Of a stretch of DNA of 64,000 bases, positions 1-64,000 are shown piece by piece (position 1 is the first letter of the stretch; the number at the start of each line of letters is the position of its first letter). The stretch is taken from NCBI GenBank assembly GCA_004764695.1, contig SMSO01000036.1:1-64000 (forward strand). The letters run 5' to 3'. The stretch is from Schizochytrium sp. TIO01. Its lineage: Eukaryota; Protista; Bigyra: Labyrinthulomycetes. Under the pieces are notes generated by a model. It did no database searches and was not told the DNA's origin. It saw only the letters and a list, made by a program, of their open reading frames with translations. The position numbers were made by a program, and so were the translations under genes.

Positions 1-1211
1 TACGAGCAAGGTGACCTTGCCAAGTGGATTGAGAGTCATCCTAACGAAGGCAAAGCAGTGCGCGACCGACTTGCTATGGGCCTGCTTATCGGCGGTGGCG
101 GATTTGCATACCCATGGCATTGTGCATTGTGACATCAAACCAGAAAACATTTTTCTCACAAGCAACGGGACACCATTGATCGGCGACTTTGACGGCATCA
201 AGGTTGCAGACTACACTGCAACTTACACATCACTCCAGGCAACGCCACGGTACGTTGCCCCCGAGTTGCAGAATGGGCCTGTAGATAGGTTTGAAACAGC
301 GATGGACATGTACTCTGTGGGCATAAGCTTAAAGGAGCTGTATCCTACTGAGCGAACCGCTGCAATGCAGAAACTTATCGATGCTCTTACAGCAACAGAC
401 CCTGGCCAGCGTCCAACTGCTCACCAAGCACTCCAACATGAAGCTTTTGGAGCTCCTAAGATCCCTGTCAAGATATGTCTAGTATGCATGGAGGAGCATC
501 TGCTTTCCGAGGGCACGAGCTGCGAGGAGGGAGACTTCCTTTGCAAGGACTGTATCAAATCTGCAGTAGAAGCGGCGTCACAGCCACTTGCTAACGTAAA
601 GGTGGATGTTGATGGGAACGATGGGCATGCATGAAACCTGAAATGTGGGGGAAGAATATCAGGTCAAGAAATCACTCGTCTTGCACCAACAGCTTTGAAT
701 CATCTTTTGTTGATTCGAAGATGAAGGCAGAAAATGAAGCAGCAGTTTGGGCGGAAAGGAGATCCAAAGGCGCATAGCAGAAGTTTGCGTGCAGATGAAC
801 AGAATCGCGACGCACAACGGCATTTTACCTCCATATTCAAGAGAAGATCTTGAGCACATGTTGTCGAACTGTAAGGCATATGTACACGATTTTGCCGGTT
901 GCTGCGCTGTAAAGTGTGGTACTGATACTTGTGGTCATCACTTCTGCGCTTGGTGTCTTGAGTTTAGTTCTCAGAATTCACGAGCTTGTCATGCTCATGT
1001 GAGAACTTGCTTGAAAAAGCTTGGGCAAGATCCATTTTTTCCTGATTCATTTCAGCAGGTTCGTGAGGCGTGGCAGTTGCTCCGCGCTGAACGGCTGCGT
1101 GAGTACTGGAATGCACAAATTCAGGATAGAAATCTTCGACTCGTTCTGAGAGAGTTATTGTCACCTTTGCTAACACCAGATATCGTTGGCGCAAACTTTA
1201 GATTGGAATAA
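1..1211 (+). pseudogene. 5'-truncated Ser/Thr protein kinase fused to RING1 and Rcat (RING2)-type E3 ligase domains; broken by several 1-nt indels (pseudogene or consensus errors)
   Basis: Kinase motifs HCDIKPEN, DFD (for DFG), TPRYVAPE, DMYSVG and RPTA. RING1-like CLVC..C..LCKDC..CMKPEC. Across frames an Rcat-like HIQEKILSTCC(P)NCK..DFAGCCAVKC..CGHHFCAWCL..HAHVRTC. Frame changes near 88, 615-645, 715-760, 785 and 820-865, mostly at homopolymer runs. Confidence 0.75.
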
Positions 1212-4200
1212 ACTAATCGAATTTTAAATGATTATCTTTTGCTTAAGCGCCGTTGACTAGAATGCAAAAAAGCAACTGCTCTCTTCCAGATATTACCGAC
1301 GTCTGCCAACAGGATCAAAATTTATAATGTTTTTTTTGGCAAGGTTCTTGGTGAGGGGACGTACTAAAACTTAACATAAACTAAACATAATTTAGAACAG
1401 TGTAATTATTCATTAACATTTCACTGATGATATATATGCTTTCTTAACTTTATTTTCCAGTTTGAGGAGCATATTTACTTTATTATTAGATACGAATCCT
1501 TTCTTAGTTTTACTTTCTTGGTTCCTTCGATAATTCATTCAGCAACACCTCAAGGTATCAGAAGCTCTATGTTTAAGCCAAATCGTTGCAAAATAAACTC
1601 AAAAATACTCTTTTGATTTATCTCTCTTTGGCAGTTCTCAATAGTTCTCATTTCGGAAAGCAACTTTTTATTTATTTATTCATCAAAGCCAAAATGCAGT
1701 TCTTCTAACTGCACTGAAATCCTTAATGTGACAATTTCCTCTCAGTTTTCAATTTAAATTCTGCACACCAATCGCTACTCCACCCTAGCATCAGAGGGCC
1801 TGTAATACGCAACTTTTTATTGTACAGTCCTATCAAACATAGAATACCATGATATTACGGTTACGAGGTGCTGGGCGTTTCCAATTTACATAAGAACTCC
1901 ATCAAAGGCAGGAGCAAGAGTAGTATTACAGACACAGCCCTTTCTCCGTACATGTGATGACCTGGGTAATAGGAGATTAGCTCTGTCTTGGTCACTATTT
2001 ACTATTACACAATAATTTAATCGTAAAGATCAGACTCTGAACACAAGCCTTGGCACTCCAGACAACTTTTGAAAGCTAGAATGAAACCATTAGTTATTTA
2101 ATCCTCGAAACTCTTTGATCTTGATATGCCATGTATCCAGATTTACTATTCGAAGCATGGACTCTTCTCAAGAAAACCATTTAATTTCCACATCTTAAAC
2201 TCTCAGATCAAAGTTGACGCAACGAACCTTCAAAGACAAAACATTGCGTTTCTGGTCGGCTCTTTAAGTTGTTCTTCAAAGATTTTATAGAAGAGAGCAT
2301 TGCAATAACACGCAGAGTGATAAAGGAATCAGTTTACTCCATCAATCTGAGATTGCGAGACAATGACAGAATTGTGGATACCAGAGAAGCTACAAAGTAA
2401 ATGCACAATCGCTATAGGAGGAGGCTATTAAAAGATTATCTCTAAGCAGCCAGAGGTTGTATGGGAAGATGGAGGCATTTTTCAATGCTTCGGCGTACGC
2501 AGTTAGCGATTGCAAACCTTGGAGATGAACATTCAGCACCAAAAACTTTAAGAGTTTTGTGCATTCAAGGATTTACTGTCCTAGTAAATGATCAGCTACT
2601 GCTGCGTAAAGATATTTAACAGGTGGAACAGTTCATACCCTGAGTATGAGACTAAGACCGTTAAAACTCAGAGCTCAAGGGGTTAGGCTAGCTCGTTTGT
2701 TCAGAACAATTCTTTGGTTGTGTATTTCATATTCACTCATGTATTTCCTTGGTCTCACTCCTTCGTATTTGATATTCATATTCTTACAAGTCCTAGACTA
2801 CGAGGACTTATAATAGTGTGACAATGACTCTTCTCCACAGAGCTCTGATTGGTAATCTCAGCACAGATGATATAAATTTTGCTGCGCCCCATGAACTGCA
2901 TATTTTAATCTGGCTACTTGACTTAACAGAATCCCATATGATAAGCTTTATCAGTATTCCAACTACAATGATGAATTTAAAATTACTCCTCTACAGTATG
3001 CTTCATCTGTTGAAAGAAACTATTGGCTTTACATACTTATGCCTTATCGAAGTTTCACACCTATGTGTCGGACGGATCATCTCAAGGTGCCGAACACCGA
3101 ACACAAGACCAAAGCCCATAGACTTTGACAATGGGCCTTGTCAGCAGTTCCTGAATATTAATTCTAACTTTTCTTTTCCTTCATTTCTCTACCTACACTA
3201 TCTCTTGGTGATCGCCTCACGCTAACTTGCAATATACCTCTAAGAGGGAAACACACATATTTAAGCAACATGTGCTGAGAGTGTCAACGAAAGTGTTAAG
3301 CGGTTTACTTCTCCCACGAGATCTCTGTGATGGTGTCCCACTGAAGATTGTTTTGTTCTACAAACACACATTAAGGATTCTGTTCGAGTCAGTTTCAAAG
3401 CAGTTGAGACACATGTGAGTACACAGCCAAACAGAATGCGCACAACCGTGCTTGGCTAGTCTCTTCATTTGCTTTTATACGCACTTCTCGTTATAGTAAA
3501 CTTTGTAACCCGAGATATTATTTAACTCATTAGGAATAGTAGCGCCCAGTAACTTTCTTTCTTGTCTCCAGCTTGGGGAATTATCTCGTTGATGTTTCCT
3601 AGGAAATACACAAATGCAAGCTTAATCCTGAACGTAGAACATCTTGCATCTGTGAAAGGAAGAATCTTCAGAAGGAGAGAGTCGAACTATATCGGTGAGA
3701 TTCGGACACGCAAAGGAACATATTGAAGTGAACAAGTGTGACCTTTCCTTCTACCACAGAACGGCAAACCATGCAAGAAACAACAAGTACACCAGTTTCA
3801 ATTTTTTATTATTTTTTTTTTATTTTTTTTTTCTGACCTGCATTAACTCAATAATGCGGAACACCACAACTAAAGAACATTGTAAAGATTCATTTTTTTT
3901 CTAAATGTATTTATTTAAAACTGTGCAAACTAGACTAAAGCAACTACTTATAACCATTAACCTATGCAAGACAGCTTTAGAATTCTCAATCATGGCGGAT
4001 AATTTCGTGCTAGGGAAAGAAATATGAAGCATTTCTTGACTATGCACACGATTTGTAATATGCACAGAATAAATAATCGATTGCTCGAAATGCGTGTGTT
4101 TCAACTCAACCAGGGGGGTAGAGGACCTACAGCTTTACGAATCTCGTCGAATTGCCTTGTCATTTTGAGGCTTGCTTTGTGCCCTTCCCTCCCTCACCAC

Positions 4201-4456
4201 TATGTTGACTGACGCTTCAACCATGATCTGGTCATGAAGGTGTTCCTTTGAGCCATGCGAAGTCATGGCGTCAGTTTTCCTTCTCACAAACTTTACTGTT
4301 GCTCGGCATCAGCTTGTATTTCAACAAAGGCAAATAAAGCACTCTGTAACAGAAAGCCTGCAAGGAGGCTTTTGTCTTCATGGCAGGCCAGAGAGACTCG
4401 AAGGAAAGCTACTTTCTGCGTTGTTACTTTTTATAGAATGAAATAGAGGTCTGGAG

Positions 4457-4463
4457 TATAAAT
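4457..4463 (+). promoter_or_regulatory. TATA-like element about 30 nt upstream of the 5S rRNA gene
   Basis: TATAAAT begins 30 nt before the 5S start at 4487, a typical position for Pol III upstream TATA elements. Confidence 0.5.
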
Positions 4464-4486
4464 GCTAGAGTTCGACTTATCAGTTC

Positions 4487-4605
4487 ACATTCGATCATAC
4501 CACGCGGGTAACACCTCATCTCATTCGCACTGAGAAGTAAAGTCGCGTAGGGCCGGGTCAGTAGTATGATAGGGGACTGCATGCGAAGCCCCGGTGTTGA
4601 ATGTT
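4487..4605 (+). rRNA. 5S ribosomal RNA
   Basis: 119 nt. ACATTCGAT pairs with GTTGAATGT (helix I). Conserved 5S blocks CATACCAC, GAAGTAAAG, GGGCCGGGTCAGTA and GCGAA..CCGGTG. Followed by a T5 run. Confidence 0.92.
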
Positions 4606-4606
4606 C

Positions 4607-4611
4607 TTTTT
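4607..4611 (+). terminator. Pol III terminator (T5) of 5S gene
   Basis: TTTTT directly after the 5S 3' end, with a further T run at ~4616-4622. Confidence 0.7.
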
Positions 4612-5483
4612 GCAATTTTTTCCCAAACCACTCATTTTTGGTACTTTGATATGAATCGCTAATAATTGAGCAATGATATCAGTTCTCCACACAAAGCGGG
4701 GTTAATCTGTTCATTTTTGACATACGTACTGGTGACGTTGGCTTACTATCAACATTCCCAAATTAAAAAAATTGATAGGGAATCTGAAAATTGATGTATC
4801 CTATTTTTTGCAATGCATTAAAAGTTAGGCACAAAGAGATAAAGAATCGAAATTACTTTGCATCAATCGGTGATCTACTTAGGAAAGCCATGGTCAGTAA
4901 CTGCATTCTCTGGAAAGTACGCTTGCAGAAACAAATGAAAGGAACAAATTTAAGATCTCGGTAGAATAAATAGAGGTTCCACAGAAAAGGTCGTACTTGC
5001 TTTTCAAATATCATTCTCGTCGCCGCAATCAATCGAGATATATGTTTATTTGATACTCCATTCGCTTGCCCGAGGCTGCACTTTTTCTCTTCTCCCTTTG
5101 CCTGGGTGACAAGCTTAAGGCAACAGCACAAAAGTCGTATATATTAAAGATACCCTTCAGCAGCAGATTTGAGGAAATAAAATTTTCAGTAGCTTCCCTG
5201 AAGACAGCCGTGTTTAATTTACTATTTTTCGAAACAAAGTCAGGTACCAAGAATTTTGATTTCAATGATCCAGCGACCTGAATTGATCTAGATTTTTAGA
5301 GGAGAAACTTTGGCCATCTGGTGATGTACGACGTTTTATTTTTCGTTTTTCCTAAACTAAGTTGGTATTGGTACTTCGGCAGATACCTACTACAAGGAAC
5401 ATATTCATTAGACCAATAAACCAAAGCCATAACTTAGCTAGCATAAAATTCAACAGAACGTTGTTATTGTTGCAACAGTATAA

Positions 5484-5669
5484 TTCCAATGTACAGTTGA
5501 CTGCTTTTCGTGCACAGCTCAGTGCGAACAACAATACGGGAAAATGGCATCTACATGTGGACCAATTAAATGCACTGCGAAGTTCATGGCCACTTTTAAC
5601 ATTTGCAATGGTCACCGCGGTAATTGCTTATGTCGTAAAAGGTTCTACACTGTAGAGGAACCATATTAA
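5484..5669 (+). pseudogene. Cysteine-rich small-protein remnant (61 aa, 9 Cys), no start codon at its 5' end
   Basis: Frame reads FQCTVDCFSCTAQCEQQYGKMASTCGPIKCTAKFMATFNICNGHRGNCLCRKRFYTVEEPY*. The same frame upstream is interrupted by TAG/TAA stops. Confidence 0.25.
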
Positions 5670-8483
5670 AAAAATCTTTTATTCAAAAAGTCTCGCAATG
5701 CTATTGTCCTGGCCAAAATGTGCAGATCACTTTGAATATTTTTGCGACCCGTGAAGTCGCTCGTGTTTATGAATAATTGTTCATTACTCTAGTCAGCGGC
5801 GAATTTTACAAAAACATACCAACGAGCAAAATAGCCGCATAGTGAGAATGACCAGGCTTATGACCCAGCATTGATTTCTTTCTCCAGAGGCCATGGTTTA
5901 GGCTTGGTGGCAGACCTCCTTTCAGGTGGACAGCTGATTCTCCAACAAGACCTCACTTGTTTCACAGACCTTTCTGAGGCATAAAAAACACCTTCTATAA
6001 TTGAGAAACAAAGGTTCTCACTTAACTCTGTGCTCGCTGGCGGAGACAGAGACCCATCTTGCCAAAGCAGCGGTGCTGGCAGGAGCTCGAGCTTCGTCCA
6101 AGTCTCGCAGAGCCAAGGTTGATGTGATCTCATCTCACAGCTTCGTTCGTTTGGAGGCAAAGCAGAAGGAACCGGAAGCAACCTACAAGCGCAGGTAGTC
6201 AACCCAGCATCTTTGCTAAGGCCAAGCGAACCACCCACTATGCTCTACCTGCTCACGGCCGGGGCGCCTAGAGCAGTCCTCTATGATTTGATTCAAGTTC
6301 TGATGCTTTTCCTTTTGATCTTCCCGCACTTTATTATAGAAATGAAAATACAGACTAGAGTTTAATCTATCTAGAACTTTATTTGAAGAATTATCTAACT
6401 AGGACTAACAGAACCTTAGCGTATAAATTAGAACTTGCAATTCTACTGTTGAGAACAATGATTGCCCAGCAACAACTTTACCTACACTACCGTCAAAGCA
6501 AGATATTGCATGTTTTGACCGCACAGCATCTTCTACTGAACTGGAGAGAGAGTTTCTTCTTTCCTTTCGAATCTGTACGATGACTGCAAATTTTGAAGTA
6601 TTTTGAAGCATATCAATTGTGACGAATGAGTGCCTGCGATTCCTTCACTGGGCCTTTGCACAGAGCTTTCTCCCAAGCACATTACTGTCAAAGATTAAGT
6701 TGCAAATCGTTCGATAGCTGTTTCTTTATATTTTAGGGGGTGCTCTCACGAAATGCGTTTTTGAAATAAGAAATCCATTATGAGTTCCTCTTTGCGGCAT
6801 CTCCAAATTAACAAATGACCTTTCTTAACCATGAAAGGGACTAGTCACAAGATAAGTGGTAGTTCTCAATTTGTGATTCTTTGTGCAATTCCTTATTGCA
6901 CTGTTTTCCCTTCAAATCAGGTTTTCTATGTTGATGCTATCGAAGTAATTTGATGTGCAGGCACGAAGCGTACTTACCACACATTTGACTAGTATTTCCG
7001 GTTCCCAAAGGACTTGCTTCGAAAAAGCTGCAACATATCGTATTTCGAACGTCCGTGAATCTATTTAGAAATATTTTGTGGTGTTCTGTCGTTTGCACCA
7101 AGCTCCATGATATCGTTTTTAATAAATATTCTAATGCATACAGGCATGCTGTTAAGTTCAGTTATTACACTGGAAAGCATTCGTATATAATACATGATTG
7201 TTGATTCAGAGTCTTATGGAAATTTGTATCACTTGCCTTCATCGAACGTACAATACTTGAGAGAATTTTAACCTGAGTTTGCCTCCAACAAAAACAACCT
7301 TTTTTAAAACTTTTTAAACAAGACTCAGCAAAACGAAAGCTTGACTTTGTTGCGGCTGCTCAAAACATTCGCGAAATGGCCCCAATAATGTTTTTTGATA
7401 GATGAGGTCATACAAAAGGTCTACTCTCTAAGGAAGCACAATTTTGATAATTTCTTTGTTCGACAGAGCCCTTCCGTCGAACAAATCTACATCATCACCA
7501 CACTGCAGAGTGCTCTGAGCATGAAAGTTTAAAGACAAACGTGATTCCTAGAAAGCCATGCTGCAGTAAACAACGTTGGACAGCTTTATGACCAATTTGA
7601 AAATGCTTAACGAGCTAAAAACATTGGTTTCGGAAAGTTCACACACTAAGGATTCATTTGGATTGAGCTTCTAAACAGCAAGTCGGCTTGTCACCTGTCT
7701 AAGCAGTGGCGCCTATACTATTGTGCAACCCTTGATCTGAAGATGCTCTATTCTGTGCAGCAGCAAACTAGTTAAGACTCGTTAAGTCTCTCGAAGATCT
7801 CAGTCAGGCTACATCAATAATTTCTGTCAATTTAAAAATTTGCAAATACTTTTACTCCTTTTAACTTTTAAAGATTAAAAACAAAAATGTATTAGCACAG
7901 AATATAAAAACAAAATTGTTCTGTTTTAATTAAACTTTTACTTTTGGTTTAAAATATTTAACTTTTCAAATTAAAAAGTTTAATTTAATATTAAACAATG
8001 AGTTTTTGGTGTTTTTGTTTGTTTTTACAAAGACAGATCGTACCTTGTACAATTTTAAAACTGGATCCATTCCATGCTTATCAGTACTCTTGTTGATAGA
8101 GAAAAGTAAAACATCTCTTGTAGATTGGTTTAGTGGTAAAGACATGTTTTACATATCTATAAGGAGTTAAATTATTATAGCAAGTGGGACGAAGTTACAG
8201 AGGCTGGAAGATCTCACACAGTGAATGCGAACGTTTGCGAATATATTTCAGTCTTTCACGAAAAGCGAATGCACATTATCTTGCTCTTTCAAGAATCATA
8301 TAAAAGGACCACTGAGGGACGGTGCTTCATTTAATTCCAGCAATAAATCTAGACTATCTGAATGTTCATTTACTTTTCAAGCTTGAAGCAAAACAATAAT
8401 ATAATCGATCAAACGCTAGTGGACGTTTTTGTTATTGTACATAACGTATTACTATGCTCAAAATAAACTAAACGAAGCATTCA

Positions 8484-9255
8484 TTATGCATTAGTAACAC
8501 CTTGTGTACAATTTGTGATGTAATTGTTGATCGTGTAGTTAATGACCGTAGGATGAGAACAAGCAATCCACGCGAATACGGTGTCTTCATGCCGAGAGGT
8601 ACCTTGAAGAATACATTGCAGGAGAAGATATGTCTTTGACGTTGAAACGTGTTGCAATGAATACTCTCGATGGGATACGGCATCCTGATATGCTTCACCA
8701 ATTCATTTTGCTATTAATAGAATGATTAGTGTTGGAAAGCACTTTAAATAATAATAGAAATTCATAAAAATTAAAACAAAGACATTTATTCAAATAAGTT
8801 TTTTAATTTAATATAAACTATTAATATTTATTTAGTTTGTCTTTATTTATTTATTCAAATAAATTCTTTTTAAAAGTATCGTTATTATCGAAGAGTATAT
8901 TGACAATGTGGTGCTGCATAAAGCGTCGCATCCAATTATACAATACACAGTAACCATTGGGCATAGTGCGGCCAACAAATCTGAGAGGCCATTTCGATAC
9001 TAACGCTTCTAATTTAGATCGCAAAGGTTCTAGCCTCATGAGTATCTTCATGTTTCAATTGTTCAAAGCAGCATGAATTCCTTTCTACTACACACCTTCA
9101 TCACAATCGCTGCTCCACATATTGTCGTAACAGATATCTTGGGATACCTGACATTCCAGTAGACTTGGGGTAAGGTCAACTTCACCATATTGGGTATCTT
9201 CCTTTTTGTCCTGGCCCTCTAGGATATTTCCAAACAAGTTGTCCAATGAATGCAT
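8484..9255 (-). pseudogene. Decayed SINA/RING-like ubiquitin ligase remnant
   Basis: In-frame pieces LLECQVSQDICYDN and RSKLEALVSKWPLR..PNG separated by stops resemble the SINA RING and zinc-finger region. A downstream piece reads YLLLQC..VFAWIACS. Weak. Confidence 0.25.
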
Positions 9256-10249
9256 TCGCCTCATATTCCATATCATCAAGAAAAACCAGAGAAAACTTTC
9301 AATCCCCTCAAGCCTAAAATTTATTTTACTTTTCACTTAAAAGAAAGGTTGAAAGGACTTTCCTTTTTAATTGAAAATCTTTTTACAGATAAAATATTTC
9401 CTCTTACCGTCCACGCTATCGTGCAACAAGGAAATCACACACCTACCTAAGAGGAAGCCTCGCCGGCAAGCATACCCAAACCTCTGACTACTCACGGCCA
9501 CCCGAGTCTCGCCGAGCTCACCCAGCAAGGCTTCTTTAGTCTCCACTATAGCTAAACTAACTCACTCATCAGCTTAGTTTTCTCAAAGTTCAAAGAGTTG
9601 CGGCTGCGCTCCACGCACGCATCCTCTTCGTTCACCTTTCCGCAGGCTAGCCTATCCTCCTACGGATACCTTTTCCCCGCGATTGCCTCTCAATCGACCA
9701 GGGGTCTCGTCCATTTCAACAATTTTACATATTTGTAATGACCAATTTATGAATGTACGAATCGTTTTATTCGGACTCCGCTCTTCGGTTTAAAAAAAAG
9801 ATCCATCACATTCTTTCAATTTTCAGTTTTTGTTTTTAACACTTTCATTTTCTAAAACTAAGTTTACTTTTTTTTTTCTTTAAACAAAAAACAAAAACTT
9901 TTAGAATTCTATTATAATATATATATTAATTTACAGGAAAAGGGGGTATTAAATAAACCTTTAAGTGAAAAACTTTATTATATTTTAAAATAACTCTCAA
10001 TCAATCATTGCGCAGTGGCTCGCTTCTTTACGCCCACGTACCTTGTGGACGAAAAAGAGTCATTAGCTAAAACGGGCTTCAAGCTTTTCATCCTTGTGCA
10101 AATTATTTATGCAAATATGTAAATTTAATAGTCTTTTAAGTGACGGTCAGCTTTATTCTTTCGTGCAATAAAGTTCCCGAGGGTCAGGATAGGGCGTGAG
10201 GAAAACATATTTTTGACAGCAGCAAGTCTCACTTTCAACTTAGCAAGTT

Positions 10250-10323
10250 GTCTCCGTGGCCAAGTTGGATAAGGTGCCTGACTACGAATCAGGAGATCGT
10301 GGGTTCAAGTCCTGCCGGAGATT
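10250..10323 (+). tRNA. tRNA-Arg(ACG)
   Basis: Acceptor GTCTCCG/CGGAGAT, D arm GCC..GGT, anticodon arm CCTGA-CTACGAA-TCAGG, T loop TTCAAGT. T-rich terminator ~20 nt downstream. Confidence 0.92.
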
Positions 10324-11088
10324 CTGGAACCCAAAGTGTATTTCTTTTTGTTTTAGGGAAAGTAACTGTGGGATCAGATGCTTTACCTGCGTTTCAGTCT
10401 TGCCAAAGCAAAGCCACGGAAACTCGTACAGAAAGTAGACAAATTCCTGTTTATATCCTTCTGACATTTGTTTTCAAGCTTATCGATTCTCGATGTTCTC
10501 TTAAAAGCCTATGGTTTTAAACAGCACAGCATTACTTTTACTGCAAATCATCAAGGCTTTACTTTGAAACTGTGTATACTCAAATGTATACCTTTACGTT
10601 AGTCTAATTCAGACATCTGAGGATAAACAGAACCGATGATTTAAATTGTAGAAATCAAAATCATAGCATCATTATGATAAAATTGACGAGCCTTCATCAA
10701 GTGCCAAGAAAAGAACTGCCAAAGAAAGTTTAGCTTAATCAGCGATGCCTTGCACAAGTGTAGATCAAACCGGAGATACTTGTATAGTACATAGAATTCC
10801 AAATCCCAACGTAATCAGCCAGACTGTAGAGTGCCTTCCCGAATACTGTCTCCTCTTCTTTGGTTTGCAAGCTAGCAAGCATTGAAGAATAGCTTTTGCA
10901 TTTTTCAAACATTCATTAAAAACACTCGATACATCATCATTTGTCAGTATGAAAAAGAATCCTTTAAAAGGGAACTAACCTTTCATTTCTTGAGCTTGTA
11001 CATTCAGTAAAACACACCGTAAGATATGGATGGTATCAGTATGAAAAGAAACCAACAAAAATATTCAGTTTCCTAGTCTTGAAGTGAG

Positions 11089-11145
11089 TGCCTTCGCGCG
11101 GAATCCAACCACGGTCGTCACGGCCACAACGTGACGTTCTACCAT
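11089..11145 (-). pseudogene. 5'-truncated tRNA-His(GTG) pseudogene
   Basis: Minus strand TGGTAGAAC-G-TCACG-TTGTGGC-CGTGA-CGAC-CGTGG-TTGGATT-CCGCG-CGAAGGC-A. The T loop has TTG instead of TTC. The 5' acceptor strand and D-stem 5' half are missing. Confidence 0.75.
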
Positions 11146-11179
11146 CGTGCTAAAGTAAAGTCAAGCTTACTTTAGCACG
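11146..11179. repeat. Perfect 13-bp inverted repeat with 8-nt spacer at the tRNA-His breakpoint
   Basis: CGTGCTAAAGTAA-agtcaagc-TTACTTTAGCACG. Confidence 0.85.
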
Positions 11180-12054
11180 GTCAAGTCAAAGCACATTTTG
11201 TATTCCTCATCCACTGCTCAAAGTCATTTAGCTTCGAAAAGTATATCTTCATGTTGGATTGGGTAATTCATTTAGCGACCTTTACCAGGTTGACAAATGT
11301 ATCAATCAACTCCAAACTCAAAATTGTGAGAAAGACTAGATCAGCTATATCCAAAAGGTAAATCGGCAAGCGAGGAAATTACCTCTCGAATGCTTTCAAG
11401 TTCGGAAAGAAGCAGGAAGCGAAAATGAAGTGACAAGCATTTATAAAATATCGAACATTTCGGTTTGTCGTGGCCCACACTATTTTCGATTGATCCTTTA
11501 ATTGACGGAGACTTCGTAAATAATTTCTCCATCTGCATTCAAAGCAGCACTATATGTTTTAGGGATACTGGTTTTATTGTCGATGTTGTTTGTCGTTCTT
11601 CTTTCTTTTTACAAAAGAAGAGCACTGTTGATTTATAGCTTCTACAATTCGTTGTATAGAAGCTATCAAAATACTTAAATTACCTTCAAAGAGCTGAAGC
11701 TCTCAACTTTGGAGGGAACTTACTTCTTCAGAAAATATAGGGTAGTATCATAAACGGGTACAAAAACAAATGTGGTATTTGCGAATGCAGGATCTTCTGG
11801 TTTTCACTCGTTCCCTTCAAATGCAGTCAATTCTATAGTTCAACAATTCTCTACAATGTTTCAAATCAGTCGATTCTCCGTTTATTTCACCCAGCAGATT
11901 TCGGAAGAAAGCCTAAATCTGCAAGGAATAGTATCTGTTTTTTATTTAAAGATAGAAACATAAGCAAAACAAAAAACACTAGGAACCGAAACAAAAAAAA
12001 TGCACGACACTTATTTTGAATCTATGTGGAATCCAAATTGAAGCAAAGCTACGT

Positions 12055-12170
12055 CGTTGCGGCTGGGATTCGAACCCAGGCGTTCGGAGAACAATGGATC
12101 AAGGCATGTTGTACTTAACATTTGTGAGCCACATAGCAGTCCACCACCTTAACCACTCGGTCACCGCAAC
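12055..12170 (-). tRNA. tRNA-Ser(GCT) with canonical 34-nt intron (12100-12133)
   Basis: Acceptor GTTGCGG/CCGCAAC with G discriminator. Anticodon arm GTGGA-CTGCTA[intron]A-TCCAT. Long variable arm. CTGGG-TTCGAAT-CCCAG T arm. Confidence 0.93.
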
Positions 12171-12470
12171 ACTTCCTAATTGAAATCGACAACAACCGTT
12201 TATACATCAATGAGCCTACCTTTCAAACAAGAATACGCCATGCACTTTAATAATTTTCACAATACTTGTATCAAAGGAGTAAAGCAAAATCCTTCATAAT
12301 CTGTTTGTTTCTTTTAATTAGACAACCTTTCATGTTACCTTTTAAAAAAATTCCTGTTTCAAAGATTAGACTGAGAGTTTATCTTTTCACTCATGTTGAA
12401 AGTTTCGAAATTTTATAGCTATTGCCGGGGATCGCTCTAAGAAAGTACTTCAAAAACCATTCCTCTGACA

Positions 12471-12540
12471 AATAAAAAAAGGAGCTTCACCAGTTTCTCG
12501 CTTACTCTGTGTAGAGTATAGCAAAAACTAATGAAACTCC
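12471..12540 (-). terminator. Long hairpin plus U-run in the rDNA 3' ETS (candidate processing or Pol I termination signal)
   Basis: Minus strand GGAGTTTCATTAGTTTTTGCT..TACTCT-ACAC-AGAGTA..AGCGAGAAACTGGTGAAGCTCC pairs with several G-U wobbles, then TTTTTTTATT, ~335 nt past the 28S end. Confidence 0.45.
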
Positions 12541-24075: not shown

Positions 24076-25280
24076 TTAGCCACACAGAATATCCAAGCTG
24101 TTACGCAGCATAGTATTGGAAGCGCATTGAAGCTTGACATTGTTATTAGAGGCAATCGCAGTACACCCTGTTCCACCGAAAGGATCACCCTTGTCGTCGG
24201 TACTAGGCAAAGTTAGCTGAAATGCAAACTAGCAAAGGTGACTGAAGCCGCACGAGCCGGGCTGGGCATCCAAAGCTGTACTAGCAGCAAAGTTGAACAC
24301 GGATATTGTCCAGCGGAAGTAGAGTGCTGTATTCTGGCGCTCACGCTCCGTGCCGTTGAACTTAATGCAGGCAGAAGTGATGTTATCATCACCACGGTTA
24401 TTGGTATGGCGGAATTTGAAGTAATCAAGATTGTCTACATGCGGCTTCTTTTGCACATATCAGTAAAGGGTTATGAAAGGGTGTTTGAAGCTGATAAGGA
24501 CACTCAGATGAAGCATTAGGCAAGTACTCATGCTAATTGGTGACATACATCGTGTGAGCTCAAACTTGTCGAGGCGCACATGCTGGCCCATGTTGTTAGC
24601 CGTACGGATCTCACCGTTGTACATGCTGACGAAAGTGAGGTTGGCCGCGTTAGAGAACTTAAGGAGGTCAAGCTTGCAGTGGAGGCGAAGACGCACGCCC
24701 ACCGTTTGGAACTGGCAACTAATGAGTGATGAGGCCTGGCTGCAAGCCCTAGCGAAATAAAAGGGTACTCTAACATAAAGTTAGGTAACAGGAGCGCCGT
24801 CCATGCTCAAGGTCTTGCCATCATGGGTTTAGTTAATGAGCTGCTGTTTCCTCGTTGTTGGCATGGAGAATTAGTTCATCAGTGTTAGGGGCCTAGTCGG
24901 ACTGAAGGGTTCTGGTTTGTCTCCAGGATGGTGTCATTGGTCATATTAATCTCGGCACAACCATGCTCGAAGGTAATGTTACGAATAATGGCGTAGTCAA
25001 GTGTGCTGACCTAGTCCACGAAGTCCTTGTAATGGCAAGACGGCATGTGTCAACATCGAGAACAAACCACAAGTAGGTCATCAAGTAAACCATCTCGGTT
25101 CAATAGGATGGCAAGCTCCTTGTCCCGAGCAGCAGAGACAATAACGTGCTAAGATGCATCAATTGTATTGTTTGCAACACTCTTTTGACCACACTTACAT
25201 AATTTGACCTATGAACTGGTGAAAAGTTAGGTGTCCTGGTCACCAAGGGCAGAAAGCTGCTGCAGAACACCAGCGCTCAT
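24076..25280 (-). pseudogene. Endogenous giant-virus (Nucleocytoviricota-type) double-jelly-roll major capsid protein, decayed
   Basis: Colinear motifs across frames: MSAGVLQQLSALGDQDTxL, LNRDG.LMTYLWFVLDV, YAIIRNITFEHG, LYVRVPFYFARACSQA..LISCQFQTV, HVRLDKFE..HEYL, SFKHPF, ITSACIKFNGTERE, YFR, ISVFNFA, QPGSCGFSHL, AIASNNNV. These match the NCLDV MCP consensus in order (GGLMQLVAYGAQDVYL, SRNGDL, LYIPLQFWF, YLD.EER..HEYLI, FNHPVK, LQLNG, YSFA, QPSGTCNFSRI, NYNVL). Many stops and frameshifts. Confidence 0.85.
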
Positions 25281-25590
25281 TCTTGGCTGCTGGAGGCAAA
25301 ATTAGATATAAACTTGTCCAGCGGTTTTAAGTCGAAGTGCGATGCATATTCTACAGTGTGCGGCGATGCGCTATACTCTAGATTTTCCTTTCTCTTGGGT
25401 CAAAATTTGGCCAGAGCTTGCTTGCTCTGGAGAACTTATACCTACGATAAGAAAATATGAAATTAAAATCGGCACCATTTTAAAGTTGCACATTATGTGG
25501 TTATCAAGGAGTTCTGTTGTGTATTTTCCTCTCGTTAAACCTTATCAACAATAATTGTTGTGGCTCCAAATGCGAGAGTATCATGCTAGA

Positions 25591-26694
25591 TTAGTCCATA
25601 AGAGGAAGGGGTCGCATCTGACATTCCCAAGGCTCAGGTTTGTTCTGAAGAATTTTCTCAATCTTGTCCATAACTTCATCAGTGAGCTTTGGCAATACCT
25701 TGAGAGAGCCCAGGTTTTCACGAAGCTGTTCAGGCTTGGAAGCTCCAAGTAATGCTGTAGTGACATTTTTGTTTTTGATGCACCAGGCCAACGCCAGCTG
25801 AGCCATAGAGCAGTTAAGTTCTTTCTCTGCAAGTTCGTTCAGGGCAGTCACCTTGGTTTCATTGCCACTCTTTGTCCAGGCCTCGAAGAATGGCTTCATC
25901 CACGCGTGCTTGTACGCCATCTCATCAAGCCTAGATCCCTTTGGGATACCGTCTTTATACTTTCCAGTGAGTAGGCCCGAGTTAAGTGGACTCCAAATGG
26001 TAGTGCCCATCTTGTAAGGTTGGCGGTAGAGTGGGAAGTACTCCTTTTCAAATGCTTCACGGTATACCATGTTGTATTGGGGTTGTTCAAACGCTGGCGG
26101 AATGTGCCCACCGCGCTGGGCGATGTAGTATGCCTCAGTGATTTGTTGCGCACTCCAAGCACTTGTACCCCATGCAGACGCCTTTCCAGACCGAACAGCA
26201 TCGGACATAGCTTGCACGACTGTTTCCGTGCTCGTATAAGGATCCGGTCGATGGCAAAACAGCAAATCAACATAGTCCAACTGAAGCCTTTTGAGAGATT
26301 CGTCAAGACCTCTAATGATTCGACGACGGGAAAGGCCAGTCTCGTTCATTGACATGTCCTTTGACGGGTGTTCACACCAAAAGATCTTGGTAGAGATCAC
26401 TAGCGCACTTCGGCGCCACGCAACTTCATCTTCCAGCTGCAATTGCTTGAGTGCTTCCCCAAGGATTTTCTCAGCTGAACCATCTGGGTAACCGTAAACT
26501 TCGGCAACATCAAAGTAATTGATGCCTGCTTCGCGAGCAATCTTAAGGTTCTCTTTGGCTAATTCAATGCCCTTATCACCCTGCTGATCGGGCTTGGTCC
26601 CATAACCAAACATGCCATAGCCAAATACTGAAAGGCAAAGCCCAGTGTTACCGAGCAAACGATATTTCATCTTGACATCACTATTCTCCGACAT
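25591..26694 (-). CDS. Aldo-keto reductase, Kv-beta-like (367 aa)
   Basis: MKYRLLGNTGL, FDVAEVYG, ISTKIFW, GLSR..SLKRLQLDYVDL.FCHRPD, WGTS.W, EQPQYN, WSPL.SGLLTGKY, AQLALAW, LLGASKPEQL.ENL. Confidence 0.95.
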   Translation of the reverse strand: MSENSDVKMKYRLLGNTGLCLSVFGYGMFGYGTKPDQQGDKGIELAKENLKIAREAGINYFDVAEVYGYPDGSAEKILGEALKQLQLEDEVAWRRSALVISTKIFWCEHPSKDMSMNETGLSRRRIIRGLDESLKRLQLDYVDLLFCHRPDPYTSTETVVQAMSDAVRSGKASAWGTSAWSAQQITEAYYIAQRGGHIPPAFEQPQYNMVYREAFEKEYFPLYRQPYKMGTTIWSPLNSGLLTGKYKDGIPKGSRLDEMAYKHAWMKPFFEAWTKSGNETKVTALNELAEKELNCSMAQLALAWCIKNKNVTTALLGASKPEQLRENLGSLKVLPKLTDEVMDKIEKILQNKPEPWECQMRPLPLMD

Positions 26695-29600
26695 GTTTAC
26701 TTACTGCGTAAAAGTTCAAGTTGCTGCAATGGAGTCTTGTAGGTAAGATTCTTTGAGGGCTTATCGTTGGCTGTGCAGGAGATTTGAGGTTTGCTTCGCT
26801 TTTGGTTTCCCCAAAAGTCATTTTAGCATCGTGTATGTCTTTGCTGAATGTTATTTCTGGATAAGTGCCACCCTTTGCTCTGGAAAAGAGCGAGAAGATG
26901 CTGGTCTTCTGTCGTGCAAGTCACGCGCAAAGTATCCTCATCCGCGTCCCTGCCCGCAATACCAGCTTCTCATGATCCACACAAGCACACCGTTCTTGCT
27001 CAGCAGCGTCCTGGACAACTGAGTCATAGGGTTTTAAACACTTTCAATTGAATATCTGGTCAAGAAAGCTTTTTCAATGATTCCTGGAAGGATGCTTCTG
27101 CTTTTCTCCTCTTACAAACAATCAAAACATGATGGTAGATTGTGTGTATTTCTTCAAAAATAAAAAAGAATAAAACACTAGGTAATGTTTTTTAAAATAA
27201 AATCGTCACCTTTCTATCCCGCATTCAAGGCGACGAACAAAGCGTCTTTTATTTTCTTCTCCTTTCTAAAATCACCTAAAACTGGGAGAAATGAGTGCAG
27301 CTATAAAGGTTAGATCATCAATCTAGTAGACCCATACTGGCAACGTCCATCCATGACTCCTACAATCGTGTCTCTGAAATGATTATCTTACTCACTTTAA
27401 ATAGACCATTTTTCACCAAAAATGGGTGTATTTCCCCTCAAATATAGGAATGAGATCGTTTCATTTCTATACACCGTTTCCTATAGGTTTGAAAACATGT
27501 TCCAAATGTATCCCCTTCTGCTGAGTCTCAAAGTCCGCTGTACGACAATTATCTGGCCAGAGTTGCTGAAACTCATAATTGATGTGGGTTCTCCTAGGTT
27601 CTACCATATCATTTCTTCCATATTAAAACAATCGGAACAATCATTGTATTGTAAAAGAGAAAAGAAAAGGTACATCATCTTTCACGAATATAGAAGCCCT
27701 GAAGCTATCTGATTTCTAGGGAGGGGAGCAAGACAAAGAATGCTCATCTAGAGTAAATCTCACATCTTCACGCGTTCGCATATAAAGAGTAAAAATATGC
27801 CAACTTACAATTCTTCTTTCCCTTCAACAGGTAAGTTTAAGATTCTCCTAGTCGATTGGGAGATAATTCTTTCATCTAACAACTTGCATTCATAACCAAC
27901 TAGGTTTGTTCTCTAAAGTGGTTGATTAGACGACCCCAGTGCGTCTTAAGACTTAACTGCCAAGTATATTAAATTAGAGTTATTACAATGTTGGATGCAA
28001 AAGCAAAAATTCTACCGATGTTAAATCTTTACAAATGCCCAACGCGCACAGGATGAGATCGATGTGACTCTTTGCATTTGACAGTGATGCACGCGATTGG
28101 AGCAGTTCTTTACAGTATCCCTCGTAGTATCGTATTCTCATGATCTCCAAAAATTGAACGCCTACTATAATAGTAATCAATTCCTGCTCCTTTGTTGGCG
28201 AGAAGAAAATTAAATATGGCGGCTTTGTTCAGAACAGATCGTTGAAATAAAGGGTTTTCTTTTCATGGCTACAACGTGCATACAAGATGCATACAATTCT
28301 CTATGTTGTGATGTTGTCTACTTTTTAGAAAGGAATCGGTCTACCTGGATTGCCTTTCAACGATTTGCTAAACACCAACAGAATGTAGTGTATAGCCATA
28401 AACTCAAGTTCATCCAAGGACTTATTGTTTCTCAGAACAGAAGTATACCCATTGCGACGCAAATCTTAAGCCCCTCTGCTATACCTTGAAGAGTATGCAC
28501 AAGGCAGAACTTGATAGTCTTAAGAAAATCTACTTTTGTTAGAAAGCAGGATCAGCTTCATACGCTTCAAGTTTGTTGATATGTGGTTACGAAAGATCAA
28601 TAGAAATGCATACAGGGCTCTTCCAGTTTCGGATATAGATCTAATGCTTCCAGGATGAAAAGGTACAATGGGTATCACTTGGTGACACATAATTGTCACT
28701 AGCCAGAGGGCATAAGTTGGGATCCTTTAGCTTGGGTAAGACTGAAGCCAAAATAATCGCTTAGTGTTGTTATTTTGAGAGGGGCTTAGCTATAATATTT
28801 CCCAGTGCAAGGAGATAGCTTATTTTTATTGGGAGTCATTTAGGCAAGCAGAACGCCTGTCAGAACGAGAAAATTAAGAAGAAGAGAAGGACACACTGAA
28901 TTATGTAAGTAGCCAACAATGCACAAATGAATCAGCTCTTTTCACAAAGATGAGAAACTGAATGAGCTTGAATAAGATTTTAAAAATAATGTGCAATTTA
29001 GTCATTAGTGCAGTTGTTTGGACAGTAATTATACAATAACCGTTTTGACCTCGTATTTTCAATTTTTTTGAACGAACAAGGCGTTTCTAGATCATCAAAT
29101 TGATTAGGAATTGATTAGAAATAAATGTACCACTTATTGGCAGGGATTTTCATTGCCCTACATCCAATGCAAGGAACTTCATTCACGTAGATGTCAAGCT
29201 TCTCGTGCTATACAGCTCTTCACAATAACAAATTTTAAGCAAATTCATGAATGTTGTCTGGTCGCTTGAGATTAGCAAACAAGGAATACTGATTGCAGAG
29301 TATATAATCTCCAATTGAAACTGCCTAGAATCAGGCCTCACATCGAAATCTCTTTACCAATTTTAATACTTTTCTTGGTGTATAGATGAAAAGTTCTACA
29401 TAATTCTAACTGTGGCAGGATAGCTGACCAGACTAGTCTACATTGTGAGTTCTTGACAATATTTAGGGCTATCCCAAATACTTAGACTTCTTGTACATAC
29501 AAGATTGACCGAGTTCTTTTCCATTCTATTATTCAATAATATCTACAGAAAGGAGTACTCATGAAGTCTATAGTGGGGTACAAAACAGATGATAAACTCT

Positions 29601-30267
29601 GTTGTCGAAAAAACTTTAGAAAAAAGAAACTTATCGTACACTATTCTGTAATGTTAGTTCTCCTGCAATCGAGGTTTCTAATCAGAGTCTGGACCCCAAA
29701 CTCACCAATACCAACTAGTTCTTCGAAGATTAATTACTAAATCATTGTTGATGAAACGTGGTTATGATTGCTCAGAGGCGATTGAGGGAATGTCGGATAT
29801 AGCTGTGTTTAGTTGGCATTGAAGCTAGGATTTATGCTTGTCTTGTTAAGTCGGTTTGGGTTGATTCAGGTTGATTCGGATCTGGTGTCGGATTTGCTTT
29901 GCCAACTCCTCTCGACTCTAGCTTTGTTCCCTTCGTTCCCTAGTATGGGTGCATCTCATGTGGTGTAACACATCAGGTGTTATGTGATGTCAAACATCAG
30001 GCATCAAGCCAGTGGTGTCACAAAGGTGTTCCTCTAAGCCTTGCAAAGTCATGCTGTAACGTTGTTTCTGTTTTCCTTCTCAGTAATTGTGACGACGCCC
30101 AGTCGTAATAACCAAAGATACAGAAATTTAGTATTTGATCATATTCACTTTACTCCTAGAGTTTCCAACATACCTTCCCAACCAATGTAACGTGTAGAAT
30201 TTGGAGAGAGTAAAAATAGCACGGAGAAAAGTGTTTTTCACTCCCCCCTAGTTTTTCTGTTCTATAC

Positions 30268-30538
30268 TTTCAGTTCGATTCACTAAATAGACTTTGTATT
30301 CGAAAACTCACCAGTACTCACCTAGTTCTCCACAGCTACATTGCAATGTTATCTCAACTACACCTAATCGTCTCATAACTAAAAGAGCAGAAACTGTACT
30401 ATTTGATTATATTTTCAGCACATTTTCAGTTCACTCATATCTAGAGTCTCTAACTAGTCCTTGCATTCCAAAACTCATCGATACTCACCTAATCCTTTGC
30501 AGTTACCTTGCAGAATTATTGCAATTTCACCAATTCGT
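30268..30538. repeat. Diverged direct repeat, two copies offset by ~167 bp
   Basis: TTGTATTCGAAAACTCACCAGTACTCACCTAGTTCTCCACAGCTACATTGCA (30294) vs TTGCATTCCAAAACTCATCGATACTCACCTAATCCTTTGCAGTTACCTTGCA (30461). Each contains a minus-strand AG|GTGAGT donor-like site. Confidence 0.6.
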
Positions 30539-32216
30539 AAACTTGCCGAATTCTTCCTCCAGTTTCACAGGAGATGGCATGACCATTTATCGTCACAGCT
30601 TCACAGACACAGCAAGAAAATGAGGAGTTCCTCACAAAACATGTGTCTCATGTGCATTCTCCTCACACGGGAGGAGCGAACGCAGTGTCTGAATCTTACA
30701 GAATCATTCATAGAGAGGCAAGACGAAAGAGTCCGAACTGATAACTATGCATCGAATAATGTCGCTTCTTAAGTAAAGTCTTTTGCAGTACCATTTAAGT
30801 CCAACCTCAAATCCAAAACCAAAATCGAAACAAAAAACCAACCCAAAACAGTCGCGCATACATGCCCTATATTTTAATTCTTTCGCCGATACCTGCCAAA
30901 CACTTCACCGTCACCGTCAAGTAAAAATACAGAAGCATTCCTATTTGATCATATCTTCAGATTTCCCACACAAAGCTGCAAAGACGATCATTGCATGGAC
31001 ATCAGCACACAGTCTACAGCTTTTCGACACTCGCAACTATGATCGTGATATTGCCCCCCTGGGGCTCCGTCGCCCTCTCGGCCATGGCCACGATGAGAAT
31101 ACCACGAACAAAATCAAAATGACCCGTTCCCTGGAACTCCTCAAACAAAACCGTGGCTTAGAGCTAATCTAAGTAGGGGAGTCTAGCATTCCACAACTTG
31201 GGCTAAAGGTTGCTTCTCCTCCACTTACAAAGTCTGCTCAGTCGCGACTGGCAGGAAGGTTTGTCCGGCAAAAGTAAGTGCATCTCCATGTACAAGGAAT
31301 GAGCTCTCCAAGATTTTCATAATCTTCTCAGGCTAAAACCTAGACCACCTTCAGCAACACCTACAAAGGCCGCACGTTCTGAGTGTCAGGCCTCTCCACC
31401 AACCTCTAAACAATTAGTTACAGCATAAATGAGCGCTCGTTCATTCTCATTGCCATCTTCGCAAGATTCCAACACATCCGCATAAGCACAGTCCGTATCT
31501 TTGGAAATTGCACATCACGAATGGCAACTCGTCTGAACGGGGATCTTATCAAGGTCAAAAAGGTGCCGAAGTTGCAGTAAATTGGATATGTTCAATCACG
31601 AGCACAACAATATATTGACACCAGATACTCCGCTGCAATGTTTTGGGAGGTCTTCATTCCCAGACGAAACAGTCTATACTACGCAGGTGTTGCACAAAAA
31701 TTATGCGACCTCTACTGGAACTAAACCCTTCCCTTGCTCCTGCACAAGAGTCTATTTTGTAACGTTTGACAAACAGCTAATCTTTGCCACGTAGATCTAT
31801 AGTTCTTTTGGCCCTTTAAGATATCACACTTTGGAAAAAATAACTCTGAGGAGTCTGTCTCCAAGTTAAGTAGTCTCTGCAATACCCTACTTACTACCTG
31901 ATACCTGTCTTTACTTAACCAGAACTTAATTAAGATTCTCTCAACTAAATTTTCAAGCCCAAGGCACTACTAATATAACTCCTAACCACGCATAACTACA
32001 TATAGCAGAGATATGAGAGAAGAAAGAAAAAAAAGGGAATCTTCACAACCAACTCGGACTGGTATTGCAAAAGATCTTTGGAGTGATCAAACCACAAAGG
32101 AGGGTTTCAACTGGAAAGTTTTGCGGGACCTCTTGCTCGGTGAAGTACGTCCTTGAAATCACCTCATACAGTTATTAGCGAGATTGCTTCCAGAGCTGGT
32201 GCCAAGAACAAGGATT

Positions 32217-34772
32217 ATGCAGCGCTATCGTGAACCGGTAGTGACCGATGCGGAGGTGGTCAAGGATGGCTTTGCCGTAGTCGGCAGTCGGGGCGAACGG
32301 TTGACCGTTCGTGCTGTAGATAATGACATTATTCATGTGTCGCACCTACCCTATGGGGCCTATCCAGTTTCCAAAACGTGGGTTGTTGTTGGTCAAGAAG
32401 GTGGTGAGCGACCTCGGGATGATCATGGAAACCTTGCTGCTTCAGGGATTGCAGAGCCCGAAATTCACATAGAGGCAGATGTACAAGCCAAAATCGAATT
32501 GAATACTCGAAGCCTTCGCGTTGCTATGAGTACAAACGTTGTTGGAGATTCCAAACGACCATTCTGTCTTCAGTGGTACAGCAGTGAAACATCAACATCG
32601 GAAACTCCACCTGCTCATACTCATCTCTTTGCCCAGGATGCAGTCCTTGGCGCATACGCATACGAAAGCCCTTCGGGAAAGGGAATGCATCGAATGGATC
32701 GCCAGTCATCCAAAGAGTTCTACTATGGCGTGGGCGAAGTAACAGGAGAGCTTAATCGTGCTGGTCGGCGTTTTCAGCTTGCTTGTCGTGATGCTATGGG
32801 CTACGATGCGGCAACAAGTGACCCACTTTATAAGAACTTTCCTTATTATATAACTTACAATAAAGAGGCGCAAGTTGCATATGGTATCCTTTATGATCAA
32901 CTTTGTAGTGGATATCTCGATCTCGGACAGGAAATTTCTGCATTTCGCGGTTCTTTCCGGACTTATGCAAGTGAAGCAGGCTTTGTTGATTATTATCTTA
33001 TTTTGGGACCTACTATTCCTCAGGTTGTCGAAAAGCTTGGTGGGCTAGTAGGGCGCCCTGCGGTCCCCCCTGCTTGGGCTCTTGGTTACGTGGCATCCAC
33101 AATGACATATGCAGACGCACCTGATGCACAACGCAGGTTGGAAGCTTTCCCGGCCCTGTGCGAGCAACATGCTATGCCATGCAATGGATTTTATCTTAGC
33201 TCGGGGTACACAATGGATGCTGAAGGTAATCGCAACGTTTTCACATGGAACCGTAACAGAGTTCCAGAACCTGAAAAAATGCTTGACACATTCCATGCTC
33301 GAAAAATGGGCGTCATTGCCAATGTGAAACCATGGCTTTTACAGGCTCACCCGCGTTACCAGGATATGAAATCTCTTGGTGGTTTTTTCCGTACAGATCT
33401 TGATCATACAACAATCTCACCCAGCTTTACGCTAGGCTGGTTTTGGAAAGGTGGGCCTGGTACTTTTGCTTCGGGTTCTTATTTAGATTTTAGCAACCCG
33501 GTGGCGTTTCAATGGTGGAAGAAACAACTTACAGAACAGCTTCTTGAACCTGGTGTGGATGCAGTTTGGAACGACAATAACGAATATGAGCTAGATGACG
33601 ATGGTGCAATCTGTCATGAGAATGATTTGCCGATTGGTATACTCGGGCGTACTCTTCAGCCCCTTTTAATGGCCCGTGCCTCATTTGAAGCTTTGTGTGA
33701 GCTTCATCCTGATAAACGACCATTGGTTGTCTCTCGCTCAGGTTGTCTTGGCATTTCTCGTTATGCAGCGCAAACGTGGTCCGGTGACAATGATACCTCC
33801 TTTCACACTCTAAAGTGGAACATCCCCATGAGTCTTGGTCTATCTCTGTGTGGTTGGGTAGGCTGCGGCGCGGATATTGGAGGCTTCACTGGCGATGCTG
33901 TTACCCCTGAGCTTTTTGTGCGCTGGATCCAGCTTGGTATCTACATGGCTCGCTTTAGTATCCACTCATCAAGTTGGAAAGCTTCCTCACAAGTCAATAT
34001 GTTTGACGAGAGTAACACGCAGTCATCTACTTTACCTGCAACCCATGATGCCTCTGGGTATAATCTTGATTGCACAAACGAACCATGGATGTTTCCAGAA
34101 ATGACTTCTACTGTACGCTCTCTTTTATGTCTACGACAGCGCCTTCTCCCATTGTTGATGAGCTTGCACATTGAAGCCTGGGCAACAAATGCTCCGGTCA
34201 TGCGTCCGCTCGTTTATCACTATGCTTCAGATCGAAATGAACGTTCTCGACTCGAGTCTTTTGAATTTCTTTTAGGACGTGATCTCCTTGTTGCGGCCGT
34301 GCTGGAAGCGAAACAGGAATCCAGGCTGGTTTATTTTCCTGGTGATGTCGCCCATGAGACATGGTGTGACCTTCACACGGGCCTTTGGTATGGTGGTGGA
34401 ACAGAGGCAACTGTAGAGGCTCCTCTTCAGGGTCGTACATTTGGTGCTCCAATATTCTTACGGAATGGATCTGGTTTCGTTTTGGCAGATCACAATGCAC
34501 CTCGCTCACGCACACTTATTCTGGCTGCGCAACAAAGTCATAGTACACAAGAAATCAATGTAGATTGGTGGGAAGACCCTACCAAAGATCAACAAGGAGT
34601 TTTCCGGGACCTAGGGGACGCTGCTCGTGTCACTGTACGTGCTGTTGCCACCCCGACTGAGGTACGGGTTGTATCTATCGAAAAGTTTGGTGCACCTGCA
34701 CCTATTGACACCTTGAGCTTCAAACTTGTGCCAAACGACGCACGCGCAATTATTTGTGACGTCTCGTGGTAG
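32217..34772 (+). CDS. Glycoside hydrolase family 31 alpha-glucosidase-like enzyme (~851 aa)
   Basis: YYGVGE, DAMGYDA..SDPLYK.FP, PPAWALGY, YLDFSNP..WW, nucleophile motif WNDNNE, acid/base WSGDN, GADIGGF, PELFVRWIQ, PVMRPL, FLLG.DLLVA. First ATG at 32217. Confidence 0.93.
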   Translation: MQRYREPVVTDAEVVKDGFAVVGSRGERLTVRAVDNDIIHVSHLPYGAYPVSKTWVVVGQEGGERPRDDHGNLAASGIAEPEIHIEADVQAKIELNTRSLRVAMSTNVVGDSKRPFCLQWYSSETSTSETPPAHTHLFAQDAVLGAYAYESPSGKGMHRMDRQSSKEFYYGVGEVTGELNRAGRRFQLACRDAMGYDAATSDPLYKNFPYYITYNKEAQVAYGILYDQLCSGYLDLGQEISAFRGSFRTYASEAGFVDYYLILGPTIPQVVEKLGGLVGRPAVPPAWALGYVASTMTYADAPDAQRRLEAFPALCEQHAMPCNGFYLSSGYTMDAEGNRNVFTWNRNRVPEPEKMLDTFHARKMGVIANVKPWLLQAHPRYQDMKSLGGFFRTDLDHTTISPSFTLGWFWKGGPGTFASGSYLDFSNPVAFQWWKKQLTEQLLEPGVDAVWNDNNEYELDDDGAICHENDLPIGILGRTLQPLLMARASFEALCELHPDKRPLVVSRSGCLGISRYAAQTWSGDNDTSFHTLKWNIPMSLGLSLCGWVGCGADIGGFTGDAVTPELFVRWIQLGIYMARFSIHSSSWKASSQVNMFDESNTQSSTLPATHDASGYNLDCTNEPWMFPEMTSTVRSLLCLRQRLLPLLMSLHIEAWATNAPVMRPLVYHYASDRNERSRLESFEFLLGRDLLVAAVLEAKQESRLVYFPGDVAHETWCDLHTGLWYGGGTEATVEAPLQGRTFGAPIFLRNGSGFVLADHNAPRSRTLILAAQQSHSTQEINVDWWEDPTKDQQGVFRDLGDAARVTVRAVATPTEVRVVSIEKFGAPAPIDTLSFKLVPNDARAIICDVSW

Positions 34773-35112
34773 TGAATTGTCTGGATTCATACAATACACA
34801 ATCTTTCCGTGCCTCTTTTTGTTTGCAACATTCGAAAACATAATTGATCATTCTTATCCTGTCTCTACTCGTAAAATCAAATCAAATTCAAAAATAGTTC
34901 GGTCTTCACTTATAGAGCAAATCATGCTCAACTAGGAATAGCGAGAGATGCTAGCAAATATTGGAGGGTGAGCAAGCTAATTGTTCTACTGACGAACAGG
35001 CCTGCTAGCCAAAGAAAGCATGCCATTGATGTGGATTTGAATACTTCTTACGTCTCTATTGCTTTCATGGCAAGGATGAGGATATACTTGTCTCTATTAT
35101 TACATAAAGTCA

Positions 35113-35721
35113 TTATGTTGTTTTGCTTTTGTCTGTTTCGCTCAATGTATCAATTCCTTTGCCCGTAGAACCCTCCAGGTAGCAGCCAAGCCATTGTGTC
35201 CAGACGAGGTGCCACGCAACCGCAACCGAGGCTCCAACGAGCCAGCCCACGAGGACTTGGTCGGTTGTATGATACTCCAAATAGACTCGGCTCCAGCCCA
35301 CAACGAAACTCGCAATAAGCAATGCGAAGGAGAGCACCCGAGGGTATTTGAATTCTCCGTATCGCTTCTGGTTAGCCATAAGCGCAAAGATAGCTAAGTA
35401 TGCCATAAATTGTGTATGGTTACTTGGCATTCCGTATTTTCCAGAATGATCAAGATGCTCCTTGTCTGCAGGCCTCGGCATGCGAACAACGTGCTTAAGC
35501 AGCACATTCACTACGACATTGCCAAGCTGTCCAATGAACATAAAAACCAATTTCGGCGGAAATCCCAAGGCTATACAAACAGAAACGTATGACACGACCG
35601 CAAATACAGGCGATAACGAACACAGCGCCAGTAGTTGTCCCACAAGATCTCCCTCATCGTAGTACACTAGTGTCAACGAAAAGGGTATCTTGCCTACCAC
35701 TGCTACGGCATCCTCCGCCAT
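35113..35721 (-). CDS. DOLPP1: Dolichyl-diphosphatase 1 (PAP2 family)
   Basis: PFSLT.VYY..GD..G.LLA..SLSP, GQL.N..N..LK....PRP, GMPSNH.QF, SRVYL.YHT..QV. First ATG at 35721. Confidence 0.85.
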   Translation of the reverse strand: MAEDAVAVVGKIPFSLTLVYYDEGDLVGQLLALCSLSPVFAVVSYVSVCIALGFPPKLVFMFIGQLGNVVVNVLLKHVVRMPRPADKEHLDHSGKYGMPSNHTQFMAYLAIFALMANQKRYGEFKYPRVLSFALLIASFVVGWSRVYLEYHTTDQVLVGWLVGASVAVAWHLVWTQWLGCYLEGSTGKGIDTLSETDKSKTT

Positions 35722-36025
35722 CCTCTTCTGTAGCAACCTCAAGGAAGGCTTGACACTTGCTGGTTTCCCTGGCCCTTCCAGAGCTGAACCGGCGACTTCT
35801 GTTCTCCTCAAGATCTTCGCTAGAGTAGTGAAGCGGGATGGAGGAGGAGGCACTGCAAGGATCGGTGCTGTGTACTTGCTACCACACCCAAACTATTTAA
35901 ATCTTGATATTATCATTGTTTTTGGCTATGATAAACTTATTCTTAATTGCATATAGCGCTTGACTGGGTGAAAATTCCACCATGCACCTTTTCAGAAATC
36001 CTCTGTTGCCCCGTTTGATACATAG

Positions 36026-36026
<1 letters not shown>

Positions 36027-36066
<40 letters not shown>
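36027..36066. repeat. (GAAA)10 microsatellite
   Basis: Direct reading. Confidence 0.95.
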
Positions 36067-36070
<4 letters not shown>

Positions 36071-39065
36071 ACACTAAAAAAATATCTGAAGCTGAATCCT
36101 TTTGAAAATGATCCTCAGAATGATATTCATGGAGGCACGTGAGATTCTTGTGCCATTTGACCACTGCTATTCAGCAGCGCCCAACACCGACTCGACACCA
36201 TAGTTGTCCCAAGTATCTGTCTTGTGAAAGAAATACAATTGCCATGCCTGCCAAATTAATATTGAAACGATACCTGTAGTTTTATATAATAATGATGTAC
36301 CAAGTATGTGAAGCTATTGAGAACCATTTTATTCGAGGGTATTAGTAGCACAATGTGAATCTGAATGTACATCATTTCAGAGGCTTTCGCAACTAGCGTT
36401 TTCGGATTAATATTCATGGGTTTCACTTGTATATTGTTTAAATCCCCTAGAAAATAATCAATTCTCATGAAGTTATCCTCTTTCCAGTTAGCAATCTACT
36501 CGTCTGTGCCAATGCAGTTTCAATTAGATTCTAGAATCTGGACTAAATAAGACCTGATTGGATATAGCTCCGTATTGATGCGTTTTGTTGAAGCAAACTG
36601 TACAGATGATGGTCGTGAAAGTGAGAAATTTAAAGCATAAACACTCCCTTCAAACTCACAAATATTCGTCTCATCTCGAACGGTTCTTTTAATAAACTCG
36701 GGTACCTGAAAACCAAGCCACGACCGTGTATTCTACGAAAAGAAGAAGAAGAAGAAGAATTAAATTTCAGCGTCTATTACTTATTAAAAAAAAACAAAAA
36801 AACAAAAAAAACAAAAAAAACAAAAAAACTACTATTCTGACGGAGGGAAGATAAAAAGGAAATCGTTGTGGTGAGTGATATCTTAAACTAGTCAAGTGCC
36901 GAGAATCTGACGGACGGATTCGAGTTCCTAAAACACTTTGTCAAAACATCCGAGACCATTTAAACGACGCACTTATGTTTCAAGTTTTGCAGCTTCACTT
37001 GAATACGTGAGCGTTCTTACTTCCTGAGCCACCCTGCTTCTTACCCTGAAAATATATATTAAAGCATTGACAGATGTGGAATGGGACAACTTGGTGTCTG
37101 GTCTTTGTTCCCACACCAAGCTGTGTGTAGCTCGCACGTGCTTTAGCGTGCAACTGATTTTAGCAACTGAGGTCCTCAAGAAGTATTGATAGTTCCAAAC
37201 CAGCAGAAGATCTCTCCTATGTCTTAAGAAGGAATCCCACTGGCACTGACCCAAAAAGATGAAATCAGAGCCACCGGGCTACTTCCGAGAGAACAGTAAG
37301 CGCTACTTTTCACTACAACTTTGGGTAAAATGTAAAGTCTCCTATAGCTACATGATATGCAAGTTGCTAAGATCATTTGAATGGCCCTGATTCCGTGAAC
37401 CATGATAGCTACCTGGGATTTGGATGTGTCTGGGAAGAAGAGGAACGACAACTTTAAGTGATAGGTAGAAACGGGTAGAGAGTACACACCCAACTCCACC
37501 TAACAAAAAACGGACGGTGCCTACTATATAATACTATAGTAGTAATGGTAAAGAGTTTATTCTGTAGAGAATAGCTCTCTTCTTTCTACCTTTGTACTGA
37601 TTCACGTGCAGTTTCATTCCACGGTCTACCAGAAGTCCTTGCCCAGCGTTGAAAAAGTTCCTTGGCTACAGCCACAATAGATACATGCCCCTGAATTAAA
37701 ACGTGCTGAGCATACCATGGCGCTTCTGGAATACAAAAAACAATTGAATTTTTAATTTTCTAATTTAAAATAAAAATGTAAAAATCAGTTGAACACTTCT
37801 GCTGCCCCAGAGTTCTCGCGATGTCTCGTTAACCGAAGCCTTTAGAACTTCTCCCTTAAACCTTAATGTTAATGAGTATTTCCGACTCAAACTGCATCAC
37901 ATTGTTTGTCATCCAATGAATCCTCACACTATTACGATTCGTGGCGGTCTTTTTCGTTTGTGTTTTATCACTCGCTCACAGCATCTAGCAAGTGCTCTTA
38001 AGAATTGGTAGAGGTGCTCCGTGAGAATTGATAGAAAACAATGAGAAAGGAAGAACTCCCTTGTGGCGGTGGCTGTCTAGGCCCGTTGTGAGGAGCGCAA
38101 ACTTTCTGCGTACTAGAATGGTTCATAAGATCTAGCTTTGGAGTGTGACCTAGAATACTATTGCAATAAAGAATGATAAAAATGAAAGCGGCATTAGCTC
38201 TACTAGTTCTCTAGGACTATAACTTTAAAAAAAATAAAACAGGAGTGCTTGACAGAGACTTGAATTTTAGAGGCTAGTACTTTGAGAAGCATCGATGATA
38301 GTTCAACAGCTGCTGGATTGGTAGGAGCAAGCTCGTTTGAAGTAGAATGAGTGGACGCTACGAAGAATTGAATGTATACGATACGAAATCACTTGATAAA
38401 CAGCTAGTAGAACATTTGTGATTCTTAAAAACGCAAAGAGGAAGTTTTTTTGCGATTACCTTTAACTCCACTACGTCCACTAGCAAATTTGTAGTGAAAC
38501 AAACAAGACTACTAATACCTACCTAACAAACTCACCCACATTATGTTAGCAGGAATTACAAAAATGATGTAACAAAAAAACAAAAACCCCAAACATATCT
38601 TTATACAAGATAAAGACACTCTAGCGTTGGACATCAAACACATACCACCCTACTCGTATGGAGCAGAGGTCGTAAAAGCACCTCGGAAGAATATATTTCA
38701 AGTACTTATTGGTATTATATAATAATTGATCGTATTTTACATTTAAAACATGTTATTATCTTAAAAAGGTAATGTTGTTCAGACACAACAGGCTAGTCAA
38801 TGAACTGTTCTGCGACCACAAACAATTTATCAGCAAGGCCTCTTGGGAAGGTTGCAGTAGAGTCGACAAGCTAGTCACCCATAGCCAATAAAATTCTGAA
38901 TAGTTTTTGCAGAGAACGCATCAAAGTGAGCTTGTTGACAAATCCAAAACCGCAACTTTAGCATCTAACAGGGAAGCTTCGTAAAGTACATGCTATTTTG
39001 ATCGAGAGATACAAAACCAGAAACACTATAAAATTGAGCAGCATCATTCAGCAATTGTCAAAGAC

Positions 39066-39977
39066 ATGACGCACGACGATGTATCTCCTATTGTCGTCAA
39101 GATCAACCTAGCAAAGACACCAACTGAGCTTTCCGAGCTTTCCCACCATCAAGACGACGCCCACTATAATGGTGAAGGACGCACGATGGACTTTGAAGCA
39201 GCTCGCCGTGCAGACAGCATCATTGAACATAAGAACAATATTTTTCTTCTTGCTTTGGTATGCATCCTCTTTGGGTGCTTTGCCATTGCGCAAATTATCG
39301 CTGCTATTATTGGAAACAGTCTCTCATTGCTAGGCGACTCCTCGAGTATGATTGTTGATGCAGTGACATATGGTCTAAATATGGTTGCTGAAATGATGAA
39401 AAAGCGGGGAGTTTCAGAAATAGTACGCGTTAGACTTGAGTTAGGCATCCCTCTCTTTAGTATGCTTGCACTCATTGCGACTAGTTTATACATCATTGAA
39501 GACGCGGCTGTCACTATTGCAACAGTTGACGAGATTGCCGCGGATGAACAAAATGTTACGAACGATACATTGATGCTTATTTTTAGTTGTATCAACCTAA
39601 GCATTGATATTTTCAGTGTAACTTGTTTTGCTCGTTTCAAGGCTTGCTTAGGCTTTTCAAGTGTAGACATTTTTGTTGACCCCTACAATCTAAACATGGG
39701 TACAAAGAGAAAGGGCAACACAAACATGTGTTCTGCTTATACCCACGTAATAGCGGATACAATGCGAAGTTCTGCAGTTGTTATCGCAGCTATCATTTCG
39801 ATCACGGTGGACACCGTTAACCCCAACCTCGCCGATGCTTGGGCTGCCATTACTGTGTCACTCATCATTTTTATTTCAATGATCCCCCTTGGTCGAGGCC
39901 TCGTTCAAAAATGTATTCAGCTGCGCCATCTCGATCAAGAGAGAAACACAAACAATATTGCAGATATAGAACTCTAG
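39066..39977 (+). CDS. Cation diffusion facilitator (SLC30/ZnT-like) metal transporter (303 aa)
   Basis: About six TM segments. SLSLLGD...M.VD (TM2), NM.SAYTHVIADT (TM5), ADAWAA (TM6). Confidence 0.85.
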   Translation: MTHDDVSPIVVKINLAKTPTELSELSHHQDDAHYNGEGRTMDFEAARRADSIIEHKNNIFLLALVCILFGCFAIAQIIAAIIGNSLSLLGDSSSMIVDAVTYGLNMVAEMMKKRGVSEIVRVRLELGIPLFSMLALIATSLYIIEDAAVTIATVDEIAADEQNVTNDTLMLIFSCINLSIDIFSVTCFARFKACLGFSSVDIFVDPYNLNMGTKRKGNTNMCSAYTHVIADTMRSSAVVIAAIISITVDTVNPNLADAWAAITVSLIIFISMIPLGRGLVQKCIQLRHLDQERNTNNIADIEL

Positions 39978-40422
39978 CTCTGAAGATTTGCCTTGTTGCG
40001 TGTATGACTCTCCTTTTCGAAGATTAAGACTCCTGAAGAAATAATTTTGCGATTGATACTAGAGATGAACAAGCTGCTTTGGTCCTTATTCTTTCCTCAA
40101 TAGAATCATTTCCCAATTGCTAACCCTCCAGCAATTTCAATATCTACGACTATAGTCTCACATCACAACCTTTTGCCCTTATTCGACTTATTCAGCCATT
40201 ATAAAAACATTTTTTTAAAAATATATCATGACATGACGGCAACCTCGTTAATATTCTGCACCGCAGTCTTACACTATAATAATTCGATTAAACTGCTCGG
40301 GTAGTCTAATGACAACTCTTTATCATTGAAGACAATGGGTACACCAAATATCTACAATAAACTAACCTACCTACTATTATTCTTGAATAGTAGTATCTCC
40401 AATACTGTAATATCTGTGAGTG

Positions 40423-41706
40423 ATGCCTCACCACAATGCACACGTCGAGGTGCTGAGTGCCCATGCAAGTTCTGAGCGTGCGCAGAATTTGCTCCGGGAT
40501 GCCTGTGAGGTTCTCCATGCCGAGTGGCCAGCTGGTGGAAGCGTAGATCGTCGCATCCAGCGCCTCTGCGATGCTCAGGACACATGTTGCTTCCTCGGTC
40601 TCATCGTCCAGGCCCAGGATCAACGCGAACACTGCGTTGGTTTTGCTCAACTTCAAGCCGTCACGGACAAAGGTGAAGGGCCAGCCTGTGCCATCACCTC
40701 TGTGGTCACCAGTCCATCTGTGAGAGGTTCTGGCCTTGGCCGCCTGCTCATGAGTGAACTGGAGGTAGAAGCTCGAAAGAGGGACTACGGATATGTCTAT
40801 CTTTGGACATCCACAGCACAAGGCTTTTATGCCAAGTGTGGTTACGAATGCTGTGAAAGCGTAAATCTTTCAAGACCTATTCTAGGCCGGCTTGCGGATA
40901 CTCAGGTGAGTGCGCTCGAGCGCATGCTGCAGAAAATGGGAAGCGATATGTCGAGAAAGAAAAACTCAGCTGGTGCTTCTACTCAAGAAAAAATTGATCA
41001 TGAAGACACCGATGGAGAAAACGTAGTGTGGATGCGGAAGAGGCTGAAGGAGGAAATCCCCGTGCAGTTTCTTGATACACAGGACGTGGACAAACTCACA
41101 CGCGCTGATCTTGTCCACCTAGCACCGCAAGGAACCGCTGTAGATTTCTGCTTGGTTGACGTTCCTTTGTATCGCCAAATTGGGCCATCATGCGGGCTTG
41201 CAGCGCTACGTATGGCCCGACACTTCCTCTGCGGAGAACCGGTGGCACCTGGAGCACCTTCTCTCTTGCAAGAAGCCATTCGCCGAGGCTTCTCGCATGA
41301 TGGTGAACTTTATGATATTGAGGACCTGGCATTGCTGGCGCGTGACGTGAGTGGACTCAACGCCAAGGTTGTCAAAGCCTCAGTCGAAGGATTAAAGTCA
41401 ATCTCCCCTACTCAACTTGTTATTATTCCGTACGATCGTGGTGGAGGTTCTGCACCCGCTTTCCTCGGAGGTAAAGCTGCGCATTATGGACTTGTTGTTG
41501 GTAATGCAACATTCAAAAATATTCGAGATGATACCAGCGTGTCTCGCGTGCTTTCCTTGGAGAAAGATGCATCTTGCGATGCATGTATTGTACAGCATGG
41601 CATGAGCCGGCGCCTGGTCACTGCACTTACACAAGATTGGCTTGCTAGCAATGCTGATCTTACGGCACACAATGGCCTTTGCGGTAAAATGCTTCTTCTA
41701 TCCTGA
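40423..41706 (+). CDS. Fusion of NAA80-like GNAT N-terminal acetyltransferase and ACTMAP (C19orf54)-like cysteine protease (427 aa)
   Basis: N-half: LL.DAC..L..EWP, VG.A.L, ITSVV.SP..RGSGLGRLLM..LE..AR, L.T...GFY.KCGY, VVWMRK. C-half: QIGPSCGLAAL.MA (Cys codon 41191), LL..A..RGF..DGE, IPYD....P...G..AHYG (His codon 41482), QHG.S, SN..L, GLCG..LLL. One uninterrupted ORF. Confidence 0.85.
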   Translation: MPHHNAHVEVLSAHASSERAQNLLRDACEVLHAEWPAGGSVDRRIQRLCDAQDTCCFLGLIVQAQDQREHCVGFAQLQAVTDKGEGPACAITSVVTSPSVRGSGLGRLLMSELEVEARKRDYGYVYLWTSTAQGFYAKCGYECCESVNLSRPILGRLADTQVSALERMLQKMGSDMSRKKNSAGASTQEKIDHEDTDGENVVWMRKRLKEEIPVQFLDTQDVDKLTRADLVHLAPQGTAVDFCLVDVPLYRQIGPSCGLAALRMARHFLCGEPVAPGAPSLLQEAIRRGFSHDGELYDIEDLALLARDVSGLNAKVVKASVEGLKSISPTQLVIIPYDRGGGSAPAFLGGKAAHYGLVVGNATFKNIRDDTSVSRVLSLEKDASCDACIVQHGMSRRLVTALTQDWLASNADLTAHNGLCGKMLLLS

Positions 41707-42002
41707 TTTTATGAACATTAAACTCAAATCGAATGGCATGAAAAACGTAAAAAGATTTTTTAAAAAAGTGATTTGTCTCTTAATGTGTTCTTTGCAAGCG
41801 CTATGCTCTTTCTGAAATAACAAAAGAATTTAGGATGGTTTTTATGTCCTTCTTTAATTTTTATAAAAATAGTAATGACAGGAAATGCCTTTGGACAACC
41901 GTGTGTATTAGTTGACCTTGCATTTTTCAAATTACTGTGTGGCGTCCTCTATATAGGATTTTGATGCGCACAAGTGAAGACTTTGTTAGAGTAAGGTAAG
42001 AT

Positions 42003-44069
42003 TTAATTGACAGAGGTAAAGTAATAAAAGGTTCCCTCAGGAGGAAGATCACAGCCAATAGTTCGAAAAGCTAGCAGAGCGGTATCATCTGAAAATGATC
42101 GCTGGCTACGAAAAGACGCCCCACGGCTGGCTGTACCTGTATCATCCTGTATGCTTGCTGTTGCTCGAGGTGTATGCCGTAGAATTACCTGTCCGCCCTT
42201 TACGATATCCACATGAGACGTCAGCTCTGCCATGAGCTCCACCGTTGTCAGCTGTGTTACCGGAACCATGCTTCCCACATCAGAGGCGGACAAGCATAAT
42301 TCAAAAGACTGTGTTCCTTCGGGCATCACTACTTTCATTTTATACTGGTGGGCATCACTTCCGTGTACGAGGTACAACTCAATTAGAACTGTCTGATTGT
42401 AAATTGCAGCAGAAAATTTGCCGTGAAGCTGTTCGGTAAGGATTTTTTCTGGCCTTGTCAAATCTTCACTTGCCTCCTTCAAAGGTGCTTTGAGACCTCC
42501 GTTACTTCTTGCTGAAGCTTGTCGCTCAATAATCTGTGCAATCTTGTCTGCGGCAGCATTCACCGTAGCCTCAGCTACTGCACGACAATCTTCTGCAGAA
42601 GGTCTCTTGTGGAAAATTTGTGAGTTCGGTGGTGGGGATGGAAGCAAGGTTTCTGTGTGGATTGACGTAGATTTTATTGGGTTCACCTCTGATGTGCTTG
42701 TTGAATTGACTGTCGGTGAAATGCTTTGTTGTTGCACTCTACCCACATGATCCAGAGCGCTTCCCTGCACTTCTGAACTTCCATCATTTTCATCAGCATC
42801 AAAAGTCTTGGAACTGTCCCTTTGAATTTTGGATGGCAGTAATGGTTTTAGCGTCCCACTTGCCTCTTTTGCAGATCTATGTTCAGGATGCGAATTCATA
42901 CTGCTGACATGACTCGAATTACTCTTCAGGCTCGCATTTTTGGAAATGTCAGGAGGATGAAGGCGAATTTCATCCACCTTGGTGTTTTCTGCTGGCGATT
43001 TGTGCTCGTTAACCTCAGCAGCAATCTTTGCTTCCCGGGCTTTTGCCTCGCGAATTTCTTTTAGCTTTTCTTTATTCATAATCATTGAGTCAACGACTGG
43101 GGTAGTTTCAGGTTCTGGAGAGATCACAATAGGCTGCTTTTGACCTAATTTAGAACGCAGAGATAAATTTTTAAAAATCCCGCCTGATGCTTGTTTGGTG
43201 GGCTCTTTGGGCAGTTCTGCCCGAACTGTTCGTAGCTTAGATTTTGTAACAGCAATTGCGTCGTGTGCACGTGTTCGCGGGGAGTTTGTTCCCGGCTTAC
43301 GCCTTGGCATACCTGTTGGGCGTCGAGGGAGCATTGGTTTCTTTTTAACGTTTGTTTTATTTTCCGTGTCCATCTTCACGCGTCGCTTCGGGGGCTTTGC
43401 TGATTGCAACTCGAGAGTTGCCAAGCGCTGCTCAAGGCTAGACAACATATTAATGGCTTTGGTCTCCTGGTTGGCCTCCTCGTTCAGTCGGGTCATGTTC
43501 ACTTCTTCGACAGCAAGGGTGCTTTTAAGAATTTGTTTGCGTTGATATAGCATGTCAAGTACATCGTCCATATGGGCAAAAATTGTCCGTGGCAGAGAAT
43601 TTGCGTTTGAGGCAACCGAAAGTTGCTCACGGACTTCAGACAAAGTAGCGAATAGCAAATTTCGTATGTTAGCTTCTTCATGGAGTTCTTTCTTTGCAAA
43701 GCGATTCTCCTTTCGTAAAAGCTCTGCTTCGATTTCAAGTGAGATTTTTTCCACACGGAGACGAGCAACCTCTTGTTGTAAATCTACAATTGCAGAGGTA
43801 GCTATAGGTTGACTGTTGCGCTCTGTCATTTGTCGCGATAACGCAGGCCTTTGGGGTGTAGCTTCGTTGGCGGTATCCGACTTTCTTCGGCGAGGTGAAC
43901 TGCTTTTGGACTGTACCTTGCTGAGCTGAAGTTTCATACTTTCAACTTCTTCACATAGCCGCTGAACAAGCGCTTGGTCTCCTACGTTCATATACGCCTG
44001 ATCATATTCCTGGTGAACTTGCCGAGGCATTTTTTCTGAAGAGTGTAAACCATTTTCTTCTACCCCCAT
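42003..44069 (-). CDS. Hypothetical coiled-coil, low-complexity protein (688 aa)
   Basis: Long ORF with heptad-like N-terminal segments and a disordered middle. No family recognised. Confidence 0.8.
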   Translation of the reverse strand: MGVEENGLHSSEKMPRQVHQEYDQAYMNVGDQALVQRLCEEVESMKLQLSKVQSKSSSPRRRKSDTANEATPQRPALSRQMTERNSQPIATSAIVDLQQEVARLRVEKISLEIEAELLRKENRFAKKELHEEANIRNLLFATLSEVREQLSVASNANSLPRTIFAHMDDVLDMLYQRKQILKSTLAVEEVNMTRLNEEANQETKAINMLSSLEQRLATLELQSAKPPKRRVKMDTENKTNVKKKPMLPRRPTGMPRRKPGTNSPRTRAHDAIAVTKSKLRTVRAELPKEPTKQASGGIFKNLSLRSKLGQKQPIVISPEPETTPVVDSMIMNKEKLKEIREAKAREAKIAAEVNEHKSPAENTKVDEIRLHPPDISKNASLKSNSSHVSSMNSHPEHRSAKEASGTLKPLLPSKIQRDSSKTFDADENDGSSEVQGSALDHVGRVQQQSISPTVNSTSTSEVNPIKSTSIHTETLLPSPPPNSQIFHKRPSAEDCRAVAEATVNAAADKIAQIIERQASARSNGGLKAPLKEASEDLTRPEKILTEQLHGKFSAAIYNQTVLIELYLVHGSDAHQYKMKVVMPEGTQSFELCLSASDVGSMVPVTQLTTVELMAELTSHVDIVKGGQVILRHTPRATASIQDDTGTASRGASFRSQRSFSDDTALLAFRTIGCDLPPEGTFYYFTSVN

Positions 44070-45393
44070 TATGTTTGATAGACCTTACCCTCAGCGCAGT
44101 CGTCCTGCAACGTTGCGACGCAAGGGAATTGGTTCAGAGACATACGCAGTCTCACTCAAGCGCAGATTATGTCTAGCTAGACAAGTTTGTTGAATGCTCC
44201 AACGCCTGCTTTTGTACTTTTTACAGCACTCTAAAATTGAGGTCTCCCTCACTTGACCTATTGTTAAGCACCTTTTTGAATAGCAGAACCTCTTTGATTC
44301 TTATTTGGTACTTAGTGGCAATTGATTGAAACTACCTCCATGTGAAAATATGCCAACTTTTTTCTCTTTTACTTTATCTACTACTGTATCCATGATTCAT
44401 GACAATGTATTTCCAAAAGAAAAAAAAGAAAAAAAGGTGAAGACTATATTTTAAAGACACACGTATCATGACAGACCATCAAAGTTCTCCTGAACCATTG
44501 TGACCCTGGTACTGCCTCAATACATCATAACTCAAACAAATGTTCCATGACTTTCCTTCCTCGAAATGTAAATTGGATTCGCACTTTCGCAACTTAAATA
44601 GCAGGTGAGTACACAACGACACCTATCCGTTGCATCCACCTCAATTTTTCTCCAGACTGCACAACCCATGCGGGGACACACAGAACTCTTGGAACATTCG
44701 CCGAGGACCTCTCCTCTAGAGACACACCTCTAGAGAATGGCTGGCACAGGCAAGTTGTCGATGTCCTTATAGTTTACAATAGCTGGTCCTATCAGAACCC
44801 CTCTTAATCTCAAAATCAGTATTACTTCCTATCTGGGCCTAGTGTTGCCTAATATGCTATGAAGAAGTAGCACGTACTATTATAAAATAATACATACTAG
44901 TGAATAAGGAGAGAACCTGGACCACCAGTGGTCGCGTGGTCGCTCTTTGCTCTCTCTAGCACGCTTCTGATTCAAGGCTTGTCGCTTGCTTGCTTGCTCG
45001 CTCAGGTTGGAGACAAGAGCAGAACTAAACGCGTGCTAGCCACGCGGTGTGGGTGTTATTTGGAGAGCAAGTAGCCTGAGCAACGGGAGGTGTTTTGCTC
45101 GCTTGAACCAACCAGCGGAATCCTCGGAACCCCGAGCCCCGATCCTTCTTGCTTGTGGACGAGGCCGAGGGAGCGTCTTCAACGGCGATAATTTTACAAC
45201 TGGTGTGCTCAGTTGGTCGTGTTGGATCATAGACTAGGGACGTTTGCGAGTCGGTTCCAAAGCCTTGAGACGCTTGTGACCTTTGTTTTATCAAGGAGCA
45301 CCACATCTGGGCTCGCCCACTTGGTCTATTTTTTTTTTTCAAAGTTCTTTTCCAGCACAAGTCGACCTCGAAGCAAAGGATTAATTTGCAATC

Positions 45394-47196
45394 ATGGGTC
45401 GTAAACGCCAGTTTATCAACAAGCGCGATGCACACAAGTTTGTGCTTATGCATCGCAGTCAGCAGGATCCTGAGTACTACCGTGAGGGCGGCAGCAAATT
45501 CGTACTTCATCCCGCAGATGCTGCCACAGCAAGGGCACTCCACAAACTTGGCCTAGGTGATGATCTCGTGAGTTCTGGAGGCATGGGCGGCGGGGCTGAC
45601 GCCGATGCAGCCCACAATAGCTCGAATCTGCGAAATGGAGAGCTTCGCGAGGTCGATGAGCTTGGACTGCCCATTGACGGCTACAATTATCACAAGCATC
45701 TTGCCGCCATTGACGGCTCTGGAACCTTCGTATCCGCCTCAGGCAGCGTCCTCCCTTCCCGTGCGGTGGCACCTGCAGACCTCGCTGGAGCTGCTTCGGC
45801 TGGTAAGAAATCCGTAAAGTTTGCCGACGAGGTCGAGGAGGATGGGGATACTGAGTCCTTGGCAACTGGAGCTTCGACTGCCGCAAACAAGGCAAAGCTC
45901 ACCTTGCCAGGAGACATGTTTGCTTCAGATCGTGAGTACGACCGCATGCTTGAGGCCATCACGCTTAACCCAAACTCGCTCGACCCTGAAATGAAGCGTT
46001 TGCTCGAGCTTGGATTCGACGAAGAGGTTGCCACAGATGATGGAGAGGATGACGATGATGAGGAGTATGTCGGAACTCTCGAAGATGACTTCATGCAGCA
46101 ACTCTTACAAGCTGAAGCCGATGCTCCAGAAGAGGATGTTTTCGACTTTGACGCTCACATGGCTCGTCTCATGGCTCAAGCCGAAGCAGAGGATGGCTAC
46201 GCTGATGACGATGACGACGGCGACGACGATTTCGACGAGGAGGACCTTAAGGAGCTGATGGCTCAAGCGAGTGGCTCTCGTCAGCTCCGTGACATTGATC
46301 TTCACTTTGAGGCCGTCCTTGCTCGCGACTATGATGACGACGAAATCGGTGAGCTTGATCATCGTGCCTATGACGAACGTGTTGCCGGTACAGTTGAGCT
46401 CTCGGCTGCTCATGTGCAGCATCTGGTTGAGACCTACTTGAAGGAAAAGCGCGCTGATAAGGAGCGTGGCCATGAAATCGGTGCCAACGAGGAAAATATC
46501 GCACTGAAAGAGAGCAATAAACGACTTGTTAGCGAGGGCGATGATGGTGCAAAACAGAGCGCAACGCTCGATGAGGAGGTTGATGACACCCCCAAGCTCG
46601 ACTCCTTTGGCAATGGTGAACTCGCTGACACAATTGATTATGCTCCTGATGTTACCAAGGACGAAATTCTTCATCACTTTGGCTATGATGACCGCCCGCA
46701 AGCTAAGTGGGACTGTGAAACTATTGTCAGTACCTACTCTGTGCTAGATAACCACCCAACCCTCATTCCTGTGGAAAGCCGCAGAAAGCGAAAGAATGCA
46801 AAGGCCAAATCTGTGGCGACTATGAAAGTTCAAGAAGAAGTCGACGAGGATCACGAAGAGGTGGATGAAGCCTTGGAGACGGCCGCTGCAGATTTTGAGC
46901 ATGACCAAGCCCCACCACCTGCAGATGAAGACGTGGATCTTGACGGCTTTGTAGGACTGAGCGCAGGTCTGGCTTTACCGACCGATGATGTACCTTTGGA
47001 GCGAACAAAGGAAGAAAGTGTTGATGAGAAGCGCGCACGCAAGAAACTCGTTAAAATGCAACAGCGCCTACGTCGCCAGGAAAAGAAGACGACCAAGGAC
47101 ATGTTCAAACAAGAGAAAAAACGTCAACAGAATGCCGCACAAAAACTCAAGCAGGCTGCGGCTCCCCCTCCTGGAGCCACTGTTTTGCACTTTTAA
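45394..47196 (+). CDS. LTV1: LTV1 homolog, pre-40S ribosome biogenesis factor (600 aa)
   Basis: FI.K..A.KF.L.HRSQQDP, DGYNY.KHL, acidic middle, KWDCETIVSTYS.LDNHP, and C-terminal EKRARKKLVK...RRQEKK.TKDMFK. Confidence 0.93.
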   Translation: MGRKRQFINKRDAHKFVLMHRSQQDPEYYREGGSKFVLHPADAATARALHKLGLGDDLVSSGGMGGGADADAAHNSSNLRNGELREVDELGLPIDGYNYHKHLAAIDGSGTFVSASGSVLPSRAVAPADLAGAASAGKKSVKFADEVEEDGDTESLATGASTAANKAKLTLPGDMFASDREYDRMLEAITLNPNSLDPEMKRLLELGFDEEVATDDGEDDDDEEYVGTLEDDFMQQLLQAEADAPEEDVFDFDAHMARLMAQAEAEDGYADDDDDGDDDFDEEDLKELMAQASGSRQLRDIDLHFEAVLARDYDDDEIGELDHRAYDERVAGTVELSAAHVQHLVETYLKEKRADKERGHEIGANEENIALKESNKRLVSEGDDGAKQSATLDEEVDDTPKLDSFGNGELADTIDYAPDVTKDEILHHFGYDDRPQAKWDCETIVSTYSVLDNHPTLIPVESRRKRKNAKAKSVATMKVQEEVDEDHEEVDEALETAAADFEHDQAPPPADEDVDLDGFVGLSAGLALPTDDVPLERTKEESVDEKRARKKLVKMQQRLRRQEKKTTKDMFKQEKKRQQNAAQKLKQAAAPPPGATVLHF

Positions 47197-47437
47197 AATT
47201 TGTAGCTATACACATCAATTCAATAAACTTTCAAATCAAAAGATTACTACGCAAGCGGAAAATTATGAAAAACCTTGTAGCACCATTGTAGCTGCGCAAG
47301 ATTGGCATTCCTTGTCCGTCGTCTAAACCATAGTTCAATGTAAACACCACCGTGCTCGGCTTGTGCAAATTAAAAAGAGAAAGAAAAAGAAAAAGAGGTA
47401 AGTATACCATTCTGTTAATTATGAGTTTTAGTTCGCC

Positions 47438-49125
47438 CTACATGGCAACGGAAGAGGCACCCTCGTATTTTTGCATGAACTCTGTATGAAAAGCCTTGAA
47501 GCGTTCCAAGACATCGTCCATTACGTCCTCGGGTGGCAAAAAGGTTGTGCGAATGTGAAAGGTTCCCTCCCGCTGACCAAACCCAGATCCCGGCACAACA
47601 ACCAAGCCGGTAGATTCCAAAAGCTTCAACGCGTATCCAACATCAGGTCTAGTGCCTTGCGAAGAGCACTCGTCAACGTATTTAGATGGCAAGCGAATTT
47701 GAGGAAATGCGTACATTGCACCTTCGATTGGATTACACTCAATTCCGGGAACCGCGTTCAAAGCAGCCTGAAGCTTGGCAGCCCGGCGCTTCAAAGATGA
47801 GAAAAGAGCTTGCGATTCCTGGTTGAAAAGCTCATAAGAAGGTGCGCCCGGACGAGGAGGGTTAACCATAAGGCCAACAGCTAGTTGACCAGGGACATTC
47901 GAGCAAAGTCCAATAGAAGCAAGTTTATAAAACTGGTCCACAACAGGACGTGGAAACCCGAGAAGCTCAACGTAACCACCGCGAAGACCGCACTCCCCAA
48001 CCACACCTTTCGATGTGGAGTGGAAAGAAGCGAGCTGGAATGGAGCCACCATTTTACCTTCATCAGAAAGTAAGCCCATTTTGTTCACAATGCTTCGAAA
48101 GGAGACAAAAGTCTGATCATCCCTGTAGATGTTCTTCTGATACACCTCATCTGCCATGAGGACGAGGTTTTCTGACTTGCAAAATGAAACAATCTCACGC
48201 ATGTCGTCATCACTCATAACACTTCCAGTTGGGTTGCCGGGGTTGATAACGACCAAAGCACGAACAGTCTTACCAGCGGCACGGGTTTCTTTAAGAGCGC
48301 GCTGTACCTCCTGCAAATCAAAAGACCACCCAGTTTCTTCTCCCATGTAGTACTCGGCCATGTGTCCACCAAGGAGAGTAGTCAGCGAAGAGTAAAGCGG
48401 ATACTGAGGAATAGGGACCAGCACGGCGTCATTGCTGTCACGTAAAAGAAGGTTCATCAACGTTTTGACGGCTTCGCTGGCACCCGACATGAGGAAAATA
48501 TCTCCTGCGTGTGCCTTCACTCCACCATCACGTTCACTGATAAATTCGGCCACTTCCTCACGCACGCGGAAGACTCCTTGCGATTCGCTGTAAGCACCGA
48601 CAGATCCAACAGCCTTGAGGTAAACCTCCGCACGCTCATAGACATCAGAAGGGTAATCCAAAGCACGGCTTGCCAGCAATTCCGGATTCATGGTCAAGGA
48701 AAGAACCTGCCTTGTGAAGGAGATTGGCTTTTGGCCCAGGGCTTGGGGGTTGCCAATATTGCATTTGACAATTCTTGTAAAAGGATCTGTATATTGGAAG
48801 CAACCAAGAGCGAAGTTAGAGTTTCCTTTCCCATCCAAACATAGTCGGTTCATTTTCTGTTTCACCATAGTTGCAAACACTTACATGAACTCTTGCCACT
48901 GCGAAGTTCTTCCTCAATCTCCAGAGCTCGAAGCAAAAGAGGGCCACGTACAGCATATTCTGCTTTAATGACTGCTTCATTGATTGAGTCTCCATTGAGC
49001 TGCAGGTTGGTTTCGTTAAAGTCGCTATCACACGCCTCAGCCTCGACGCCAAAGCTCGGCGTTGCGAAAGCTACGACGATGACCGCTGCCACAAGAGAAA
49101 ACAAGGCATTCTTAGTAACTCGCAT
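47438..49125 (-). CDS. Alanine aminotransferase with N-terminal signal-peptide-like segment; exons 49125-48885 and 48786-47438
   Basis: EYAVRG, CNIGNPQ, GAYS.SQG, PIPQYPLYS, INPGNPTG, ADEVYQ.N, SFHSTSKG..GECGLRGG, GAMY.FP, VVPGSGFGQ. The 98-nt intron GTAAGT..CTAAC..TACAG restores the frame (SSYPF). Confidence 0.93.
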
Positions 49126-49741
49126 GGTTGTTGTCGCGTGAACTTTCCTAGGAGAAAAGGACCTTTTGGGGTTTGCGTCTTGTTGCAGCGCAGCACTCTT
49201 GTATCTTCTTAGGACCTATGAGTCCCTAGTACTGGGTAGGAAGTATATCTACCTTATTTTACATAGTTGCGAGATTGCAGTTGCGGAAGAGAGTTCTGCG
49301 TCTTCGACTTCAGGCTCAGGCTGTTGGACCAGAAAGCGTTGATTCCGGAATGTTCGCAAGCCGCGCTGCCTATTCATGCGATTTGTGCTGCAAACAAAAC
49401 CCTAGAAAACGTGTCAGTATTATATATGGACAATTTCTGTGGTGCTTCGCTTCGTTTCTGATTGTTCCTTATGTTCAAAAGAAGAGAGAAAAAAAAAAAG
49501 AGAGAGAGAAAGTGTCAAGTCCATGTAACATACTGGGAACACCGCCTAGTAGGCATTTCATCATCGTGATCATAAACAGAAGATTTTTGAATTTCAATGT
49601 GTACCACTCAAACGGCACTATAACAACTAAAGGAGGAGCAGAGGAATATGTAGAGTGAACATTTCAGCCGTCAGATGGTCCTTATCTGAAGGAAATGTTT
49701 ATACCAGCCTTGTCAAAAGAAGATTTTAGAGACAGACAAAA

Positions 49742-51691
49742 TCATTCGGTTTTAGCCTCCGAAGCTGCATCTCCAACTACCTCTGCTGCAGTGGGTTGAG
49801 ACACGTTTTCGTTGTTTTCCGAAGCCTTGACCTCGTTGCTGACTTCGCCATCAGTTACAGGCTCCTTGTCCTCAACTATTTCAGCTTGTGCTACTTCTGT
49901 AGTGTCTACTGCAGCAGCTTCTGAGGATCCTTCAGGACTTGGCTCTGTAGTAGTTGCTTCTGCAGGTGCCTCCTCTTCGTGCTCAGTAGAAACAGCACCG
50001 CCGTCAGCTTGTTCTTCAACAGTTACAGGTGTACCCTTGTCATCATCGTGTGCCGTTGCTTCGCTGGTACCAAATTCTCCAGAGGGTTCTGAAATGAATT
50101 CCTCAGATCCTATGCCCTTTTCGGAATTGTCTTCTACCTTAGCTTCTGTAGATTTGGCTTCTGCAGAGTCTTCCTCGGTCTTGGCTTCTGCAGAGTCTTC
50201 CACGGTCTTGGCTTCTGCAGAGTCTTCCACGGTCTTGGCTTCTGCAGAGTCTTCCTCGGTCTTGGCTTCTGCAGAGTCTTCCTCGGCCTTGACTTCTGCA
50301 GAGTCTTCCTCGGCCTTGACTTCTGCAGAGTCTTCCTCGGTCTTAACTTCTGCAGAGCCCTCCTCGGCCTTGACTTCTGCAGAGTCCTCCTCAGCCTTGA
50401 CTTCTGCAGAGTCCTTGATTTCTGGGTCAGCCATTGCTTCAACATTAGCTTCTTCGGTCACATTTGTGTCAGCCTGAACTTTGGCATCACTCTCAGGAAT
50501 GTTTCCCCCAGCATCATGTGATACTTCCTCGATGGCCTCATGAACAGCCTCTTCAACAGCCTCGGTTGCAACATCCTCTACCGCATCATCAATGGGCGTG
50601 TATGGCTCTTCAGGAGCATCAACAATCTTGTTGTCTTTATTCACCTCATTGGAAACATCATTCTTGCCTTCATGTTCCACAGACCCCACATCAGCCTTAC
50701 CCTCAACCTCGATTTCTTGGCTTCCTGCAGCAGTGCCTTGTTCCTTCGATGCTGATACTGCCGAAGGCTCATGGCCATGTAAAAAGTCTAGTACCTGAAT
50801 AACTGTACCCAGATCTCGGGGCACCTTTTCTTTGGCCCAAGCAAGATAGTGGTCCTTGGGAATATCGCGCTCCTCGCCAGGCTGAAACCCAAAGTCGCTC
50901 CGAATCATGTTCACAATATCTTCATCTGTTGAGTTTGCAAAACGCCCATGGTCATCCACACCCGACATATGTAAGGTACCTTGGGCAGCACACATAAACA
51001 TGATCGTCTATATTTCGTAAGCACATCATAGTGAAAATTGTCAGCTATCTTGGATTTCTTAGGCTTATCAAAAGCTTATTAGCATAGTTGCTAGGCAAGG
51101 GGAACTTACCAACTCATCAAAGCTGATTTCACCTCGTTTTTGGAAATCAAAGATGTCATACATGACTTAAGGATTCAGACCCCGGTTGTGTCAAGTTAGT
51201 GCTTGCCCTGCTGTGAAGAAAGCATCGCAGCCCTCCATGAAATGTAGCATACAAAGTGTCTTATAATAACGTACGGTCAACCTTGGCAGTCGCTGTACCC
51301 CTACACAAGACCGCAAAGCCTTCGAGAAAGTCAAGCGCATTCAATGTCTTTGTCGTCTGCGCCTTGGGGAATGAATCAAAGACAGCCTGCACCACATCTC
51401 CACCGAGATCCAGTTCGCACTCTCGGAATAACCTTTGGAGGTCTTCCTGAGGGATCCCAAAGTCCAAGTCCAAATCAAGGTACTTGTCAAGGAGTGCCTT
51501 GGCCGTGTCCACACCGACTGTGTTTTCATTTCAAAAGTTGCCACACGTACATTTTCTGTGAGTGAAAGAACCCTTCGCAGCACTATTATTCACCGTAAGT
51601 TTCCCCAGCTTTGTAACCTACATGCTCGCAGGGGCTCCAGAGACTCCCTGAACTGCACGTCACAGCCTTCCCGGGCCTGCGCGTTGCCCAT
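49742..51691 (-). CDS. Putative N-myristoylated EF-hand protein with long acidic repeat tail; exons 51691-51622, 51517-51275, 51165-51110, 51007-49742
   Basis: MGNAQA start. Three GT-AG introns keep the frame. LNALDFLEG.AVLC.G..AK..L.YDIFDFQKRGEISFDEL is NCS/calcineurin-B-like. Confidence 0.75.
50154..50414 (-). repeat. Coding 27-bp tandem repeat, ~10 copies (DSAE[V/A]K[A/T][E/V]E)
   Basis: Repeats of TCTGCAGAGTCTTCCTCGGTCTTGGCT and variants on the + strand. Confidence 0.95.
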
Positions 51692-52309
51692 TCTGACCTT
51701 GGTGACCTTCTCTACCCCACCGAGTTTCCGTGCCTCCTCAGATTCAAAGCTTTACTCTCTGCAGTATCAGCTCCTCGCTTGCAGAGCGGTTTTTCAAGTT
51801 CTGTCACCTATTCCAACTCGAGTATACTTTAGAATTTGCAGCTGTCTTCACGGGTACAGCTGGGCATGAATTGTGCACGTCTTAGCAAACTCGCTAAAAT
51901 CGAAGCACGGAAAATGTGGCAACGGTCGGGGCTAATAACATTGAGAACGTTGAGAACGTTGAGAACATTGTGAATGCTTTCGAATTTTTTACTTCTAACA
52001 ACCTATGAGCACAGAGCACGCACTCTGGTTCAAGCCAGAAGCATGGTAAGCCAGAAGCATAGTTACCTTCTCAACTCTACAGTAAGAAAACTCTTGGTAG
52101 GTACCTGTATTTTGTCAAAAATAGAGTATCCGGGACTCCCCAATCATCACACCGTACAGAGCTGTTGCTCGCCGACGAGAAGAACTAACGGCTTGAGCGA
52201 CCTTCGAGTTTCTACCAACTTAAGAGGACAGATTGGTAGGACTACTACCTAGCCTCTAATACCATTAGAGCAACGCCAGAATGAGGAAATCTAGTCGTCT
52301 ACCCTTTTG

Positions 52310-52312
<3 letters not shown>

Positions 52313-52372
<60 letters not shown>
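52313..52372. repeat. (GTATAT)10 microsatellite
   Basis: Direct reading. Confidence 0.95.
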
Positions 52373-52373
<1 letters not shown>

Positions 52374-52918
52374 CAGTCAATATGACAACCGCACCCAAAG
52401 AACGCCACATCTTCGAAGGCGAAAGGAGCGATAACTTTCTTATTCACGACCTAAGCGCTGCGAGTGAACAGGCTACGTGGATATCTCTCCTAACAGTTTG
52501 TTTTGCTTGCTTGCATGATTCCAAGACGAGTTACCCGTAGCGCCACTACTAGAGAAGGTTGGTAAGTGGTAGCACTCCATAAGACTGAAACTATGAGACC
52601 ACACTAAAAACACGAAATCCTCTGAGTAGCACTAGCTAGGCATAGCTCTACAGGTAGCTCCACTTGATGAAAACGATGCGGATTCTTTGTTTCCCGCTCC
52701 GCTACACTTCCACTCATCACGCCGTGCAAAATCGCTTCTCGCTGCAACGCGTTGCCCTTGGAAAGCAGAGCGCGACCCGAGCAAGGGCCCCTCTACCTTG
52801 CACGAGATTAGCGCTGGACAGCGTCAGAAGGTACTGATTGCAAAGCAACCAGACAGCCAGACGCCCACACCCGTTGTTTTTTTGCCCCTTCCTCTCAGTT
52901 TTAAGCCAGGCGAGCACC

Positions 52919-53896
52919 ATGCCGAAAGGAACTCCGCAATATGTTGCTCTCGAAGACAGCGAAGCGCCAAAGGAGCGTTCAGGCATTCACATAAAAAAGA
53001 GTATGCTGCTAGTCTTCTCTTTTGTATTCTTCCTGATCTTTATCTCCCCCGTCATGTTTGTCCAGGCTATGTTGCGTAGGATGCCAGCTCAAATCAACAT
53101 TATATTCAACATGCCTAGCGAAGATATCACTGAATCAGTCGCAAATGGTCTTCTCTCTAATGCGGATATAGATATTTTAGACGCTTTGTTGTTGCAGCAG
53201 CAGCAGCAGCAGCAACAACCTGAAATGCCACCGCGTCTCCGGCCCTCTACGAACAACAACATGATAGGCCCACTCCGATACCCTGTTGAGGTTTTTGCAC
53301 GTGGTAACCGTACCCAATTTGCAATGGAAACTATGAAAAACGGATTTCTTTTCGTGGTGGCACTTGGCAAAGACGGACAGCTGTGGCACTCGTATCAGGA
53401 AGCACCATCCGGCTATTGGAAACGCTGGGCGCCTCTGACCTCAGTCTGCCCTAATGCTACTGACGTGCAACGCCCATGCTCTTTTGATGCCGATCCTGCC
53501 ATAGGCAAGAACATCGATGGTCGTTTGGAGATCTTTGCCCGATTCGAAGATAACCTTGATCTCTGGCAAATGTACCAGATCTCTGCAGACGACCCTACCA
53601 AGTGGACGACTCCTCGAGAAGGCTCATGCGTGGATGAGGACCAAGACACTGCTGTTTGGCACTGCCTCAAACCTGGCCTTCCCTTAAAGCAGACCTATGA
53701 TAATTATTGGATTATCGAGAGCCCTGTTTTCCCCACAAGCGATGTAACAGTCCTCCGAAATGAAACATCTGGCAAACTGCAGGTATACTTCCGTAACTTC
53801 GAGGGTCATCTCTACGTGGTGGAGCAGCTTGAGGCCAGTAACTCGAACAAATACGCCGTGCCACGTATTGTTGCGTCTGATCTCACCTTTATCTAA
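52919..53896 (+). CDS. Type II membrane protein with PLL-like (bacterial lectin) beta-propeller blades and polyQ (325 aa)
   Basis: TM anchor near aa 28-50 and a Q9 tract. Blade motifs VEVFARG, G.DGQLWH.YQ..P.G.W..W..L, DPAIGKN.DGRLEIFAR, GKLQVYFR..EGHLY. First ATG at 52919. Confidence 0.7.
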   Translation: MPKGTPQYVALEDSEAPKERSGIHIKKSMLLVFSFVFFLIFISPVMFVQAMLRRMPAQINIIFNMPSEDITESVANGLLSNADIDILDALLLQQQQQQQQPEMPPRLRPSTNNNMIGPLRYPVEVFARGNRTQFAMETMKNGFLFVVALGKDGQLWHSYQEAPSGYWKRWAPLTSVCPNATDVQRPCSFDADPAIGKNIDGRLEIFARFEDNLDLWQMYQISADDPTKWTTPREGSCVDEDQDTAVWHCLKPGLPLKQTYDNYWIIESPVFPTSDVTVLRNETSGKLQVYFRNFEGHLYVVEQLEASNSNKYAVPRIVASDLTFI

Positions 53897-55370
53897 ACAT
53901 AGTTGTTCGGAATGTCTGTTCTATGCTAGGTCTAGAGCCAGCCGTTCCTAGAATACGTGTATCATCTTCCTGCATAGAGTCATTCGCTGCATATTTTAGT
54001 TTTCTAGTTGCGCACACGACGCAAACAATGCTCACCTTCTCTGATTTCGGAATACATCAGCTCACGTCTGGTGTTGAGTTCTTATAGAGAGACTTTCATC
54101 CTGATTTAAAAATTCAAGGTTAGACTGACACTCATTCAAATAGCGAATGATTTTTTAAAATAAATATGCAGTAATATATATAGATTCATATTTCAGTATG
54201 TAACAAGGGAAAGAGTGGAACAGCATGTTGAGCTGTCGGCACATTTCCTTGCTTTCATTCATTGAATGTTGCTTTATGCTTAAGGTCCACAAGCCAGCTT
54301 TGTCTTGTCTGGTGCTGCGAAAATGAGTTTTAAAGGTGGCAGGTCGATTGGTGCTGAGAGTCAGCTGGAGGTTGACGATGAAGATGAAGGCTCTAAGAAA
54401 GCTTTAGAAGGCTTGGTAATCTATGTCTTGAAGGGTTAGAGGTCTGCTGTCCTTCAAAGGCCGACTGATTCATATTGTAATAAGGAAACTAAGACATGCT
54501 TAAACTTTGTTAGACACAATTGACGAGGTCAGGTTAACTCGCCTCTTCAACGATCGATTCAGATTTCACCATGCTTAATTCTAGAGAATGTGTATGCAAA
54601 CTTTTTGTGCTTGACTTCTCAACCACGCAAGTCTGGTTGTCTATTTCTATTCTTTTGCAAGTCCTTTGTCCATGAGGTCGTACAAAGGGATGCGTAAAAT
54701 CTAAATATGTCTTATCGAGTAGTTCCTTCGATTGGAGATCTTGACAATTTGAAAATACTACCGAGGCTCAATCCTCTTCTCTTGCTTATTTAAAAAAGAT
54801 GCTCAAGTATTATCTAAAGACAATGACAAGAAGACCTAGAGTTTTAAGGCCATTCTATGGTGCGTGTATATAAACATCTCTATCATGGAAGACAAAATTG
54901 CGGATGGACAGAACTGTGCCCAGAGCATGGGGCTCGCCAACATGTGTTCGTGGGCAGAGGGTATACTTGGGGAGATGATGCATTCTTGAGGGCCTTGTTC
55001 CTGGATTCTATCAATCTTCTGTTAGTATCTGACCTGGCCTAGGAGTGCCGAACTTGGTGAGCCATCAACTTCATCGTTTTAGATTCAAGCTTTAAGAGTG
55101 CCTGTAGAGACAGGTTTTGTCAATTTACTAATTTACTTTAAATTCAAAGATTCTCTTCGGTGCAAGGATATTTAAATCAGGATCAATTCAGCATAACTTA
55201 TTTCATTGAATGCTAAACCTGAAATGATGGGCTGGCAGAGTCTCTGTAGATGTTGACGAGTAAATACGTATCTTCTCGCCGATAGTTTCTCTCACACCTG
55301 CAATGATTATATCAAAGCTCTGCGCAAAATCTCAAATATATTTAGAACCATTCCAGGAAGGGAAATAAGA

Positions 55371-57002
55371 TCATGGTCTAAAGAAAGCGGATTCATGGCG
55401 AGGGTCGAGATGTTCAATTGACTTTTGAAACTCGGCGAGCTGAGTATCAACATCCCCAATATCTTTTGCTGGTAGTCGATACGCAGCATTTTCATTAAAA
55501 AACTGAGAACAAAATAAGCAAACTCGTACCTCATCATAACAGCGTGGTGCACGGGACCGTTTAGCGTCAGGCCTCACATGAACCCCCCAGGACTCTCGTA
55601 GGTCCATAATGGCTTTATATGAAATGTTCATTGGGAGATTAAGCGCATTAAATGACTTTTCGCAGAGTGCGCAACGCCGTTCTGGCTTGCCAGCATACTT
55701 TTCCTGAAGTAGGACCATTTGCTCCGGAGCCATCCGCTGGCGCACACGCTGAAGATCCTTGGCCACGCGCACACGCTGCGTGGCATTTGCATGGCCGACT
55801 TTGATATCTCTATCCATAATACGGAACGTAACCGCATATGTTGCTGGGTGTTCCATATGGCGGTGCTGCAACATCCATTTACGTTCAGCCATTCGCTGAG
55901 CGTAAGCGCCTTCAAGCAAACTAGAGCTCTTTGTGTTAGTCAGACTTACTGGAGCTTGTAATGTTTCCTGTGAGTCATCAATGCCACCGGCCTTCTTCGT
56001 TATAGCTTTTAGTTTTGCGCGTTGGGACATATCTAATGGTTGTAAAAGCTTACGCAAAGACGCACGCCGCTGTTTCTGTTTATGACGAAGACGCGCAGCA
56101 TTTTCCTCGCCCATGGCTGCCGTTTCAAGCTGTCTAGTTAGCTCTTCGACACTGGATGTTCGAGGTTTCTTGCCTCCATTTTGCGCTGCATTCTTCTCCG
56201 CCTCTGTTGGAGGATCTCCAGATCGCGTCATGATTGTAGGCACAGTTAGATCTCCACTGATAGAGTTGAAGCGATGTTCGTGGATTGGCATCTCTAAAGC
56301 TGTTGCATATAATATGCTGTCTCGCCTTAAGTCATCCATCGCGAGAGCTTCGTCCAAGAGAGCAATTCCCTCATTTACTTCGTCCAGGTCAGCATTTTCG
56401 TCTACAGAAGAAGTGTCATTCTTCCTGCGTTCGAGCACATAAGGCACTTTAGATGCTGACACATTTACCACACTTGCTCGATGCGGAACAGGAGAGCTTG
56501 CCATATTAGGTGATTCAGGCTTAGATTTTATTGGAGCTTCATTGTTTTTAGTCTCCTCAACTTTCTCTAATTCTGTCTCTTGAGCTTTCATCAAACAAAG
56601 ATAGCGAATGAAGAGGTTTAAGAGCGGGCCTGTGTCGTCGTCTCCTTCGACAAAGTCATATCCAGCAGAATCAAAGATTTCCCCGTCATCTCGGTCTGCA
56701 ATGAATGAAAATCCTTCTTTTCGTGTCTGTAATGCTGATCCAAAGATATGTCGCCTTAATCGTGGAATATCAATAGCACGGGAAAAGCGATACCAAACCC
56801 CAATTCTTTTGGCTTCAAGTTCTTTTTGAGCTGCCTCTGTACTATTGCTGCGATTCTTAGATCCAGGATTGTTGCGAGCCATGCATTCTGCGTCAAAAGA
56901 TTGCAAGGTTTTAGAAAACCCAGCTCTTTTCAGGTATTCGCGGACAACAAGACCTTCAAACTCATGCATTTCATGTTCAGTCTGCGTAGAAGTTGTTGCC
57001 AT
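55371..57002 (-). CDS. Hypothetical protein with N-terminal LisH motif and C-terminal C4 zinc-finger-like motif (543 aa)
   Basis: LVVREYLKRAGFSKTLQSFDAE (LisH). CALC...CLFC pair near the C terminus. Confidence 0.75.
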   Translation of the reverse strand: MATTSTQTEHEMHEFEGLVVREYLKRAGFSKTLQSFDAECMARNNPGSKNRSNSTEAAQKELEAKRIGVWYRFSRAIDIPRLRRHIFGSALQTRKEGFSFIADRDDGEIFDSAGYDFVEGDDDTGPLLNLFIRYLCLMKAQETELEKVEETKNNEAPIKSKPESPNMASSPVPHRASVVNVSASKVPYVLERRKNDTSSVDENADLDEVNEGIALLDEALAMDDLRRDSILYATALEMPIHEHRFNSISGDLTVPTIMTRSGDPPTEAEKNAAQNGGKKPRTSSVEELTRQLETAAMGEENAARLRHKQKQRRASLRKLLQPLDMSQRAKLKAITKKAGGIDDSQETLQAPVSLTNTKSSSLLEGAYAQRMAERKWMLQHRHMEHPATYAVTFRIMDRDIKVGHANATQRVRVAKDLQRVRQRMAPEQMVLLQEKYAGKPERRCALCEKSFNALNLPMNISYKAIMDLRESWGVHVRPDAKRSRAPRCYDEVRVCLFCSQFFNENAAYRLPAKDIGDVDTQLAEFQKSIEHLDPRHESAFFRP

Positions 57003-58113
57003 TTTATTCTACCAAAGTCGAAGGATTTTGAACAGAATACAACCAAGAAACTTGGAGATTTGAACAACAACAGGTCAAGCTTGTAGTAGCAAAGGCATCT
57101 ACGTCTTGCTTTCAAAGAAGACAAGCCACGAAAGAGCAGCTTGCGTGCTTTTGCTTACTTGCATATGTCCCTAGAAAGCATGAATCTCTTTCTTATGATA
57201 CAAAAAATACATGCATATATATATATAAATATATATATATATTTATATTTATATACATTTATATGTCAAAGGCAGTGTGTACCCCATCTTCAATGCACAC
57301 GATGTTCTCGAGAACGATTGAATAGTACCCAGTACCAATCAGAAATGCAAACAGCAAAATCTAACAATTCTGATCCTACTCTAATTTCCTATGGAGTTTT
57401 CTGATTCAGGGTTACTGCACTACATACTAGTGATACTACTCCCCTGAGAAAAAACAAACAAAAACAAACAAGAAGCTACTGGACTTTAGGCAGGCAGAAG
57501 GAAAGCTTACAAATAGAGATCCGTTGAGAATATCAAGGGAACAAAGGGAATGCAATTTTCTTGTGTGATGTCCCCATCGCAGACGGACAATCTTTAACCT
57601 TTGTGTAGAGTAGCACAGCAGCCATGCACAATGTTACGATTGGTACATCGCTTCATCGTATAGGGCCGCTTGCTAGCCCGTTCGTTCTCACTTCTCGTTT
57701 GTTGAGCTCTAGTAGTACAATCATTTTCTTCTTTAAATGATGGGCTCAACCCAGGGACCCTTTTTGCAAAGAGTAGTTCCCTAGCCCAAATTATATCTAC
57801 ATACCAGGGTATTCCTGTTAAAACAACTGCAAAGCTCTTCCCCCCCGCTCGAGCGCACGCATCCACAGTCGCATCTCGTTACAAATCAATCTGGTGCTCT
57901 TTGAGTTCAGTTTCCGAGTGGACAACCTACATGGTTGTGGCAATACTTGCTGGATATATTCGGGACTAGCTCGGATATCGGTAGCTTACCTAAGCTCTTG
58001 TACAACTAAAGACCCCAGGCTACGTCAAAACGAAATCGGCTTTGAGCAAAGGCAAATAAGGTTTTGCAGTTGCCTACCTGCTTGGCTTGTGTGCGCACTT
58101 GCTTCCGCTCAGA

Positions 58114-59944
58114 ATGTCGTCTTTGCCTCCTCCAGTGCCCCGGCGCGTGACGTCAAATCAGCCTCCACCCCTGCCTCCGCGAAATAATCCTTCACAAAGA
58201 ACCCTCATTGCGTCTCCACCACCCAAGGTCAATGATTCATGCAAGGAGCCTATTCCCCGTGGTGCAGCAATGGCAATGCCTCCGCCAGTGCCAAGGCGAG
58301 GAAAGCTCATCAGAGCGCAAACATATCACGCCGAGGAAGAAAAATCTCAGCAACACATTAGTAAGGATCATCATGAGAAATCTCAGAATCGTGAACATCT
58401 CATTTCACAGCATGGGTCCGAGGAAGTAAACCAAGACCAGAGCAGTCATGTGTTGGATTTGAATAGGAGACCTCCGCCGCGATGTAGCCATTCTCGCTCT
58501 GTATCTGCTGGGTCGGTAATGCGCACTGAAGAAGGGCAAATATATGAAGCTTCGTTTCAAAAGATAACGACCTCGAATCACCACCGAGCGTCTACCTTGG
58601 ATAGTATTAACCTTGAAGATATGAGATACACTGTACGTAGCAATCAAGCAGAGCATCGGACTCCTCCACCTTTGCCAATGTCAACGAAGCCTTCACAAGT
58701 ATCTGAAAAGAAATCAGATTTGCTGGAAAACCAAGATTTACCGGGCTCAATCGACAATAGTGCTCTTTTGGCAAGGCCAATCATCCGCCATACACGACGA
58801 AGTAGTCGACGCGGTTTGCAACGCAATGGAAGTCGACGCCAGCCAATCGTTGTTTCCAGTACTACGGCTTTCCACTCAAAGTAGTACCTCGTGTCATTTA
58901 GCCAATCGCTCTCCCCAAAACACAGCAGAACAACATAAGAAAAATACTTGTGAGCCAGTACAAGCAAACTCACAGCCAGCAGCTCCTCATGACCATAAAG
59001 AAATTGGTGAAGACGTTGATAATATTGATGACATGGTTATCCCGCTACAGCGTCCATGCGTTGGCTGCGCAATATATTCCTTTACATCTGACCATGAGAG
59101 TGACCTCTGTTTCAAAAAGGGAGACATGATCACAATCGATGCACAAGTTGGCACAGACTGGCTTCGTGGTCGTTCAGCAAAACGAGTTGGGATCTTCCCT
59201 GCATCATACATATATGTTATGGGCAACCAAGACAAACCAGAACTTATTCGTCGTGGGGCGTCTGGTTGGCGAGCGATCGTACGCTTTGATTACCCAGGGA
59301 CTTACGCTGGGTCTTTGACACTGTGTCGCGGTACCGAAGTCCGTGTTGAGAAATCCGCAGAAGAGGGATGGTATTTTGGCCACATTCCTTCCCAACATGT
59401 AGAGTTTGAGGAAAATCCCCCAACTCTGATTCCAACATGTTCCGGTTTATTCCCCAAAACATATGTAGAGATTATTGAGGAAGGACGAATTAATGCAGTT
59501 GCGATCCAGGACTATGAAAGTCCTCGCTTTTCATTTCGAGTTGGTGATGTAATTGAAATCCTAGCAAAGGTTTCGCCAGGATCCAAGTTAGTTGGCAGGA
59601 TATCGACACACGAAGGCATCTTCCCTCGGAGAACGGTTATTTATGATAAGGCTTTTGAGACAAAACTTCCAATCATGCCAGAAGGCTGGCGTTTGAGCTC
59701 GCGAAGCACCCATGCCCATAATGCATGTACCTCCCAGTCTCCTCACCAACCGCCACCTGTCCCATCCAAACATGCAGGTGCAACCCCTGTAAACCAGTTT
59801 TCTCCTTCTCCTCTTCCTCCTCCTCCCCCCTCTTATCCAACGATTGATGAGGATGATTCTGCGCATCGTGATTTGGTACTGCCAATGGCAGATCGTATCA
59901 AAGCTCGCAAGAACCATAATAACGAAAATTGTACTATCTCTTAA
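58114..59944 (+). CDS. Proline-rich protein with three SH3 domains; frame change near 58800-58880 (short intron or 1-nt indel)
   Basis: Frame 1 has PPPVPRR motifs from ATG 58114. Frame 2 has three SH3 units: AIYSF..DL.FKKGD.I..WLRG..GIFPASY, FDYPG..L.L..G..GW.FG..GLFPKTYV, and QDY..FSFRVGDVI..EGIFP. Confidence 0.75.
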
Positions 59945-60428
59945 TCTAAGAGGCTGCAAACCCTTCCGAATGTAAAGTCTTCAATTCAACATAGCGAAAT
60001 GTCCAAATTTGTTGCATCATGCGTAATTCATACGCTTTTGGGCGAATTTGCTAAGCTCTGAAAATAAGGAATAGAGAACGGGTTTCTAAAAACAAAAAAT
60101 ACTAATCTAAGCTCAACTTTAGTTATAGAAATTTGTACATTACTTTTTAATGCAAGCCTTTGGGAGATTCTCCCTTGACGCCTAATAGTATCTGAATTAA
60201 ACGCGCTCGCGCAAATCGAGAAAGAGAAACACCACAATCTGCTGAAACCTTCCCTTTTTTAATTATCTTGCGAGCTCAACTTCTACTAATGAATCTTAGC
60301 TATGAGAGTCCTTCGCAGTTTCACGCTATATGGAAACTCTAATGGACATAGATGTACTTTCTTTTTTTTAAGTTCACCCAGTGAGCTTTAAATATCGATA
60401 AAGTTGTACGAGAATATCTATCAAAAAG

Positions 60429-61859
60429 CTATACAGAAGCCCCACGCAAGCGTTGGATGAGGTCGAATGCATGCGTTTCAGGCTCTGGCACAGGTTCAAG
60501 ATAGTCTCTGTGGTTATCTTCGGCCCACATTTCTGTAAATTTGTTATTAAAAAGTGCAACTCCTGCAAGAAGGTCTGCAGCGTATGTGGTTCGTAGATGG
60601 TGGTATTCAATTGCTGCAACAATTCTATTCCGCTTTGTAACAGCCTTCCACATGACAAGATATAAGTGCTTCAACCGGTCTGCAATTGTAGCTTTGCGGT
60701 GAGCAAAGCGGCCAATGCTGGAAGCACAATGGAGAAGACTATCTACAAATTCTTCAAAGAGCATCTTTGGCACGCGTTCGTGAAAAGCGCGATAATCTAT
60801 AGATGCAAGAAATGCTTCACCCAGGGTCTGTGTTGAAAGTAAAGCGGAGGTGCCAAGCCCAAAATCCTTTGCAAACTCGAGGAAACCTTCATAGCTTAGT
60901 TCTTCTTTCATACGATTACCTTGAGGGATACCTGACACTGAGCTTTTGGTGTCTGCCCACAGAGCCTTTGTCGCGTTCCCAAAGCCCTCTGAAGATGAGG
61001 AACGCTCAGCTGCGGAAGAATAGAATCTGAAAATTTGCGCAAATGCAGATTCGAATCGCTGTAGTACTCGACGCACCTCTGTGTCTTCAAGCATATGAGC
61101 CACAGATTTTGGTTTTCTGCAATGTGCATGAGGTAGAATCATTTCCACGAAACATCGTAGAGAAAGTTCGGGGCTAGGTTGTCTGGGAAACACCTTTTGG
61201 GATAGCTTTAGTATGATATTGAGAAATGTTGGGAATGTGATTTTGCGAGAGCTGCTTTTATGCATCTTGTCACTCGTCTTTCTATTCTGTGCGTGTTTTG
61301 TTTGCTTGCTTGTCTCTGCACTAACAAGAACATTGATATCAGCAAGACGTAGCTGAGCTGTGTGAAGACCTTCTTTTCTCATTTGCACAGCCCACGTCTC
61401 TTCCCCCGCCAAGGATGTCGCATCGTTCCTCAGAACGCCACAGTCTTGCACAAACTTTGTAAACTCGTAAGAACGAAGATAGTTTAATTGCAAAGGATCT
61501 CCTTGTAGAGCGTAAAACGTGAAAGTATTCCAGAGTTGTAAGTGTGCCTCACTCCAGTCGAATTCTTCATTTTTACTTTCTTGGTGAACCATTGCTGGCG
61601 TCGGGGGGTCCTCGGCTAGCACCAGAGAGGTATCCAGAGACTTTTTGACCTCGGCATTGTCTCTGATTACGTTGCTGTTGCTGTTGCAATCCCCATCCTC
61701 GTCAGAAAGAAGGTCTTCGTGGATGGAGCCCTCGGCATTGATTTCCATGGTAGAGAGGTCTTCACTCGTCGCCTTGAACGTTGTTGCAGCCCCCTTATGC
61801 AGGCTATTTGAGGTATCGTCTAGCAAGGCTGCTATGTTGTTCCCGCCTGAAGATGCCAT
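60429..61859 (-). CDS. Hypothetical helical protein with p25-alpha/EF-hand-like repeats (~476 aa)
   Basis: F.KFVQDCGV..L..ADINV, KITFPTFLNII.KLS.K.FP, IFRFYS, LSYEGFLEFAKDFGL, FEEFVDSLL. First ATG at 61859. Confidence 0.65.
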   Translation of the reverse strand: MASSGGNNIAALLDDTSNSLHKGAATTFKATSEDLSTMEINAEGSIHEDLLSDEDGDCNSNSNVIRDNAEVKKSLDTSLVLAEDPPTPAMVHQESKNEEFDWSEAHLQLWNTFTFYALQGDPLQLNYLRSYEFTKFVQDCGVLRNDATSLAGEETWAVQMRKEGLHTAQLRLADINVLVSAETSKQTKHAQNRKTSDKMHKSSSRKITFPTFLNIILKLSQKVFPRQPSPELSLRCFVEMILPHAHCRKPKSVAHMLEDTEVRRVLQRFESAFAQIFRFYSSAAERSSSSEGFGNATKALWADTKSSVSGIPQGNRMKEELSYEGFLEFAKDFGLGTSALLSTQTLGEAFLASIDYRAFHERVPKMLFEEFVDSLLHCASSIGRFAHRKATIADRLKHLYLVMWKAVTKRNRIVAAIEYHHLRTTYAADLLAGVALFNNKFTEMWAEDNHRDYLEPVPEPETHAFDLIQRLRGASV

Positions 61860-63624
61860 CTGTCGCAAGACAGAAGAACCCCTTGAGACGAATCAATCTC
61901 TCTTGGCCTGCTCACGAAGGTTGTTTTTTTGCCCGGGGTGAGGTCATGAAAGAGTTTCAATCCTAAACAGCCCAAGTAGGCGAATAGTGATATCCCCGCC
62001 AATCCTTTTGGGCGCGGAATCCAATCATACACGGGTCTTCTAATTATCTTCAAAAGTTTTGCTACCGGTTTGGAGTGACTGTTCTCTCCTTTTCGCAGGT
62101 GATCATAGAGGTGTGCATTGCTAGCAATTGGGACATGATAAACCAAGGAGGTGGAATGCTGACTGATATGCTTCACTCTCACTATGTACATAGTCGGAGG
62201 CTTTATTGAAAACTCGTCTTAGTTTAGGGGAAACTTAAGTCAAAGTATCATTATCATTCTATTACTCATAACTATTCATATGCTTCGGTTTGAGGTTTAA
62301 CCCGAGTGAAAAGGCTGCGGTAGGTAGGTATTAATTAGGCCAACTTCATATTGCCTCATTTTCGCTTTTTTTAAATATAAAAAAATGATACTCTAATGAA
62401 GACTTATTCGAGTGGCAACGGGGGCAACAATAATTGCAGTTCTGGCAAAATAACATGAATGTGTCGGCAAATGCCAAATAATATGATGGAGGAAAAAATG
62501 GTGGACTTCACTTTTTCGTGGCCTTAGTCGTGCGTACAGGTATTAGGTTTGAGAAAGCTTCATATTCGGTAGAGGTGAATCAATGCAGACTAGATGTTCC
62601 TACGTGTCTAGGCGAAGATACATATGGAAGAACAAGTGCGCAGGGACCTGCAAACAGTAACGAGTAATTGAAGCTATAAAGTAACGAAACATGGGGCGGG
62701 GGGCTACTTCTCAAAAATGAAGTATGTTAACAACTTGGCGCGGCTCTACTGAATGCATTTTCAACAACAAACATTAAACCACTCGCTCACAAATAAATTC
62801 GCACACGTATTGTATGCTTATGCGAACTTGAAGCTGATTGCCCCTGTCCGTTCTTTTCCCTTATTCAACGGATTGTTGAGTGAGCTTCTAGTGTAACCTA
62901 GCGTAAATAACGAATACTCACTTCCATATAGAATTGGAAGATAGCATGAAGAACCTGGCTCATGATAGTGCCTTAGGTAGCGACAAGTGAGCTGGTCTCT
63001 TTTAAAGCGATGCAATCATATACTTGTTCTACCGAGTGTCTTGATTGGAACTTATTGCCATCTTCTATACCTCTATAATGATTTCTTTTTTGGCTTGTCT
63101 GTTCTTCTTTCCCCTTTCCATTTAGAAAAGGTTGTGTTGCTGTTCAACCAAATAGCATGCTAAGAAAAGCTAAAGGTATGAACACTAGTTGCGCAAGTAT
63201 TAAGAAGGTGTGCACACATTGATACCTCGTGGTAGTTCACTATCAGATTTCGCCACAACAGCGTTGCTGCTATTGTCATTAGACAAAACTTTGCTGCAGA
63301 GGCAGATAGCTACAAGCAAATTCAGCCAGACAAGAAATCAGAGCAGGAGCGAAGACTACGTGTCTCGCACCTGCCAAAGACCTTCGACACATCATTTCCC
63401 AAGGAGAGCCTCCGTGCGAGCGCCTGGAAAGGCGCTCCAGCTGATTGCACCAGCTCAGACATTGTGTCTGCTGAAATATTATTAAGGTGTCAACAAGACC
63501 TAGTATAACGACGTCAACATTAAGAACTCTGCAACATCAAAGGCAAGGGCAACAAGACATACAATAACAGTGGCTTTTCACTGGTTGCGATTTCTCTGAG
63601 AGAATATATCAAACTTGCGCTACT

Positions 63625-64000
63625 ATGTTTCTTCGGAATCGAGGTCATTCAAGCACAAAAATCAATCCTGCTTCCTTGTATAAAATAGATAGTCCTGAGG
63701 GAGCTGAAAAGGATGATGACGTGGGGCCAATATTTCAAAATGAAATTGTGCCCACCGAAGATGAGTTGCGCAAGTTCCAAGATGATTTGCGAGAGACCTC
63801 TGCTGGTATCATGTCTTTGAGAGAGAGGCTAGAATTCATGCTCGCAACCTCTCGGCTCGGCATGATTCTTGATGCCTGGAATACGCTCTTGACCATAACT
63901 GCATGTGCTCTGTATGTGGTTGAGACATATTGGTGGAGCGAAGAGAATAATGAAGCAGTTAGGGATATGAGCATATTTATCACCATCGACATGAGTATCA
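63625..64000 (+). CDS. 5' part of probable BK/Slo-type K+ channel, running off the window
   Basis: Open frame from ATG 63625 to the window end. LRERL..L.TSRLG.I.D..N.LL...ACALYVVETY...IF..IDM resembles the S1-S2 region. Not in the ORF track because it has no stop in the window. Confidence 0.5.
   Translation, partial: MFLRNRGHSSTKINPASLYKIDSPEGAEKDDDVGPIFQNEIVPTEDELRKFQDDLRETSAGIMSLRERLEFMLATSRLGMILDAWNTLLTITACALYVVETYWWSEENNEAVRDMSIFITIDMSI

Follow-up and report, generated by a model that had tools for sequence, protein, structure and literature searches.

Does a single protein of Schizochytrium sp. TIO01 combine the two enzymes that mature the N-terminus of actin and that are separate genes in animals? 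The question is raised by one open reading frame in the window, the 64,000-nucleotide stretch of DNA analysed here, which the sequence-only reading had proposed to be a fusion of NAA80 with ACTMAP. In reviews, the clip-and-reacetylate maturation of actin is presented as exclusive to animals (PMC11735805; PMC13557074). The sequence-only reading had likewise taken NAA80 to be described mainly from animals, a statement that needs correction since some Amoebozoa, Dictyostelium among them, had been reported to possess orthologues (PMC5924898). Another earlier exception is Paulinella, with an actin peptide acetylated on Glu3. A description of the fusion itself was not found in the literature consulted. 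Considering the data presented below, it is probable that the gene is a genuine, expressed fusion of an NAA80-type acetyltransferase (aa 1-208) and an ACTMAP-type peptidase (aa 215-427), which most likely matures the N-terminus of conventional actin.

Gene organization and transcription

The coding sequence occupies positions 40,423 to 41,706 of the forward strand, as do all features described here. It consists of 427 codons from an ATG followed by a stop codon, is intronless, and is present as a single copy in the 64 Mb genome. As first read from the letters, the frame is unbroken, with neither a stop nor a shift inside it. An in-frame TGA (40,417-40,419) is located directly 5′ of the ATG, so that extension of the frame on this side is impossible without an intron. 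A genome scan with the Pfam model PF21646 detected the fusion locus only (73.1 bits), and a second NAA80-like GNAT was not found elsewhere in the genome.

In four studies, individual RNA-like contigs extend over both halves, without a joint inside the reading frame; that the underlying runs are RNA is a guess. Where contigs from four independent runs cross the junction, they differ by single bases at most. A splice of 201 nt is seen upstream. Thus, to the extent that the guess on the nature of the runs is correct, the single mRNA expected for a fusion is supported. Moreover, a protein of 427 aa without any difference from this one has been deposited by MMETSP, a transcriptome project, and is also recorded from JGI and Logan; the MMETSP contig measures 1354 nt.

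The junction itself is short. The last GNAT strand, aa 200-208 (VVWMRKRL; 41,020-41,046), is modelled as a strand at residues 202-207, then comes a helix at residues 219-233. Only about 10 residues lead from this last strand to the protease domain, which leaves no long linker between the two halves. Across 150 cluster representatives, the strand is strongly conserved: W203 is found in 136 rows, K206 in 140, and R207 in 143.

The two halves and their active sites

The GNAT core corresponds to aa 1-146 (β1-β6, α1-α4; 40,423-40,860), as delineated by PDB sequence search, family profile, Foldseek and Pfam. PF00583 matches the N-terminal half with an E-value of 6.7e-13, and the predicted structure of the fusion protein displays the GNAT topology. 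Using phmmer against PDB chains, Drosophila NAA80 (5wjd; 3.6e-12, aa 22-158) and human NAA80 (6nas; 2.2e-8) come first, the next GNAT reaching 1.2e-4. With the family profile, the values become 1.8e-21 for the fly enzyme, 7e-21 for the human enzyme and 3.5e-8 for the next GNAT. Finally, the five first ranks of the Foldseek search are all occupied by NAA80. The N-terminal half is therefore closer to NAA80 than to other acetyltransferases with a solved structure, in agreement with the motifs recognized at the outset.

The residues that bind the substrate in NAA80 can be followed in the fusion. In the Drosophila enzyme, the W36A and R43A mutants are inactive, and mutation of S88 or K73 affects Km (PMC5924903). 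W36, R43 and S88 align with W35, R44 and S93 of the fusion protein, the first two delimiting an α1-α2 substrate-binding segment at 40,525-40,554 (Trp35, 40,525-40,527; Arg44, 40,552-40,554). Trp35 is W in 126 of the 129 filled rows of the 150 cluster representatives. The column of Arg44 is divided between R (78), Y (39) and K (4), and that of Ser93 between S (86) and Y (36); the protein studied here is of the Arg/Ser type, as is animal NAA80. Two other contact residues are changed, Dm K73 into Gln78 and Dm S124 into Trp128, the former position being non-Lys in human NAA80 too. The acetyl-CoA binding motif RxxGxG, identified by sequence and PDB alignment, is R101-G-S-G-L-G106 (40,723-40,740), with G106 present in all of the 141 filled rows and G104 in 130.

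The cysteine peptidase domain covers aa 215-427 (41,065-41,703). Pfam PF21646 (ACTMAP-like_C) matches aa 250-360 with an E-value of 2.3e-19 and 70.4 bits, for a cut-off of 27, and the match spans positions 4-119 of the 121 positions of the model; no other peptidase family was detected by Pfam in this half at E-values up to 1. By this Pfam model alone, the C-terminal half would belong to the ACTMAP family, consistent with the motifs first noticed. The domain model is of high quality (pLDDT 93.6, pTM 0.91) and its fold is C39/papain-like. Foldseek retrieves PCAT1 (1.2e-4) and 3erv, and VIA-align retrieves PeiR (Z 14.4), Alr0975 (14.3), 3erv (13.5) and UfSP1/2 (about 11), such fold matches ranging overall from Z 8 to 14. 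A solved ACTMAP structure was not found in the PDB, either by sequence or by fold. Thus, at the sequence level, the best matches of the two halves are not unrelated GNAT or C39-like families; the assignment to NAA80 and ACTMAP agrees by sequence for both halves, and also by fold for the GNAT half.

The active site of the peptidase half is carried by the motif Q252-I-G-P-S-C257 (41,176-41,193), which provides the nucleophile Cys and a Gln that probably serves the oxyanion hole, and by a segment extending from Y337-D338 through A353-H354 (41,434-41,484), where family conservation points to a conserved Asp and the catalytic His. Cys257 (41,191-41,193) and His354 (41,482-41,484) stand where the sequence-only reading had placed them. 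They are intact and near-invariant across the 150 cluster representatives: Q252 and C257 are each found in 149 of 150 rows, and D338 and H354 are kept in 142 of 145 and 143 of 144 filled rows, respectively. ACTMAP is described as similar to bacterial cysteine proteases and as having a Cys nucleophile, C132 in the human enzyme (PMC13367750), and the modelled papain/C39-like fold is consistent with this. Through the Pfam model, Cys257 would be the counterpart of C132.

The insert and the probable actin substrate

An insert, aa 147-199 (40,861-41,019), separates β6 from β7, the last GNAT strand. It is built with low confidence in the model of the fusion protein alone, pLDDT staying under 50 at aa 147-177 and 183-199. 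In human NAA80, a long, Pro-rich, profilin-binding loop, unique among human NATs, precedes the last β-strand (PMC7141826). The insert of the fusion is at the same position, and no polyproline occurs in its translated sequence (aa 147-199), as had been remarked. On another hand, the Drosophila NAA80 chain in the PDB, of only 159 aa, is too short to accommodate some 70 inserted residues. The Pro-rich profilin-binding insert may therefore not define the whole NAA80 family.

Within the insert, conservation and the model of a complex single out an amphipathic segment, aa 149-176 (40,867-40,950). Its conserved residues are L154, L157, V162, L165, E166, M168, L169 and K171; among the 150 cluster representatives, of 147 rows, 129 keep L165 and 130 keep E166, and L157 is kept in 110 of 146. 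When the fusion protein was modelled with its own actin, ipSAE was 0.81 in three runs and 0.00 for the best of three controls, a prediction that may partly echo the memory of solved NAA80-actin-profilin structures. For reference, the 0.81 mark is attained by 51 complexes out of 78 whose structure is solved, and by 2 mismatched pairs out of 108. The runs share at least 96% of their contacts, and the pLDDT of the partner is at least 88. In this model, actin residues 1-6 are found at the site of the GNAT half, and the loop helix rests against actin residues 144-149, 168-169, 345-356 and 373-376, the contacts of lowest error being those of aa 148-170 with actin 144-149 and 345-353. The insert residues contacting actin in the model are the conserved ones. 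The helix is predicted to dock in the barbed-end cleft of actin, between subdomains 1 and 3. The suggestion that substrate capture may differ from that in humans is supported by this model, where the conserved helix would bind actin directly. The conserved insert helix, with its predicted docking on actin, is the new element put forward by this analysis. The protease half makes no contact with actin in the modelled pose, which is no evidence against its action on actin.

Five actin loci with identical scores are present in the genome, and the one that was translated starts with MADDEV. Considering this N-terminus, the following pathway may be envisaged. Methionine aminopeptidase would take off Met1 of actin and NatA would acetylate Ala2. 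The acetyl-Ala would then be clipped by the ACTMAP domain, using Gln252, Cys257 and His354, and the exposed Asp3 would be acetylated by the NAA80 domain, using Trp35, Arg44, Ser93 and the RGSGLG motif. All along, actin would be captured directly by the aa 149-176 helix, not via profilin as in humans; with this helix lodged between subdomains 1 and 3, actin would stay bound as its N-terminal tail reaches the active sites. By analogy with the class II actins of animals, we infer that both activities are exerted on actin, and in this order. Plants, without both enzymes, keep their actin as Ac-Ala-Asp (PMC13557074), and the MADDE end of the Schizochytrium actin could remain Ac-Ala-Asp in a plant-like manner.

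In another scheme, both domains would be active and their substrates would be broader than actin, or other than actin, for instance many acidic N-termini; the likeness to NAA80 and ACTMAP would then be a matter of shared ancestry alone. Passages of PMC5924903 describe acetylation of NatB-type peptides by DmNAA80 in vitro and of NatB substrates by yeast-expressed NAA80, and such activity would make the narrow cellular substrate range partly contextual. The changed contact to substrate position 1 (Trp128) goes in the same direction, as does the replacement of the Asp-binding Arg by Tyr in a subgroup of 39 cluster representatives. However, the fusion protein carries the Arg/Ser type of animal NAA80, the model distinguishes its own actin from the controls, and the conserved helix is predicted to lie on an actin-specific surface. 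Broader specificity is thus unlikely. It may also be imagined that one half only acts on actin, the other being a structural or docking module or serving a different step, as would a protease that trims another target. Although the GNAT half alone touches actin in the predicted complex, the active sites of both halves are near-invariant (C257, H354, G106 and W35 as counted above), and this second scheme appears quite unlikely. Maturation of actin by both domains is the reading retained in what follows.

Distribution, descent and known systems

Both halves are covered in 127 of the best 150 cluster representatives (clusters at 50% identity), full-length architecture being judged from alignment column coverage. 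In these 127 representatives, the passage from VWMRKRL to the protease domain is conserved, and we count this as a sign of selection on the two-domain architecture. The labelled carriers are thraustochytrids, diatoms, diplonemids, one dinoflagellate and one choanoflagellate. Four candidates for a standalone ACTMAP-like protein (P0124, P0147, P0154 and P0018) were rejected; all of them start at the last GNAT strand (DVWLRKRL), and are therefore truncated fusions and not separate genes. A word-index protein search returned no protein for the N-terminal half and two for the C-terminal half, the index being limited and its result not evidence of absence.

The domain organization could also suggest kinship with bacterial fusions of a GNAT to a C39 peptidase (PF00583 + PF11814), perhaps by gene transfer and unrelated to actin. 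By language-model features, the nearest ESM Atlas clusters are indeed bacterial fusions of comparable length whose domains are in identical order, scoring 0.92-0.93. However, only 134-143 of 256 ESM Atlas features are common, a level rated distant or chance. PF11814, PF13529 and PF03412 are absent at E-values up to 1, to be compared with the 70 bits of PF21646, and PF21646 itself is found in none of 14 control bacterial genomes. A family-pattern scan of bacterial and archaeal genomes yielded no relative, and tblastn against plasmids gave weak, generic GNAT matches only, with none on the peptidase half. Bacterial kinship is thus very improbable. As for an error of assembly or reading that would have merged two neighbouring genes, nothing was found in favour of this idea, and its probability is practically negligible given the unbroken frame, the contigs of four runs crossing the junction and the identical protein in MMETSP, JGI and Logan; conservation of the junction in the 127 full-length representatives refutes an assembly artefact.

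The sequence-only reading had further held that the pathway is wider and older than assumed. The first part stands, with at least 127 clusters and source labels from five protist groups. As to the second part, resolution is poor in the FastTree tree, which is at odds with the species tree, the thraustochytrids being placed near diplonemids and the choanoflagellate among diatoms. For this reason, vertical descent is not claimed and the fusion is only possibly ancient. Tentatively, and with less than an even chance in our opinion, the fusion with its actin-cleft helix would be the ancestral eukaryotic form, the animal genes having arisen by fission and the halves having then gained profilin-dependent capture. 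If so, eukaryotes would have possessed actin N-terminal maturation from early on, with losses in plants and fungi, and animals would not have invented it. The lineages cited in relation to this scenario are stramenopiles, an alveolate, diplonemids and a choanoflagellate.

The occurrence of the fusion in many protist lineages challenges the animal-exclusive view of actin maturation and makes it likely that the pathway arose long before animals. A fusion of this kind predicts a functional link between genes that are separate in animals; its conservation in one protein is therefore comparative evidence that NAA80 and ACTMAP form one pathway. It also offers a compact system for the coupling of two steps on one substrate, in organisms, the thraustochytrids, that can be cultured and genetically modified.

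Among known systems, the C39 domains of PCAT1 and ComA, together with 3erv, are among the closest folds to the peptidase half (Foldseek E-values 1.2e-4 to 6e-4, VIA-align Z 12-13.5). The fold is all that they have in common with it, identity being 10-21%, and the PCAT1 and ComA domains cut double-glycine leader peptides; they are not aminopeptidases for acetylated residues. The GNAT and C39-like fusions of Pseudomonadota (PF00583 + PF11814/DUF3335) have the same order, GNAT then peptidase, within 370-410 aa, but a sequence relationship to the present fusion was not detected by HMMER, tblastn or pattern scans. ACTMAP (C19orf54) would share with the fusion the full-length PF21646 match, the papain/C39-like fold and the Gln-Cys-His set. 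Animal ACTMAP has its own gene, whereas the peptidase of the fusion starts about 10 residues past the last GNAT strand. The N-terminal region of human ACTMAP, a protein of 351 aa, is missing from it. NAA80/NatH (5wjd, 5wje, 6nas, 6nbe, 6nbw) is by far the best match to the other half by sequence and by fold, with a common GNAT fold and RxxGxG motif, and its essential substrate-binding Trp and Arg and its β-bulge Ser are retained in the fusion. NAA80 is a separate protein, whereas the GNAT of the fusion is joined to a protease and is devoid of a long N-terminal extension. A long insert before the last β-strand is common to human NAA80 and to the fusion. In the human enzyme, it is Pro-rich and recruits profilin; in the fusion, it carries a conserved amphipathic helix predicted to lie on the actin cleft, which suggests a new mode of recognition by direct docking on actin.

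A fusion gene and its putative transcripts

The ORF at 40423-41706 (+ strand) is a single-copy NAA80-ACTMAP fusion gene with intact catalytic residues, found on single RNA-like contigs, that is, assembled contigs of public sequencing runs matching the locus. The frame is uninterrupted, as the sequence-only reading had claimed, and spans 427 codons. Because an in-frame TGA is present at 40417-40419, the ATG at 40423 is the earliest possible start, barring an intron. In a scan of the 64 Mb genome (37 contigs), the ACTMAP model PF21646 matched one locus, the fusion gene, and no second NAA80-like GNAT was found.

Twenty-two public runs, out of 11 studies, contain the stretch of the locus; 75-85% of its words are present in 17 small assemblies, guessed to be RNA, and 94-99% in genome-size assemblies. 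Four of these Logan runs, whose RNA status is the tool's guess, were aligned to 39900-42100. Their contigs, of 1607 nt (40424-42030), 1455 nt (40429-41883), 2808 nt (39900-41771) and 2132 nt (40369-41737, preceded by a 201-nt skip upstream of the ORF), carry both halves together, and none of the four has a joint within the ORF. The depth of adjacent contigs in such runs varies 10- to 20-fold, as RNA would show. The identical 427-aa protein is also recorded, from a 1354-nt contig, in MMETSP, a transcriptome project.

The 201-nt skip, seen in one RNA-like contig (run X6), is intergenic (40168-40370). Since its sole canonical reading is CT..AC on the + strand, or GT..AG on the minus strand, it hints at a spliced transcript, antisense or read-through, that crosses the spacer separating the fusion gene from the upstream cation-efflux family gene (39066-39977, + strand; PF01545, 2.9e-15). 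Run X3 spans this region unspliced and two other runs begin at the ATG (40424 and 40429). Downstream, a convergent 688-aa ORF (42003-44069, minus strand) has no Pfam match; its 3′ end overlaps that of the longest-reaching RNA-like contig of the fusion gene (to 42030).

The acetyltransferase and protease halves

Pfam places GNAT acetyltransferase models on aa 46-146 (PF00583, 6.7e-13). In a single-sequence search of all PDB chains, Drosophila NAA80 came top (5wjd, 3.6e-12), followed by human NAA80 (6nas, 2.2e-8), the next GNAT being at 1.2e-4. With a profile of 15 family members, NAA80 reached 1.8e-21 and 7e-21 and the following GNAT 3.5e-8. Using the whole-protein AlphaFold2 model (pLDDT 82.4, pTM 0.76), Foldseek ranked all five NAA80 entries 1-5, with GCN5 and NatD lower. 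The C-terminal half matches nearly the entire PF21646 model ('ACTMAP-like_C') at aa 250-360 (E 2.3e-19; 70.4 bits for a curated cut-off of 27), and no other peptidase family was found in Pfam at E up to 1. Modelled alone, it adopts a papain/C39-like peptidase fold (pLDDT 93.6, pTM 0.91). The nearest solved folds are the C39 domains of PCAT1 and ComA, the C39-like 3erv, PeiR, primitive phytochelatin synthase and UfSP1/2 (Foldseek E about 1e-4, VIA-align Z 11-14). No ACTMAP structure was found in the PDB, in agreement with the human enzyme being known from AlphaFold models only, which place C132 as the nucleophile and resemble bacterial cysteine proteases (PMC13367750).

The catalytic codons singled out from the sequence, at 41191 and 41482, encode Cys257 and His354. 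Both are near-invariant among the 150 cluster representatives, the best homologues from a profile search (149/150 and 143 of 144 filled rows), as are Gln252 (149/150) and Asp338 (142 of 145 filled). The final GNAT strand, VVWMRKRL (aa 201-208), is near-invariant too, and about ten residues separate it from the first protease-domain helix; the two domains are therefore joined without a flexible linker. Thus, the family matches of both halves, the intact catalytic residues and the single RNA-like contigs support the fusion interpretation of the sequence-only reading.

In the fly enzyme, substrate Asp2 is bound by W36 and R43, both of them essential, and Asp3 is touched by S88 and K73 (Goris et al., PMC5924903). 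HMMER alignments map these four residues to Trp35, Arg44, Ser93 and Gln78, so that the first three are kept; human NAA80 also lacks a Lys at the position of K73. Fly S124, a contact of substrate residue 1, is Trp128 here. Among the 150 representatives, Trp35 is kept in 126 of 129 filled rows. Arg occupies position 44 in 78 rows (Tyr in 39), and Ser occupies position 93 in 86 rows (Tyr in 36). The family has two subtypes, Arg/Ser (71 rows), to which animal NAA80 and the Schizochytrium protein conform, and Tyr/Tyr-or-Phe (39 rows). In one third of the family, Tyr thus stands in place of the substrate-anchoring Arg of NAA80. As read in alignment A3 of the representatives (columns of residues 37, 44 and 93), the first subtype also includes diplonemids; the second includes diatoms and a choanoflagellate record, often with Arg after Trp-Pro (WPR).

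Ahead of the last β-strand lies an insert of 53 residues (aa 147-199). An insert at this place is unique to NAA80 among human NATs, where it is proline-rich and binds profilin (Rebowski et al., PMC7141826). In contrast, the insert of the fusion protein has no polyproline, as had been noticed. One homologue, P0006 (535 aa, from an ENA contig of 1.56 Mb), has an N-terminal extension of ~85 residues with a five-proline run (PLPPPPPLL). Either this fusion protein may carry an element that binds profilin, or its start may be mis-predicted.

Actin as the presumed substrate

Full-length actin matches occur at five genome loci, all equal (487.8 bits, 384-aa open frames): C36:63614-64732, C31:7107315-7108433, C30:5328134-5329252, C30:1633472-1634590 and C8:31573-32691 (L001-L005 of genome G000). 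They represent either a multi-copy identical gene or copies in repeated regions, for instance chromosome ends. The N-terminus, translated from one locus, is MADDEVQALVIDNGSG, by its sequence a class-II-like start, in which an acidic run comes after a small residue. After removal of Met and acetylation of residue 2, the acetylated residue would be clipped by the ACTMAP domain and acidic residue 3 would then be acetylated by the NAA80 domain. The actin start fits this animal scheme, short of proof: plant actins have similar starts, and plants lack both enzymes (PMC13557074).

ESMFold2 paired the fusion protein with its own actin at ipSAE 0.81 in 3/3 runs, the best of three controls scoring 0.00. 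This mark, the model's own confidence and not measured binding, is attained by 51/78 solved complexes and 2/108 mismatched pairs. Contact agreement between runs was at least 96%, and partner pLDDT at least 88. In the model, the GNAT site receives actin residues 1-6, which pack against its Trp35, aa 91-95 and aa 127-130; this interface may be recall of the solved human complex. The tightest contacts join insert aa 148-170 to actin 144-149, 168-169, 345-356 and 373-376. After correction for a +1 offset from α-actin numbering, this surface is the hydrophobic cleft that separates subdomain 1 from subdomain 3, the binding site of profilin, WH2 motifs and gelsolin. The contacting insert residues are those conserved in the family: L154, L157, V162, L165 (129/147), E166 (130/147), L/M168, L169 and R/K171-172. 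The protease half makes zero contact with actin in this pose. A direct actin-docking helix replacing the profilin-binding loop is a new, testable prediction of the model.

Distribution and comparison with known systems

Searched with a profile, 1.84 billion cluster representatives yielded 237 matches at E up to 1e-30. In 127 of the best 150 (E 5e-58 or better), both halves are at least 70% covered; the few homologues that seem to be protease-only begin at the last GNAT strand and are therefore truncated fusions. The gene is one member of a large family of NAA80-ACTMAP fusions that is, as far as searched, undescribed. Source labels are sparse among the representatives. Named members come from the thraustochytrid Hondaea fermentalgiana (57% identity; 'UPF0692 protein C19orf54-like' at NCBI, 'Actin maturation protease' in UniRef), diatoms (Nitzschia and a Bacillariaceae MAG), the diplonemids Diplonema papillatum and Flectonema neradi, and, as lone transcriptome entries that may be contaminants, the choanoflagellate Savillea parva and the dinoflagellate Polykrikos kofoidii. 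The fusion clearly occurs widely in marine protists. Its poorly resolved gene tree departs from the species tree; the family may be ancestral, may have spread by transfer or may comprise two old paralogous types.

Fusions of a GNAT with a C39-like domain (PF11814/DUF3335) are abundant in bacteria, mostly Pseudomonadota (ESM Atlas clusters), and have the same domain order in 370-410 aa. Since neither Pfam, a bacterial/archaeal pattern scan nor plasmid tblastn gave a sequence-level link, they are treated as an analogous and perhaps unrelated arrangement.

According to recent reviews, only animals have the ACTMAP and NAA80 pathway (PMC11735805, PMC13557074). Some Amoebozoa have an NAA80 orthologue (Drazic et al. 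2018, PMC5924898), and Meinnel and Giglione inferred a cercozoan NatH from a Paulinella actin peptide acetylated at Glu3. In the literature mentioning ACTMAP that was searched, which did not include Haahr et al. 2022, and in further literature searches, no description of the fusion was found. Two-step action on actin is probably the function of the fusion protein. Both enzymes and their pathway were already known; new, as far as searched, are their fusion in one protein, the broad distribution of this fusion beyond animals and the proposed mode of actin capture.
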